Shown: piece by piece, positions 1 through 13,814 of the stretch
Layout of the letters: each line of letters begins with the position of its first letter
How positions within the stretch are numbered: the first letter of the stretch is position 1
From: a virus
Lineage: Duplodnaviria; Heunggongvirae; Uroviricota; Caudoviricetes
Length of the DNA stretch: 13,814 bases
Reading direction: 5' to 3' (one strand)
Virus record (IMG/VR): IMGVR_UViG_2778261465_000003
Location: 1-13,814 of that record
Notes under the pieces: generated by a model
Databases searched by the model: none
What the model was told of the DNA's origin: nothing
What the model saw: only the letters and a program-made list of their open reading frames with translations
Made by a program: the position numbers and the translations under genes

Positions 1-1074
1 TCATTTGTCGATTTCAATTTTGTCCCATTCCCGTCCACGGCTGTCCCTATACCGCGCCGCCATTGAATCTGATTTATGCCCGAGAAGACGTTGAGCAAAC
101 TTATCGCCAATCTGGTTCCGGTATAGCCTCGCTGACAGGCTACGCAGTTCATGGAATGTTGGCGGGTTTCCATCAAATGAGAGGCCAGATGCATTTCTCG
201 CCTTTGTAAAATACTTTGATACTGTTTTCGGGGAAAGCGGATCGTGATGCTTTGATGCGATTATAGTTTCACTGCTGCTGGCCTCCCTGCATTTCTGTAG
301 TGTATCAGCCAATGAGATATTGAGCGCGTCAATCGTTAGCGTTAGCGGAATGGCGAGTTTAGCCCCTGTTTTACTCTGTTTAATGTGAAGATGGTTGTCG
401 TTTATGTCTGACCATTTCATTCTGCACAAATCGCCGACTCTCTGCCCTGTAACGACGGCCAAATCCATCGCCAGCCTTAGCCAGATAGGGAGAGGTTCGG
501 CTGCATGGTAAATCTCGACATACTCATTAGCTGTCAGCCTTGAGCGCCTTACTTCTGACTTTGCTGTACGGGTTGCTGTTACCGGATTCGTTGCCACATG
601 CCCCTCGGCTATTGCTTCACGAAAAACGTCAACAAGGGTTGACCTGATTAATTTTGCGGAAGCTGCTTTACCTTCTGCTACGTAGGTGTTTAGCATTGCT
701 GCCACTTCTTTCGTTGATATGTCAGTGAGCGGTTTGTCCGGCAATTTTCTTCGGATTGCCCTGATTTTGCTGGCGTAGTCGAGTAGAGTTTTCGGCCTGA
801 TCCCCCTTTCGGTGAGGATTGTTTCATATCGGTCAAGCCACACATGAAGAGTGATTGCGTCACCGCCTTTAATTCTGTCTATTAGTGATTTGCGTCCGCT
901 GTCTGAGAGTAATTCAATATTGGCCTGTATTGCTTCAGTGATTGCTATCCTCCTGTCTCGGCCTAAACCAAACTCTTTACCCGTCCTTGGGTCCCTGTAG
1001 CAGTAATATCCATTGTTTCTTATATAAAGGTTAGGGGGTAAATCCCGGCGCTCATGACTTCGCCTTCTTCCCAT
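1..1074 (-). CDS. int: Phage integrase, tyrosine recombinase (lambda Int-like)
   Basis: 357-aa ORF, colinear with lambda Int as recalled: N-terminal arm-binding region MGRRRSHERRDLPPNLYIRNNGYYCYRDPRTGKEF and C-terminal catalytic region (HELRSLSARLY, LLGHKSD, ARYRD). Overlaps upstream xis by 23 nt as in lambda. Confidence 0.95.
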   Translation of the reverse strand: MGRRRSHERRDLPPNLYIRNNGYYCYRDPRTGKEFGLGRDRRIAITEAIQANIELLSDSGRKSLIDRIKGGDAITLHVWLDRYETILTERGIRPKTLLDYASKIRAIRRKLPDKPLTDISTKEVAAMLNTYVAEGKAASAKLIRSTLVDVFREAIAEGHVATNPVTATRTAKSEVRRSRLTANEYVEIYHAAEPLPIWLRLAMDLAVVTGQRVGDLCRMKWSDINDNHLHIKQSKTGAKLAIPLTLTIDALNISLADTLQKCREASSSETIIASKHHDPLSPKTVSKYFTKARNASGLSFDGNPPTFHELRSLSARLYRNQIGDKFAQRLLGHKSDSMAARYRDSRGREWDKIEIDK

Positions 1075-1270
1075 TTCTGATCCTCTTCAAAAGGCTACCT
1101 GTTACTGGTCGATTTAAGTCAACCTTTACCGCTGATTCGTGGAACAGATACTCTCTTCCATCCTTAACCGGAGGAGGGAATATCCTGCATTCGCGCACCC
1201 ATCGACGAACTGTTTCAAGGCTTCTTGGGCGTCGCTGGCGAGCGTTCCACTCCTGAAGTGTCAAGTACAT
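1052..1270 (-). CDS. xis: Excisionase (lambda Xis-like)
   Basis: Internal Met of track ORF 1052..1360 gives a 72-aa protein MYLTLQEWNARQRRPRSLETVRRWVRECRIFPPPVKDGREYLFHESAVKVDLNRPVTG, near-identical to lambda Xis as recalled. The 30 codons upstream in the track ORF are not Xis-like. Confidence 0.9.
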   Translation of the reverse strand: MYLTLQEWNARQRRPRSLETVRRWVRECRIFPPPVKDGREYLFHESAVKVDLNRPVTGSLLKRIRNGKKAKS

Positions 1271-1387
1271 CGCAAAGTCTCCGCAATTACACGCAAGAAA
1301 AAGCCGCATTGATGCGGCGATGGTAGGTCTGGATATCATTGAGCAATGAACAGGCCTCATCGAGTGTGAGGCGGTGTTATTTCATGG

Positions 1388-1648
1388 TTAGTCCTTGCGT
1401 AGCTCGCTGATTCTTCTGTAAGTCTCTGGTGCTTTGTTTCCGTGTATCTTCATTTCAGACTTCAACAGAGCAACGAGGGAATCCCATTCGTTGAGGATTC
1501 CTTTGAATGCCGGAACGCGCTTTGCAACCTTGTTGAATGAATCTCTGATTTCTGGAATCTGCTCAACAAGTGCAACGCATCGTCTGAAATCGGCTGCGTC
1601 ATGGGGAGCGCCGAAGTGATGACCATAGATATTCTTTTCAGTCCACAT
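1388..1648 (-). CDS. Hypothetical protein (86 aa), early-left accessory gene
   Basis: Track ORF with protein-like composition, immediately upstream of xis on the same strand. The overlapping alternative frame 1462..1758 begins inside a terminator hairpin. No family recognised. Confidence 0.5.
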   Translation of the reverse strand: MWTEKNIYGHHFGAPHDAADFRRCVALVEQIPEIRDSFNKVAKRVPAFKGILNEWDSLVALLKSEMKIHGNKAPETYRRISELRKD

Positions 1649-1744
1649 GCGATTGAGGCAAGAGTTGCGCTACTGATGCCGACATCGCCAGTCGATTGCC
1701 ATTTCAAAACCTTCATAGCCAAATCTGACATTTCTTGTCTCCAA

Positions 1745-1766
1745 TAAAAAACCGCCATCAGGCGGC
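1745..1766 (-). terminator. Intrinsic terminator (minus strand)
   Basis: Minus-strand reading GCCGCC-TGAT-GGCGGT (6-bp stem including one G.U) followed by six U; overlaps the stop codon of the 55-aa ORF. Confidence 0.5.
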
Positions 1767-1925
1767 TTGGTGTTCTTTCAGTTCTTCAATTCGAATATTG
1801 GTTACGTCTGCATGTGCTATCTGCGCCCATAGCATCCAGTGGTCATAGCAGTCATTGATGTTCTCTGCTTCGATAACTCTGTTGAATGGTTCTCCATTCC
1901 ATTCACCTGTGACTCGGAAGTGCAT
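1758..1925 (-). CDS. Small hypothetical protein (55 aa)
   Basis: Below the track threshold; translated by hand as MHFRVTGEWNGEPFNRVIEAENINDCYDHWMLWAQIAHADVTNIRIEELKEHQAA. GGAG Shine-Dalgarno 7 nt upstream of ATG; flanked by terminator hairpins on both sides. Confidence 0.35.
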   Translation of the reverse strand: MHFRVTGEWNGEPFNRVIEAENINDCYDHWMLWAQIAHADVTNIRIEELKEHQAA

Positions 1926-1936
1926 TTATCATCTCC

Positions 1937-1963
1937 ATAAAACAAAACTCGCCGTAGCGAGTT
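1937..1963 (-). terminator. Intrinsic terminator (minus strand) downstream of the DUF2513-like gene
   Basis: Perfect 7-bp stem AACTCGC / GCGAGTT with loop CGTA, followed on the minus strand by UUGUUUUAU. Confidence 0.45.
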
Positions 1964-2008
1964 CAGATATAATTTCCACCAAAGGCAGTAGTTGCTTGAT
2001 GCTAAGAA

Positions 2009-2437
2009 TTATTCAATATCTATTCCTGTAATATCTTTTATCTTTTTCCTTGCAAAGCCTTTTGCTAGTGATTTTGAAACACTCATAAGTGTACTAATTC
2101 CCTCATCCTTAAAGTTTGTTTTTATAGCTTGCCAGACATCCTTTTGACGTAAGTCAGCAATAAAATCATGCCCTCTTGCTGTCAACCTCAGTGGTACTTC
2201 GATCCAACTATATCCAACACCTTCCCCTAACGCTTTGGACATTATATGACCGAACCCAGGTTTTCCATCAACCCTGACTATTAATTCGTAGTCACATAAT
2301 AATCGCATATGGAAAATAAAATCTTGGTCATATCTATTAAAACCATTATCCTCTAGTTCACTAAGCATCGTGTCAGGGCCACGAGTTTTTTCGAATGCGA
2401 TAAGTAGATCTTTTAGATATTGCTGGTCTAATTTCAT
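2009..2437 (-). CDS. Hypothetical protein, possibly DUF2513-like (142 aa), AT-rich moron
   Basis: Track ORF with markedly lower GC than its neighbours (roughly mid-30s percent by eye). N-terminus MKLDQQYLKDLLIAFEK...YDQDFIFHMRLLCDYELIV resembles the DUF2513 pattern as recalled; weak assignment. Confidence 0.55.
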   Translation of the reverse strand: MKLDQQYLKDLLIAFEKTRGPDTMLSELEDNGFNRYDQDFIFHMRLLCDYELIVRVDGKPGFGHIMSKALGEGVGYSWIEVPLRLTARGHDFIADLRQKDVWQAIKTNFKDEGISTLMSVSKSLAKGFARKKIKDITGIDIE

Positions 2438-2465
2438 TGCCGCCTCCGTGACATGTCACAGAGAT

Positions 2466-2804
2466 TTATATCATTAATTTTGTTTCGTGCCAGCCTTTGG
2501 TCACCCAGCATTGTGAGTCACCATTACACGGGCATGAATTAACAGGAACTCTCTCGCCGCACTTACCGCAACGTTTTCTGCTGATCGATTTTATACGCCA
2601 GCGCACACGTGCATCATCCTGGCGGCTCAGTAACGCGATGTACTCACCAAACTCGCAAGGCGCACGCCTGAAGCGACGCGTGGCACAGTTACGCTCCAGC
2701 ATTTCAATTTCCTGAGCATCAAGTACAAGCTCCAGCTTACGCATACCGGATGATGCTTGCTTGGCTCTCTGATCGGCTTTGTGCTCTGTTGCTGATTTAG
2801 CCAT
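2466..2804 (-). CDS. Hypothetical Cys-rich protein (112 aa) with putative C-terminal zinc ribbon
   Basis: Track ORF; AGGAAA Shine-Dalgarno about 9 nt upstream of ATG at 2804. C-terminal CGKCGERVPVNSCPCNGDSQC (CxxC...CxC) and an N-terminal region with a possible ribbon-helix-helix-like beta strand (KLELVL). Confidence 0.5.
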   Translation of the reverse strand: MAKSATEHKADQRAKQASSGMRKLELVLDAQEIEMLERNCATRRFRRAPCEFGEYIALLSRQDDARVRWRIKSISRKRCGKCGERVPVNSCPCNGDSQCWVTKGWHETKLMI

Positions 2805-2848
2805 TCTGCTTTTCCTGCATCAGGAGAAAGACAATCATGGCGGCGCGG

Positions 2849-2944
2849 ATACTTCCGGTATCTTTTTACGCGATATTCCCCTTCAATGGCACATACAAAA
2901 AGAGAGCCATCCACAGGAGTGATTGAGGAATCGACAACCAGCAA
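2849..2944 (-). pseudogene. Relic of an S24 peptidase / repressor (UmuD, LexA, cI-type) C-terminal domain
   Basis: First about 32 codons of track ORF 2627..2944 (TTG start, stop immediately upstream) read LLVVDSSITPVDGSLFVCAIEGEYRVKRYRKY, resembling the UmuD core ([29 protein letters not shown]) and the lambda cI C-terminal domain as recalled. The rest of that ORF is out-of-frame overlap with the neighbouring gene. Confidence 0.4.
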
Positions 2945-2997
2945 CGCTTAATTATCTATAGTGTCGTATTTGCTTCATAAAATATGGCGAATAACAC

Positions 2998-3033
2998 AAA
3001 GCCCGCAGCAGCTCATTGTGCGGGCTTTTCTTA
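2998..3033. terminator. GC-rich hairpin, candidate bidirectional intrinsic terminator
   Basis: Perfect 10-bp inverted repeat AAAGCCCGCA / TGCGGGCTTT with an 11-nt loop, followed by TTTTCTT on the plus strand and a U-rich tract on the minus strand; sits between two minus-strand genes. Confidence 0.5.
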
Positions 3034-3097
3034 TACCTACTTCCTAGAGATAATTCTATGGAGGCATTAAATCAATACTGTCATTGGTAATATCATA

Positions 3098-3712
3098 TTA
3101 TCTAAAAGTCTTTCCACTTTTAACATCTAGGTATATTCTGTTCGACAACGTCATTCCTCCGCAATATGTGAAATAGATGTTTTCACCCTTATTGCTTGAT
3201 GCCATCCACCCTCCGATTTCCTTAAAATCGCTTTCCGTGCAGACCCCTTCATTTATTAACTTCCTAGCTGCCGAAGAAAACTCTTTTTTGTATATACGGT
3301 AGTCATCAGATCCTTTGATTAAAGTATCATCTCCGCTCGCATTTTCAGCAGGATCTGATGGCCTTTCACTGCTAAGATCACTAAGTTTAACCCATTCTGA
3401 AAACTTGCCATTAACGATTCCATTTTTTCTTGTGCAGGATTTATTACCTTCTTTAATATATTCGCTTTCCCCTCCAACACATGAGGCTGAATATGGCTCA
3501 GTTATACGAACCCATTCACCTTTTTTTTCTAGAAAATCTACGCCTTCCCTGAAAAATAGTTTCCCAGCCACTCCACATTTACTTGAAGGGCAGGTATGTC
3601 TTTCCGTTCGATCAACAACAACCCATAGTTTTGATTCATTTTTTGCCATTGCCGATGGTATTTGAGATGAGACAATTAACGTAAGCCCTAAAATTAGTAT
3701 TGATTTTTTCAT
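3098..3712 (-). CDS. Secreted Cys-rich protein of unknown function (204 aa, Sec signal peptide), AT-rich moron
   Basis: N-terminus MKKSILILGLTLIVSSQIPSAMA has a basic n-region, hydrophobic core and AxA cleavage motif. Six Cys in the mature part, consistent with periplasmic disulfides. Low GC; terminator hairpin downstream. Confidence 0.7.
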   Translation of the reverse strand: MKKSILILGLTLIVSSQIPSAMAKNESKLWVVVDRTERHTCPSSKCGVAGKLFFREGVDFLEKKGEWVRITEPYSASCVGGESEYIKEGNKSCTRKNGIVNGKFSEWVKLSDLSSERPSDPAENASGDDTLIKGSDDYRIYKKEFSSAARKLINEGVCTESDFKEIGGWMASSNKGENIYFTYCGGMTLSNRIYLDVKSGKTFR

Positions 3713-4010
3713 TGTAATTTCCTTTTACTTTTTACAAAGCGTTTAATCATGGCTGATTATCTCTAAGCGTAGTAACAGCCTTGTGCGAAACATGTTACCA
3801 AATCGCCATTTCAGTGTATCCGCAGTTAGGCTGCCACTTCAAGGATTCCTAATTACATGGTACGTAAGCGTAAAATCCCGTTGGTTGGCTGGTAATAACT
3901 CTGATCAAATCTCCCTTGTCTTTTGCTCTTACGTATGCAGCTCTTGTGTATTCAACCCAGGCCTCCAGTTCAGCAATACGCTTACTTCCATCCGAGATAA
4001 CACCTTCTAC

Positions 4011-4262
4011 TCACGCTGCTCGTTGAGTTTTGATTTTTGCTGTCTCCAGCTCAACACGCAGTTTCCCCACCGTTAGCGCAATATCCTCGTTCTCCTGGTC
4101 GCGGCGTTTGATGTATTGCTGGTTTCTTTCCCGTTCATCCAGCAGTGTCAGCACAATCGATGGTGTTACCAGCTCATGGAAAAGGTCCGCGTCAAATCCC
4201 CAGTTGTCATGCATTGCCTGCTCTGCCGCTTCACGCAGTGCCTGAGAGTGAATTACGCTCAC
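4011..4262 (-). CDS. Hypothetical protein (83 aa, GTG start), possibly truncated by an in-frame TGA
   Basis: Track ORF overlapping the upstream TraR-like gene by 4 nt (translational coupling). The same frame stays open for about 53 codons beyond the TGA, and a codon-matched antisense ORF (3783..4076) spans the junction. Confidence 0.45.
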   Translation of the reverse strand: MSVIHSQALREAAEQAMHDNWGFDADLFHELVTPSIVLTLLDERERNQQYIKRRDQENEDIALTVGKLRVELETAKIKTQRAA

Positions 4263-4480
4263 TTCGAACCTCTCTGTTTACTGATAAGCTCCAGATCTTC
4301 CTGGCAACTTGCACAAGTCCGACAACCCTGAACGGCCAGGCGTCTTCGCTCATCTATGGGATCGCCACACTCACAACAATGAGTGGCAGATACAGCCTGG
4401 TGGTTCAGGCGGCGCATTTTTATTGCTGTGTTGCGCTGTAATTCTTCAATTTCTGATGCTGAATCAATGATGTCTGCCAT
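4259..4480 (-). CDS. TraR/DksA family C4-type zinc-finger protein (73 aa)
   Basis: Motif CCECGDPIDERRRLAVQGCRTCASCQ (CxxC-x17-CxxC) near the C-terminus, typical of phage TraR/DksA-like proteins. Confidence 0.75.
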   Translation of the reverse strand: MADIIDSASEIEELQRNTAIKMRRLNHQAVSATHCCECGDPIDERRRLAVQGCRTCASCQEDLELISKQRGSK

Positions 4481-4534
4481 CTTCCATTAATCCCTGAATT
4501 GTTGGTTAATACGCTTGAGGATGAATGCGAACAA

Positions 4535-4556
4535 TAAAAAAGGAGCCTGTAGCTCC
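4535..4556 (-). terminator. Intrinsic terminator (minus strand)
   Basis: Minus-strand stem GGAGC / GCTCC with a 5-nt loop, followed by six U; 23 nt downstream of the gene ending at 4579. Confidence 0.5.
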
Positions 4557-4578
4557 CTGATGATTTTGCTTTTCATGT

Positions 4579-4794
4579 TCACCGTTCCTTAAAGACGCCG
4601 TTTAACATGCCGATCGCCAGGCTTAAATGAGTCGGTGTGAATCCCATCAGCGTTACCGTTTCGCGGTGCTTCTTTAGTACGCTACGGCAAATGTCATCGA
4701 CGTTTTTATCCGGAAACTGCTGTCTGGCTTTTTTGATTTCAGAATTAGCCTGACGGGCAATACTGCGAAGGGCGTTTTCCTGCTGATGTGTCAT
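4579..4794 (-). CDS. Hypothetical protein (71 aa from internal ATG; track ORF extends to 4860)
   Basis: Track ORF 4579..4860. The first 22 codons (MHFSGSGLHILCAYACRHGTCS) have no Shine-Dalgarno and odd composition, so the start at MTHQQENALRSIARQ... is preferred. Confidence 0.45.
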   Translation of the reverse strand: MTHQQENALRSIARQANSEIKKARQQFPDKNVDDICRSVLKKHRETVTLMGFTPTHLSLAIGMLNGVFKER

Positions 4795-4870
4795 TGAACA
4801 AGTCCCATGTCGGCAAGCATAAGCACACAGAATATGAAGCCCGCTGCCAGAAAAATGCATTCAGTGGTTG

Positions 4871-5062
4871 TCATACCTGGTCTCTCTCATCTGCTTCTGC
4901 TTTCGCCACCATCATTTCCAGCTTTTGTGAAAGGGATGCGGCTAACGTATGAAATTCTTCGTCTGTTTCTACTGGTATTGGCACAAACCTGACTCCAATT
5001 TGAGCGAGGCTATGTGCCATCTCAATGCTCGTTCTTAACTCAACAGGAGATGCTTTGTGCAT
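4871..5062 (-). CDS. Hypothetical protein (63 aa)
   Basis: Track ORF with a strong GGGGAG Shine-Dalgarno 4-5 nt upstream of ATG at 5062; acidic C-terminus. Confidence 0.5.
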   Translation of the reverse strand: MHKASPVELRTSIEMAHSLAQIGVRFVPIPVETDEEFHTLAASLSQKLEMMVAKAEADERDQV

Positions 5063-5176
5063 ACAGCTCCCCGTTTATTATTTATCTCCTCAGCCAGCCG
5101 CTGTGCTTTCAGGGGATTTCGGGTAACAGAAAGGCCGGGAAATACCCAGCCTCGCTTTGTAACGGAGTAGACGAAA

Positions 5177-5533
5177 GTGATCGCGCCTAACGGGGGCGGC
5201 GATTGGCAGGTTAAACCTGAACGTCGCAAGGCAGAACGAATCGACTACGAATCCTTCCTGAACGCCTACAACACCGAAGTCGGTGACAGACTTCCACACG
5301 CTGTTGCGGTCAACGAGAAACGAAAACGCCGCCTGAAGAAAATCATTCCGCAACTGAAAACGCCAAACGTGGACGGTTTCAGAGCGTATGTCAGGGCGTT
5401 TGTGCATCAGGCCAAGCCGTTTTACTTCGGAGACAACGACACGGGCTGGACGGCCGATTTTGATTACCTGCTGAGGGATGACTCGTTAACGGGGGTAACC
5501 GTACAGGTTTTACCTCGTCACGTGGCTTTCTGA
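5177..5533 (+). CDS. Possible C-terminal remnant of a phage replication-module protein (118 aa, GTG start)
   Basis: Protein-like ORF (...[25 protein letters not shown]) that begins directly after an in-frame stop with only GTG available. Tentative resemblance to the conserved C-terminal domain of phage replication proteins. The antisense ORFs 5090..5407 and 5035..5229 look like artefacts. Confidence 0.35.
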
Positions 5534-5885
5534 TGGCTGAAAGACGCTTTACCAGCTCGTCCATCGCCTGACTCGATGTATCGATGGTTCCGTTCTGAAT
5601 TGGTTCACGCATTTCATCCATGATTTCCAGCACCAGGCGGCGGTGATAGTTATCCGCGACCATTCCGGCATATCCCTTCAGGTTTGCGGCACTCGGGCAG
5701 TTTTTGCTGGTCATCAGGATTGACGTGAAATGCTCCTCTCCGCACGCCTCGGCAACCATCAGCGCGTCGATTAGGTTTCTGTTTCTCGCCTGCTTGCGGA
5801 TAACCTCGAAGGCTTTCCGGTAGAGCGGAATTGAAAACGCTTCCGGCTCCAGCGTTGCCAGAACGTCGCTGGCGGTTGGTGTTAA
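5500..5885 (-). pseudogene. DnaB-like replicative helicase N-terminal domain fragment, inverted relative to the nin/late genes
   Basis: Minus-strand translation ...[73 protein letters not shown]... is colinear with the E. coli DnaB N-terminal domain as recalled (...FYTRPHRHIF...LSKNTPSAANISAYADIVRERAVVREMI...). No ATPase domain is present; similarity is lost at about 5885. Confidence 0.55.
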
Positions 5886-6349
5886 AGGCAGCAGAGAAGA
5901 AACGACGACGAGAGGAGCAGAAACAGAAAGATAAACTTAAGATTCGAAAACTCGCCTTAAAGCCCCGCAGTTACTGGATTAAACAAGCCCAACAAGCCGT
6001 AAACGCCTTCATCAGAGAAAGAGACCGCGACTTACCATGTATCTCGTGCGGAACGCTCACGTCTGCTCAGTGGGATGCCGGGCATTACCGGACAACTGCT
6101 GCGGCGCCTCAACTCCGATTTGATGAACGCAATATTCACAAGCAATGCGTGGTGTGCAACCAGCACAAAAGCGGAAATCTCGTTCCGTATCGCGTCGAAC
6201 TGATTAACCGCATCGGGCAGGAAGCAGTAGACGAAATCGAATCAAACCATAACCGCCATCGCTGGACTGTCGAAGAGTGCAGGGCCATCAAGGCGGAGTA
6301 TCAACAGAAACTTAAAAAACTGCGAAACAGCAGAAGTGAGGCTGCATGA
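5831..6349 (+). CDS. ninG: NinG (Rap)-like recombination protein, N-terminus replaced or truncated
   Basis: From [56 protein letters not shown]... to the end it is colinear with lambda NinG as recalled. The first 18 residues ([21 protein letters not shown] start) are unrelated and lambda's N-terminal Cys-rich region is absent. Confidence 0.8.
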
Positions 6350-7017
6350 ATATCTACGAAAGAATTGATGGCAGCAAATACCGAAATATTTGGGTAGTTG
6401 GCGATCTGCACGGATGCTACACGAACCTGATGAACAAACTGGATACGATTGGATTCGACAACAAAAAAGACCTGCTTATCTCGGTGGGCGATTTGGTTGA
6501 TCGTGGTGCAGAGAACGTTGAATGCCTGGAATTAATCACATTCCCCTGGTTCAGAGCTGTACGTGGAAACCATGAGCAAATGATGATTGATGGCTTATCA
6601 GAGCGTGGAAACGTTAATCACTGGCTGCTTAATGGCGGTGGCTGGTTCTTTAATCTCGATTACGACAAAGAAATTCTGGCTAAAGCTCTTGCCCATAAAG
6701 CAGAAGAACTTCCGTTAATCATCGAACTGGTGAGCAAAGGTAAAAAATATGTCATCTGCCACGCCGATTATCCTTGTGACGAATACGAATTTGGAAAGCC
6801 AGTTGATCATCAGCAGGTAATCTGGAACCGCGAACGAATCAGCAACTCACAAGACGGGATCGTTAAAGAAATTAAAGGCGCGGACACGTTTATCTTTGGT
6901 CATACGCCAGCAGTGAAACCACTCAAATTTGCCAACCAGATGTATATCGATACTGGGGCAGTGTTCTGCGGAAATCTCACATTGATTCAGGTACAGGGAG
7001 AAGGCGCGTGGGCATAA
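6346..7017 (+). CDS. ninI: Ser/Thr protein phosphatase (lambda PPase, orf221/NinI-like metallophosphatase)
   Basis: 223 aa, near-identical to lambda phosphatase as recalled ([54 protein letters not shown]...GNHEQMM). GDLHG / GDLVDRG / GNHE metallophosphatase motifs; ATGA overlap with ninG. Confidence 0.95.
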
Positions 7018-7496
7018 GAGAACTAAACCTCACCAAAGAACAGCATGAGTGGCTGAATGGCTGGCTTGAACTGTGGGGCGCATGGGTTTATTCAGGTCGT
7101 CTGGAAAAGCGCATGAGCAGCGTAATAGCGAAGTTCATGGAGAGCGTAGAGCCGGGAAGAGTTATGACAAGGCCAATGTGTAATGATGATGATGGAATGT
7201 TGATTTCTCAGGTCGTCGATTCCGTCATGTACATTGACAAGAAAGCCTTTGGCATCCTCCTCAGCTACTACGCCCACGGCTCTTCCAAGCACGCCATTGC
7301 ATCTTACTATCATCGCGTCGCAAGACCTCGCAAGATGTTATGCCGGGGCGGCGGGCGCATTCAAAAACCATCGCTCGCAACCTGTCGACGGGAAGTTGAC
7401 GAAATCCTCAATGCCTCGTTGTTTATGATTTACCCGGTTCTGGATAGTGCGTTTAAAAACCGGAAACGTGTAGAGAAAATTAAACATGTAGCATAG
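7008..7496 (+). CDS. Q: Late-gene antiterminator Q (Phage_antitermQ family, Q21/Q82-like)
   Basis: 162 aa with WGAW near the N-terminus and the [13 protein letters not shown] motif typical of this Q family; sits just upstream of a promoter-like TTGACA and the lysis cassette. Start is a GTG overlapping the phosphatase stop. Confidence 0.85.
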
Positions 7497-7502
7497 AACG
7501 TG

Positions 7503-7540
7503 TTGACATCATTGAGCAAATGAGCAACACTATTCGCATA
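7503..7540 (+). promoter_or_regulatory. Candidate late promoter (pR'-like) and Q-utilisation region
   Basis: Consensus -35 TTGACA at 7503..7508, immediately after Q and upstream of a hairpin plus T-run. No convincing -10 at 17 +/- 1 bp, so the call rests on position and the -35 only. Confidence 0.3.
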
Positions 7541-7541
7541 A

Positions 7542-7583
7542 GCTGCCGTTAGTGACTCTTAAGTTGCAACGGTGGCTTTTTTT
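7542..7583 (+). terminator. Candidate tR'-like intrinsic terminator
   Basis: 9-bp stem GCTGCCGTT / AACGGTGGC (two G.U pairs) with a 17-nt loop, followed by seven T. The large loop makes this moderate. Confidence 0.4.
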
Positions 7584-7587
7584 ATTT

Positions 7588-7662
7588 GGGTCAGTCGTAT
7601 AAAGGTCATTACGGAAGGCTGTTAACCTTCTTATCGTGGTTCGAGTCCACGCTGTCCCGCCA
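7588..7662 (+). tRNA. tRNA-Asn (anticodon GUU)-like, one acceptor-stem mismatch
   Basis: Hand-folded cloverleaf: acceptor GGGTCAG / CTGTCCC (T.T at pair 4-69), D-loop AAAGGTCA, anticodon stem GAAGG / CCTTC, loop CTGTTAA (anticodon GTT), T-arm CGTGG-TTCGAGT-CCACG, discriminator G, encoded CCA. Anticodon and T loops match E. coli tRNA-Asn as recalled. Confidence 0.6.
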
Positions 7663-7667
7663 AATAT

Positions 7668-7743
7668 GCTGGTTTAGCTCCAATGGTAGAGCGGTCGCCT
7701 TGTAAGCGAATGGGTAGCGGTTCAAGTCCGTTAACCAGCACCA
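7668..7743 (+). tRNA. tRNA-Thr (anticodon UGU)-like
   Basis: Hand-folded cloverleaf: perfect 7-bp acceptor GCTGGTT / AACCAGC, D-arm GCTC-CAATGGTA-GAGC, anticodon stem GTCGC / GCGAA (27-43 mismatch), loop CTTGTAA (anticodon TGT), T-arm AGCGG-TTCAAGT-CCGTT, discriminator A, encoded CCA. Confidence 0.7.
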
Positions 7744-7861
7744 TAACTGAGCCGTAGCCACTGGATGTCCTGAATTCATCAGTGATAGTTATGCTGCGGT
7801 CTTCTTTTTCTCCCTTCCCAATATAAGAACTACGCAATCCGTTACTGGCGGAGGCGTTGCT

Positions 7862-8077
7862 ATGAAATCAATGGACAAAATCTCAACTGGCATTGCCTAC
7901 GGAACATCCGCTGGTAGTGCGGGATACTGGTTTTTGCAGTGGTTGGATCAGGTCAGTCCATCACAGTGGGCTGCGATTGGGGTGCTTGGAAGCCTTGTGT
8001 TGGGCTTTCTCACCTATCTGACAAATCTGTACTTCAAAATCAGAGAAGACAGAAGAAAGGCTGCGAGAGGTGAATAA
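7862..8077 (+). CDS. S: Class II holin (phage 21 S21-type pinholin) with dual-start motif
   Basis: 71 aa, [71 protein letters not shown], matches phage 21 S21 as recalled. Met1-Lys-Ser-Met4 gives antiholin and holin starts; two transmembrane segments. Confidence 0.95.
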
Positions 8078-8574
8078 TGCCTCCATCATTACGAAAAGCC
8101 GTTGCTGCGGCTATTGGTGGCGGGGCTATTGCTATAGCATCTGTGTTAATCACTGGCCCAAGTGGTAACGATGGTCTGGAAGGCGTCAGCTACATACCAT
8201 ATAAAGATATCGTTGGTGTATGGACTGTATGTTACGGGCATACCGGAAAAGACATTATGCTCGGTAAAACGTATACCAAAGCAGAATGCAAAGCCCTCCT
8301 GAATAAAGACCTTGCCACTGTCGCCAGACAAATTAACCCGTACATCAAAGTCGATATACCGGAAACAACGCGCGGCGCTCTTTACTCGTTCGTTTACAAC
8401 GTTGGTGCTGGAAATTTCAGAACATCGACGCTTCTTCGCAAAATAAACCAGGGCGATATCAAAGGCGCATGTGATCAGCTACGGCGCTGGACATACGCTG
8501 GCGGTAAGCAATGGAAAGGTCTCATGACTCGTCGTGAGATTGAGCGTGAAGTCTGTTTATGGGGGAAGCAATGA
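8077..8574 (+). CDS. R: SAR endolysin (phage 21 R21-like, T4-lysozyme fold)
   Basis: 165 aa. N-terminal signal-anchor-release domain rich in Gly/Ala ([20 protein letters not shown]) followed by a lysozyme domain ([18 protein letters not shown]...); matches phage 21 R as recalled. Start overlaps the holin stop. Confidence 0.95.
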
Positions 8575-8969
8575 AGATCCACTACAAGATAATTATCTTC
8601 GCGTTCGCGTTCGCATTGAGCGTACTGGGCGTCATCGTTTGGTCAGCAAGCCATTATCACGATAAGTATCAGGCGGAACGGCTACGCGCAGATGCTGCCG
8701 AGCAGAACGCCAACGCCGCCGAAGCGATCACCGCCAACGTCATTCGGTCTGTGAACATCATCAACGCCATTGCAGAGGCCAACCAGGATGCAAAGAACCA
8801 GATCACACTGGAGTCACAGGGAGCCCAAGCAGATATCAAAGTGGCTATTGAGAATGATGACTGCGCTCATCGGCCTGTGCCTCCTGCAACTGCTCACCGG
8901 CTGCGGCAATTCGCGGACAGTTTACGTACCGGTATCGGTAGTGCCTCTACCGGCAAACCTGACAGCTGA
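8571..8969 (+). CDS. Rz: i-spanin (Rz-like inner-membrane spanin)
   Basis: N-terminal transmembrane segment ([20 protein letters not shown]) then an Ala/Gln/Glu-rich periplasmic region; directly follows the endolysin; GGGGGAAG Shine-Dalgarno before ATG 8571 (track ORF starts at 8559). Confidence 0.8.
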
Positions 8970-9111
8970 GACGCAACAGCCAGCCATTCCCGAACCGCTG
9001 ACCTATGGGGCCAGTCTGGAGCTGAATGTTAGCCTGCTATCGGCGCTGGGTCAGTGCAACATCGATAAGGCTAGTATCAGGAAGATTGAAGAGTCTCGGA
9101 CCTCTCTGTAG
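8854..9111 (+). CDS. Rz1: o-spanin (Rz1-like outer-membrane lipoprotein), overlapped architecture
   Basis: +1 frame starting inside Rz: [17 protein letters not shown] with lipobox LTGC, then a Pro-rich mature region ([20 protein letters not shown]). Runs 142 nt past the Rz stop. Confidence 0.75.
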   Translation: MMTALIGLCLLQLLTGCGNSRTVYVPVSVVPLPANLTAETQQPAIPEPLTYGASLELNVSLLSALGQCNIDKASIRKIEESRTSL

Positions 9112-9147
9112 AAGACTATTTTGCTGCCATGAAGAAGCTTTATATCT

Positions 9148-9177
9148 TTGGTCAATACATCGAACAGATCAGATAAT
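9148..9177 (+). promoter_or_regulatory. Candidate sigma70 promoter for the protease gene
   Basis: TTGGTC, 18-bp spacer, GATAAT in the AT-rich spacer after Rz1, about 55 nt upstream of the protease ATG. Confidence 0.35.
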
Positions 9178-9231
9178 TCTTATGTGATTGATGCTATATT
9201 TATCCCCTATTTAAACATGGGAGTTACGGAT

Positions 9232-10032
9232 ATGTCTGTCAGTCAAGATATTTATAAGTCTACACTTAGAGTTGAAAGTGATACTCCAGAGGGAACCTCG
9301 GTAGGAACTGCTTTCTGGTTTTGCTTTGTTATGGAAGGTGGTGAAGATATTGTTCCACTCTTGGTAACTAATAAGCATGTTGTTAACGGGGCAACAGAAG
9401 TTAGACTACGTCTAAACATTACCGACAGCGCAAATCCTGAGATAAAATTTTATAACCTAACAATTTCAGAGGGGGCAAATGCGTTCATTATGCACCCTGA
9501 TGATAATGTTGATATATGCATATTGCCTATCGCTGGATTGCTGAATGAGATGGAGAAAAGTGGCATTAGCCCAGAACTCTTCTTTTTCACAGATCGTCAG
9601 ATGCGTGGTAACAATTACATTACTCCTGTCGAAGATGTTTACATGACAGGATATCCAAATGGATTATGGGATTCTGTAAACAATAGGCCTGTTACCAGGA
9701 AAGGCATCACAGCATCATCACCTATGGAAAACTGGAAGGGTAAGCCTGAATTCCTCATTGATATGGCTTGTTTCGGTGGTTCTAGCGGTTCTCCCGTTTA
9801 TATAATGAACCAAGGCTCATATGCTACTAATGATGGTATTGCTATGGGGGAGAGATTAATTTTCCTTGGGTTGTTGTATGCAGGGCCAGTAACGAATGTT
9901 AGCGGGAATATTGAAATTATTGACGTACCAACAGTCGCTACACCAGTTGTGCGTTCTGAAATTACAATGAATCTCGGATTTGTTATTAAAGCAGAGAAGC
10001 TAAATGACTTTAAGCCTCTCTTGGGGATTTAA
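9232..10032 (+). CDS. Cytoplasmic trypsin-like serine protease (chymotrypsin fold, Trypsin_2-like), AT-rich accessory gene
   Basis: 266 aa from ATG 9232 (GGGAG Shine-Dalgarno 8 nt upstream; track ORF starts at a TTG at 9148). Catalytic triad in canonical order and context: His in LLVTNKHVV, Asp in DDNVDICILPIAG, Ser in GGSSGSPVY. No signal peptide or transmembrane segment. GC clearly lower than the flanking phage genes. Confidence 0.75.
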   Translation: MSVSQDIYKSTLRVESDTPEGTSVGTAFWFCFVMEGGEDIVPLLVTNKHVVNGATEVRLRLNITDSANPEIKFYNLTISEGANAFIMHPDDNVDICILPIAGLLNEMEKSGISPELFFFTDRQMRGNNYITPVEDVYMTGYPNGLWDSVNNRPVTRKGITASSPMENWKGKPEFLIDMACFGGSSGSPVYIMNQGSYATNDGIAMGERLIFLGLLYAGPVTNVSGNIEIIDVPTVATPVVRSEITMNLGFVIKAEKLNDFKPLLGI

Positions 10033-10037
10033 CACAA

Positions 10038-10059
10038 GCCGCCTCCGGACGGTTTTTTT
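10038..10059 (+). terminator. Possible weak intrinsic terminator after the protease gene
   Basis: Imperfect GC hairpin (CCGCC..GGACGG) followed by seven T, beginning 6 nt after the protease stop. Confidence 0.4.
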
Positions 10060-10071
10060 ATTGCTATTACA

Positions 10072-10097
10072 AAAGCCACTCCATGCCGAGTGGCTTT
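10072..10097. repeat. Perfect 10-bp inverted repeat (stem-loop)
   Basis: AAAGCCACTC-catgcc-GAGTGGCTTT. Could be a minus-strand terminator (short U tract follows on that strand) or a protein or RNA structural site. Confidence 0.5.
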
Positions 10098-10165
10098 GAT
10101 AATGGCTTATACCCTACACGGGATAACTTAACTGATATCCCAACAAGCGGATAAAGAGGTTCTCA

Positions 10166-10291
10166 ATGTCCGACATCTACCAAATCATGTTAACCACCCA
10201 AACAGGCGAAACCTTTACGGGTAAGATGTCACGACGTCAGCGTGAGCTGGTTAATGGCTTTATGCAGCCGGCTACCGAGATGGGCGAGTAG
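10166..10291 (+). CDS. Small hypothetical protein (41 aa)
   Basis: Below track threshold; MSDIYQIMLTTQTGETFTGKMSRRQRELVNGFMQPATEMGE, with AAGAGG Shine-Dalgarno 6 nt upstream of ATG. Confidence 0.35.
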   Translation: MSDIYQIMLTTQTGETFTGKMSRRQRELVNGFMQPATEMGE

Positions 10292-10380
10292 AATAACTCC
10301 ATTAGGAGAATGTGGAACCATTACACTTTGAGCCGTTAACTGATATTGATAAAGGTAAATAATATCGTGGTTAAGGTTTT

Positions 10381-10653
10381 CTAATAGCCAGCCATTTGCA
10401 AAATCACAGTTGCAGCAGCAGCGAAAGCTGCATATGAGTTATATTTAGACTGTAACCGCGCAGTTAAGAAAAATTCGTGAAGATCTACATTTTTTTGGGG
10501 ATCATCAAATGTAATTGCTACAACGGTGCTTCTACCTGTTTTGACTTTGGCTGTTGCTGATTTGATCCATAACCCAGCCGATAAAAAACCAAAGAAAATT
10601 GATAGTGTATGATGGTCAATTAACCAGTTTTTAATTAGTAATAAATCACTCAT
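10381..10653 (-). CDS. Small hydrophobic (putative membrane) protein, about 90 aa, AT-rich
   Basis: Track ORF 10381..10698, start taken at internal ATG 10653 because the track start lies inside terS. One clear hydrophobic segment (LSIFFGFLSAGLWI) and a hydrophobic C-terminus. An open frame this long is unlikely by chance in AT-rich DNA. Convergent with the protease unit. Confidence 0.45.
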   Translation of the reverse strand: MSDLLLIKNWLIDHHTLSIFFGFLSAGLWIKSATAKVKTGRSTVVAITFDDPQKNVDLHEFFLTARLQSKYNSYAAFAAAATVILQMAGY

Positions 10654-10677
10654 TTTCAATCCAATTGAGACTTTGCC

Positions 10678-11229
10678 ATGGCACTCACCGACAAACAAGA
10701 AATGTTCTGTCGCGAGTACCTCATCGATTTAAACGCCACACAAGCGGCTATTCGGGCGGGGTACAGCGCAAAGACAGCCAACCGTACTGCGTCCGAAAAC
10801 ATGTCAAAACCTGACATCAAGTTAAGAATCGCTGAACTGAAAGCGCAACGCAATGATCTTGTTGGTATTAATGCAGAATATGTACTTAATCGCCTTCTTG
10901 AAATCGACCAGATGGATGTGCTTGACATTCTCCTGCAAAACGGTGAGCTAAAACCCATTAAAGACTGGCCTAAGGTATGGCGCACAACGCTATCAGGAAT
11001 GGATGTCGTGGAGATGGTATCCGCAGATAGCGCCGCACTTCTGAAGAAAATCAAATGGCCTGATAAGGTTAAAAATCTTGAGTTGCTTGGGCGTCATGTT
11101 TCTGTTCAGGCGTTTAAAGACAATGTCAAAAATGAAGTGACTGGCGCTGATGGAGGACCAGTCAGAACAGAAATTACCAACTTAACGCCGGAGCAGGCTG
11201 CAGAGGCGTATAGAAAAATGATGGGCTAA
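10678..11229 (+). CDS. Terminase small subunit (Terminase_2-like, N-terminal helix-turn-helix)
   Basis: 183 aa; N-terminal [57 protein letters not shown] is characteristic of phage TerS; immediately followed by the large subunit. Confidence 0.85.
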
Positions 11230-11231
11230 GT

Positions 11232-12194
11232 ATGCCGTTACCATTCCCCTTCGATTTTAAACATCCTGATTACCAGATGGTTTTTGAATGGCGGATGGAA
11301 CGCCTACAGCGCATTCGCCAGAATCCTGAAATATTGCCCGTGTTGAAGCAGTTTTACCGAACCAATCCGGCTCAGTTCATCATCGACTGGGGCATGACAA
11401 CGGACCCGCGTAATATTGATTATGGCCTGCCGGTAACCATTCCGTTTTTACTCTTCCCTAAGCAGGAGGAGTGGATCCACTGGATTATGGAACGCTGGAG
11501 CAATCGGGAGAATGGTATTACCGAAAAATCCCGTGAAATGGGGCTCAGTTGGACCGCGATCGGACTGGCCTGCTCGCTTTGTCTCTTCAACAAAGAAATG
11601 GTTATCGGTTTCGGCTCCCGTAAAGAGGAATACGTCGACAGCACCGGTGACCCGAAAGCATTGTTCTGGAAGGCGCGCAAGTTCGTGGAAACACTACCTG
11701 TAGAGTTTCGCGGTTCGTGGAGCGAGAAGAAGCACGCGCCATATATGCGTGTTGAGTTTCCTGAAACTGGTGCCGTTATCAAAGGCGAGGCTGGCGATAA
11801 TATTGGTCGTGGTGACCGTACCACGCTTTATCTGGTTGATGAGGCTGCATTCCTTCAGCGTCCTCTGCTGATTGATGCGGCGTTGTCACAAACGACGCGT
11901 TGCCGTATTGACCTGAGTTCAGTTAACGGCATGGCGAACCCGTTCGCTCAGAAGCGTCATGGCGGGAAGATACCGGTATTCACATTCCACTGGCGGGATG
12001 ATCCTCGCAAGGATGAAGAGTGGTATCGCAGGGAATGCGAGAAAATCGATAATCCGGTGGTGGTGGCACAGGAACTTGATCTGAACTACAGCGCATCAGC
12101 GGAAGGCGTCCTGATTCCATCCGAATGGGTACAGGCTGCCGTTGATGCGCATATCAAACTGGGTATGGTGCTGTTTCTAATGTTACCGGTGTAA
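11232..12194 (+). CDS. Terminase large subunit, ATPase domain only (C-terminal nuclease domain missing)
   Basis: 320 aa with a Walker-B-like [10 protein letters not shown] and TerL-like N-terminal half, but far shorter than an intact TerL of this type, which is usually well over 400 aa. The ORF ends in a short non-homologous tail where another frame takes over. Confidence 0.8.
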
Positions 12195-12724
12195 CCCGCC
12201 ACAAACTCTATGAAAACGATAATGGTTCGGAGGACGGTAACGGGTTACCGCCACACTCTGTTGCTGTAATTGTGGATGGCGGTGATGTGACGGATATTGC
12301 TCAGGCTATCAGAGGGAATAAAGGCCAGGGAACAGCCACTCACGGTACAACATCCGTTACGGTTCCGGATAAATACGGCAATCCCCATGTAATCAAATTT
12401 TCGCGTTCCAGTGATGTGCCTGTTTATGCCCGGATTAAATTAAAAGTTTTTACGGGTTATACCTCACAGATAGGGCAGCAGATCCAGCAGGCTATTTCCG
12501 ACTATATCAATAGTCTGATGATTGGTGATTCGGTCCTTTTAAGTCGCATTTACTCACCGGCGAATCTTGGCGTGGTGAGTGGCGGGAATGCACGCTATTA
12601 CGATATTCAGGAACTGACGATTGGGAAATCCCCGGGGGCTTTGTCGTCATCAAACATTGATATCAGATACAACGAATCTGCGTCCTGTACCCCGGAAAAT
12701 ATCGTTATAACGGTGGAGTCATGA
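12146..12724 (+). pseudogene. Baseplate-J-like protein, C-terminal fragment (e14 JayE-like), no proper start
   Basis: Frame open from 12146, overlapping the TerL tail; only a GTG at 12272 is available. Tentatively resembles the C-terminal part of baseplate J family proteins; ATGA-coupled to the downstream tail gene. Confidence 0.5.
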
Positions 12725-13401
12725 GCAAATACACCGAACTAATCACGAACTACCACGCCACCAAACCTAAATTTCTTGCACATGTTGATCTGATGACCCG
12801 GCCGCTTATTGATGTTGCGGCTGCCACCAGAGGGCTGATTACTGCATTTGATATTGACTCTGCGGTTGGTGTGCAACTTGACATTCTGGGATTGTGGATC
12901 GGACGTAGCCGTGTTGTCAGCCAGCCTATTTCAGGTGTCTATTTCAGCTGGGATACCGACGGGCTTGGATATGATCAGGGTGTATGGCAGGGGCCATACG
13001 ATCCTGATTCCGGATACATGTACCTCAGCGATGAAACTTATCGTGTCATCCTTAAAGCGAAGATTGCGATTAATAACTGGGACGGACGGAATGATTCGCT
13101 TCCGGCAATTCTTGACGCGGCAACAGCAGGATCCGGACTGCGAATGCAGATAGTCGATAACCAGGACATGACGATATCGGTCTGGGTCTTTCCTGATACT
13201 GATATTTCAGATGTATCGCGTGAGTTAATTGCGGCAATTAAACAGGGGTATCTCACAGTAAAAGCCGCCGGGGTATGGGCGGGTGGCATTGAAACACCTT
13301 CGGTGGAAACCCCATCGGAAGGCTCAAAATTTTTTGGTTTTGATATGGATAACGAATTCATCAGTGGTTTTGATGTAGGAGCATGGGGAGTATTACTCTG
13401 A
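12721..13401 (+). CDS. Phage tail/baseplate protein, DUF2313 (YmfQ / Mu gp48-like)
   Basis: 226 aa; resembles E. coli e14 YmfQ-type tail proteins as recalled; translationally coupled on both sides. Confidence 0.65.
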
Positions 13402-13814
13402 TGGCGAAAAATGACTTTAAAGCGTTTGCAACGGATCGAAATGCCAATGTTATATCGCAGGAGAAATGGGAAGCGTTGCCCGCGCTTTTATCTGGATTTA
13501 CAGCAGGGAAAGCCTCCAGTGCGCAAGTCAATAAGGTTATTCGGCAGGCCAGCTTTATTGCTGCAGCTCTGGCCCAGTTTGTAAGTGATAAAACGCAACG
13601 GGATGTGCTTGATAATGGTGATCTGCCCGGTTTTGTTGAATTGCTGGGATCGGGGTTTGCTGTTGAATACCTGAGCCGCAAGAATCCGTTTGGCGATATC
13701 AAATCGGATGGCACGGTGAAAACGGCTCTCGAAAACCTTGGTTTGGGAGAAGCGGCTAAAAGGAATGTAGGGACAGGGGCGAATCAGATACCTGATATGG
13801 GTAGCTTCACGCTT
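13401..13814 (+). CDS. Side tail fibre protein, N-terminal part (continues beyond the window)
   Basis: ATG at 13401 overlapping the upstream stop, GGGGAG Shine-Dalgarno; [60 protein letters not shown]... is typical of a tail-fibre N-terminal anchor region. Open to the window end. Confidence 0.7.

Follow-up and report, generated by a model that had tools for sequence, protein, structure and literature searches.

Are two adjacent phage genes that differ sharply in base composition merely stacked after separate acquisition, or do they form a unit that is maintained as such? This question is raised by two genes, here denoted A and B, in a 13 814-nt stretch of viral DNA (IMG/VR record IMGVR_UViG_2778261465_000003, positions 1 to 13 814; the whole of this stretch is hereafter the window). 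The original prediction regarded them as independently acquired morons in the early-left accessory region of a phage genome, bracketed by terminator hairpins, with B assigned to DUF2513 and A described as a zinc-ribbon protein that could be a small regulator or an anti-restriction or anti-defence factor. The basic layout of the locus is as described there: two minus-strand ORFs separated by 28 nt, each preceded by its own Shine-Dalgarno sequence (Table 1).

Table 1. Features of the A-B locus, with positions in the window.
Feature	Position	Strand	Description
Upstream 204-aa gene	3098-3712	-	
Terminator-like hairpin after the 204-aa gene	~2990-3029	-	RNA fold dG -22 kcal/mol, z -2.9; U-rich run next
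UmuD-like (S24 peptidase) internal fragment, 108 nt	2837-2944	-	Pseudogene remnant, mosaic junction upstream of A
Shine-Dalgarno-like AGGA of A	2813-2816	-	8 nt before ATG
Gene A	2466-2804	-	112 aa, basic, pI 9.5; predicted N-terminal helix, ribbon-helix-helix core and C-terminal four-Cys module
CTGGCA, -35-like	2488-2493	-	4/6 matches; 17 nt upstream of TATAAA, within the invariant GWH codons of A
TGaTATAAA, extended -10-like	2465-2473	-	Overlaps the last codons and stop of A; putative promoter element of B
A-B gap	2438-2465		Exactly 28 nt
Perfect 12-bp palindrome GTGACATGTCAC	2448-2459		In the A-B spacer, abutting the Shine-Dalgarno sequence of B; candidate A-binding site
Shine-Dalgarno GGAGG of B	2443-2447	-	5 nt before ATG
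Gene B	2009-2437	-	142 aa, DUF2513; predicted winged helix-turn-helix, extended wing and C-terminal helices
Intrinsic-terminator-like hairpin after B	1945-1964	-	Terminator scan; dG -12.1 kcal/mol, z -4.5; then UUUUGUUUU

The window represents the early-left arm of a defective lambdoid prophage of E. coli and closely matches the prophage located beside torS in E. coli strain WAT (99.96–100% identity over positions 1–5189 and 5884–7922). On the minus strand, the order of features is the 204-aa gene, a terminator, the UmuD-like fragment, A, B, a terminator, a 55-aa gene, small ORFs, xis and int, so that the pair adjoins xis/int of a lambdoid prophage and the early-left accessory location holds. 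The only known RNA families in the window are two tRNAs. The fragment upstream of A matches the UmuD-like families phrog_811 and phrog_10470 (E = 7e-12 and 6e-13, respectively) and, weakly, Peptidase_S24, and in the RefSeq annotation of strain WAT a partial ‘DNA repair protein’ pseudogene occupies this position. An overlapping ‘UmuD-like’ ORF is an annotation artefact that rests on this pseudogene fragment. The similarity to phiV10 and to a P22-like prophage (L236) starts precisely at the ATG of A, at position 2804. Hairpins are found on both sides of the pair, as predicted, but the upstream one ends the 204-aa gene, and because the UmuD-like fragment lies between this hairpin and A, the bracket is looser than claimed. 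The terminator scan made no call for the upstream hairpin, which we attribute to a loop longer than the 8-nt limit of the scan.

Gene A, previously noted as Cys-rich, encodes seven Cys residues, and its close relatives retain C40, C79, C82, C91, C93 and C99 without exception. Among distant relatives, C79 and C82 (the CxxC motif) are invariant, C99 is nearly so, and another Cys is usually present around positions 89–93. Examined as a zinc ribbon, the protein contains this one CxxC, with the second CxxC absent, and its structural model includes only a tiny beta bridge. The predicted core of A has the strand-helix-helix arrangement of the ribbon-helix-helix (RHH) fold and superimposes on MazE7, KacA, TacA, NikR, ParD and Arc; these RHH matches align approximately 50–65 residues, and none of them covers the C-terminal four-Cys module. 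A is predicted to be a basic RHH protein with a conserved C-terminal four-Cys zinc module, which fits the earlier suggestion of a small regulator. The protein matches phrog_536, a family labelled ‘transcriptional regulator’ that includes epsilon15 gp49, phiV10 p55 and N15 gp46, and a Pfam search gave no family for A. The family is small, comprising 104 clusters at 50% identity in a set of 1.84 billion representatives. The copy of A in the window carries F45, C50 and S60 at nearly invariant positions and, given these residues, may be impaired. In at least one deposited phage record, that of Chlobot, A is mis-called.

Other assignments of A were tried and rejected. The top PDB profile match, to the DksA/TraR zinc finger protein TraR, is non-significant (E = 0.2) and Pfam returned nothing of this kind; apart from this match, neither single-sequence nor profile searches matched A to a solved structure. 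The similarity of A to the RHH protein YbfE of E. coli, the LexA-regulated protein of NF008671, is confined to residues 9–48 and scores 16.8 bits, against a cut-off of 62.

The assignment of B to DUF2513 (PF10711) was upheld by the profile search, with a score of 42.7 bits against a cut-off of 29.6 and residues 2–115 covering positions 1–100 of the 100-position profile. The DUF2513 signature, namely H43, D49, RLTxxGHDF and W102, is present in full in B, and its positions are 81–100% conserved in 48 sequences that are at least 23% identical. In the predicted structure, a three-helix bundle is followed by a beta wing as in MarR/PadR-like winged helix-turn-helix domains, and the motif RLTxxG in the wing is typical of PadR/HxlR-type proteins. 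By its model, B is a PadR/MarR-like winged-helix protein of the DUF2513 family and may bind DNA, with the caveat that its helix-turn-helix part is acidic (pI 4.6), an uncommon property among DNA-binding proteins. The analysis yielded no candidate operator for B. Neither sequence nor profile searches matched B to a solved structure, the only hit being a bacteriocin at E = 0.62, and a search of the viral structure library with B returned uncharacterised proteins only. Our guess is that B is an accessory regulator expressed in the lysogen. The literature search yielded nothing relevant on the function of DUF2513, on PF10711, on the 12-bp palindrome or on epsilon15 gp49.

The possible roles in defence and in the phage core were examined for both proteins. 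Neither A nor B has a match in PADLOC-DB 2.0 at E-values up to 0.1, and nothing useful on defence, toxin or anti-defence families came from PADLOC, NCBIfam, Pfam or PHROGs, and these searches gave no evidence for the suggested anti-restriction or anti-defence role. Clear homology to characterised core phage proteins, which would contradict an accessory status, was found for neither gene.

Both A and B are real genes: full-length homologues are widespread, and comparison with a 94%-identical prophage gives dN/dS values of 0.39 (A) and 0.11 (B). The two genes nevertheless fare differently. Of 38 E. coli-type viral contigs with the identical junction, every one encodes a full-length B and 15 encode an intact A; the lesions in the remaining 23 are a stop at codon 40 (18 contigs), a stop at codon 79 (one) and 5' truncations (four). 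These contigs are not independent, many of them being the same prophage in different strains, and the kinds of lesion imply at least four separate events. Together with the dN/dS values, the decay of A beside an intact B indicates that B is selected cargo and that A is dispensable in lambdoid hosts.

The difference in base composition, with B being strongly AT-rich, is real: the GC content is 36.1% in B (GC3 28.0%) and 50.1% in A (GC3 48.7%), compared with 46.5% in the whole window, and among all 429-nt slices of the window, B ranks in the lowest 0.015%. The same contrast is observed in every A-B pair, where B lies 10–20 GC points under A, in loci that range from 42 to 54% GC. The GC content of both genes tracks that of the host, from 36% to 46% in B and from 48% to 64% in A. 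Because the contrast is stable in every host background examined, it is a stable property of the families rather than the mark of recent separate acquisition. More generally, a sharp GC contrast between adjacent phage genes need not signal recent independent acquisition.

How often the two genes occur together was addressed by the survey of genomic contexts that the original prediction had proposed. Gene A is located directly 5' of B in 14 divergent loci, where A is 47–62% and B 59–73% identical to the window (B reaches down to 54% across the unrelated prophage contexts with this arrangement), with a gap of 29–32 nt as measured by tblastn, by which the 28 nt of the window itself reads as 32; in three more loci, both genes are present 93–517 nt apart. 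In the divergent paired loci, A and B are the sole genes in common with the window. The pair is found beside xis/int, at the end of a P22-like ea array (ead, DUF551, ASCH, A, B), before terS/terL, in a Yersinia nin region and beside alpA-int. Each gene also occurs separately. Among 5426 complete E. coli genomes, 677 contain A or B and only 142 contain the pair, with A lacking B in approximately 500. In phiV10- and epsilon15-type podophages and in TL-2011b, A (about 91% nucleotide identity) is likewise found without B, as the final early gene ahead of terS. Distantly related DUF2513 genes stand alone: A is absent at 57 of 59 genome loci, and no recurrent partner emerged, with 81 different Pfam families among 129 neighbouring proteins.

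These observations bear directly on the view, advanced in the original prediction, that A and B are unrelated morons, separately acquired and merely stacked around a functionless spacer. The genes are clearly separable, as the E. coli genomes and phiV10-type phages with A alone, the distant DUF2513 genes without A and the frequent breakage of A beside an intact B attest, and the 14-point GC difference points the same way. Nevertheless, the same order and spacer recur in 14 divergent loci that share no other genes, that is, in unrelated prophage contexts, which leaves ‘independently stacked’ unsupported; the GC contrast is stable across hosts; and B retains the 3' end of A after the loss of A (see below). 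Nor is A a moron: it shows neither insertion nor the terminator and composition expected of one, and in relatives it is the last, translationally overlapped member of an ea-type gene array. B, on the other hand, is moron-like, being an inserted gene with its own terminator and a deviant composition (36.1% vs 46.5%). In phiV10 and epsilon15, a palindrome at the stop of A is followed by a terminator and then by terS, with no gene between A and the terminator, and B occupies the interval from the palindrome to a terminator in the window and in 14 further loci. Independent stacking appears unlikely; A and B are, judging from these comparisons, best explained as a conserved, mobile pair rather than two morons that met by chance.

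The spacer between the two genes contains the palindrome GTGACATGTCAC, which occurs once in the window as an exact match. The related loci that were fetched, 2.3 Mb in total, contain 184 exact copies, where less than one would be expected by chance according to our arithmetic, and 133 of the 184 are at the 3' end of A. Loci that contain A have 12.3 copies per 100 kb, compared with 0.93 in those that do not, and in all eight cases where the palindrome occurs in an A-less locus, the locus holds remnants of A or belongs to an A-bearing phage. In divergent pairs, the palindrome is conserved and the flanking bases are variable. Its exact placement depends on the lineage: in A-only phages, it overlaps the last codon and stop of A (GTG TGA CAT GTC AC); in a 50%-identical homologue of A, it immediately follows the stop; in N15, the variant GTGACTGGTCAC spans the stop of gp46 and is followed by a Shine-Dalgarno sequence and a small gene; and in a Mu-like homologue of A, GTGACCGGTCAC lies within a longer 3' end. 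Thus, the palindrome travels with A, not with B.

Several phages carry additional copies. Epsilon15 and phiV10 have three each, at equivalent positions: one at the stop of A, followed by a terminator after 22 nt in epsilon15 and after about 37 nt in phiV10; one directly after the terL terminator; and one at the end of the long structural operon, directly before its terminator. N15 also has three copies, namely the variant at gp46, one between the end of the repA operon and its terminator, about 115 nt from the latter, and one inside repA. Overall, four of the six epsilon15 and phiV10 copies and one of the three N15 copies are beside intrinsic terminators. By comparison, Chlobot, a complete lambdoid phage with the A-B pair, has exactly one copy, at the A-B junction. 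The co-occurrence of the palindrome with A, which is the link between the two, suggests that A binds it. The association is not absolute: some A-B pairs (L112, L132) are devoid of the palindrome, and it persists where A is broken or absent, so A may not be needed there.

Known sites that the palindrome might represent were considered in turn. The phiV10 record ends inside it, as might be the case for a cos or pac site; this identification was rejected because the large terminase is annotated as PacB-like, which implies headful packaging, and the site recurs at other positions of the phiV10 genome as well as in lambdoid phages, where it lies well away from the terminase genes. By eye, the palindrome is neither a LexA box, with the outer CTGT/ACAG positions not conserved, nor a CRP box, given the misfit to the GTGA-N4-TCAC spacing. 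It differs in sequence from the annotated repressor sites of epsilon15 (ATTACC-N-GGTAAT), so it is not an immunity-repressor operator. A break in similarity within the palindrome in E. coli strain E143 is merely an IS1 insertion. Separately, the small gene after N15 gp46 was compared with B, and a relationship was rejected (hhalign probability 0.56%), with a weak hint of a FeoC-like winged-helix fold for that gene only.

The palindrome could act as RNA, either through a hairpin that masks the Shine-Dalgarno sequence of B and couples its translation to that of A or by serving in RNA processing or stability. In the window, the palindrome is indeed part of a 9-bp RNA stem that also takes in the GGAGG of B (dG -10.8 kcal/mol, z -2.4). 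In all types, the stop of A either falls within the palindrome or immediately precedes it, and a Shine-Dalgarno sequence and start codon come next in the window, N15 and many loci of the phiV10 type. What is conserved across lineages, however, is the sequence and not the pairing: the stem pairs outside the 12 bp are not conserved in other lineages, where they show no covariation and are mostly unpaired, and the palindrome alone provides 4–5 pairs. Furthermore, no cistron follows the other copies in epsilon15, phiV10 and N15, and B is intact despite the early stop in A, which would abolish coupling. A role in RNA is accordingly considered improbable.

A further possibility is that the palindrome is bound by a host factor, or that it is a recombination or module-boundary sequence at operon ends where cargo inserts. 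In matS, the site of the RHH protein MatP, the sequence is GTGACRNYGTCAC (PMC6907758, Table 2), and the palindrome has the same half-sites with one central base fewer, that is, a 2-bp rather than 3-bp centre in 12 bp rather than 13 bp. The variable flanks of the second copy among phiV10-type phages, the positions of five copies at operon ends by terminators (four of six in epsilon15 and phiV10, one of three in N15) and the survival of the site beyond that of intact A are all compatible with a boundary or a host protein. Against these points, the matS-type 13-mers are absent from all loci, and the central spacing, usually important for dimeric binders, differs. The copies are, moreover, essentially confined to A-related phage contexts, and the central dinucleotide shifts with the distant homologues of A (AT, TG and, at the Mu-like locus, CG). 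This explanation has a low probability in our assessment.

If the palindrome belongs with A, the question remains of how B is expressed. On the minus strand between positions 1300 and 4000, a promoter scan gave no sigma-70-type hit, and in the window the -10-like box at the end of A, on which the scan made no call, is devoid of the conserved -7 T. The comparison of junctions nevertheless points to this box. In every lineage of A that is linked to B, TATAAA, TATAGT or TATAAC lies over the stop of A, the last codon of which is always xTA; the box is formed by approximately 10 extra bases in the B-linked junctions and is missing in A-only phages. The xTGGCA element with the 17-nt spacer is present in all B-linked lineages as well, although this -35-like signal is weak and inseparable from the coding constraint on the GWH codons. 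Loci that have lost A are informative in this respect: about 45 nt of the 3' end of A remain in L005/L102, L104 and L105, starting near xTGGCA, and the TATA box, free of coding constraint there, is kept or improved to TATAAT in six of the seven A-less lineages of B, compared with approximately three of the seven for the palindrome. In L105, B is joined to a TATA-less junction of the A-only type. Taken together, these patterns suggest that the TATAAA box is a promoter of B embedded in the end of A.

These observations can be combined in a model of the locus. A would be an RHH/zinc DNA-binding protein and the palindrome, at or after its stop, the likely cognate site. B would be an AT-rich single-gene cargo inserted between the palindrome and the operon terminator that takes its expression signals (xTGGCA, 17 nt, TGaTATAAA) from the last ~45 nt of A, followed by the palindrome at about +1 and then by the strong Shine-Dalgarno sequence of B. 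A factor bound to the palindrome would gate B, with an A dimer as the best candidate where A is still intact. Because the expression signals sit in the end of A, B could be made alone, probably in the lysogen too. The whole chain, in which the palindrome is bound by A and a winged-helix cargo gene, B, is controlled from the end of A and expressible without it, is a plausible, if tentative, reading. That A and B would instead constitute a toxin-antitoxin or abortive-infection pair, with A as the antitoxin and repressor and B as the toxin, is highly improbable: many structural neighbours of A are RHH antitoxins (MazE, KacA, TacA, ParD), the order is antitoxin-first, the proteins are small and a palindrome is near the junction, but A is disrupted in 23 of the 38 loci with full-length B, so that A is not an antitoxin for B and the pair falls outside type II, A occurs alone far more often than paired, distant B genes are solitary, and B has a winged-helix fold and matches no toxin or defence family.

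With regard to the wider significance of the preferred model, the genes themselves are ordinary accessory genes, and what is new is a conserved palindrome that is linked to the A family and has several copies at operon ends. The link of this family to a precise 12-bp site offers a direct experimental handle on a common prophage family, and if A acts at the sites in epsilon15, phiV10 and N15, it could reveal how epsilon15- and N15-type phages separate or connect their transcription units. A broader and rather doubtful generalisation is that phrog_536 is a phage RHH/zinc class that reads matS-like boxes of the form GTGAC-N2-GTCAC, several located where transcription units end, beside intrinsic terminators, and controls read-through or insulation between operons or a MatP-like chromosome organisation, with the lambdoid prophages reduced to one box that gates a winged-helix cargo.

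The pair can be compared with several known systems. With the PadR, MarR and HxlR regulators, B shares the predicted winged helix-turn-helix fold, the C-terminal helical extension and the RLTxxG wing motif; it differs in having no recognisable ligand-binding domain and an acidic helix-turn-helix part. A resembles RHH proteins of the Arc/MetJ/CopG type in its predicted core, its basic character and its small size, and differs from them by the extra N-terminal basic helix, by the C-terminal four-Cys module and by the location of its candidate site, which is at the 3' end of its own gene, not at a promoter. MatP combines its RHH domain with a four-helix bundle and a coiled coil; in A, both are missing and a predicted zinc module is present instead, and homology of A to MatP was rejected (hhalign probability 0.15%, along with the lack of the 13-bp form of the site). 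Like the morons of lambdoid phages described by Hendrix and colleagues, B is an extra gene of deviant composition, located between A and the terminator that comes directly after A in phiV10 and epsilon15; unlike them, it has a promoter that is only putative and it carries along part of the adjacent gene. Finally, in the cluster A mycobacteriophages, stoperators are many scattered asymmetric sites at transcription-unit boundaries that are bound by the immunity repressor. The palindromes of epsilon15, phiV10 and N15 are similar in being copies of one short candidate site at transcription-unit boundaries and differ in that they are symmetric, number three per genome and, in several cases, lie beside intrinsic terminators.

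The GTGAC-N2-GTCAC palindrome, a candidate binding site for the product of gene A (a predicted ribbon-helix-helix protein with a C-terminal four-Cys module) that lies in the spacer between gene A and the DUF2513 gene B, is present in three copies in each of the phages phiV10, epsilon15 and N15, with equivalent positions in epsilon15 and phiV10. In these two phages, an intrinsic terminator is immediately beside 4 of the 6 copies, and where the palindrome is located at the stop of gene A (2 copies), the terminator follows 22 to ~37 nt beyond. One of the N15 palindromes is inside repA, another is at the gp46 stop, and the third follows the end of the repA operon, ~115 nt ahead of that operon's terminator.

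Gene A is disrupted in a widespread lineage of E. coli prophages (IMG/VR contigs L079-L103), in which codon 40 is a TGA stop in place of the invariant Cys40 and gene B is intact; a second disrupted allele carries a stop at Cys79. In the lambdoid phage Chlobot, which has the same gene pair, gene A is intact, yet called as a 46-aa protein, and the 105-aa ORF overlapping it is annotated as 'UmuD-like protein'. This ORF is an artefact, and the UmuD-like fragment within it comprises the first 36 codons only.

A second DUF2513 subfamily (loci L008, L012, L015, L017, L018, L020 and L136-L143), with 47-50% identity to the gene B product, shows no linkage to gene A. About 60 nt upstream of these DUF2513 genes is a conserved stretch, roughly cattcac..gtgcctg.GATAATgctaaatt, which looks like a promoter and operator of their own. 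In three Yersinia-type prophages, the DUF2513 gene is directly preceded by the gene for a protein of 568 aa, the N-terminus of which may resemble an AIPR-type abortive-infection protein.

Among the other genes in the window, the 294-aa protease hits PDC-S45, one of the candidate defence models of PADLOC, with E 1e-100; the slot of this gene is a cargo slot often occupied by distant DUF2513 genes. The comparison of the gene A Cys module with TraR gave a non-significant E of 0.2.

Comparison with the matching prophage of E. coli strain WAT shows that 8.6 kb, containing exo, bet, gam, kil, cIII, the repressor gene, cro, cII, O, P, ren and ninB, is missing from the window, where ~700 nt of different sequence takes its place. 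From the ORF list, the large terminase ORF looks truncated; given this apparent truncation and the missing 8.6 kb, the prophage in the window is probably defective.

Coordinates of the features discussed (window unless another sequence is named)
Feature	Sequence	Position	Strand	Remark
105-aa ORF	window	2627-2944	-	overlaps gene A in a different frame
UmuD-like fragment	window	2837-2944		
TraR/DksA-family zinc-finger gene, 73 aa	window	4259-4480	-	early-left operon, as gene A
Replacement of WAT segment	window	5190-5883		
tRNA-Asn(GTT) and tRNA-Thr(TGT) genes	window	7588-7743	+	between Q antiterminator and holin genes
Trypsin-like serine protease gene, 294 aa	window	9148-10032	+	between lysis genes and terS
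Large terminase ORF, 320 aa	window	11232-12194		
Segment missing from window	L001 (WAT)	15490-24063		
568-aa protein gene	L106, L107, L109	4082-5788		
Palindromes	L230 (phiV10)	2262, 19493, 39101		
Palindromes	L232 (epsilon15)	2142, 19517, 39612		
Palindromes	L233 (N15)	4551, 9238, 15270		
Small gene after A-family gene	L224	4355-4591		
Small gene after A-family gene	L233 (N15)	15294-15515		

Related proteins of 73-78 aa are encoded next after the A-family gene in N15 and in the locus of a 37%-identical homologue, and N15 gp47 has a weak FeoC-like winged-helix match (E 0.027). Taken together, these small genes and the winged-helix hint in gp47 suggest that the order of an A-family gene and then a small winged-helix gene may recur more widely.

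Follow-up and report, generated by a model that had tools for sequence, protein, structure and literature searches.

The SH3b domains of endolysins and NlpC/P60 peptidases dock onto peptidoglycan stem peptides. Peptidoglycan is also the object of a set of small stand-alone proteins, periplasmic or anchored as lipoproteins, that includes Ivy, PliC/MliC, PliI, PliG and T4 Spackle; these are patchily distributed in Proteobacteria and shield the wall from exogenous muramidases. Phage genomes, in turn, carry accessory genes known as morons, such as lambda bor and lom and HK97 gp15, which are independent promoter–ORF–terminator units of deviant composition lying between conserved phage genes. A combination of domains relevant to the present work is found in TagV of Serratia marcescens, a T6SS accessory outer-membrane lipoprotein of 166 aa whose gene lies upstream of tssJ in the T6SS cluster; an SH3b-like domain is followed by a small disulfide-locked C-terminal domain of ~27 residues with three short strands, and the protein has been proposed to bind peptidoglycan (PMC7614798).

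Here we describe a gene located in an E. coli lambdoid prophage. The window, by which we mean the whole stretch of DNA that was analysed (13,814 nucleotides), holds the left arm of this prophage and the start of its late genes. We are highly confident of the anatomy taken as a whole, namely that the gene encodes an exported, compact two-domain protein with a distinctive disulfide pattern and that it is a selected and mobile stand-alone gene. The best explanation of its role is that of an accessory component of the cell envelope working in the periplasm, a description that strikes a compromise between well-supported anatomy and inferred function and which we consider plausible, albeit short of probable. 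The features that bear on these statements are the following.

1–1074, minus strand: integrase gene, with the excisionase gene next to it
2844–2947, minus strand: piece from the interior of a humD/umuD-like (S24) gene, adjoining the cassette (nucleotide identity, RefSeq)
2948–3880, no strand assigned: AT-rich cassette of ~930 bp with a GC content of ~0.375, comprising terminator, ORF, Shine–Dalgarno sequence and upstream non-coding DNA (limits of flank homology, composition)
2990–3028, minus strand: terminator-like hairpin with a U-rich tail, −18.0 kcal/mol, which could act in both directions
3098–3712, minus strand: gene for the exported protein with an SH3b and a C-terminal domain, 204 aa, ATG start, stop codon at 3098–3100
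3101–3334, minus strand: C-terminal alpha+beta domain, residues ~127–204, three helices and then a sheet of three strands
3377–3631, minus strand: SH3b domain, residues ~28–112, with an SH3-like small beta-barrel fold (structure comparison, Pfam)
3644–3712, minus strand: predicted Sec (signal peptidase I) signal peptide, residues 1–23, cleavage site AMA/K (sequence inspection, hydrophobicity)
3713–3880, minus strand: upstream non-coding AT-rich region of ~170 nt containing the best sigma-70-like candidate
3720–3724, minus strand: Shine–Dalgarno sequence AAGGA, 8 nt upstream of the ATG (sequence inspection)
3881–4262, minus strand: remnants of genes flanking the cassette at its opposite border, namely a 3′ end from a hypothetical gene (3881–3959) and a frameshifted ead/Ea22-like fragment (4011–4262)

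A search of 5.8 billion proteins returned 130 homologues of the 204-aa protein at E<=1e-3, and an exhaustive HMMER search yielded 748 cluster representatives at the same threshold, 140 of which reach E<=1e-30. Homologues from Pseudomonas and Aeromonas are 60–69% identical to it and those from Alphaproteobacteria ~45–50%, and an alignment of 30 sequences spanning Gamma- and Alphaproteobacteria contains 38 invariant columns. Comparison with the Escherichia fergusonii copy (dS 0.75, dN 0.056) gives a dN/dS ratio of 0.075, indicating that the gene is under strong purifying selection. In view of the homologues, the cluster representatives and this ratio the ORF is no chance reading frame, and together with the Shine–Dalgarno sequence they bear out the preliminary description of this DNA, which had treated it as a real gene. 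An antisense ORF on the plus strand (3315–3665) was judged spurious, the selection signal residing in the minus-strand frame. The protein matches PHROG 8310, a family annotated as of unknown function, over its full length (E 1.8e-136), and the database names of its relatives are all either ‘hypothetical’ or ‘SH3 domain-containing’. No NCBIfam profile matched, none of the anti-phage defence and exclusion families in PADLOC-DB was found at E<=1, and a literature search by accession, PHROG id and keywords retrieved no publication that deals with the family. Nor did any characterised periplasmic protein of housekeeping function prove to be homologous.

The N-terminus of the protein has the layout of a Sec signal, with MKK followed by a hydrophobic core, SILILGLTLIV (mean Kyte–Doolittle value of the 11-mer 2.8), and SSQIPSAMA/K; n-, h- and c-regions and the −3/−1 (AxA) rule are all accommodated, and cleavage is predicted after A23, just as first proposed. 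The site is of the SPI type and the window protein has no lipobox. The module could be placed within 171 relatives, and 161 of these (~94%) possess a hydrophobic N-terminus, which is SPI-like in 64, carries a lipobox in 33 and belongs to a longer, membrane-anchored form in a further 64; the remaining 10 are mostly truncated fragments. The module is thus predicted to be extracytoplasmic across the whole family, in keeping with the secreted or periplasmic Cys-rich product that had been envisaged. All six cysteines, at residues 41, 46, 78, 93, 158 and 184 of the full-length protein, reside in the mature part, where the preliminary description had placed them, and all six are invariant in the 30-sequence alignment. 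In a comparison of 265 family proteins a cysteine is never lost without its partner, 41 going together with 46 and 78 with 93, and 158 and 184 persist in every protein that has the C-terminal domain. This pairwise pattern points to three intradomain disulfides that would be formed in the periplasm.

Structure prediction, which had been suggested as a check, proved informative. AlphaFold2 supplied with the family alignment gave a confident model (pLDDT 90.5, pTM 0.75) consisting of an SH3b domain and an alpha+beta domain, and since the pLDDT of the interdomain linker also exceeds 90 the two domains are predicted to form one compact unit. The full model was compared with the PDB and BFVD, and the C-terminal domain separately with the PDB. 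The best matches of the N-terminal half are an SH3b domain of Bacillus anthracis (9ovi, score 10.1), an NlpC/P60 dipeptidyl-peptidase VI (3pvq, 8.9), the endolysin of phage phiSM101 (4krt, 8.6) and the SH3b domain of Staphylococcus lysostaphin (7.1), with many further cell-wall-binding modules ranking below these four; the model thus assigns this half to the bacterial SH3 (SH3b) domains, and among them to the cell-wall-binding type. W67 within GEWVRI (GxWxR[IV]), the tryptophan that is canonical for SH3b, is invariant in the 30 aligned sequences, and this residue is important in SH3b domains elsewhere (PMC7614798). The domain also has its oddities, a hairpin bearing Cys41 and Cys46 and a ~35-residue insertion (residues ~70–105) bearing Cys78 and Cys93. 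At the sequence level, Pfam SH3_3 (PF08239) aligns to residues 40–72 of the window protein with 16.2 bits (E 0.012), below its gathering cut-off of 27 bits. In a scan of 40 sequences, made up of 39 full-length relatives and the C-terminal fragment of the window protein, 38 had an SH3_3 match at E<=1 (5.9e-8 for the best of them) and 12 an SH3_16 match; several relatives, moreover, carry a precomputed PF08239 annotation. Profile matches in the PDB to de novo TIM barrels (sTIM11 and others, E ~1e-7 to 1e-5) were rejected as spurious, as each repeat contributes ~7 bits with an individual E >10 and the total sums four identical designed repeats.

The C-terminal domain is a different matter. Its invariant features are Cys158, Cys184 and an SDD motif at 135–137, and its conserved polar residues comprise S135, D136, D137, S172 and Y180, with no conserved histidine. 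Neither family assignment nor fold comparison against the PDB gave a match for this domain, and neither it nor the full model, within the scope of the fold comparisons given above, resembled a lysozyme inhibitor (Ivy, PliC/MliC, PliI, PliG) or an immunity fold. A profile search with the C-terminal domain alone recovered fragments and two membrane-anchored single-domain proteins, in which it stands by itself behind the anchor, and no new annotated architectures. The 80 residues with their invariant Cys pair and conserved SDD motif are consequently a candidate new domain family. In longer relatives the complete module is placed behind a cytoplasmic zinc ribbon and TM helix, a coiled-coil extension or ankyrin repeats. 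The modelled fold makes the protein a structural member of the SH3b superfamily, one that lies outside every characterised functional family; the earlier statement that it could not be placed in a known family therefore holds for function, and no longer for the N-terminal half, which is assigned to SH3b.

The gene is embedded in AT-rich DNA. Its GC content is 0.380 (GC3 0.298) and that of the cassette 0.375, against 0.469 in the rest of the window and 0.49–0.50 in the neighbouring genes, which bears out the markedly low GC noticed at the outset (38% for the gene versus 47% for the rest of the window). The limits of the cassette were drawn from the points at which homology to other elements ends, 2947 and 3881. 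On one side it abuts the humD-like fragment, which is 84% identical at the nucleotide level to the interior of humD at a P1-like plasmid locus (L087) and is labelled in RefSeq as an incomplete ‘DNA repair protein’; the fused ORF that holds this fragment has no Pfam match. On the other side, the 3′ remnant starting at 3881 derives from a gene known on a P1-like plasmid. At L087 an unrelated AT-rich spacer of 800 bp occupies the position between the same flanking genes, and in another lambdoid prophage (locus L088) the slot is filled by ASCH/DUF4752 genes. The cassette sits among the early-left accessory genes of the lambdoid prophage, bounded on both sides by gene remnants, and its anatomy is moron-like. 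The first 5189 bases of the window are 99.96% identical to a prophage beside torS in E. coli WAT. No RNA family was detected within the cassette by Rfam.

The transcription signals are of mixed quality. Downstream of the gene, 70 nt past its stop codon, a stem spanning 3028–2998 on the gene strand, AAAGCCCGCA...UGCGGGCUUU, has a predicted energy of −18.0 kcal/mol and is followed by the U-rich UUUGUGUUAUU, in agreement with the terminator hairpin reported initially. A consensus scanner called a terminator on the plus strand only, with a shorter stem, and the hairpin could terminate transcription in both directions. Upstream, the best sigma-70-like candidate pairs TTGAAG (3842–3837) with TACACT (3818–3813) across an 18-nt spacer and has a PWM score of 8.6, to be read against equal-sized pieces of the window, in which the median is 7.7 and the 90th percentile 9.6. 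Accordingly the PWM search of the ~170-nt region produced nothing above the window background, and a consensus promoter scan of its minus strand passed no site. The upstream region that the preliminary description had granted the gene does exist as ~170 nt of non-coding AT-rich DNA, without a promoter that rises above background. The same reservation applies to its designation of the locus as an AT-rich moron, with which the deviant GC, the predicted terminator, the accessory slot and the gene remnants agree, the best promoter candidate lying within the background range. The prophage itself is defective, pL, N and cI having been lost in the window; given this loss and the lack of a promoter above background, expression in a lysogen is uncertain.

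Beyond this prophage, a scan of one genome per species identified 76 loci in Gamma- and Alphaproteobacteria, Burkholderiales, Acidobacteriota, Campylobacterota and Vampirovibrionales, all of them diderms. The gene is carried by 134 of 5426 complete E. coli genomes; in two genomes an IS1 element lies inside the 1-kb region. The E. coli prophage left arm that bears the gene also recurs, at >=99.8% identity, on large IncA, IncFIB/IncHI1A and other plasmids of Klebsiella, Enterobacter, Citrobacter and E. coli. Relatives occupy a diverse set of mobile elements: in an Aeromonas prophage the gene is positioned between a Q-like antiterminator and the holin, at five Pseudomonas loci (islets) it directly follows a tyrosine integrase of ~490 aa, on an E. 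fergusonii phage-plasmid it comes after hot-humD, in Citrobacter braakii it is borne by a 5.3-kb ColRNAI plasmid, and a Pseudomonas veronii plasmid has two copies in an ICE-like region. Alphaproteobacterial copies are found in unrelated chromosomal contexts, many of them outside obvious mobile elements (for example locus L007). In many hosts the GC content of the gene is often lower than that of its flanks, as in Halomonas (0.456 versus 0.68). Only one of 50,697 phage records, that of phage Chlobot, harbours the gene according to DNA search and tblastn. The protein is not a phage-specific factor; its family is found mainly on bacterial chromosomes, integrase islets, ICE-like regions and plasmids.

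ORF calling and neighbour clustering in the 76 loci disclosed no conserved neighbour other than the Pseudomonas integrase, which argues that the protein acts alone. The neighbour families that do recur (ABC ATPase, histidine kinase, GGDEF, resolvase and transposase) were taken as generic or mobile-element noise; no T6SS component is present among the recurrent annotated families, and the neighbours at the Pseudomonas, Aeromonas and Citrobacter loci are uninformative. As regards immunity to T6SS effectors or toxins, no cognate effector recurs beside the gene in the 76 loci, and an orphan immunity gene is still conceivable. In the window, no T6SS or cell-wall synthesis genes occur near the gene, whose neighbours are prophage genes. 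This distribution indicates that the family is a sporadic, horizontally moving stand-alone gene of diderm bacteria, with a predominantly non-phage habitat.

How might such a protein benefit its carrier? The roles put forward at the outset (superinfection exclusion, inhibition of an enzyme, a contribution to fitness) are candidates. In the mechanism that we prefer, the protein would be exported to the periplasm by the Sec pathway and acquire its three intradomain disulfides there. The SH3b domain would then dock it onto peptidoglycan stem peptides, a step that is probable in light of the modelled fold. Docking is read from the fold, and SH3b domains can bind other ligands. The conserved C-terminal domain would in turn bind or block a factor acting on the wall, preferably a muralytic enzyme that arrives from outside, be it a tail lysin of a phage, a T6SS amidase or muramidase, or a lysozyme, and the wall of the carrier cell would be protected to the advantage of the host of the mobile element. 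The restriction of the family to diderms means that a shared target, for example mDAP-type peptidoglycan, fits better than a host-specific receptor, and because peptidoglycan is the sole envelope component common to all of the host phyla such a target would explain the unusual conservation. Taken from export through to protection from muralytic enzymes, the full chain is possible, if on the unlikely side. Its generalisation is more doubtful still: a class of mobile ‘cell-wall guards’, common to prophages, phage-plasmids, ICEs and small plasmids, in which an SH3b domain parks a new kind of disulfide-locked inhibitor domain on peptidoglycan so as to neutralise muralytic enzymes. Such guards would amount to defence or exclusion at the level of the wall, spread over several phyla of diderms.

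The strongest competitor assigns the docked protein to the cell's own affairs, as an accessory of envelope homeostasis that tethers, recruits or regulates an endogenous envelope machine or peptidoglycan enzyme and exerts a general effect on fitness instead of warding off attack from outside. Its part would be comparable to that of TagV, which helps the T6SS to fire, or to that of adaptors and regulators of the cell's own hydrolases. The SH3b fold and the TagV precedent lend themselves to this view (PMC7614798), and the variants with a zinc ribbon and TM helix, a coiled coil or ankyrin repeats resemble parts of larger assemblies; no conserved neighbour or operon partner was however encountered in the 76 loci, and in the window neither T6SS nor cell-wall synthesis genes are close by. 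Very high conservation would suit a conserved cellular partner and many alphaproteobacterial chromosomal copies, including that at L007, are not part of obvious mobile elements, yet the patchy distribution and the often deviant GC suggest an accessory rather than a core role, and no more than 134 of the 5426 complete E. coli genomes have the gene. We judge this explanation to be unlikely.

The C-terminal domain could alternatively be a new catalytic domain, making the protein a small enzyme that the SH3b domain directs to peptidoglycan or another envelope polymer. As the list of structure matches illustrates, SH3b domains of characterised proteins are usually appended to catalytic domains, and the conserved polar residues S135, D136, D137, S172 and Y180 would be available for catalysis. 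A domain of only ~80 residues, lacking a conserved histidine and having as its sole conserved Cys pair one that looks structural, is a poor candidate nonetheless; no Pfam catalytic family was found, and the domain also exists as a membrane-anchored stand-alone protein. On balance we consider an enzyme very unlikely.

Even less credible is superinfection exclusion by receptor masking in the manner of Cor or Llp, whereby the protein would attach, from the periplasm, to a receptor in the outer membrane or to a component used for entry at the inner membrane, and so prevent the adsorption of related phages or the entry of their DNA. A place in the lambdoid accessory region, a predicted periplasmic localisation and lipoprotein variants in the family are what one would expect of such a factor. 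Identities that stay at 45–69% between E. coli and homologues as far away as Alphaproteobacteria, together with the existence of relatives in Acidobacteriota, Vampirovibrionales and Campylobacterota, are not, for these hosts have no common phage receptors; nor did PADLOC or Pfam reveal similarity to known exclusion proteins, and the gene is present in a single sequenced phage. For a dedicated superinfection-exclusion gene, near-absence from sequenced phages is unexpected. Least credible of all is that the gene is silent hitch-hiking cargo, intact and either unexpressed or without consequence in E. coli, where AT-rich DNA is commonly silenced by H-NS: the absence of a promoter above background, the defective prophage and the IS1 within the 1-kb region in two genomes are outweighed by a dN/dS of 0.075 (at a dS of 0.75) when the E. 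coli copy is set against that of E. fergusonii, by six cysteines and 38 columns that are invariant across classes and by repeated independent capture by different element types.

The finding is of an ordinary kind, an accessory gene in a prophage, and is raised above it by the domain assignment, the orphan C-terminal domain and the broad, conserved and mobile family. Regardless of function, the protein can be annotated as an exported SH3b-domain protein. Should protection of the wall prove to be its role, the gene would represent an unannotated envelope-protection module that is traded by very different mobile elements across phyla and built around a C-terminal domain without a known structural relative; a mechanism operating at the peptidoglycan would be added to the few periplasmic factors known for exclusion or immunity, and several hundred clusters of ‘hypothetical’ proteins would receive a name.

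Compared with the systems outlined above, the locus shares with phage morons its deviant GC, predicted terminator, variable accessory slot, flanking gene remnants and envelope-located product, and departs from them in having no promoter above background and in belonging to a gene family that is overwhelmingly non-phage. The protein appears to share a cell-wall-binding-type fold with the SH3b domains (PF08239; SH3_16, PF18348) of endolysins, lysostaphin and NlpC/P60 enzymes of the YkfC or dipeptidyl-peptidase VI type, as far as the model tells; in contrast to those proteins it has no recognised catalytic domain attached and would operate in the periplasm of diderms, and its SH3b domain, which scores below the Pfam cut-off, has two extra predicted disulfides and the ~35-residue insertion. 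TagV, judged by its published description, is similar in that it faces the periplasm and joins an SH3b-like domain to a small disulfide-locked C-terminal domain, whereas the window protein has an SPI signal, an alpha+beta C-terminal domain of 80 residues and prophage neighbours. The lysozyme inhibitors and T4 Spackle serve as a working analogy only, within which the soluble, lipoprotein and anchored variants of the family may parallel the PliC/MliC pair of lysozyme inhibitors.

The E. coli WAT prophage, which is otherwise nearly identical to the window, carries approximately 8.6 kb (14290-22863 of its locus) that the window lacks, a difference that emerged from the comparison with window 5190-5883. 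The genes missing relative to this prophage include exo, bet, gam, kil, cIII, ral, cI and cro, followed by cII, O, P, ren and ninB through to the 5' part of ninG. They have been replaced by 694 bp of other DNA (5190-5883), in which positions 5496-5885 correspond to an interior piece of a gene for a DnaB-like phage helicase; this junction was found in no complete E. coli genome of the collection. Since the stretch from exo to the 5' part of ninG is missing, the prophage is defective and devoid of its immunity and replication regions.

Apart from the gene for the exported SH3b protein, the window carries the following accessory and tRNA genes:

2009-2437, minus strand: DUF2513 gene, GC 0.361, the window minimum
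7588-7743, plus strand: tRNA-Asn(GTT) and tRNA-Thr(TGT) genes, between the Q antiterminator and holin genes
9148-10032, plus strand: 294-aa ORF with a Trypsin_2 peptidase domain, low GC (0.395)

The Trypsin_2 ORF is located directly past the S21-type holin, phage lysozyme and Rz-like genes for lysis and ahead of the small terminase, and is a second moron candidate. The DUF2513 gene is another AT-rich accessory gene, situated in the int-proximal region, and it co-travels with the SH3b gene in plasmid-borne prophage remnants. Such remnants of the prophage left arm, in the order int-xis-DUF2513-SH3b gene-TraR-DUF1382-DUF1317, are carried by a C. freundii IncA plasmid (L085) and an E. coli IncFIB/IncHI1A plasmid (L086), and the large plasmids that harbour them have E. 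coli, Klebsiella, Enterobacter and Citrobacter as hosts. The SH3b ORF on these plasmids shows a DNA identity of 99.8-100%, and the left arm is joined to Rz/trkG/tail-fibre-assembly remnants; in the two plasmids inspected it adjoins IS5, IS26, Tn5403 and arsenic-resistance genes. Two E. coli genomes, H5 (NZ_AP027713.1) and H6 (NZ_OY754443.1), have an IS1 insertion inside the region homologous to window 2900-3900, where the match is broken into two pieces with an extra separation of about 780 bp and for which the H5 annotation gives two 'hypothetical protein' entries; the SH3b gene may be disrupted by IS1 in both.

The Pseudomonas SH3b homologue resides in an integrase islet of Pseudomonas monsensis (L003, 1156-5971) that adjoins two tandem S-type pyocin/immunity gene sets (Pyocin_S, DUF6572, Colicin_Pyocin). 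In a set of relatives (P0127, P0128, P0145, P0153, P0193, P0204, P0206, P0225; P0160; P0123), the long ones have in common an extra conserved Cys-containing N-terminal region with a motif resembling ...GY..dY.FEe.GFF..ekH.FG.LTCY..., after which come a coiled coil and then the module of SH3b and C-terminal domain. One family member has an N-terminal HIRAN domain and one has N-terminal ankyrin repeats, both odd companions for an extracytoplasmic module.

The SH3b cassette is repeatedly associated with the humD gene of P1-like phage-plasmids. A humD fragment (2844-2947) directly borders the cassette in the window, and in an E. fergusonii phage-plasmid (L089, 1999-3524) hot-humD is immediately followed by an SH3b homologue (89% amino acid identity); in a P1-like E. 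coli plasmid (L087, 2844-4700) the same site is filled by an unrelated AT-rich spacer of 800 bp. This recurrent association suggests that the cassette came into the lambdoid phage from a phage-plasmid.

Follow-up and report, generated by a model that had tools for sequence, protein, structure and literature searches.

How the replication region of this lambdoid prophage was lost, and what now stands in its place, is the question raised by this locus. The window, the whole stretch of 13,814 nucleotides that was analyzed, belongs to a prophage that sits between torS and torT of the E. coli draft genome GCA_002485495.1. Comparison with intact relatives indicates that positions 5186-6349 are made up of three gene fragments with three novel junctions: an O-like fragment on the plus strand, an inverted helicase fragment, and ninG without its first 146 nt. 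It is very probable that this region is a scar left by decay of a defective lambdoid prophage, that it has no function, and that it originated by microhomology-mediated illegitimate recombination. The element has the marks of a defective prophage: the int gene (window 1-1074) adjoins torS in the source contig, orf63, O, the helicase gene, and ninG are all cut internally, and terL is cut at 12166. The torS site is also occupied in the WAT and KSC64 prophages, with torT at the far side. The scar is ordinary prophage decay, a known kind of remnant, and the recurrence of its left breakpoint is the unexpected part. Alone it is of little importance; it is a base-by-base record of one prophage losing immunity and replication.

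The gene fragments and their junctions

The left arm of the element is conserved up to a cut gene. Window positions 1-5189 are 99.96% identical to positions 20001-25189 of the WAT locus (L007). The last piece of this conserved exo-xis arm is an orf63-like DUF1317 remnant on the minus strand (5035..5189), which retains codons 10-60 and has lost its first 28 nt. Its Pfam match covers positions 10-60 of 60, compared with 1-60 in the intact WAT copy. WAT occupies the same torS-torT site and has Q, tRNA, lysis, and terminase genes in common with the window, but it is complete and has a lambda-type O/P replication module.

The second piece is part of an O-like replication initiator of the HK97/HK544 type (5186..5497, plus strand). 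By blastn, window positions 5186-5496 have 96.8-97.7% identity to nt 475-785 of the 822-nt gene in HK544 and E. coli prophages (L004, L005, L008), and the best match is the STEC1587 prophage at 97.7%. The match extends to 5497 with the allele GGGGGTA/CGGG (the slash marks the breakpoint, here and below), which is present in intact genes. The fragment thus spans nt 475-786, or codons 159-262 of 273, and 38% of the gene is retained. A preliminary description of this DNA had tentatively read the plus-strand ORF at 5177-5533 as the tail of a replication protein, and this reading was correct. Missing from the fragment are Phage_rep_O, the repeats of the origin, and the final 11 codons. Phage_rep_O (residues 19-113) is the sole Pfam domain of the full initiator, and the origin repeats and A/T-rich tract lie upstream of the O breakpoint.

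The third piece encodes only the N-terminal domain of a DnaB-type replicative helicase, on the minus strand. Window positions 5496..5885 correspond in inverted orientation to nt 441 to 52 of the 1377-nt gene (codons 18-147) with 96.2-99.5% identity; the closest gene is that of the GF131 prophage (99.5%), and identity to HK544 is 98.2%. The Pfam match to the DnaB N-terminal domain (E = 6e-11) bears out the earlier identification of this fragment. The RecA-like ATPase domain DnaB_C, residues 171-423 of the full helicase, is absent, and 28% of the gene is retained. The fragment is oriented opposite to O', ninG, and Q, while intact relatives have these genes co-directional. It had been stated previously that lambdoid replication genes normally share a strand with nin and Q, and in HK544, HK446, and the prophages of STEC1587 and WAT one strand does carry the initiator, the helicase or P, the nin genes, and Q. 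Both scraps come from the HK97/HK544/HK446-type module, which consists of a gp54-like initiator and a gp55-like DnaB helicase and matches them at 96-99.5% nucleotide identity. In contrast to the scar, both genes of the module are complete and co-directional and overlap by 4 nt.

The last piece is a 5'-truncated ninG on the plus strand (5884..6349), containing nt 147-612 (codons 50-203) and no native start codon. This mapping agrees with the ninG joint placed earlier at about 5885. From 5884 to 8574 the window is 98.6% identical to WAT. The NinG Pfam match covers profile positions 43-192 of 193, compared with 1-192 in the intact gene, and begins at residue 17 of a chimeric 172-aa ORF with a TTG start (5831..6349). 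In this ORF, 17-18 antisense helicase codons are fused to NinG residues 50-203. The earlier observation that NinG similarity begins at residue 19 is consistent with this, both being counted from the spurious TTG at 5831. The ORF has neither a whole NinG/Rap profile nor a native start, since it begins within antisense helicase sequence. Expression of the truncated NinG appears doubtful, because no promoter-like site was found on the plus strand between 4800 and 6400 and no gene was called at 5831..6349 in the gene list of the source assembly. No Rfam family was found within the scar, and a non-coding RNA reading was dropped.

The other long ORF of the scar is also composite. The 118-aa ORF with a GTG start (5177..5533, plus strand) spans the first two junctions and is not a native gene. 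It is made up of 4 antisense orf63 codons, O codons 160-262, and 11 antisense helicase codons. A Pfam search of it gave no domain, and in a large protein collection the exact product is on record on one contig only. Both ORFs are accidental chimeras rather than genes, and annotators should be warned of this. Chance resemblance can be considered excluded for the O', helicase, and ninG pieces themselves, because their identity is 96-99.5% over 311-466 nt.

Alignment to intact lambdoid genomes, which the preliminary description had suggested as a check, placed the breakpoints at 5186-5189, 5496-5497, and 5884-5885, and each coincides with a short microhomology. At the first junction (J1, 5186..5189) the left arm GCGCCTA/CCCGG and O CCCCCTA/ACGGGGG share the four nucleotides CCTA. 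At J2 (5496..5497) O GGGGGTA/CGGG and the helicase reverse complement CCCCTA/ACCG share TA. At J3 (5884..5885) the helicase reverse complement GGTGTTAA/TCC and the WAT allele of ninG, GGAAAA/GGCAGCAG, share AA without filler. Convergence of the two replication fragments had been described at about 5535; the converging fragments are real, but they meet at 5496/5497, and 5535 is only the stop codon of the ORF. What looks like filler ("AG" or "G") or point mutation at the three junctions vanishes when the right alleles are used (O CCTAAC, O GGGGGTA, and ninG AAAAGG).

A repeat search found nothing longer than the microhomologies at the joints except a 9-nt direct repeat, TAACGGGGG. Its two copies, at 5188..5196 (plus strand) and 5487-5495, bound the O' fragment, and the first is the right half of the origin palindrome CCCCC-TAAC-GGGGG. 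The intact origin site is predicted to fold as a significant DNA hairpin (z = -3.5), and the breakpoint of J1 on the O side is within the loop of the palindrome. A natural module boundary was rejected as an explanation of this breakpoint, as the boundary seen in natural mosaics is at O nt ~448 and not 475. The ORFs listed for the window include no IS or transposase gene, Pfam matches around the scar are to phage genes only, with no mobile element or recombinase at the joints, and there are no Chi sites in the window. What recurs at the joint partners is no more than a loose G/C-rich ...TA motif, and no extended consensus was found. The block at 8561-10120 was considered as a further scar and rejected; L223 matches all of it at 99.5% identity, and it is a natural module.

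Reconstruction of the loss

The probable ancestor would have had arms like those of the window and an HK97/HK544-type module, with an O-like initiator containing an internal origin followed by a DnaB-type helicase. Such a combination exists: the intact STEC1587 prophage has the same exo-xis and nin/Q/lysis genes together with an HK97-type module, and this type of module is found in 725 of 5426 complete E. coli genomes. Illegitimate recombination at microhomologies of 2-4 nt removed about 10 kb. The losses comprise the start of orf63, exo, bet, gam, kil, cIII, N, the immunity genes, and cII, as well as the first 474 nt of O (including the origin repeats), the greater part of the helicase gene, ninB/E/F, and the first 146 nt of ninG. 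What was retained is a pair of scraps from immediately to the right of the origin, O nt 475-786 in direct and helicase nt 52-441 in inverted orientation.

The mapped structure fits the earlier proposal of at least one inversion plus deletions. The first deletion is about 7.3 kb, from orf63 codon 10 to O nt 475, and 84 bp are missing between O nt 785 and the start of the inverted helicase segment at nt 52. The loss up to ninG nt 147 is about 1.9-3.0 kb. Measured against WAT, 694 bp stand in for 8572 bp, a loss of 8.57 kb from the start of orf63 through red, N, immunity, and replication to ninB-F.

The remaining element probably neither replicates nor is inducible. Removal of the immunity region and most of the replication module had been proposed, and N, the immunity genes, the origin repeats, the DNA-binding domain of the initiator, and the helicase ATPase are indeed absent. 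The further proposal that the element cannot replicate autonomously is sound, because it would have no repressor, N, origin, initiator DNA-binding domain, or helicase motor.

The three junctions may have arisen in one complex template-switch event rather than in separate events. The preferred sub-model is one replicative event of the MMBIR/FoSTeS kind, in which templates were switched serially, and its probability appears a little better than even. A 3' end would have quit the left arm at ...GCGCCTA and primed at CCTA in the origin hairpin loop. After 311 nt had been copied, the end would have switched strands at TA, copied 390 nt backwards, and finally switched at AA into ninG. MMBIR predicts junction microhomology of 2-5 bp, complexity, and inverted segments from nearby (PMC2621351). 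The scar has three joints with microhomology in this range (CCTA, TA, and AA) and no long homology, and its segments of 312 and 390 nt are natively 84 bp apart, with the second inverted, so that the overall pattern is deletion-inversion-deletion. The model was developed to explain copy-number variants of eukaryotes (PMC2621351), however, while the scar lies in a bacterial prophage and is net loss only. E. coli illegitimate recombination has been described as similar to MMEJ (PMC11372144). Alternatively, a deletion would have been followed by a small inversion and then by a second deletion that took one inversion joint, and the chance of this is somewhat less than even. Intermediates with only J2 or only J3 were absent from the collections searched, which is weak evidence on one versus several events.

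An ancestor of a different type is possible but unlikely. The closest intact sibling, WAT, has lambda-type O/P rather than an HK97-type module, so the fragments could be captured foreign DNA. A lambda-type ancestor would then have undergone a single 8.57-kb deletion that was sealed with two HK97-type pieces, one of them inverted, from another phage or a co-resident prophage. The near identity of the left arm to WAT agrees with this, as do the different best matches of the two pieces (STEC1587 for O' and GF131 for the helicase fragment). However, the pieces are natively only 84 bp apart and keep their native order, which is easier to explain if they were local. In addition, intact prophages pair the same arm genes with an HK97-type module, and no trace of lambda-type O, P, or ren is left.

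A recurrent left-arm breakpoint

The breakpoint at the left arm is found in other elements. Among the matches listed in surveys of about 120 loci each, the same left-arm nucleotide (...GCGCCTA/) is present in at least eight different junctions. Each of these left arms is closest to an intact arm, with up to 100% identity, and they look independent. All six right partners with recoverable native sequence have TA at the crossover, five with a preceding G/C triplet. The GTTAA site in bet is used in three junction types, and the terL'-baseplate J' scar elsewhere in the window also reads ...GGGTAT/. Recurrence of the left-arm site and of several partner sites is not predicted by purely stochastic microhomology and is an objection to the preferred origin of the scar.

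Two elements illustrate the recurrence. DLP12 is a cryptic lambdoid prophage of K-12 with exoD, peaD, and renD pseudogenes. A DLP12-like element of KFu019 (L001) resembles the window in having a lambda-like int/xis/exo-xis arm that an internal deletion has fused to an incomplete replication gene; nin, Q, and lysis genes follow downstream, and its deletion starts at exactly the left-arm nucleotide of the window. In contrast to the scar, this is a simple deletion into the 3' end of a lambda-type O, with P and ren intact and no inverted piece, and the element occupies argU instead of torS and encodes another integrase. The deleted P22-like prophage of 24AR0180 (L002) lacks immunity and helicase genes and has an O' fragment with the same two ends as that of the window (the loop of the origin palindrome and ...GGGGGTA/). 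Its flanks are different: to the left of the fragment is what remains of a ral/N region, and to the right an incomplete gene that precedes ninB. It has no inverted helicase piece, and its ninG is intact. The two O' fragments differ at 8/309 nt, and common descent is not evident.

Common descent of the joints was rejected for L001 (left end of J1), L002 (both O' ends), and L003 (a ninG breakpoint within 0-4 nt of that in the window); the interiors of these elements differ. Simple descent fails because each left arm resembles an intact arm more closely than it does any of the other left arms, and because the O' fragment of L002 is 2.6% divergent from that of the window. In unbiased IMG/VR samples no hot spot was found at ninG or O nt 785 beyond the window, L003, and L002.

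A site-preferring process could explain the shared ends, and as the origin of the scar it is a quite unlikely alternative to recombination at chance microhomologies. It would involve a nuclease or stall that gives a 3' end after a G/C-rich ...TA sequence, or a recombinase that recognizes pseudo-sites and has a 2-nt crossover. The independent left arms, the partner TA and G/C triplets, the bet site, the ends shared with L002, and the second scar of the window all point in this direction. However, there is no recombinase or IS at the joints and no extended consensus at the partner sites. DNA structure at the left-arm site is not significant (z = +0.2 to +0.6), and a left end that closes in TA makes the TA of the partners trivial. 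Of the recognition or target sequences compared by eye with the junction motifs (CCNGG/CCSGG restriction sites, IS5/IS630 targets, XerC/dif, RuvC/RusA preferences, MOBQ nic sites, and REP heads), none fits all of the sites. No mirror-image hot spot retaining the exo side was found, and a one-sided hot spot can also be explained by selection on what may be deleted.

It is tentatively suggested that lambdoid prophages have preferred deletion starts, at ...GATCGCGCCTA/ (orf63-like codon 10), at the origin hairpin loop, and at other G/C-rich ...TA sites, but this is doubtful. A candidate process is a fixed 3' end, which a stall or nick would leave on the strand synthesized in the same direction as host replication and which may prime onward at microhomologies of 2-4 nt. 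Such priming could occur during abortive in situ replication from the trapped prophage origin. If preferred starts are real, prophage decay is partly driven by a defined process, and if the hot spot holds in a full census, E. coli prophage domestication is not purely random erosion.

Occurrence of the scar and ongoing decay

The scar is known from one draft contig in a single assembly. Searches of IMG/VR, JGI metagenomes, and GTDB species genomes found none of the 22-23-mers across J2 and J3, and none of the complete E. coli genomes spans the scar region. With one observation in a short-read draft genome, the inverted 390-bp piece and the joints might be mis-joins of repeated prophage sequence; O and helicase sequences recur from prophage to prophage, and the origin repeats in O are where many draft contigs end. 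This is very improbable, since graph assemblers need overlaps of tens of bases and the joints share 2-4 nt. Three consecutive mis-joins within 700 bp of one 70-kb contig are also unlikely, and equivalent scars are present in finished genomes (L001, L002, and L003).

The most improbable explanation is that a fragment has been domesticated and kept against incoming phages of the same type, either the helicase-recruiting C-terminal part of O in the 118-aa ORF or the DnaB N-terminal domain in a minus-strand ORF (5391-5759). The reported inhibition of lambda replication depends on origin repeats, and these are gone from the scar. Three reading frames are all open across the joints, and segments of the lambda replication region, when cloned, reportedly keep phages with the same replication type from replicating (PMC3349717), but the plus strand has no promoter-like site, the start codons are non-native (GTG and TTG), and occurrence in one genome gives no sign of selective retention.

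Comparison of the same locus in related strains was also proposed in the preliminary description. WAT is intact, and KSC64 (L368), which has the same integrase protein as WAT (WP_000533666.1), is decayed differently from the window: the stretch from immunity to lysis was lost through a joint between N and Rz1, and terL is intact. The window itself has a second, independent scar, in which terL' is joined to baseplate J' at 12158-12166. Together, this second scar and the KSC64 remnant show ongoing decay.

Structure of the scar

The element is a lambdoid prophage remnant. The window, the final 13.8 kb of a 69.9-kb contig (NCBI assembly GCA_002485495.1), opens on the stop codon of a lambda-type integrase gene that adjoins torS. 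To the left of the scar, int, xis, and an exo-xis-like set (Ea22-like, TraR/DksA zinc finger, DUF1382, DUF1317) lie on the minus strand. To its right the plus strand carries, in order, a 5'-truncated ninG and genes for a Ser/Thr phosphatase, Q, tRNA-Asn, tRNA-Thr, holin, and lysozyme, followed by an Rz-like gene, a trypsin-like ORF, terS, a truncated terL, and baseplate genes. The tRNA-Asn (GTT) and tRNA-Thr (TGT) genes, at 7588-7662 and 7668-7743 between Q and the holin gene, are also kept in the prophages of E. coli WAT, STEC1587, and 24AR0180. A 204-aa minus-strand ORF in the exo-xis arm (3098-3712) has a signal-peptide-like N-terminus and belongs to no Pfam family; it is kept in WAT as hypothetical protein WP_000748282.1 and may be a moron.

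When compared by local blastn with phage HK544 and a number of E. coli prophages, the scar separates into three gene pieces. Nucleotides 475-785 of an O-like initiator gene (822 nt) form 5186-5496 on the plus strand (96.8-97.7% identity). Nucleotides 441 down to 52 of a DnaB-type helicase gene (1377 nt) follow in inverted orientation at 5496-5885 (96.2-99.5%), and ninG nt 147-612 occupy 5884-6349 on the plus strand (97-98.6%). Pfam recognises a minus-strand DnaB N-terminal domain (E = 6e-11) and a NinG match starting at profile position 43. The replication-protein-like tail, inverted DnaB-like fragment, and truncated ninG of the preliminary description are thus all real, and its view that replication genes share a strand with nin and Q agrees with all intact relatives, where the initiator and helicase genes are read in the same direction as the nin genes and Q. 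Its breakpoint near 5535 has to be moved, since the initiator and helicase pieces meet at 5496/5497 and ~5535 is the stop codon of the chimeric ORF.

No function is expected of the scar. The element has lost its repressor, N, the origin repeats, the DNA-binding domain of the initiator, and the helicase motor. Pfam matches nothing in the 118-aa plus-strand ORF, and Phage_rep_O (residues 19-113), the sole Pfam domain of the intact initiator, falls in the deleted part. Helicase codons 18-147 remain, and the DnaB_C ATPase domain (residues 171-423) lies outside them. The ninG piece has neither its native start nor 49 of its codons. The long ORFs at 5177-5533 and 5831-6349 have GTG and TTG starts inside antisense sequence of the neighbouring fragments. 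The scar failed all tests for a functional replication module or a complete NinG.

All three joints show short microhomology, and once each is aligned with the matching natural alleles every base is accounted for. At J1 (5186-5189) the left arm GCGCCTA/CCCGG meets O CCCCCTA/ACGGGGG, sharing CCTA. At J2 (5496-5497) O GGGGGTA/CGGG, an allele found intact in seven IMG/VR contigs, meets reverse-complement helicase CCCCTA/ACCG, sharing TA. At J3 (5884-5885) reverse-complement helicase GGTGTTAA/TCC meets ninG GGAAAA/GGCAGCAG, the WAT allele, sharing AA. A 9-nt direct repeat, TAACGGGGG, bounds the initiator piece, and the repeat search found no longer repeat at the joints. The window contains no IS or transposase ORF and no Chi site, the scar no Rfam family, and the plus strand at 4800-6400 no promoter-like site. 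The O-side breakpoint of J1 falls in the loop of the origin palindrome CCCCC-TAAC-GGGGG; of the sites tested, this palindrome alone gives a significant single-stranded DNA fold (z = -3.5).

Two further sequence features lie at the breakpoints. The inverted helicase piece opens with TAACCGTACAGGTTTTACCT (5496-5515) and the initiator piece with TAACGGGGG...CAGGTTAAACCT (5188-5223), so that the helicase gene appears to hold, inversely oriented, a motif pair resembling the origin palindrome region of the initiator. The ninG breakpoint sits in an A-rich imperfect tandem, GAAAAAGCGGAAAAAGCAG (ninG nt ~125-150, on the 5884-5890 side; locus L154). Alleles of ninG with a 12-nt duplication of the A-rich unit exist, which suggests that the tract is slippage-prone.

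Ancestor and extent of decay

At the same torS site, E. coli WAT carries a prophage that appears complete. The window matches it at 1-5189 (99.96% identity), 5884-8574 (98.6%), and 10102-12166 (97.5%). The interval separating the first two blocks measures 8572 bp in WAT and 694 bp in the window. In WAT it comprises the initial 28 nt of the orf63-like gene; exo, bet, gam, kil, cIII, and ral; the repressor gene, cro, and cII; O, P, and ren; and ninB, ninE, ninF, and the initial 146 nt of ninG. The replication genes of WAT are lambda-type, whereas the STEC1587 prophage pairs the same exo-xis and ninG-to-terL genes with an HK97-type initiator and helicase, making it the better ancestor model. On this model the losses are 7303 bp at J1, 84 bp between O nt 785 and helicase nt 52, and 1934 bp between helicase nt 441 and ninG nt 147. 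Of 5426 complete E. coli genomes, 725 carry the HK97-type module. Many draft-assembly proteins of the initiator (P0002-P0015, the cluster of the 118-aa ORF) are partial and start at or just after GGG(D/N)GQ, which means that draft contigs frequently end at the origin repeats, in keeping with the mosaic boundary that some 300 complete genomes show at O nt ~448.

The structure is a new instance of a well-known class, the eroded lambdoid prophages, alongside DLP12-like elements, the KSC64 remnant, and the deleted P22-like prophage of 24AR0180. A second scar, at 12158-12166, fuses the first 935 nt or so of terL to the portion of a baseplate J/gp47 gene that encodes the C-terminus, with a 9-nt overlap, ACTGGGTAT. 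Relative to KSC64 and WAT, the window lacks the whole portal-to-baseplate stretch. The KSC64 remnant, of the same prophage family at torS-torT, has an N/Rz1 joint and a truncated head morphogenesis gene and keeps terL and portal intact. Independent decay of this family is thus directly visible, and the complete WAT copy, KSC64, and the window form a natural series for studying prophage erosion. At 8561-10120 the Rz-like gene and a 294-aa trypsin-like (Trypsin_2) ORF replace WAT sequence. This block is 99.5% identical throughout to IMG/VR locus L223, indicating a natural mosaic module and not a scar.

Origin of the rearrangement

The scar matches the formal features of a microhomology-mediated complex rearrangement. 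There are three novel joints with 2-4 nt of microhomology, and the inverted 390-bp segment natively lies 84 bp from the kept 312-bp segment, giving a deletion-inversion-deletion pattern. A single replicative event with several template switches could produce it. In the MMBIR model, 3' tails anneal at 2-5 bp of microhomology to nearby single-stranded DNA, and low-processivity synthesis is followed by further switches (PMC2621351). Illegitimate recombination in E. coli also resembles microhomology-mediated end joining (PMC11372144).

A single event is the somewhat better reading. Over 5.2 kb, only about 2 positions of the left arm differ from an intact sibling, a serial route needs three rare events inside 700 bp, and intermediates are absent from the 5426 complete genomes, IMG/VR, JGI metagenomes, and GTDB species genomes. 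The serial route, which has a substantial if smaller chance of being correct, would start with the J1 deletion, continue with an inversion, and end with a deletion removing one inversion joint; the inversion would have been of either O786-helicase441 or helicase52-ninG146. The exact 118-aa product is on record from a single contig. The joints are nevertheless unlikely to be assembly errors, since assemblers rely on long overlaps and only 2-4 nt are shared here; finished genomes also hold comparable scars.

A recurrent left-arm breakpoint

The recurrent breakpoint is the only feature of the scar that might repay further work. The survey covered IMG/VR loci with a 26-mer 53 nt left of the breakpoint, among the matches listed (up to about 120 loci), together with further loci already in the comparison. 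At least 98 loci run on into exo as in WAT, while at least eight, the window included, diverge at position 52-55. The shared endpoint ...GATCGCGCCTA/ is codon 10 of the orf63-like DUF1317 gene (5186-5189), and the right partner differs in each. It is the origin loop of HK97-type O in the window, the middle of lambda O in L028, the 3' end of lambda O in L001 (the DLP12-like element of E. coli KFu019), ren in L018, sequence upstream of a DUF1364 gene in L039, sequence just upstream of rusA in a DLP12-like nin region in L115, a lysozyme gene in L127, and a Mu-like baseplate gene in L133. Every junction-bearing left arm (853 nt) is more similar to some intact arm than to any of its junction-bearing counterparts; identity to an intact arm reaches 100% for three of them and 99.8% for the window's. 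This comparison of arms argues for repeated independent deletions.

The left-arm hot spot is one-sided. Among the matches listed, the survey anchored on the exo side has no mirror-image hot spot, and unbiased samples add no joints at the ninG site or at O-785. DNA structure at the left-arm site is unremarkable. TA stands at the crossover in all six native partners recovered (from six of the eight loci), preceded in five by a G/C-rich triplet. Together with the one-sidedness, this TA rule would fit a defined 3' end priming at terminal microhomology. Selection on the deletable side, combined with survey sampling, remains an alternative explanation for the clustering.

Other breakpoints are also reused. 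In the 24AR0180 prophage, an initiator piece at 4998-5306 has both ends as in the window (the origin-palindrome loop and ...GGGGGTA/); it differs at 8 of 309 nt, and both flanks are unrelated to the window's. The bet site ...CGTTAA/ serves in three different joints. These lie at ...CATCGTTA(A)/, 950-951 nt right of the survey anchor, in L003 (a finished-genome scar, at ~9688), L087, and L123, and lead to ninG nt ~147, the gam/kil region, and a Q region. The ninG truncation of L003 is within 0-4 nt of J3, and the left partners of both joints end in GTTAA.

Follow-up and report, generated by a model that had tools for sequence, protein, structure and literature searches.

A conserved tRNA-Asn(GUU)/tRNA-Thr(UGU) pair in the late operon of a lambdoid prophage remnant: a probable cassette of nuclease-resistant replacement tRNAs

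Why should a temperate phage carry, between its late antiterminator and its lysis genes, two tRNA genes whose stems contain mismatches? The question is raised by a 13,814-nt stretch of DNA (the whole of which is referred to here as the window; positions 1 to 13,814 of IMG/VR virus record IMGVR_UViG_2778261465_000003). The original prediction for this stretch described adjacent Asn-GUU-like and Thr-UGU-like genes, proposed that they might support translation of AT-rich accessory genes, and suggested that the imperfect tRNA-Asn might be in decay or might have changed its identity. The genes are ordinary and the cassette is already known, for the records of phage 21, Sf6 and BTP1, among others, name the two genes tRNA-Asn and tRNA-Thr; the value of re-examining it is interpretive. 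Comparison with relatives suggests that the two apparent defects are conserved design features, and that the one in tRNA-Thr corresponds to a published route by which lambdoid phages survive the nuclease OLD.

Two tRNA genes behind a late promoter

Exactly two tRNA genes were called by ARAGORN in the window, both on the + strand: a 75-nt tRNA-Asn(GUU) (anticodon gtt) at 7588-7662 and a 76-nt tRNA-Thr(UGU) (anticodon tgt) at 7668-7743, separated by a 5-nt spacer and together spanning 156 bp. Both sequences also matched the Rfam tRNA family RF00005 over the full model, with scores of 55.3 bits for tRNA-Asn (E = 7e-10) and 61.2 bits for tRNA-Thr (E = 2e-11) against a gathering score of 29, far above chance. 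The two programs thus agree on the genes of the original prediction, and ARAGORN returned both with the anticodons and isotypes first given to them, neither being missed nor reassigned.

As had been noticed from the sequence, CCA is encoded at the 3′ end of each gene; it follows the discriminator base G73 in tRNA-Asn (...GUCCC-G-CCA, with CCA at 7660-7662) and A73 in tRNA-Thr (...CCAGC-A-CCA, with CCA at 7741-7743). Each gene has the features of a canonical elongator tRNA, namely a 7-nt anticodon loop with U33 and a purine at position 37, a T-loop of the form GGUUCRAnUCC and the GG of the D-loop. The anticodon loops (CUGUUAA in tRNA-Asn, CUUGUAA in tRNA-Thr) are each identical to that of the host counterpart. 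In E. coli the identity of tRNA-Asn is set by the anticodon G34 U35 U36 together with G73 (PMC9976931). Both elements are present in the window's tRNA-Asn, which argues against the altered identity suggested for it.

The non-canonical-pair line of cmscan and explicit numbering located the two mismatches that had been reported: the T.T mismatch of the tRNA-Asn acceptor stem is U4.U69, and that of the tRNA-Thr anticodon stem is G27.A43. A further mismatch, U13.U22 in the D-stem of tRNA-Asn, had been overlooked. tRNA-Asn has a 4-nt variable loop and a full 5-bp anticodon stem (GAAGG/CCUUC), and the anticodon stem of tRNA-Thr reads GUCGC/GCGAA, with G27.A43 followed by U28-A42. Single-sequence minimum free energy folding did not give the full cloverleaf for either tRNA, yielding no cloverleaf for tRNA-Thr and the anticodon and T arms only for tRNA-Asn (z about -1.5 to -1.7); in its place we relied on the covariance model and on counts of covariation. 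A search of 7480-7870 against Rfam with permissive settings yielded no further RNA family.

Q and pR′ lie upstream of the pair and the holin gene downstream of it, as originally described. The gene for a Q21-type late antiterminator of 162 aa occupies 7008-7496 (+ strand) and matches PHROG 943, 'anti-termination protein Q-like', over its full length (E = 5e-90); the phage 21 record names it an antiterminator, and E. coli loci identical to this one list it as an 'antiterminator Q family protein'. From the promoter to the terminator, every base of the window aligns with the same base in phage 21, and the coordinates of pR′ were carried over from the curated phage 21 record OL657228 (offset 5899). 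They place this late promoter at 7503-7538 (+ strand), with the -35 element TTGACA at 7503-7508, the -10 element at 7526-7531 and transcription starting at 7538. Two Q-binding elements, ATTGAGCA and AATGAGCA, were positioned at 7511-7526 (+ strand), also from phage 21. The intrinsic terminator tR′, a leader hairpin and U-run at 7540-7587 (+ strand), ends one base before tRNA-Asn. Its hairpin has a predicted ΔG of -20.2 kcal/mol (z -4.75), with none of 200 shuffled sequences equally stable; tR′ is an annotated terminator in phage 21 and Sf6, and it is identical in the window, phage 21, Sf6, BTP1 and ST64T. A promoter and terminator scan of 7300-8000 returned nothing, missing even the experimentally known pR′ and tR′, so it was uninformative, and the curated phage 21 annotation and folding were substituted for it.

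On the 3′ side of the tRNA genes, a conserved long hairpin (7749-7803, the element extending to 7812; + strand) travels with the cassette. Its z-score is -2.2 in the window, -4.8 in phage 21, -3.0 in Sf6 and -5.2 in HK446; conservation reaches to about 7805 across phages with differing holins, and no Rfam family matches it. In the window and in phage 21 the hairpin is followed by a U-run, which therefore makes it a candidate second terminator or a processing or stability element. It might halt polymerase that has leaked through tR′ before the lysis genes are reached. Downstream of the tRNAs, the protein-coding genes of the late operon begin with one for an S21-type class II holin (pinholin) at 7862-8077 (+ strand; PHROG holin families, E = 3e-35), which corresponds to the S21 antiholin/pinholin of phage 21, and it is followed by genes for a SAR endolysin (8077-8574) and an Rz spanin (8559-8969).

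Taken together, the window holds a shortened lambdoid prophage, a deletion remnant. It starts with an integrase gene (1-1074, minus strand), the excisionase gene and accessory genes, and continues beyond a junction near 5189 with an N-terminally truncated NinG gene, then NinI, Q, the tRNA genes and the lysis genes, after which come an AT-rich ORF, the small terminase gene and a 320-aa terminase fragment. Recombination (gam), immunity and replication modules are absent from the gene content of the window. The best coverage of the window by any complete E. coli genome is at most 43%, and the junction at 5170-5212 had no match in species-representative genomes; the host is Escherichia/Shigella-like. 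In this window the cassette is probably inherited baggage, still intact.

The tRNA-Thr, Toprim nucleases and codon use

The 156-bp pair is 100% identical to that of Shigella phage SfI and 98-99% identical to those of phage 21, Sf6, BTP1 and many Salmonella P22-like phages. The window's tRNA-Thr differs from tRNA-Thr21 of phage 21 at a single position, having G26 for A26, and the tRNA-Thr of HK446 is the same as tRNA-Thr21 in an alignment. The G26 form is also carried by SfI and by 25 of the 109 cassette loci surveyed.

The tRNA-Thr of phage 21 and that of HK446 have been studied in connection with OLD, a Toprim nuclease of prophage P2 for which lambda Gam is the trigger (Govande et al., NAR 2025, PMC12445682). 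OLD kills by cleaving host tRNA-Thr(UGU) at paired CNG motifs (28-30 and 40-42), the cut following the C, and phage tRNA-Thr(UGU) genes rescue the cells by replacing the tRNA that is lost (PMC12445682). For resistance, the motif has to be altered and the anticodon stem shortened as well; tRNA-Thr21, with a shorter stem and C28U/G42A, is protective and cleavage-resistant, and arm swaps on tRNA-Thr6, a different phage tRNA, identified the anticodon arm as the main resistance determinant (PMC12445682). Strong counter-defence by the tRNA-Thr(UGU) of HK446 was found independently (bioRxiv 10.64898/2026.07.10.737580). Additional host thrU, unlike the phage tRNA, fails to protect (PMC12445682; bioRxiv 10.64898/2026.07.10.737580).

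The anticodon arm of the window's tRNA-Thr, GUCGC-CUUGUAA-GCGAA, is that of tRNA-Thr21 and of HK446 tRNA-Thr. Its loop is the same as that of thrU, as in the OLD-resistant class; its CNG motif is altered, reading UCG/CGA in place of the host CUG/CAG (that is, C28U/G42A); and its stem is shortened, with G27.A43 unpaired. G27.A43 and U28-A42 are among the published OLD-resistance features and are not damage. Going by the experiments on tRNA-Thr21 (A26) and HK446 tRNA-Thr, the window's G26 form would be expected to resist OLD as well. A role as a resistant spare has been shown experimentally for those two tRNAs, and it would extend to the window copy, which is one base off, outside the anticodon arm.

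A related Toprim nuclease, AriB of the PARIS system, cuts the Lys(UUU), Thr(UGU) and Asn(GUU) tRNAs; the cut falls between nucleotides 40 and 41, within U36AAUC/A, and depends on U39, N41 and U16 (PMC12409363). All of these determinants are changed in the window's tRNA-Thr, which has UAAGCG where the host has UAAUCA, and A16 in a D-loop that reads CAAUGGUA in the window and AGUAGGUA in the host. Since the cassette is without tRNA-Lys(UUU), the main AriB target, it would be insufficient against PARIS. A third nuclease, the anticodon-loop nuclease HepS of Gifsy-1, cuts Thr, Ile and Ser tRNAs. It was set aside as the nuclease evaded because both phage anticodon loops are identical to those of the host, and no protection from it is predicted.

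The pair is thus probably a cassette of nuclease-resistant replacement tRNAs, expressed as the first late products; for tRNA-Thr this reading draws on experiments with its relatives, and for tRNA-Asn we infer it. Transcription from pR′ would be constitutive and would stop at tR′, and read-through by Q21, into the tRNAs and the lysis genes, would put the tRNAs first among the products of the late transcript. Standing just after pR′ and tR′, they would therefore be made in quantity only upon Q21 antitermination, presumably to be released by RNase P and trimmed at the 3′ end. Cleavage of the anticodon stem of host tRNA-Thr(UGU) by OLD of P2 or AriB of PARIS would stop translation at ACA. The phage tRNA-Thr, keeping the host loop but having lost the C28/G42 motif, with G in place of U39 and A41 and with the stem shortened by G27.A43, would survive, and ACA decoding could continue for ACA-rich phage genes. 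For host tRNA-Asn(GUU), a secondary target of both nucleases, the phage tRNA-Asn would provide a spare in turn. As to expression, a transcriptome paper on the BTP1 lysogen excludes 'the two tRNA genes' from its list of prophage genes above 100 TPM, an exclusion that hints at expression or accumulation of the tRNAs in lysogen cultures.

Several observations bear on how far the tRNA-Thr acts by itself. On its own, tRNA-Thr(UGU) fails to rescue lambda and likewise fails against OLD toxicity in recB cells, the T5 tRNA-Thr gives partial rescue only against OLD, and the escape of HK446 from OLD is credited mainly to a protein, Oad2, which is an OLD inhibitor (bioRxiv 10.64898/2026.07.10.737580).

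HK446, which evades OLD, has the cassette, and no tRNA genes lie between Q and the lysis genes in the OLD-sensitive phages HK97, HK75 and HK542, a correlation that is small and confounded, as HK446 also encodes Oad2. With regard to timing, placement in the late operon means that the tRNAs appear after OLD's early trigger, which speaks against counter-defence; the window's prophage itself holds no gam-type trigger.

The supply of decoders for ACA, a codon rare in E. coli, and for AAY codons, speeding translation of late and AT-rich genes with no nuclease role, was also considered. ACA accounts for 33.5% of the Thr codons (17 per 1000) in the 23 ORFs of the window and for 44% in the three AT-rich accessory ORFs, one ORF (orf294) having 10 ACA and 24 Asn codons, and the tRNAs head the most strongly transcribed operon. 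A similar ACA bias was reported for SfI, in which the tRNA pair is downstream of Q and ACA use is 17.3 as against 7.1 in the host (PMC3636060). To this extent the codon-supply function proposed in the original prediction is plausible for tRNA-Thr. It finds no such support for tRNA-Asn: Asn codons occur at 43 per 1000 in the window ORFs and are not enriched overall, and the host has four asn genes (asnT/U/V/W), its tRNA-Thr(UGU) being encoded by the single gene thrU. The SfI authors likewise saw no Asn codon bias and called the role of tRNA-Asn unclear (PMC3636060). Nor does pure codon supply agree with the failure of extra thrU to protect where the phage tRNA does, and it offers no rationale for U28-A42 or for the invariant 27.43 mismatch, both of which persist amid compensatory evolution. 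As the whole explanation, codon supply is therefore unlikely, if deserving of some weight. Codon supply and nuclease evasion are not mutually exclusive. Because of their high ACA use, these phages stand to gain from extra tRNA-Thr(UGU) and to be hit especially hard by its loss, and through this dual dependence the two effects would reinforce each other, as two sides of one reliance on ACA.

Spread of the cassette and conservation of its mismatches

The cassette was found in 347 of 5426 complete E. coli genomes (about 6%), so it may influence prophage induction or superinfection in strains bearing P2-like prophages or PARIS; it also occurs in a few plasmid or phage-plasmid records. A simple two-gene Asn-Thr array was present in 98 of the surveyed loci. 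Gene order, the 5-nt spacer and the place between tR′ and the holin gene are common to the pairs of phage 21, SfI, Sf6, BTP1 and HK446. The window departs from the phage 21-type phages in that its prophage is a deletion remnant and theirs are intact phages, and in having G26, as SfI has, rather than A26 in tRNA-Thr. The conserved unit is a mobile block of 267 bp, reaching from the first base of the late transcript (7538) to the end of the hairpin near 7805, and it is combined with different Q and promoter types and with different holins; in HK446 it stands behind a lambda-type tR′.

Variation within the cassette was surveyed in 119 viral and 30 genomic loci, which were collected by a D-arm pattern with no conditioning on the anticodon arm and in which the tRNAs were re-called. 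Among 18 distinct variants of tRNA-Thr, six stem pairs were altered on both sides, although the variants in this survey are interrelated and counts of such double changes do not represent independent events. The acceptor stem alone occurs as GCUGGUU/AACCAGC, GCCGGCU/AGCCGGC, GCUGUUU/AAACAGC, GCCGACU/AGUCGGC and GCCAGCU/AGCUGGC. Across the tRNA-Thr stems, 94.7% of cells were paired, compared with 21-47% when the partner was slid. Against this background, 27.43 was unpaired in all 18 variants and 28-42 was U-A in 17 of them. For tRNA-Asn, with 19 distinct variants, pairs 6-67, 7-66 and 28-42 were altered on both sides and 89.7% of stem cells were paired. Position 4.69 was unpaired in 18 of the 19 (as U.U, or as U.C upon mutation of position 69), and 13.22 was unpaired in every one. 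A divergent tRNA-Asn lineage (L119, L142, L151) has the same acceptor stem and mismatch, with D, anticodon and T arms that all differ. From the pattern of these variants, neither gene appears to be decaying, and the mismatches are conserved features.

It is accordingly very improbable that tRNA-Asn, or perhaps both genes, are non-functional leftovers between Q and the lysis genes. The stem mismatches at 4.69 and 13.22 of tRNA-Asn and 27.43 of tRNA-Thr could be taken as signs of decay, as could the degraded state of the surrounding prophage and the fate of the second gene in ST64T and PS3, which has become aberrant, still tRNA-like but with an anticodon loop of 4 nt. However, both genes score 55-61 bits against the tRNA model and are nearly identical across phages of Escherichia, Shigella and Salmonella; the stems show compensatory double changes and the mismatches are themselves conserved. 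Moreover, the tRNA-Thr of phage 21 and HK446, which differs only at N26, is biologically active, and BTP1 provides the hint of expression. The tRNA-Asn sequence of the window is the same in five phages (phage 21, Sf6, BTP1, ST64T and HK446), and this sameness, the compensated pairs and the persistently unpaired 4.69 all contradict the decay originally suggested for it.

Compensation for a host tRNA gene broken by integration, as suggested for HK446 (bioRxiv 10.64898/2026.07.10.737580), would suit the many lambdoid and P22-like phages that enter tRNA genes, among them SfI, which uses thrW (PMC3636060). Yet over 6 kb separate the cassette from int; it stands in the late operon behind a terminator and is common to phages with different Q, holin and early-region modules. 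In addition, thrW encodes tRNA-Thr(CGU) and not UGU, two different tRNAs stand together, and their sequences are only distantly related to those of the host thrU and asn genes. This explanation is hardly credible, and it was rejected on that evidence, as pseudogene decay was on the evidence given above. No better founded is a role as an RNA-processing module, in which RNase P and RNase E cuts at the tRNAs would free the lysis mRNA of the Q-loading leader and make it more stable, or as a 267-bp homology patch for exchange of Q and lysis modules, for although the conserved block (7538 to about 7805) is flanked by unrelated promoters, Q genes and holins, such roles have no need of the intact anticodons, identity elements, CCA and compensatory stems that are all seen, the activity measured is that of a decoding tRNA, and HK97, HK75 and HK542 do without the cassette.

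An Asn-Thr pair is also present in P1, P7 and D6, which are likewise temperate enterobacterial phages; the isoacceptors and their order are the same and the spacer is 2 nt. The Thr gene of the P1-type pair is 81% identical to that of the window, whereas its Asn gene is unrelated in sequence, and the P1 pair is downstream of C1-controlled ban promoters, in contrast to the Q-dependent late promoter of the window. P1 tRNA-Thr retains CUG/CAG and a full 5-bp stem and P1 tRNA-Asn retains UAAUCA. Because it is host-like at the nuclease determinants, the P1 pair was rejected as independent support for counter-defence. Another set, ileZ-argN-argO of Stx-converting lambdoid phages, has a similar location, between the Q/pR′ region and downstream late genes, and is classically explained as a supply of rare-codon decoders. 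These genes encode other isoacceptors (Ile, Arg) with unrelated sequences, and they are not known to have a nuclease-resistance role.

The tRNA-Asn as a proposed second spare

Host tRNA-Asn(GUU) serves AriB as a secondary target that nonetheless matters biologically, and the T5 tRNA-Asn is needed for full rescue (PMC12409363); with OLD, host tRNA-Asn is a slower substrate in vitro (PMC12445682). Since host tRNA-Asn and tRNA-Thr are both targets of Toprim tRNases, the pairing of these two isoacceptors in the cassette matches the secondary and the primary target. Most likely, then, the phage tRNA-Asn would act as a second spare, for host tRNA-Asn(GUU).

At the positions that matter to the nucleases, host asnT/U/V/W have UAAUCC, CGG/CCG and U16, and the window's tRNA-Asn has UAACCU, AAG/CUU and A16, its D-loop being AAAGGUCA compared with AGUCGGUA in the host. 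All mapped AriB determinants (U39, N41, U16) are thus substituted, as ancestry alone could account for; foreign tRNAs often differ from the host at 39 and 41 for that reason, so these substitutions are weak evidence. Under the OLD rule, the CNG motif is lost (AAG/CUU for CGG/CCG), yet the stem retains its full 5 bp. The tRNA-Asn lineage of Klebsiella phages (Mulock-type) has a paired CAG/CUG motif, and loss of the CNG motif was consequently rejected as a universal feature of the cassette's tRNA-Asn.

No published test of a phage-21-type tRNA-Asn was found in the literature. One preprint gives a list of OLD-depleted tRNAs without tRNA-Asn and describes HK446 as a single-tRNA phage (bioRxiv 10.64898/2026.07.10.737580). 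Contrary to that description, ARAGORN calls tRNA-Asn in HK446 too.

A broader proposal is that in the cassette temperate enterobacterial phages have a minimal 'anti-tRNase kit' of two tRNAs that moves horizontally, with tRNA-Asn as the second resistant spare and with the 4.69 mismatch selected against a further tRNA-directed nuclease or modifier; we put it forward tentatively, as possible and short of probable. The set with which T5 counters AriB of PARIS, made up of Lys(UUU), Thr(UGU) and Asn(GUU) tRNAs, has two isoacceptors in common with the cassette, and the T5 and window copies both carry substitutions at U39, around the cut site between 40 and 41, and in the D-loop. T5 differs in that it is virulent and encodes about 25 tRNAs, among them the key tRNA-Lys(UUU), which the cassette lacks, and the sequences are not close relatives. 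The role of tRNA-Asn bears on whether resistant tRNAs come in matched sets in temperate phages, as they do in T5.

The hairpin of the tRNA cassette and the HK446 locus

A long, stable hairpin lies just 3′ of tRNA-Thr on the plus strand of the window (7749–7812), and counterparts were located in phage 21 (L001 1850–1916), Sf6 (L002 1803–1860) and HK446 (L162 5259–5315). It is conserved, with folding z scores from −2.2 to −5.2, and is part of the mobile cassette that carries tRNA-Asn(GUU) as well as tRNA-Thr(UGU). Rfam returned no family for this hairpin. A U-run follows it in phage 21 and the window only, and the window hairpin is weakened by two substitutions. HK446 has been described as a single-tRNA phage encoding Thr(UGU) (2026 preprint, bioRxiv 10.64898/2026.07.10.737580), whereas genes for both tRNA-Asn and tRNA-Thr were found here behind a lambda-type tR′ (L162 5098–5172 and 5178–5253), the former identical to the tRNA-Asn copy of the window.

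Possible origin and recombination of the cassette tRNA genes

The cassette tRNA-Thr has an unusual D-arm, UUAGCUCCAAUGGnAGAGC, with C at position 14. Among the genomic contig matches (L131–L160), the same D-arm was seen in Campylobacterota, in cellular genes for tRNA-Trp, and in Actinomycetota, in genes for tRNA-Thr; a remark in the P1 record gives 87% identity between the P1 Thr gene and Campylobacter jejuni. Taken together, the D-arm matches and the P1 record offer a possible clue to an origin outside the enterobacteria.

The second gene of ST64T/PS3-type phages is a tRNA-like sequence whose anticodon loop is 4 nt long; it scores 42 bits and is not called by ARAGORN (L006 781–849 in ST64T). 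The sequence represents either a Thr gene that has degenerated or an element of another function. The Asn-Thr-Gly(UCC) array at locus L125 (1279–1512) contains a chimeric Thr gene, in which nucleotides 1–25 are of the cassette type and nucleotides 26–76 are identical to E. coli thrU, implying recombination between phage and host genes with loss of the features associated with resistance to OLD, the tRNA nuclease of prophage P2.

Longer arrays built on the cassette occur at viral loci (L007, L008 and others within L012–L130). Their types are Asn-Phe(GAA)-Thr-Arg(UCU), with Gly(UCC) present or absent; Asn-Thr-Arg; and Asn-Thr-Gly. The Gly(UCC) genes of the prophages nearly match host glyT and carry A38G, to which some add G39U; OLD targets are reported to include Gly(UCC) (2026 preprint, bioRxiv 10.64898/2026.07.10.737580). 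A divergent tRNA-Asn lineage (L119, L123, L151, L142) shares the acceptor stem of the cassette gene down to the mismatch at 4.69, which is U.U except in L142 (U.C), and its D, anticodon and T arms are all unlike those of the cassette.

Prophage state of the window and an AT-rich ORF

The prophage in the window is a deletion remnant. It retains int, xis and accessory genes up to a junction near 5189 and, with it, a minus-strand DnaB-like fragment (5391–5759), followed 3′ by a NinG gene missing its N-terminal part; a 320-aa fragment of the terminase large subunit was located at 11232–12194. No gam, repressor or replication genes were found in the window (1–13814), and coverage by any complete E. 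coli genome is at most 43%.

Directly 3′ of the Rz spanin gene, a plus-strand ORF of 294 aa and 40% GC (9148–10032) contains the domain of a trypsin-like peptidase (PF13365, E = 2e-10); among PADLOC defence candidates, it matches PDC-S45 (E = 1e-100). It resembles a defence-type moron sited in the lysis-terminase hotspot. Its codons include 10 ACA and 24 Asn, both unusually high.

Follow-up and report, generated by a model that had tools for sequence, protein, structure and literature searches.

Several described systems are close in one respect or another to the locus analysed here. Lit, which is encoded by the e14 prophage, is a zinc metalloprotease in which a phage peptide activates cleavage of the host factor EF-Tu, and peptides likewise activate the DegS/HtrA proteases. 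The lysis-packaging junction of lambdoid phages is known to carry morons, i.e., lambda bor, 933W stk and the P22 rha/orf80 region. In the literature, the proteases of retron type XI, Lamassu, Avs4 and trypsin-MBL systems are reported to act as effectors or activators of defence. PDC-S45 is one of 145 computational single-gene phage defence candidates defined via guilt-by-embedding (Payne et al., bioRxiv 10.1101/2024.01.29.577857), and this call rests on members that are embedded in, or located beside, BREX, DISARM or type I restriction-modification systems. The source papers present the PDC systems as candidates without validated anti-phage activity, and a search of the literature and of the supplementary files of the PDC paper returned no tested PDC-S45 or stand-alone trypsin-like defence.

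The window, i.e., the whole stretch of DNA that was analysed (13,814 nucleotides, IMG/VR record IMGVR_UViG_2778261465_000003), represents a lambda-like, deletion-riddled prophage in which NinG and TerL are truncated and which is without immunity or replication genes. A sequence-only reading of this DNA had described a stand-alone protease gene inserted as a self-contained unit between Rz1 and terS, and the features of this region are as follows.

8559–8969: Rz (Pfam DUF2570)
8854–9111, plus strand: Rz1-like o-spanin of the LysC family (Pfam LysC, E 1.2e-18), nested in and overrunning Rz
9112–9231, plus strand: AT-rich upstream spacer (33% GC), which travels with the protease gene
9232–10032, plus strand: protease ORF, encoding a 266-aa stand-alone PA-clan (S1, Trypsin_2) serine protease of the PDC-S45/PHROG 7688 family
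10036–10059, plus strand: terminator-like hairpin plus T7, directly after the protease stop codon
10072–10097, plus strand: second hairpin, in backbone sequence, with a 10-bp stem including flanking A-U pairs and a poor U-tract
10166–10291: 41-codon ORF of the phage backbone, between the protease gene and terS
10381–10698, minus strand: 105-codon ORF of the phage backbone, between the protease gene and terS
10678–11229, plus strand: small terminase subunit gene terS (Pfam Terminase_2, E 2.8e-39), the first packaging gene past the slot

Comparison with E. coli prophages delimits an insert of 953 bp (9112–10064), the left edge of which is the Rz1 stop codon. The stretch homologous to E. coli prophage L001 runs up to 9111 and restarts at 10065 according to local BLAST, by which the insert edges were set, global MAFFT alignment being uninformative. 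Past the insert, the backbone matches that of L001 (10065–10155) and of E. coli HZ13 (10065–10700). The Rz1-terS slot measures 296 bp in L001, where the protease insert is absent, while a Rha regulator gene is found there in HZ13. The AT-rich character ascribed to the unit was borne out, with a GC content of 40.2% for the ORF (GC3 34%) and 33% for the spacer, as against 54% for Rz, 57% for Rz1, 46% for terS and 51% for the terL fragment. The unit is thus a discrete AT-rich insert as proposed, although terS is not directly adjacent to it, since two ORFs intervene. Presence or absence at a fixed position among related phages and a deviant base composition are both characteristic of morons, and the segment 9112–10064 is, from sequence comparison, best read as an accessory module (moron) located downstream of the spanin genes in a lambdoid prophage.

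The 266-residue reading frame of the protease was confirmed from the ATG at 9232 to the TAA at 10030–10032. Longer frames of 282 or 294 aa, which some annotators derive from upstream starts, are disfavoured, as the family alignment backs the ATG at 9232. The catalytic triad lies in the motifs that had been claimed, i.e., TNKH49VV, DNVD94ICIL and GGSS185GSPV, with catalytic codons at 9376–9378 (H49), 9511–9513 (D94) and 9784–9786 (S185); the His-Asp-Ser order and the GxSGxP nucleophile motif are those of the S1 chymotrypsin-fold class. Inspection of a family alignment of 76 homologues, with identities down to 41%, gave no indication of an inactive triad: H49, D94 and G183-S184-S185-G186-S187-P188 are invariant throughout. 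Furthermore, a dN/dS of 0.09 at a dS of 0.9–1.3 indicates strong purifying selection on the protease family. Placement in the PA clan follows from a match to Pfam Trypsin_2 (PF13365; 42.1 bits, residues 32–190, cut-off 27.6) and from the AlphaFold model (pLDDT 90.3, pTM 0.87), in which a chymotrypsin fold with a double beta-barrel is predicted; a conserved loop at residues 226–241 is modelled poorly. Neither a signal peptide nor a transmembrane segment was recognized by inspection, in agreement with the earlier description; the first 25 residues have a mean KD of -0.52, the highest 19-residue KD window reaches 1.34, and the pI is 4.6. Profile, alignment and AlphaFold model therefore agree on a complete, conserved, cytoplasmic chymotrypsin-fold serine protease, and the protein, judged from its sequence, is best read as a catalytically competent, single-domain enzyme of this kind. 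Searches for homology to housekeeping or virion proteases returned none, the best PDB sequence match being only E 5e-5, and NCBIfam holds no specific family for the protease.

The sequence-only reading had not recognized the protein as belonging to a named defence family; it is in fact a full-length member of PADLOC PDC-S45 (E 7.5e-100), with residues 2–264 aligning to positions 15–283 of the 293 positions of profile PDLC05022. It also matches phrog_7688 (E 1.7e-100), PHROG 7688 being annotated as of unknown function. The defence idea for this protease family is consequently already in a public catalogue, which lowers its novelty. The family comprises 1,954 clusters (50% identity, E<=1e-30), nearly all of 265–300 aa, and was found in 289 species from nearly all bacterial phyla, including candidate-phyla-radiation (CPR) bacteria and one archaeon, as well as at 79 loci in IMG/VR. 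Homologues with long N-termini (P0187, P0194, P0263 and others) were considered as fusions and rejected as such, as they possess no extra Pfam domain; these extensions are probably mis-called starts or fusion artefacts.

BLAST clustering of the ORFs encoded within three positions on either side at 78 loci from different species revealed no conserved partner, the largest cross-species neighbour cluster in an all-against-all comparison of 379 neighbours representing four of the 78 loci. Similarly, no partner emerged when 141 immediate and 126 second neighbours were scanned against Pfam and PADLOC, and no Pfam family was present in more than three of them. The family thus exhibits the single-gene architecture, with no obligatory partner, that is expected of PDC-S45. 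As a one-domain protease, its product also offers no obvious sensor, an observation that counts against a defence reading. Among the neighbours, the most frequent Pfam families are integrase, HTH_3, Fic, AAA_16/22, YhcG, resolvase, HsdM, TIR, Schlafen and PIN; each defence-type family occurs in only two to three of about 140 neighbours, and housekeeping genes are found as well, which likewise counts against defence. Recurrence in defence settings was observed in some genomes, where family members have PglX, HsdR or TIR neighbours: one lies directly after BREX PglX with a 4-bp overlap (L025), another near type I HsdR (L040), and a third adjoins a TIR/ThsB-like protein (L082), while a fourth is found in an island (L100) together with genes for an integrase, a transposase, a TIR-caspase protein and an HD protein. 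In addition, a 13-kb Acinetobacter plasmid with a family member carries an MvaI-type restriction enzyme.

Homologues were also shown to recur at the Rz1-terS slot itself, in unrelated Salmonella, Klebsiella, Serratia, E. coli and Morganella prophages, at identities of 44–97%. The closest copies (97%) come from P22-like prophages of Salmonella, the terminases of which are of two different types. Others are those of Klebsiella (85% and 59%), of an E. coli C3728 prophage that has sheathed-tail genes and head genes of the HK97 family (protein identity 68%), of a Serratia prophage remnant (58%), and of Morganella, where the gene lies directly before terS (44%). Intact prophages contain copies that match the window ORF, itself intact, at 100% identity. 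Outside the Enterobacterales, a homologue on a Bacillus phage-plasmid adjoins integrase and lysis genes. Megablast and tblastn searches with the window gene against 50,697 phage records returned no match; a truncated copy in Shigella phage SfII was found with the Klebsiella homologue as query. Megablast of the window gene against 5,426 complete E. coli genomes was likewise without a match, and a more distant search recovered one 67%-identical copy, in strain C3728, so that a variant of the gene is present in one of these 5,426 genomes.

With moderate confidence, the gene is proposed to encode an active cytoplasmic protease that is carried as a prophage moron and that probably functions as a single-gene anti-phage defence to the benefit of the lysogen. 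We infer an exclusion or abortive-infection activity from associative evidence, and with it expression in the lysogen, a trigger, a substrate and an anti-phage phenotype. In cells that are not infected, the protease would remain latent or do no harm; upon infection by another phage it may cleave an essential host protein, much as Lit cleaves EF-Tu, resulting in abortive infection, or it may alternatively cleave a phage protein directly; either cleavage would block phage production. Since the protease has neither a distinct sensor domain nor a partner gene, it would itself have to recognise infection, either via the specificity for its substrate or because a phage peptide activates it allosterically, in a manner comparable to DegS/HtrA. 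More speculatively, the Q protein of a superinfecting lambdoid phage could switch on expression of the protease in trans, given the location of the gene within the Q-dependent late operon of a cryptic prophage. A broader and equally speculative proposal, which we advance only tentatively, is that a 266-residue one-domain protease may constitute a complete immune system that senses via its own substrate or allosteric site, that kills the cell or destroys a phage protein, and that is spread over almost all bacterial phyla and fixed at the enterobacterial Rz1-terS slot.

The expression signals of the gene bear on when it would act. A Shine-Dalgarno sequence, GGGAG, is present as claimed at 9219–9223, 8 nt before the ATG. 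The promoter that had been attributed to the gene (TTGGTC-18-GATAAT, the same site as TGGTCA-17-GATAAT at 9149–9177 in the upstream spacer) exists as a site, with a score of 9/12, but is no better than chance, as five promoter-like sites were observed as compared to 5.1 expected in shuffled sequence. Its -10 part is common to the Salmonella and Klebsiella copies whereas its -35 part is not, being absent upstream of the 85%-identical Klebsiella copy, and a conserved promoter was rejected as unproven on comparison of the upstream regions. Similarly, the downstream T-run hairpin was located at 10036–10059 but is weak in the window copy (-7.3 kcal/mol, z -1.7), because position 10049 is an A where the Salmonella copy, at -13.8 kcal/mol (z -3.9), has a G; equivalent and stronger hairpins follow the Salmonella, Klebsiella and Serratia homologues. 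The second hairpin is strong, at -17.1 kcal/mol for the 10066–10104 stretch. The protease gene is located on the late-operon strand, with gaps to its neighbours of 71 bp in Klebsiella and of 36 and 49 bp in Morganella, and its expression may therefore be confined to the late stage of the lytic cycle of its own prophage.

Such an expression pattern would suit a late protease that serves the phage, i.e., one that is co-transcribed in the Q-dependent late operon and acts in the prophage's own lytic cycle, where it would, for example, degrade host immune or other proteins, as counter-defence or takeover, or process a phage protein. The position of the gene inside the late operon on the same strand as the late genes, the short intergenic gaps in Klebsiella and Morganella, a promoter of its own that does not rise above chance, and the fact that the gene is in Enterobacterales always beside lysis or packaging genes are all consistent with this explanation. 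It is nonetheless considered unlikely, as the family is common outside phages, where its members adjoin BREX PglX, type I HsdR and TIR genes or are carried alongside restriction enzymes on small plasmids, and as the 50,697 sequenced phage genomes hold a single truncated copy. The conserved terminators right after the gene fit an insulated unit, and the gene has been kept intact in remnants that are unable to make virions, namely the window prophage and that of Serratia. Furthermore, the gene is absent at the same slot in related functional prophages and is thus dispensable, which argues against a role in the service of the phage.

A role in host fitness or addiction unrelated to defence, either as an element-stabilising, toxin-like protein or as a stress or quality-control protease, is regarded as improbable. 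Carriage of the family on plasmids, prophages and islands would be in keeping with the former, for which protease toxins of plasmid-stability systems such as IetS (PMC13069673) provide a precedent, yet an antitoxin or partner gene is not conserved among the 78 loci. The structural relatives HtrA/Deg are quality-control proteases, in support of the latter, but the window protein has no PDZ domain or signal peptide and is therefore not an HtrA-type periplasmic chaperone-protease, while the patchy and rare distribution of the gene (one of 5,426 complete E. coli genomes) is unlike that of a housekeeping function. That the gene is a decaying passenger with no current function in a defective prophage is highly improbable: the surrounding prophage is indeed riddled with deletions (truncated NinG and TerL, no immunity or replication genes) and the terminator stem carries a weakening substitution, but both the ORF and its triad are intact, copies at 100% identity are present in intact prophages, and the family is under strong purifying selection.

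If the preferred reading of an anti-phage defence is correct for the family, it would represent one of the smallest protease-based immune systems, with no separate sensor or partner, and would pose the clean mechanistic question of how a single chymotrypsin-fold domain recognises infection. Given the size and phylogenetic breadth of the family, validation of a function would provide an annotation for thousands of ‘S1 family peptidase’ genes. The fixed post-spanin position in the prophages of five genera supports the lysis-packaging junction as a cargo slot, and natural isogenic comparisons are available, since one and the same backbone is found both with the protease gene and lacking it. Its significance is tempered by the fact that the family has already been catalogued as a candidate and that the defence reading presented here is associative.

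With regard to known systems, the closest structural relatives of the protease, based on its predicted model, are DegS/HtrA, yet only ~180 of 266 residues superpose on HtrA/DegS/DegQ (S1C) and on the V8/Esp glutamyl endopeptidases (S1B). The window protease differs from these enzymes in having no PDZ domain, signal peptide or propeptide, and its family possesses insertions of its own as well as the invariant motifs GYPxGxWDxxNN and xNLG. No Pfam PDZ match was obtained, and TIGR02037 (degP_htrA) returned E 0.21 against a cut-off of 416 bits; the protease thus resembles HtrA in core fold only. It shares its fold class and Pfam family with the proteases of retron type XI (RT-protease), Lamassu (LmuA-protease), Avs4 and trypsin-MBL, although its PADLOC matches to these effector domains (RT-Protease_XI 2.7e-6, LmuA 7e-4) are weaker than that to the generic Trypsin_2 (1.9e-10), so that this similarity is not specific and counts against a defence reading. 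Each of these multi-part systems links its protease, by fusion or pairing, to a sensor (reverse transcriptase, ABC ATPase, STAND NTPase), often together with a pro-effector (MBL, nuclease, Pepco), whereas the window protease is a stand-alone ORF with neither fusion nor conserved neighbour, and with no reverse transcriptase or LmuB/LmuC operon. With Lit, the model of protease-based exclusion, it has in common that both are prophage-encoded, cytoplasmic, single-protein proteases; however, the window enzyme is a Ser/His/Asp protease of chymotrypsin fold that is not homologous to Lit, and Pfam and PADLOC scans returned no zinc metalloprotease (HExxH) family. The locus is similar to the bor, stk and rha morons in its presence or absence at a fixed slot, its deviant base composition and the terminator-like hairpin after the gene, and differs from them in carrying a protease where they carry a membrane protein, kinase or regulator; its promoter-like site does not exceed the shuffled expectation. 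Finally, the location of PDC-S45 members beside BREX, type I restriction-modification and TIR genes was reproduced in the current analysis, whereas the window copy, rather than being embedded in a defence system, occupies a slot in the late operon of a prophage.

The window represents a lambdoid prophage. It encodes a lambda-type integrase, an excisionase, a DksA/TraR zinc-finger protein, NinG, a NinI-like phosphatase and Q, together with tRNA-Asn, tRNA-Thr, holin, lysozyme, Rz/Rz1, the protease, terS and terL. The prophage is a defective deletion derivative, since repressor, cro and replication genes are absent from it, NinG lacks approximately 42 N-terminal profile positions and TerL stops at ~12166 (320 aa versus 540 aa in relatives); junctions lie near 4860-5831 and 12166-12272.

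Features of the prophage (window coordinates)
2009-2437, minus strand: DUF2513-family protein (E 7.7e-11)
3098-3712, minus strand: 204-aa ORF
5831-6349: NinG, N-terminally shortened
7588-7662, plus strand: tRNA-Asn (GTT)
7668-7743, plus strand: tRNA-Thr (TGT)
9232-10032, plus strand: serine protease ORF, 266 aa (ATG at 9232, TAA at 10030-10032)
10036-10059: hairpin with T7 run after the protease stop, weak (-7.3 kcal/mol)
10166-10291, plus strand: 41-codon ORF, hypothetical in E. coli strain HZ13
10381-10698, minus strand: 105-codon hydrophobic ORF overlapping the terS start, hypothetical in HZ13
10678-11229: terS (Terminase_2, E 2.8e-39)
12721-13401: DUF2612 gene, among the tail or baseplate genes to which the TerL remnant is joined

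The DUF2513-family gene lies between xis and the early-left genes in an AT-rich stretch (~38-39% GC) and returned no PADLOC match. The 204-aa ORF, located in an island of 36-39% GC, has an N-terminus resembling a signal peptide (MKKSILILGLTLIVSSQIPSAMA) and no Pfam or PADLOC match, and may represent another moron, in the region near the integrase. The two tRNA genes are positioned between the Q antiterminator and holin genes, as they also are in L001, an E. coli prophage.

An intact metagenomic prophage carrying an identical protease matches positions 6995-12166 at 99.6% identity. L001 shares 99.5% identity over NinG-Q; its homology to the window ends at the Rz1 stop (9111) and restarts at 10065, and its Rz1-terS interval measures 296 bp without the protease. 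HZ13 has a Rha regulator gene in this slot, after which the same backbone restarts at 10065. On the basis of these homology breaks, the protease-free slot of L001 and the Rha gene of HZ13, the alignments delimit 9112-10064 (spacer, ORF and first hairpin) as a separate cargo module of 953 bp. Its coordinates agree with those of the insert that a sequence-only reading had placed between Rz1 and terS, except that terS is not the immediate neighbour: the 41- and 105-codon ORFs intervene, both belonging to the phage backbone common to E. coli prophages without the protease, and neither having a Pfam or PADLOC match.

The gene is predicted to encode a divergent PA-clan serine protease that is functional and has a single domain, because of its Trypsin_2 (Pfam) match (42.1 bits versus a cut-off of 27.6), invariant triad, confident structural model and low dN/dS. 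The triad comprises H49, D94 and S185, the latter inside a G-S-S-G-S-P nucleophile motif, and all three motifs quoted in the sequence-only reading are present. That reading had named an inactive triad as grounds for refutation; H49, D94 and G183-P188 proved invariant in 76 aligned homologues down to 41% identity. Family-specific invariant residues are T11, R13, G140-Y-P-x-G-x-W-D147, N150-N151, R156, P233 and N247-x-G249. An AlphaFold model built from the alignment of these homologues reached a pLDDT of 90.3 and a pTM of 0.87, with low confidence in the loop at ~226-241, and its highest-ranking Foldseek matches were Esp/V8 glutamyl endopeptidases, the FAM111A protease domain and HtrA proteins (TM ~0.5-0.6). 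The family profile matched only glutamyl endopeptidases in the PDB (E 5e-5), and NCBIfam holds no specific model for the protein. The protein is acidic (pI 4.6), and neither a signal peptide, whose absence had been claimed, nor a membrane segment was found by inspection and hydropathy scan. The dN/dS ratio was 0.09 between the window copy and one from Klebsiella (dS 0.91), and 0.088 between Klebsiella and Serratia copies.

The module was also correctly described as AT-rich: GC content is 40.2% in the ORF (GC3 34%) and 33% in its 120-bp upstream spacer, as compared to 54% in Rz, 57% in Rz1, 46% in terS and 51% in the terL fragment. The proposed Shine-Dalgarno sequence (GGGAG, 9219-9223) precedes the ATG by 8 nt. 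The match to a dedicated promoter does not exceed chance: the site TGGTCA-17-GATAAT at 9149-9177 scores 9/12, but the protease region contains five such sites against 5.1 expected in shuffled sequence. The proposed T-run hairpin is present but weak in the window copy because an A at position 10049 replaces the stem G of the Salmonella and Klebsiella copies; predicted stability is -13.8 kcal/mol in Salmonella. In most enterobacterial copies a tandem hairpin pair follows the gene.

An identical (100%) protein occurs in two intact metagenomic prophages, and a survey of homologues, of the kind suggested in the sequence-only reading, found the gene recurring after the spanins or before terS in several enterobacterial genera.

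Homologues in other phages and prophages (identity; position)
Salmonella P22-like prophages (Sf6-type or P22 gp3-type terminases): 97%; directly after Rz/Rz1
Klebsiella prophages: 85% and 59%; directly after spanins
E. coli C3728 prophage (HK97-family head genes, tail sheath gene): 68% (protein); between lysis genes and HNH/terS
Serratia prophage remnant: 58%; directly after spanins
Morganella prophage: 44%; directly before terS
Bacillus phage-plasmid: 41.5%; between tail genes and integrase/lysis genes
Shigella phage SfII, SfII_57 (KC736978.1, 3971-4591): truncated, 31.5% to residues 84-257 of Klebsiella homologue P0040; between Rz1/IS911 and HNH

The Rz1-terS (or pre-terS) position recurs on several phage backbones from at least six genera of hosts, which is new here. 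SfII_57 adjoins an IS911 insertion, in the slot equivalent to Rz1-HNH/terS. Among 50,697 sequenced phage records the window protease had no match, and a Klebsiella homologue used as query matched solely this SfII remnant. Approximately 100 IMG/VR contigs carry the protease, many of which appear, judging by their identifiers, to be prophages of isolate genomes. The gene is very rare in E. coli: among 5,426 complete genomes none yielded a near-identical match to the window variant, and one carried the C3728 variant. In two related protease-carrying prophages (L005, 384-1253; L008, 7-930), a BstA_C-domain protein is encoded beside the repressor gene; since abortive infection is the known role of the prophage protein BstA, such prophages may carry more than one defence cargo. 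Two Klebsiella prophages have a PhageMetallopep (PF18894) gene (L091, 6976-7614; L093, 5889-6527) shortly after the serine protease and ahead of the terminase genes, placing two different protease genes at one junction.

The protein had not been recognised as a named defence family in the sequence-only reading; it matches over its full length the PADLOC family PDC-S45 (E 7.5e-100), as well as PHROG 7688 (E 1.7e-100), to which no function is assigned. The family was therefore already catalogued as a defence candidate before this analysis. PDC-S45 belongs to 145 ‘phage defence candidates’, whose basis is the embedding of homologues in BREX, DISARM or type I RM loci, and which were described as untested by their own authors (10.1101/2024.01.29.577857) and as unvalidated in a later paper; a literature search found no paper testing PDC-S45. 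At E<=1e-30 the family falls into 1,954 clusters (50% identity), almost all of 265-300 aa, and its few longer members contain no additional domain. With one genome scanned per species, 289 species encode a relative, all full length and of ~40% identity, across Proteobacteria, Firmicutes, Bacteroidota, Actinobacteria, Verrucomicrobia, Planctomycetes, Cyanobacteria, candidate-phyla-radiation lineages and a Thermoplasmata archaeon.

No conserved neighbour emerged from 78 loci (379 flanking ORFs, all-against-all BLAST), the biggest cross-species cluster spanning four loci. The leading neighbour Pfam families (integrase, HTH_3, Fic, AAA_16/22, YhcG nuclease, resolvase, HsdM, TIR, Schlafen and PIN) each account for just 2-3 of the 141 neighbours, which include housekeeping genes too. 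The survey of other defence islands did yield specific examples that reproduce the PDC embedding signal. In a Balneola MAG (L025, 4429-15159), a clear case of defence-locus embedding, the homologue shares 4 bp with the end of BREX PglX, and one ORF after it comes a 1,783-aa protein matching TmtA and MkoA profiles; elsewhere a homologue lies two ORFs from a type I HsdR (L040) or follows a TIR/ThsB-like protein (L082). Further homologues accompany an integrase, a TIR-caspase protein, an HD protein and a transposase in a metagenomic island, and an MvaI-type restriction enzyme on a 13-kb Acinetobacter plasmid.

The comparisons thus identify a predicted cytoplasmic, selected and catalytically equipped protease that prophages carry in a fixed slot as dispensable cargo; it is a single-gene element of patchy yet broad distribution, at times adjoining known immune genes. 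That it defends the lysogen against phages has about an even chance of being correct. The main rival, a late protease serving the phage itself, is unlikely: the gene does lie on the late-operon strand, in some phages only a short gap from the adjacent genes, and a promoter of its own is unproven, but family members occur in non-phage contexts, related prophages lack the gene at the slot, terminators are conserved after it, it is kept in prophage remnants (the window and Serratia) and it is nearly absent from phage isolates. An addiction or general fitness role is more doubtful still, as no partner gene accompanies the protease. A dead passenger is very improbable given the intact ORF and purifying selection.

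Under the defence reading, the lysogen would be shielded from other phages by conditional proteolysis. The protease might cleave a phage protein directly, or a phage product might switch it on to cleave a host factor, comparable to Lit/Gol, the precedent for a phage product activating a protease against a host factor. Any particular sub-mechanism would receive at most about half of the even chance given to defence. Since the protease has no sensor domain and no partner, specificity would have to reside in the protease itself; by analogy, allosteric activation is possible in this fold, peptide-activated DegS-type proteases being the best structural matches. The sequence-only observation was accurate, and the exclusion or abortive-infection effector proposed from it a reasonable direction of interpretation. 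To this are added exact insert boundaries, a recurrent slot, stand-alone architecture, a fold assignment and evidence of selection. The system is tractable, although it would not surprise a specialist.

Among known systems, a Lit homologue was rejected because the catalytic class differs, and a retron-XI or Lamassu effector because no reverse transcriptase or LmuB/C partner is present, PADLOC matches to those profiles (2.7e-6 to 7e-4) being weaker than the generic Trypsin_2 match. HtrA identity was likewise rejected, as the protease has no PDZ domain and no export; the nearest characterised relatives have PDZ domains, a signal peptide and a propeptide, whereas the window protease has none of the three. 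The module fits the moron concept by presence/absence, by composition and by a terminator hairpin that is conserved among relatives but weakened in the window copy, though its promoter-like site does not exceed shuffled expectation. The protease itself belongs to PDC-S45 and, as a Trypsin_2 protein, to the PA clan, displaying those defining features of both that could be tested.

Follow-up and report, generated by a model that had tools for sequence, protein, structure and literature searches.

[quoted passage not shown] A preliminary description of the DNA, made from the letters and an ORF list, had offered two answers: the gene product is a partner of the protease (immunity protein, sensor or membrane effector), or the gene is an independent, bor-like moron. 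The two readings were examined by comparative sequence analysis of the whole stretch of viral DNA, 13,814 nucleotides long and called the window below. The features referred to in the text are collected in Table 1.

Table 1. Coordinates of the features around the small gene (positions in the window).
Feature	Position	Strand	Basis or remark
Trypsin-like serine protease, slot A	9148-10032	plus	Trypsin_2; PADLOC PDC-S45, E 1.1e-100
Terminator-like hairpin	10036-10055	both, weaker on minus	GC-rich with T-run, directly after the protease stop
41-aa ORF, phrog_6581	10166-10291	plus	conserved, convergent with the small gene
Slot B, replaceable cassette	10285-10677		reaches from the 41-aa ORF up to the terS ATG
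Small ORF (90 aa)	10381-10653	minus	stop 10381-10383, ATG 10651-10653; ORF listing and direct reading
Spacer between the divergent starts	10654-10677		24 nt; sequence
terS, small terminase subunit	10678-11229	plus	Terminase_2, E 2.8e-39; PHROGs
terS codons 11-30, low synonymous variation	10708-10767		synonymous codon diversity

The minus-strand ORF of roughly 90 aa that had been described exists, as read from the ORF listing and directly from the sequence. The left end of the extent then given (10381-10677) is correct, but position 10677 closes the spacer, and the ORF reaches no further than 10653; the gap between its ATG and that of terS (10678), put at about 24 nt, is exactly 24 nt. A TTG-extended version of 105 aa, reaching 10698, is unlikely, since PGAP calls the 90-aa form in relatives and diverged orthologues begin at the equivalent position. 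The DNA is AT-rich, as had been stated: the GC content of the small ORF is 0.363 (GC3 0.29), against 0.46 in terS and 0.51 in both terL and the lysis genes. Comparison with orthologues of the same length (89-90 aa) at 53-68 % identity gave dN/dS values of 0.08-0.25, with dS saturated. A lack of conservation in related prophages had been named as an outcome that would speak against the gene; the ORF is instead conserved, and belongs to the PHROGs family phrog_14357. This pattern indicates that the small ORF is a real gene, under purifying selection, although its annotation in relatives is hypothetical only.

The 90-aa protein matches the phrog_14357 HMM from end to end (E 2.9e-62; residues 1-90 on profile positions 1-90 of 90). 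The family is without annotation in PHROGs, where its proteins are ∼85-95 aa long. An exhaustive search returned 14 representatives and a profile search 143 clusters, all of 83-98 aa, from accessory regions of prophages and integrative elements in Proteobacteria; the longer members carry N-terminal extensions, and there are no domain fusions. Residues A26, W29, S32, Q68, N72, A75, A76 and Q86 are invariant, and two conserved helix motifs, LSAxLWxxSA and QxKxNxxAAxxAA, are rich in small residues. A single hydrophobic segment had been reported at first, and transmembrane and topology prediction had been suggested as a check. Hydrophobic helices are indeed predicted, but there are two of them (∼residues 16-33 and 73-90), both Ala-rich and just 15-18 residues long, and the AlphaFold2 model is a hairpin of two helices (H2-34 and H58-88, pLDDT 80). 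The loop joining the two helices comprises 40-47 residues. Charge counts (K/R versus D/E) are 12 versus 34 for the N-terminal tail and 174 versus 144 for the loop. According to these predictions of insertion and topology, the product is a two-helix membrane protein.

Searches for a known relative were negative. No Pfam, NCBIfam or PADLOC model scored above threshold with the 90-aa protein or with 31 family members, and PADLOC-DB v2, which covers known anti-phage defence, gave 0 matches for the 90-aa protein. A match to Cas_Csa4 (E 0.01, under the cutoff) and one to KwaA in one of 14 family members (E 0.021; PADLOC-DB v2) were regarded as noise. An identity with SLATT_4, suggested by one member (P0013; E 0.007, 16.2 bits against a cutoff of 55, C-terminal helix only), was rejected because the match was confined to one of the 31 members scanned; Pfam SLATT gave no match in the family at E ≤1. 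Foldseek comparison of the AlphaFold2 model with BFVD and the PDB returned nothing at E ≤0.001, a helical hairpin being an uninformative fold for structure comparison, and a profile search against PDB sequences returned 0 matches. The small gene was not found by tblastn in INPHARED (sequenced phage isolates), and the 90-aa protein has no sequence or fold similarity to known exclusion or defence proteins. It is not a holin by position or by family: the gene is encoded by the other strand and lies apart from the holin-lysozyme-Rz/Rz1 block (7862-9111), and no holin family of Pfam or PHROG matches the protein.

The immediate surroundings of the gene are more informative. Each of the two genes has a Shine-Dalgarno-like sequence within the 24-nt spacer, GGA (minus strand) for the small gene and GAG (plus strand) for terS, in a back-to-back arrangement. 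In relatives with 51 % identity or more, the small gene always has terS as its divergent neighbour; the two start codons are 24-26 nt apart in loci whose small proteins range from 100 % to 51 % identity. The cassette beside terS is replaceable. The related locus L003 matches positions 10039-10284 and 10678-11300 of the window and not 10285-10677, where it encodes a soluble 72-aa protein instead of the 90-aa protein. A minus-strand ORF adjoins terS in 63 of the 75 related viral contigs listed, its start 5-80 nt (mostly 12-30 nt) from the terS ATG, and these ORFs sort into at least 19 unrelated families, including that of the small gene itself. Spacers are cassette-specific, each of 17 cargo types having a different one, and homology among the related contigs resumes or breaks exactly at the terS ATG. 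Many of the cargos are soluble and unrelated. Annotation of the other cargos yielded only DUF2158 and a weak match to DUF2441; PADLOC gave no matches among them, and on this evidence the label of a defence hot-spot is not justified. The small gene itself occupies it in 11 of ∼2,538 E. coli genomes with a matching terS region. On its other side, every locus with 83 % identity or more has the 41-aa ORF together with the small gene; this ORF is found next to another slot-B cargo as well, and orphan copies of the small gene lack it.

Because of the high proportion of contigs with a slot ORF, the 19 unrelated families and the break of homology at the terS ATG, the small gene is, on this comparative evidence, classed as moron-type cargo in a hot-spot slot that ends at the terS start codon. 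Of the marks of a moron in the Hendrix/Casjens sense (PMC2629481), it shows a base composition unlike that of the surrounding phage genes and is absent from or replaced in close syntenic phages; for two further hallmarks, a promoter of its own (typically active in the lysogen) and a factor-independent terminator, no motif was recognised. At the accessory and defence hot-spots of temperate phages (P2/P4; the P22-like "ant moron"), unrelated genes interchange within sharp boundaries (PMC9122126; PMC2629481). Slot B resembles hot-spots of the P2/P4 type in its fixed position, its sharp boundaries and its diversity (at least 19 families in the 75 contigs listed), and differs from known defence hot-spots in that its cargos match no PADLOC model. 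No prior description of a minus-strand slot abutting the terS ATG at ∼20-27 nt was found in the literature searched.

The promoter of the small gene had been placed inside the 5′ end of terS or overlapping it. An overlap is forced by the spacer, which is merely 24 nt long, but a promoter motif was not found: a built-in and two looser scans detected no sigma-70-like promoter ahead of the gene on the minus strand of the window, and there was no positionally conserved site across 12 orthologous upstream regions. On the comparative side, the shared geometry of the 19 cargos, the terS stubs described below and a stretch of suppressed variation within terS point indirectly to an internal promoter. 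In 56 unique sequences, synonymous diversity was 0.08 in terS codons 11-20 and 0.03 in codons 21-30, against 0.15-0.45 elsewhere; this stretch sits 55-115 nt upstream of the small-gene start. We regard it as the candidate position of a leftward promoter, or another control element, common to the cargos; a site related to pac, an element of the terS mRNA, or a recombination anchor with homogenisation could also account for it. A structured 5′ UTR found no support: RNAalifold predicted a hairpin in the upstream block without covariation (covariation term +0.2), and Rfam detected two tRNAs and nothing else in the window. The window has no intrinsic terminator downstream of the small-gene stop, nor do the orthologues share one; the nearest terminator-like element is the hairpin behind the protease gene, whose T-run on the minus strand is poor.

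Copies of the gene that have lost a functional terS neighbour bear on both the promoter and the function. Seven such orphan loci with an intact small ORF were found, in Enterobacter hormaechei, on a Pseudomonas silvicola plasmid, in Pseudescherichia and Kalamiella, and on viral contigs. Dead terS sequence of 92-520 nt is retained in five orphan loci with upstream DNA available, and the stretch of codons 11-30 is present in all orphan copies. An 82-codon terS stub is kept beside the small gene in L016/L017, with the working terS elsewhere. The stubs and the suppressed codons are both compatible with a control element within the 5′ part of terS. Their retention could be passive, since in the orphan group the upstream block evolves no slower than the small ORF; a shared 4-nt insertion indicates that the orphans descend from one pseudogenised terS, so the truncation endpoints are few. 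The window is itself a decayed prophage, in which the virion genes are lost and the small gene is intact; its terL is cut short and joined to baseplate J, and none of 5,426 E. coli genomes shows this junction. As intact, selected copies occur in remnants without terS or virion genes, the small gene probably has no role in virion morphogenesis or lysis.

The reading that had seemed most attractive at this locus, a two-gene system in which the small protein serves the PDC-S45-like protease as immunity protein, sensor or membrane effector, for example as a cleavage-activated pore, is now very improbable. Both genes are AT-rich, and they lie 349 nt apart (protease stop at 10032) in the window and in six of the nine distinct contexts of the identical protein; in addition, very distant family members in Ralstonia (L019/L020) and Herbaspirillum (L022) have a Trypsin_2 gene within 2-4 kb, that of L022 being PDC-S45-like (E 5.4e-22). 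The remaining three of the nine contexts lack the protease, however, and the pairing is confined to this one 100 %-identical allele: none of the orthologues at 51-98 % identity has the protease, nor does any of the 11 complete E. coli genomes with the small gene. Conversely, 15 of the 18 viral contigs with protease relatives are without the small gene (three have it); protease relatives follow Rz in its absence. A trypsin-like protease of any kind was present in two of 19 distant family contexts. Two other genes stand between the small gene and the protease in both L019 and L022, and these co-occurrences did not recur in 17 further contexts, so that the partnership, tested both ways, was rejected. 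The genes also occupy separate cassettes on opposite strands, with the terminator-like hairpin and the 41-aa ORF between them; the small gene, which had been said to end opposite the protease unit, converges on the 41-aa plus-strand ORF instead. The protease cassette (slot A) lies directly after Rz/Rz1; relatives lose similarity from ∼8575 to 10039-10115 and have Rha, KilA-N or nothing in place of the protease. Gene callers start the protease at the internal ATG 9184, giving 282 aa, and PADLOC lists PDC-S45 as a single-gene candidate. Protease alleles are found mostly in Salmonella, small-protein alleles mostly in E. coli. The co-occurrence with adjacency across diverged homologues that marks a two-gene system is thus missing, and the analysis returned the outcome which the preliminary description had itself named as fatal to the partnership, a small ORF widespread without the protease. 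The distributions indicate that the small gene and the protease are inherited independently.

Three further explanations concern the small gene alone. It could encode a toxic membrane effector, like a type I toxin or a holin, that depolarises or permeabilises the membrane in abortive infection, under mutual regulation of the terS/late RNA and the small-gene RNA, and persists by addiction. A two-helix hairpin with polar residues S25, S32, Q68, N72 and Q86 and oligomerisation-type AAxxAA motifs would suit such a protein, as would the weak SLATT_4 (pore-forming) match of one member (E 0.007); the 5′ UTR of the small gene is necessarily antisense to the terS start region, and the orphans keep intact copies with ∼100 nt upstream. 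We nevertheless consider this unlikely: type I toxins are usually shorter than 60 aa, the SLATT_4 match is found in one of 31 members at 16 bits against 55 with no support from Pfam SLATT, PADLOC effectors do not match, and neither an antisense sRNA nor an Rfam family nor a conserved RNA structure (covariation +0.2) was found. Moreover, as many soluble, unrelated cargos share the slot, the antisense geometry belongs to the slot, not to the small gene. A role in terS or late control, in which the protein modulates the timing of packaging or lysis, or leftward transcription dampens leaky late or terminase expression, is quite improbable. The near-constant divergent junction of 24-26 nt, held from 100 % down to 51 % identity, the synonymous constraint in the terS 5′ end and the position between the lysis and packaging modules speak for it; against it, the orphans keep an intact, selected ORF after destruction of terS, the window has no virion genes at all, and more distant family members are nowhere near terminase genes. 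A specific partnership of the protein with terS is disfavoured by the 19 unrelated proteins that the slot holds, and a role of transcription by itself would not result in dN/dS values of 0.1-0.2. There is, finally, a negligible chance that the ORF is a frame arisen by accident in AT-rich spacer DNA and encodes no protein, as the unrecognisable promoter and terminator, the lack of a Pfam or NCBIfam family and the purely hypothetical annotation might suggest. When the 409-nt region was shuffled 2000 times, an ATG-ORF of at least 90 codons arose just 7 times. Good Shine-Dalgarno sequences precede the diverged orthologues, and more than 140 clusters across Proteobacteria share invariant residues; together with the low dN/dS and the constant length, this pattern of conservation already refutes the spurious-ORF reading.

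The comparison with bor is one of organisation. In lambda, bor is a small gene that phage growth does not require; it occupies the interval from Rz to the cos/terminase end and is read in the direction opposite to the late operon. Its product is a lipoprotein of the outer membrane, made with a signal peptide and a lipobox. The small gene shares the interval from lysis to packaging, the strand and the small size, and the bor-like, independent moron that had been proposed stands in this respect (replaceable, AT-rich, antisense to the late operon), but not as a homologue: the N-terminus of the 90-aa protein, MSDLLLIKNWLIDHH (MSDLLLIKNW...), tested against the Bor/Iss family, has neither lipobox nor signal peptide, the protein has two hydrophobic helices, and none of 14 family members has a Pfam match of any kind above threshold.

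With respect to function, the closest parallels are small membrane proteins that exclude other phages. [quoted passage not shown] SieA of P22, an inner-membrane protein of 162-164 aa with three TM segments, is encoded in the late-operon "ant moron", acts alone and blocks DNA entry (PMC10883804). The 90-aa protein resembles SieA, gp15 and Imm as a phage-encoded small protein, predicted to lie in the membrane, in a moron-type setting, an analogy of working principle only; it differs from SieA in its smaller size and predicted two-helix hairpin and shares no sequence or fold similarity with the three. Tab of the Pseudomonas phage JBD26 is the 83-residue product of a moron between terS and terL that is expressed from the prophage and protects the lysogen by inhibition of virion assembly (PMC10884400); it had no sequence similarity to known proteins at its discovery (PMC10884400). 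Here the likeness is that of a small moron product adjoining terminase genes, whereas tab is described as lying within the late operon, not divergent from it, and Tab is unrelated in sequence and not reported to be a membrane protein. SLATT domains have two transmembrane helices with conserved polar residues, as has the 90-aa family, in which the helices are, however, parted by the long loop; nucleotide-signalling genes of the kind associated with SLATT were found in none of the family contexts examined.

Taken together, the small gene is very probably an independent, moron-type cargo gene that encodes a membrane protein. It would be expressed in the lysogen, transcribed leftwards from a control region in the conserved first ∼100 nt of terS and be shut off in lytic growth by head-on, Q-antiterminated late transcription. 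The 90-aa protein would insert into the inner membrane, probably with both termini outside and the basic loop inside, and may act through its conserved helices, either associating with itself or attaching to a membrane protein of the host. The benefit to the lysogen would most likely be superinfection exclusion or a membrane-based phage defence, for example a block of DNA entry; intact copies persist in decayed prophages and as orphans with a terS stub. By analogy with the exclusion proteins, superinfection exclusion or defence as the specific activity of the 90-aa protein is tentative, whereas the explanation as a whole (independent moron cargo, membrane protein, exclusion or defence) seems on balance the probable one. 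A further reading, in which the first ∼100 nt of terS serve as an outward expression dock where cassettes with their own RBS are swapped at the ATG and the 90-aa protein represents a new exclusion or defence family, is possible but rather doubtful.

The small gene is therefore an ordinary kind of element, a moron, and a new member of an unannotated family, and the story of a protease with a membrane partner can be abandoned for this locus. A family of ∼90-aa membrane proteins with more than 140 clusters is now delimited, with its motifs and contexts, and is a cheap candidate for exclusion or defence screening. The terS-abutting slot offers a compact site for mining the "dark matter" of prophages, and the suppressed variation in terS codons 11-30 suggests an overlapping signal in an essential packaging gene. 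If the dock reading were true, the 90-aa protein would found a widespread exclusion or defence family that hosts keep after the prophage has decayed.

The minus-strand ORF beside terS was found to be a real gene under selection. Three features given in the preliminary description were confirmed: the ORF is 90 aa long, its start codon is separated from that of terS by exactly 24 nt, and it lies in AT-rich DNA (GC 36.3 %, GC3 0.29, versus 46 % for terS and 51 % each for terL and the lysis genes). An alternative TTG start would extend the ORF to 105 aa, up to 10698; NCBI annotates near-identical copies as the 90-aa form, and the start codon of diverged orthologues falls at the corresponding place, preceded by good Shine-Dalgarno sequences. 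When the region was shuffled 2000 times, an ATG-initiated ORF of this length appeared in only 7 cases. Comparison with same-length orthologues at 53–68 % identity gave dN/dS values of 0.08–0.25, with dS saturated.

Features of the window around the 90-aa gene and of the prophage that carries it
Feature	Position	Strand	Remarks
Integrase	1–1074		leads the gene order
NinG, phosphatase, Q			between integrase and tRNA genes
Two tRNA genes	7588–7659 and 7668–7740		between Q antiterminator gene and holin gene (Rfam)
Holin-lysozyme-Rz/Rz1 block	7862–9111		terS and terL downstream
Protease (Trypsin_2)	9148–10032	plus	gene callers use 9184
Terminator-like hairpin	10036–10055		protease cassette
41-aa ORF (phrog_6581)	10166–10291	plus	converges on 90-aa gene
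Slot B	10285–10677
90-aa gene	stop 10381–10383, ATG 10651–10653	minus
terS	start 10678	plus	Terminase_2 (E 2.8e-39)
terS codons 11–30	10708–10767		low synonymous diversity
terL/baseplate J junction	about 12158–12272
Baseplate J and gpI-like genes	12272–13401		right end of window

The window is a lambdoid prophage, and a defective one. Apart from the two tRNA genes, the Rfam scan of the window gave no match. terL diverges from its relatives past about codon 312, leaving an ORF of 320 aa versus 540 aa, and the truncated gene is fused to the 3′ portion of a baseplate J/gp47 gene, after which comes a P2 gpI-like gene. This junction was found in none of the complete E. coli genomes. In strain FDAARGOS_1287 the 90-aa gene and the matching baseplate gene lie within one prophage, 19 kb apart; the portal-to-baseplate genes have therefore been lost from the window's prophage. 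A 68 %-identical orthologue in the related locus L013 (597–2775) lies 425 nt from baseplate J/gpI-like genes homologous to those of the window and adjoins a DUF2441 gene; among the alternative slot-B cargos, that of locus L083 is likewise DUF2441-like.

The 90-aa protein is a full-length match to phrog_14357 (E 2.9e-62), a family of unknown function, and belongs to no family in Pfam, NCBIfam or PADLOC. Identity as a SLATT protein was rejected (one of 31 members matches, scoring 16 bits where the cutoff is 55). Among 1.8 billion representatives, an exhaustive HMMER search gave 14 relatives of 83–92 aa, and a profile search gave 143 clusters, nearly all of 83–98 aa and every one annotated as "hypothetical", from Escherichia, Klebsiella, Pectobacterium, Pseudomonas, Ralstonia, Herbaspirillum and Bradyrhizobium. 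No relative was found in sequenced phage isolates. Longer members carry N-terminal extensions only, with no fused domains. Two hydrophobic segments were found (about residues 16–33 and 73–90), not the single one described previously, and the AlphaFold2 model is a two-helix hairpin (mean pLDDT 80) without a fold match in BFVD or the PDB. Residues A26, W29, S32, Q68, N72, A75, A76 and Q86 are invariant in the family alignments; helix 1 carries the motif LSAxLWxxSA, and QxKxNxxAAxxAA runs into helix 2. The interhelix loop varies in sequence and is constant in length (40–47 residues). Charge counts over 31 members (N-tail, 12 K/R versus 34 D/E; loop, 174 versus 144) weakly favour, by the positive-inside rule, a topology with both termini out and the loop in.

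Breakpoint mapping placed the protease and the 90-aa gene in separate replaceable blocks. Slot A extends from Rz/Rz1 to about 10040–10115 and holds the protease in the window, and Rha, KilA-N or nothing elsewhere. The protease cassette is AT-rich, directly follows Rz/Rz1 and has a terminator-like hairpin at its end. Slot B lies before terS, and in all loci from 100 % to 51 % identity the 90-aa gene is found 24–26 nt from a Terminase_2 terS or a terS remnant. In locus L003 similarity to the window ends at 10284 and returns exactly at 10678; the slot contains an unrelated minus-strand gene for a soluble 72-aa protein, which starts 22 nt from terS. The conserved phrog_6581 ORF accompanies the 90-aa gene in every locus with 83 % identity or more, is also present with the different cargo of L003, and has forms of 44–70 aa elsewhere.

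The slot was surveyed in 80 viral contigs (L066–L145) carrying terS relatives (identity 69 % or higher), of which 75 were analysable, by using minus-strand ORFs of at least 40 aa starting 5–80 nt from the terS ATG. Such an ORF was present in 63 of the 75 contigs, its start mostly 12–30 nt from the ATG. The ORFs fall into 19 unrelated families of 49–192 aa, including a DUF2158 protein (11 loci), a 111–116-aa protein (11 loci), the 90-aa membrane family (8 loci), a 182-aa protein (7 loci) and a 143-aa protein (5 loci). Membrane-protein cargo recurs in the slot, since three loci (L068 and L069 among them) carry an 81-aa membrane protein (MRKLIVFVSF...; maximum KD15 hydropathy 2.5) unrelated to the 90-aa protein. 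Across 17 cargo types the DNA before the terS ATG is wholly different, each spacer having its own back-to-back Shine-Dalgarno sequences for cargo and terS; homology is lost precisely at the ATG, whereas terS DNA is almost identical over its first 75 nt. The DNA just upstream of this Terminase_2 terS is a general hot-spot and, because slot B is replaced by unrelated families at the same boundary, the 90-aa gene is one interchangeable cargo within it.

As only 24 nt lie between the start codons, any cargo promoter must lie in terS coding DNA common to all 19 cargos. A sigma-70-like site for the 90-aa gene was not found in the window by built-in or looser scans, nor did the looser scans give a positionally conserved promoter in 12 orthologous upstream regions; no intrinsic terminator was found downstream of the gene. 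Synonymous codon diversity, calculated over 56 unique terS sequences, was 0.08 in codons 11–20 and 0.03 in codons 21–30, versus 0.21 in codons 1–10 and 0.15–0.45 elsewhere. Codons 11–30 lie 55–115 nt upstream of the cargo ATG, and their low diversity implies a putative overlapping nucleotide-level signal, candidates being a cargo promoter, a pac-related site and a recombination anchor; the constraint could instead reflect an mRNA feature of terS.

Remnants of terS were found beside several copies of the gene. Klebsiella aerogenes-type prophages (L016/L017) keep an 82-codon N-terminal stub of the window-type terS (5728–5976) next to the 90-aa gene; the terS that functions in them is another gene (330 aa, different N-terminus), located 1.3 kb away and preceded by TonB_C-like and DUF2560 genes. 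A 57 %-identity subgroup of orphan copies lies in otherwise unrelated surroundings, with the ORF intact in all, in Enterobacter hormaechei, a 953-kb Pseudomonas silvicola plasmid, a Pseudescherichia MAG, Kalamiella and viral contigs L042–L044 (around 8001 in L023, L024, L025, L026 and L044; at position 1 in L042 and L043). The five orphans with upstream DNA retain 92, 130, 148 or about 520 nt of dead terS, frameshifted with a common 4-nt insertion and with the start codon mutated in L023 and L024. The low synonymous diversity, the stub and the remnants are consistent with a control element at the 5′ end of terS. Caveats are that the orphans descend from one pseudogenised ancestor, that their upstream block evolves no slower than the ORF, and that no covariation was found for a predicted hairpin in it.

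Distant family members were found in prophages or integrative elements, within accessory regions and near integrases, DNA methylases, RecT/YqaJ, an OLD-like ATPase or a primase/SSB/ProQ block, with no recurring neighbour and no fixed orientation. The member in Ralstonia pseudosolanacearum (L019/L020, 1039–4463) lies in an integrase-proximal island that also encodes a Trypsin_2 protein similar to the RT-Protease_XI protease domain (PADLOC) and an AAA_15/AAA_21 ATPase of the OLD/Gabija-like kind; a giant two-partner-secretion (TPS) protein follows. Intact, selected copies in decayed elements argue that the 90-aa gene is useful to the host or hard to lose, and that its function is independent of packaging.

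A partnership with the protease, suggested previously and amounting to a two-gene protease-membrane system, is not supported and is very improbable. The protease matches PDC-S45 (E 1.1e-100; PADLOC, "S" denoting a single-gene candidate), which is treated as a hypothetical candidate in the one paper found to mention it. The ORF had been described as ending opposite the protease; it converges on the phrog_6581 ORF, and the protease, with its own hairpin, ends 349 nt away. Pairing is seen in six of the nine distinct contexts of the identical 90-aa protein, and a Trypsin_2 gene, in one case PDC-S45-like, lies 2–4 kb from two very distant members (Ralstonia, Herbaspirillum). Against this, the protease is missing from the other three contexts, from the neighbourhood of all orthologues of 51–98 % identity and from all 11 E. 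coli genomes (among 5,426 complete ones) that carry the 90-aa gene, in which its position holds Rha, another small gene or nothing; the sole protease relative in the 5,426 (67 % identity) is in a genome without the gene. The remaining 17 of 19 distant contexts have no trypsin-like protease of any kind. In the reverse direction, 18 viral contigs have protease relatives (35–100 % identity, usually directly after Rz); only 3 of them contain a family member, and those three have 100 %-identical proteases. By allele counts the protease is mostly from Salmonella enterica, the 90-aa protein mostly from E. coli. Most simply, genes of both types would be common cargo in accessory regions of similar kinds.

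The 90-aa gene is probably an independent membrane-protein cargo of the moron type. [quoted passage not shown] The earlier proposal of a bor-like moron stands for its organisation, which resembles that of lambda bor, and for its independence from the protease; unlike Bor, the protein has neither lipobox nor family match. A spurious ORF is practically out of the question in view of the shuffles, the dN/dS values and the invariant residues of a family with 143 clusters. Involvement in the control of terS or late genes is improbable, as the copies in decayed elements point to a function that does not depend on packaging, and a toxin-like or abortive pore, antisense-coupled to terS RNA, is unlikely. 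For the moron-type cargo, superinfection exclusion or defence is the most plausible activity, though a tentative one. Precedents are HK97 gp15, P22 SieA, which is the inner-membrane product of a late-operon moron (PMC10883804), and JBD26 Tab, whose 83-aa defence moron lies next to the terminase genes (PMC10884400). The gene would be expressed in the prophage from a leftward promoter within the terS 5′ end and occluded by head-on late transcription during lytic growth. The protein would insert in the inner membrane, where its conserved small-residue helix faces may mediate oligomerisation or bind a host membrane protein, so that the lysogen would be protected.

As originally framed, the 90-aa gene is ordinary, and the more exciting protease-membrane reading is unsupported. 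The by-products are a delimited dark-matter membrane family, a slot for 19 cargo families docked at the terS ATG and a probable overlapping constraint inside terS.

Follow-up and report, generated by a model that had tools for sequence, protein, structure and literature searches.

The window analysed here, a single stretch of 13,814 nt, begins with a tyrosine integrase gene (1-1074, minus strand), from which the gene order runs through the early region, the nin region, Q, the lysis genes and terS, and it stops 414 nt into a tail-fibre gene. An exact-protein lookup in the assemblies index recorded the 320-aa product of the truncated large terminase gene on one contig, NNVC01000022.1 of assembly GCA_002485495.1 (69,915 bp), and this contig breaks off within the tail-fibre gene, at what is position 13814 of the window. 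The late part of the window is laid out as follows:

10678-11229, plus strand: terS, small terminase subunit, intact, 183 aa (Pfam Terminase_2, E = 3e-39), with the length and position seen in intact prophages.
11232-12194, plus strand: terL', truncated large terminase gene, 320 aa; codons 1-311 native (the ATPase half), then nine aberrant codons (12165-12191) and a stop (12192-12194).
12165-12166, no strand: deletion joint, the dinucleotide AT, common to terL nt 934-935 and baseplate-J nt 641-642 in ungapped and megablast alignments.
12167-12724, plus strand: 3' fragment of the baseplate J/gp47 gene, codons 215-399 and stop (100% identity; phrog_6, E = 2e-24).
12721-13401, plus strand: baseplate wedge protein DUF2612/Phage_Wedge1, intact, 226 aa (PF11041, E = 4e-47; protein identical to WP_000049950.1).
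13401-13814, plus strand: 5' part of a tail-fibre gene (gp53-like/side tail fibre), cut by the contig end (phrog_11303, E = 2e-65).

According to the ORF list and the source annotation, the 13,814-nt window contains no gene for the portal, the capsid or the tail shaft, as the preliminary description of this DNA had stated.

Several other genes upstream of this region deserve mention. The interval that separates the Q antiterminator from the holin gene holds two tRNA genes, tRNA-Asn(GTT) and tRNA-Thr(TGT) (7588-7743, plus strand), a placement shared with the intact relatives. Between the lysis cassette and terS, a 294-aa trypsin-like protease (9148-10032, plus strand; Pfam Trypsin_2, E = 2e-10) matches the PADLOC candidate defence model PDC-S45 with E = 1e-100. 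The stretch in which it is embedded (8575-10107) is absent from the WAT, ERP001 and FDAARGOS_1287 prophages, which suggests that the protease gene is a moron or cargo. On the minus strand, a 204-aa ORF (3098-3712) keeps its position in WAT, where it is annotated as hypothetical (WP_000748282.1), and has no match in Pfam or PADLOC.

The first 311 residues of the terL' product are the same, residue for residue, as in the TerL (540 aa) encoded by E. coli WAT and 23CRST009, and the remaining nine (312-320, MVLFLMLPV) are encoded by baseplate-J DNA read in the wrong frame, so that the ORF indeed stops at 320 aa with a short aberrant tail, as had been noted earlier. The product matches PHROGs family phrog_2 (“terminase large subunit”, E = 5e-19) over aa 33-306, and this match, together with the identity to annotated TerL, identifies an N-terminal ATPase domain of the TerL type (Sf6 gp2/P22 gp2-type); Pfam assigned no family to terL', nor to the full-length 540-aa TerL. 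By eye, the motif KSREMGLS resembles a deviant Walker A of the lambda gpA kind, and LYLVDEA is a putative Walker B. The terminase nuclease domains in the PDB entries 8dkr, 4idh (Sf6 gp2) and 5c12 (P22 gp2) align to aa 293-522 of the intact TerL. The native part of terL' ends at residue 311, ahead of the conserved acidic motif AMDVADEG (residues ~321-328), and therefore comprises the ATPase half only and lacks the C-terminal RNase-H-like nuclease domain. Judged by its predicted product, terL' is a truncated gene that cannot specify a functional terminase.

The earlier reading would have been undermined if a 320-aa TerL were full length in a functional phage family. The gene measures 1623 nt (540 aa) in Salmonella phage SEN34, in the vB_EcoM phages and in all intact prophages examined, and 320 aa is therefore not the natural full length in the SEN34-like family; in SEN34 (genus Brunovirus) and Escherichia phage vB_EcoM-611R5, this 540-aa TerL is followed by the portal gene. 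The 90% protein cluster to which the 320-aa product belongs consists mostly of TerL pieces cut by contig ends, and a naturally short TerL was rejected, as no member of the cluster supports one. The 49-nt stretch 12146-12194 is open in both the terL' and the baseplate-J frames; we also considered a TerL'-baseplate-J fusion made by -1 frameshifting and rejected it, since no slippery heptamer of the form X XXY YYZ could be seen by eye in this stretch.

The second frame was described beforehand as open from 12146, devoid of a real start and continuing into a baseplate-J-like C-terminal fragment, and this description is borne out in each respect. The frame is preceded by a stop at 12143-12145 and ends with the terminal stop at 12722-12724; it contains no ATG, and its earliest possible starts are GTG codons at 12272 and 12287, the latter being the start called in the source assembly. 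From codon 215 (window position 12167) onwards, its translation agrees at every position with residues 215-399 of the baseplate J/gp47 protein (399 aa) of FDAARGOS_1287 and 23CRST009, and the PHROGs family that it matches, phrog_6, is described as “baseplate wedge subunit”. Pfam Baseplate_J (PF04865) was found in the intact 399-aa homologue (aa 85-342, E = 1e-16), and a Pfam scan of the fragment alone stayed below detection. With aa 215-399 only and no ATG, the fragment holds neither a complete Baseplate_J domain nor a start of its own, and is a gene fragment.

The two genes that follow had been called a DUF2313 tail protein and a tail fibre. The second identification stands: the start of the fibre gene matches a PHROGs family annotated as “tail fiber protein”, and its relatives are annotated as gp53-like domain proteins. 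The first does not: aa 4-185 of the 226-aa protein cover positions 1-177 of the 181 in the PF11041 (DUF2612/Phage_Wedge1) profile with a score of 161 bits, against a cut-off of 23.5, and this is the sole Pfam family found there. Assignment to DUF2313 (PF10076; e14 YmfQ/Mu gp48-like) was rejected, as Pfam gives DUF2612 only and BLASTP against YmfQ yields E = 5. The sequence of the wedge protein is identical to that in three intact prophages.

Pairwise alignment with intact TerL and baseplate J homologues, suggested beforehand as the way to find the exact junction and any microhomology, placed the joint at 12165/12166. The position is base-exact, being defined by two abutting ungapped alignments of 99.9% nucleotide identity to the two intact loci, and falls at the upper edge of the range of about 12150 to 12165 that had been proposed. 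Identity to terL extends to window position 12166 (…AAACTGGGTAT), and identity to baseplate J begins at 12165 (ATGGTGCTG…); the pieces obtained with megablast stop at 12166 and start at 12158/12165. Thus, the junction links nt 935 of terL with nt 641 of baseplate J and contains no inserted foreign DNA, and the parental sequences have exactly the 2-nt microhomology “AT” in common, within an imperfect resemblance of ACTGGGTAT to ACTGGAT (7 of 9). Such an arrangement is that of illegitimate recombination at the level of microhomology, for which 0-10 nt of shared sequence and no long repeat, IS or att-like site are expected. An IS element, an att site or a long repeat was rejected as the cause of the deletion, as there is no insertion at the joint and the two sides share 2 nt. 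Under random joining, a microhomology of 2 nt or more is expected with P = 0.16, and therefore says little about mechanism.

Three complete E. coli genomes, FDAARGOS_1287, WAT and 23CRST009, contain both flanks of the joint in one prophage and on one strand, and all three prophages have a terL of 1623 nt (540 aa) and a baseplate-J gene of 1200 nt (399 aa). The breakpoints lie 16,777 bp apart in 23CRST009, 17,212 bp in FDAARGOS_1287 and 17,217 bp in WAT, in each case on the same strand of a single prophage, in agreement with the single large deletion of morphogenetic genes that the preliminary description had postulated. In these genomes, the missing segment carries 21-23 annotated genes, from the portal gene through the last baseplate gene before J. 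Among them are genes for the portal (DUF1073; Pfam Phage_portal_3), head morphogenesis, DUF2213, Gp24, DUF2184 and neck proteins, followed by those for DUF3383, DUF3277, a chaperone, a lytic transglycosylase, baseplate and spike. Overall, a precise two-ended deletion with minimal homology, and without a mobile element or an att-like site, is shown.

The same prophage has undergone a second rearrangement, which removed its immunity and replication region and had been missed in the preliminary description. Comparison of the early region with the WAT and ERP001 prophages resolves it into four pieces:

1-5189: int through the DUF1317 gene, 99.96% identical to WAT.
5186-5496: 311 bp from the interior of a replication (O-type) gene.
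5496-5885: 390 bp from a DnaB-type helicase gene, in inverted orientation.
5884-6349: ninG, 3' part (Pfam NinG match beginning at profile position 43).

Adjacent pieces overlap by 4 nt (CCTA, at the end of the DUF1317 gene and the start of the replication piece), 1 nt (replication/helicase) and 2 nt (helicase/ninG). Relative to WAT and ERP001, the lost genes are exo, bet, gam, kil, cIII, the N-region, cI, cro, cII, most replication genes and ninB-F. Late transcription dependent on Q is probably silent, because pL, pR, cro and N are gone. The inverted fragment fits with template switching or the rejoining of multiple breaks, and if joining were random, the microhomologies at the four joints of the prophage would add up to 9 nt or more with P = 0.007.

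We sought the joint in other genomes. Among 5,426 complete E. coli genomes, megablast detected the left part (terS-terL) in 403, the right part in 2,056 and the joint-spanning sequence in none. It was likewise absent from GTDB species representatives (searched with 41-nt and 26-nt patterns), from JGI metagenome contigs (searched with a joint-spanning pattern) and from the phage records searched; a literature search yielded no mention of the source accession prefix. The joint is therefore seen in one draft assembly; the contig ends 1.65 kb further on, before attR, the invertase and the fibre-assembly genes would be reached, and this counts against the reading as a deletion. Confinement to a single draft near a contig end, and to no other entry in the databases searched, would be expected if the join were a chimera of assembly or library preparation and the strain actually carried an intact prophage. 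Graph and overlap assemblers join sequences via long shared k-mers or overlaps. A misassembly is unlikely here because the two sides share 2 nt, unlike a repeat-induced misjoin; moreover, the three further illegitimate joints in the same prophage are consistent with real decay, and the contig break within the fibre gene is of the usual repeat-induced kind, that stretch being present in more than 2,000 genomes and in up to five places per genome. We consider an artefact quite unlikely.

The flanks of the joint show very little divergence from intact prophages. Nucleotides 1-935 of terL differ by 1 nt from 23CRST009 and likewise by 1 nt from WAT. On the right side of the joint, a single mismatch to 23CRST009 occurs in 1,648 nt, and the right flank of WAT is 98.1% identical. 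In total, the flanks differ by 2 nt in 2,583 from the closest intact prophage, and the proteins TerL(1-311), baseplate-J(215-399) and the wedge protein are identical to their intact versions, so that the deletion must be very recent on the strength of this divergence. The left-hand region of the window from int and xis through the left part of the early region (1-5189) is closest to the prophage that in E. coli WAT is integrated between torS and torT, and the late region is closest to the prophage of 23CRST009, which occupies a different chromosomal site; the parent was therefore a mosaic of modules.

This mosaic origin bears on whether the terL and J sides might have come from two separate SEN34-like prophages, brought together by a larger chromosomal deletion or inversion. 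The right-hand module occurs in up to five copies per E. coli genome, the early region and the late flanks have their nearest relatives (99.96% and 1 nt each, respectively) in prophages at different sites, WAT is as close as 23CRST009 on terL but only 98.1% identical on the right flank, and the contig stops before attR, all of which would be compatible with such an exchange. Nevertheless, order and orientation are exactly those produced by a simple internal deletion in any of the three intact prophages, the one late region of 23CRST009 matches either flank with no more than 1 nt of difference, and mosaicism of early and late modules is normal in SEN34-like phages. A rearrangement between prophages is accordingly judged very improbable, and a deletion internal to one prophage remains the preferred reading.

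A bolder scenario would assign all four joints (12165/6, 5186-5189, 5496 and 5884-5885) to one catastrophic episode of break-and-rejoin or template switching, possibly triggered by an abortive induction that only multiply-deleted elements survived, after which terS, the ATPase-only terL' and the PDC-S45 gene might together form a module that defends against phages with related packaging machines; we regard this combination as highly speculative and give it little credence.

That an ATPase-only TerL (with TerS), the wedge and fibre genes, or both are retained under selection, for instance as a dominant-negative inhibitor of packaging by related phages or as a fibre donor for recombination, seems the least credible proposal of all, for although the ATPase half is preserved in full up to residue 311, terS and the wedge and fibre ORFs are intact and a candidate defence gene, PDC-S45, lies just upstream, the joint is found in a single genome at 2 nt from an intact prophage, where intactness reflects recency and cannot be taken as a sign of purifying selection, pR, cro and N are gone with late transcription dependent on Q probably off, and the terminase fragment matches no PADLOC model. 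Indeed, with a deletion so recent, the intact state of the wedge and fibre genes is uninformative on selection and gives no evidence of domestication, and a dN/dS analysis of the retained genes would be powerless because they hold one substitution in 1,648 nt.

The element had also been likened to e14. The e14 element of E. coli K-12 is the textbook analogue of such a remnant. Our comparison is based on its RefSeq annotation, in which YmfN is a “chimeric replication protein/phage terminase” and the portal fragment beeE overlaps the baseplate-J pseudogene jayE, which is followed by ymfQ (DUF2313, wedge-type), stfP, tfa genes and the invertase pinE. Common to e14 and the window is an internal deletion that took the head and tail-shaft genes and left a 3' fragment of baseplate J with the fibre module. 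They differ in that the left partner at the baseplate-J joint is the portal gene in e14 and terL in the window, in that the wedge protein is DUF2313 (YmfQ) in the former and DUF2612 in the latter, and in that e14 is fixed in K-12, whereas the joint in the window is known from one draft genome. In pairwise BLASTP comparisons, TerL', the baseplate-J fragment and the DUF2612 protein had no significant similarity to YmfN, JayE and YmfQ (E = 0.1 to 5), and the structural remnants thus show none of the sequence relatedness that would place the element in the e14 lineage. The likeness therefore holds for architecture and fails for sequence: as far as these comparisons go, “e14-like” is a term for the manner of decay and for organisation only, not for lineage.

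The closer kin are the intact SEN34-like (Brunovirus-type) elements, namely the prophages of 23CRST009, WAT and FDAARGOS_1287, Salmonella phage SEN34, and the vB_EcoM phages 611R5 and 683R1. The window resembles them at 97.5-99.9% nucleotide identity in terS, terL nt 1-935, J from nt 643, the wedge gene and the fibre gene; unlike the window, they have a 540-aa TerL, a 399-aa J, 21-23 morphogenetic genes between the two, and complete immunity and replication modules.

Taken together, the joint very probably marks where a SEN34-like (Brunovirus-type) myovirus prophage of E. coli, now a silent cryptic remnant, recently underwent one spontaneous deletion. The parent would have been a SEN34-like myovirus prophage with a lambdoid early region, located beside the torS end of the torS-torT site. 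RecA-independent illegitimate joining of its terL to its baseplate-J gene, perhaps by microhomology-assisted end joining or template switching, would have cost it ~16.8-17.2 kb with the portal, head, neck, sheath, tube, tape-measure and most baseplate genes. What was left would be a terL' encoding the ATPase half without the nuclease domain and a piece of baseplate J without a proper start codon. As a consequence, the element would be unable to package DNA or to build particles, because the nuclease domain, the portal, the capsid and the tail shaft are all missing; the earlier expectation that it could not form particles is upheld on these grounds. The wedge and fibre genes may be intact simply since the deletion stopped short of them and there has been too little time for decay. 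Together with this deletion, the second rearrangement, by removing pL/pR, cI, cro, N, O and the helicase gene, would make the element a silent cryptic remnant, its lack of expression being predicted from the loss of these functions.

A review (PMC6379469) describes defective prophages as having a strong tendency to deletions, inversions and insertions, and the window likewise shows a deletion and a deletion-inversion complex. It does not differ in kind from grounded or defective prophages in general, and stands out as an unusually fresh case whose undeleted parent is essentially available. What we describe is a real deletion scar and an instance of ordinary, strain-specific decay in a doubly damaged prophage. 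For annotation, the ORFs 11232-12194 and 12272-12724 should be labelled as pseudogenes, being fragments of terL and baseplate J, respectively, and the element as a defective prophage unable to form particles. Beyond annotation, where its importance is small, it offers a clean, base-resolved snapshot of the onset of decay, in which large illegitimate deletions at microhomologies of 1-4 nt, one of them with an inverted fragment, precede any point-mutational decay; with 2 differences in 2.6 kb, the sequence of the undeleted parent is in essence known.
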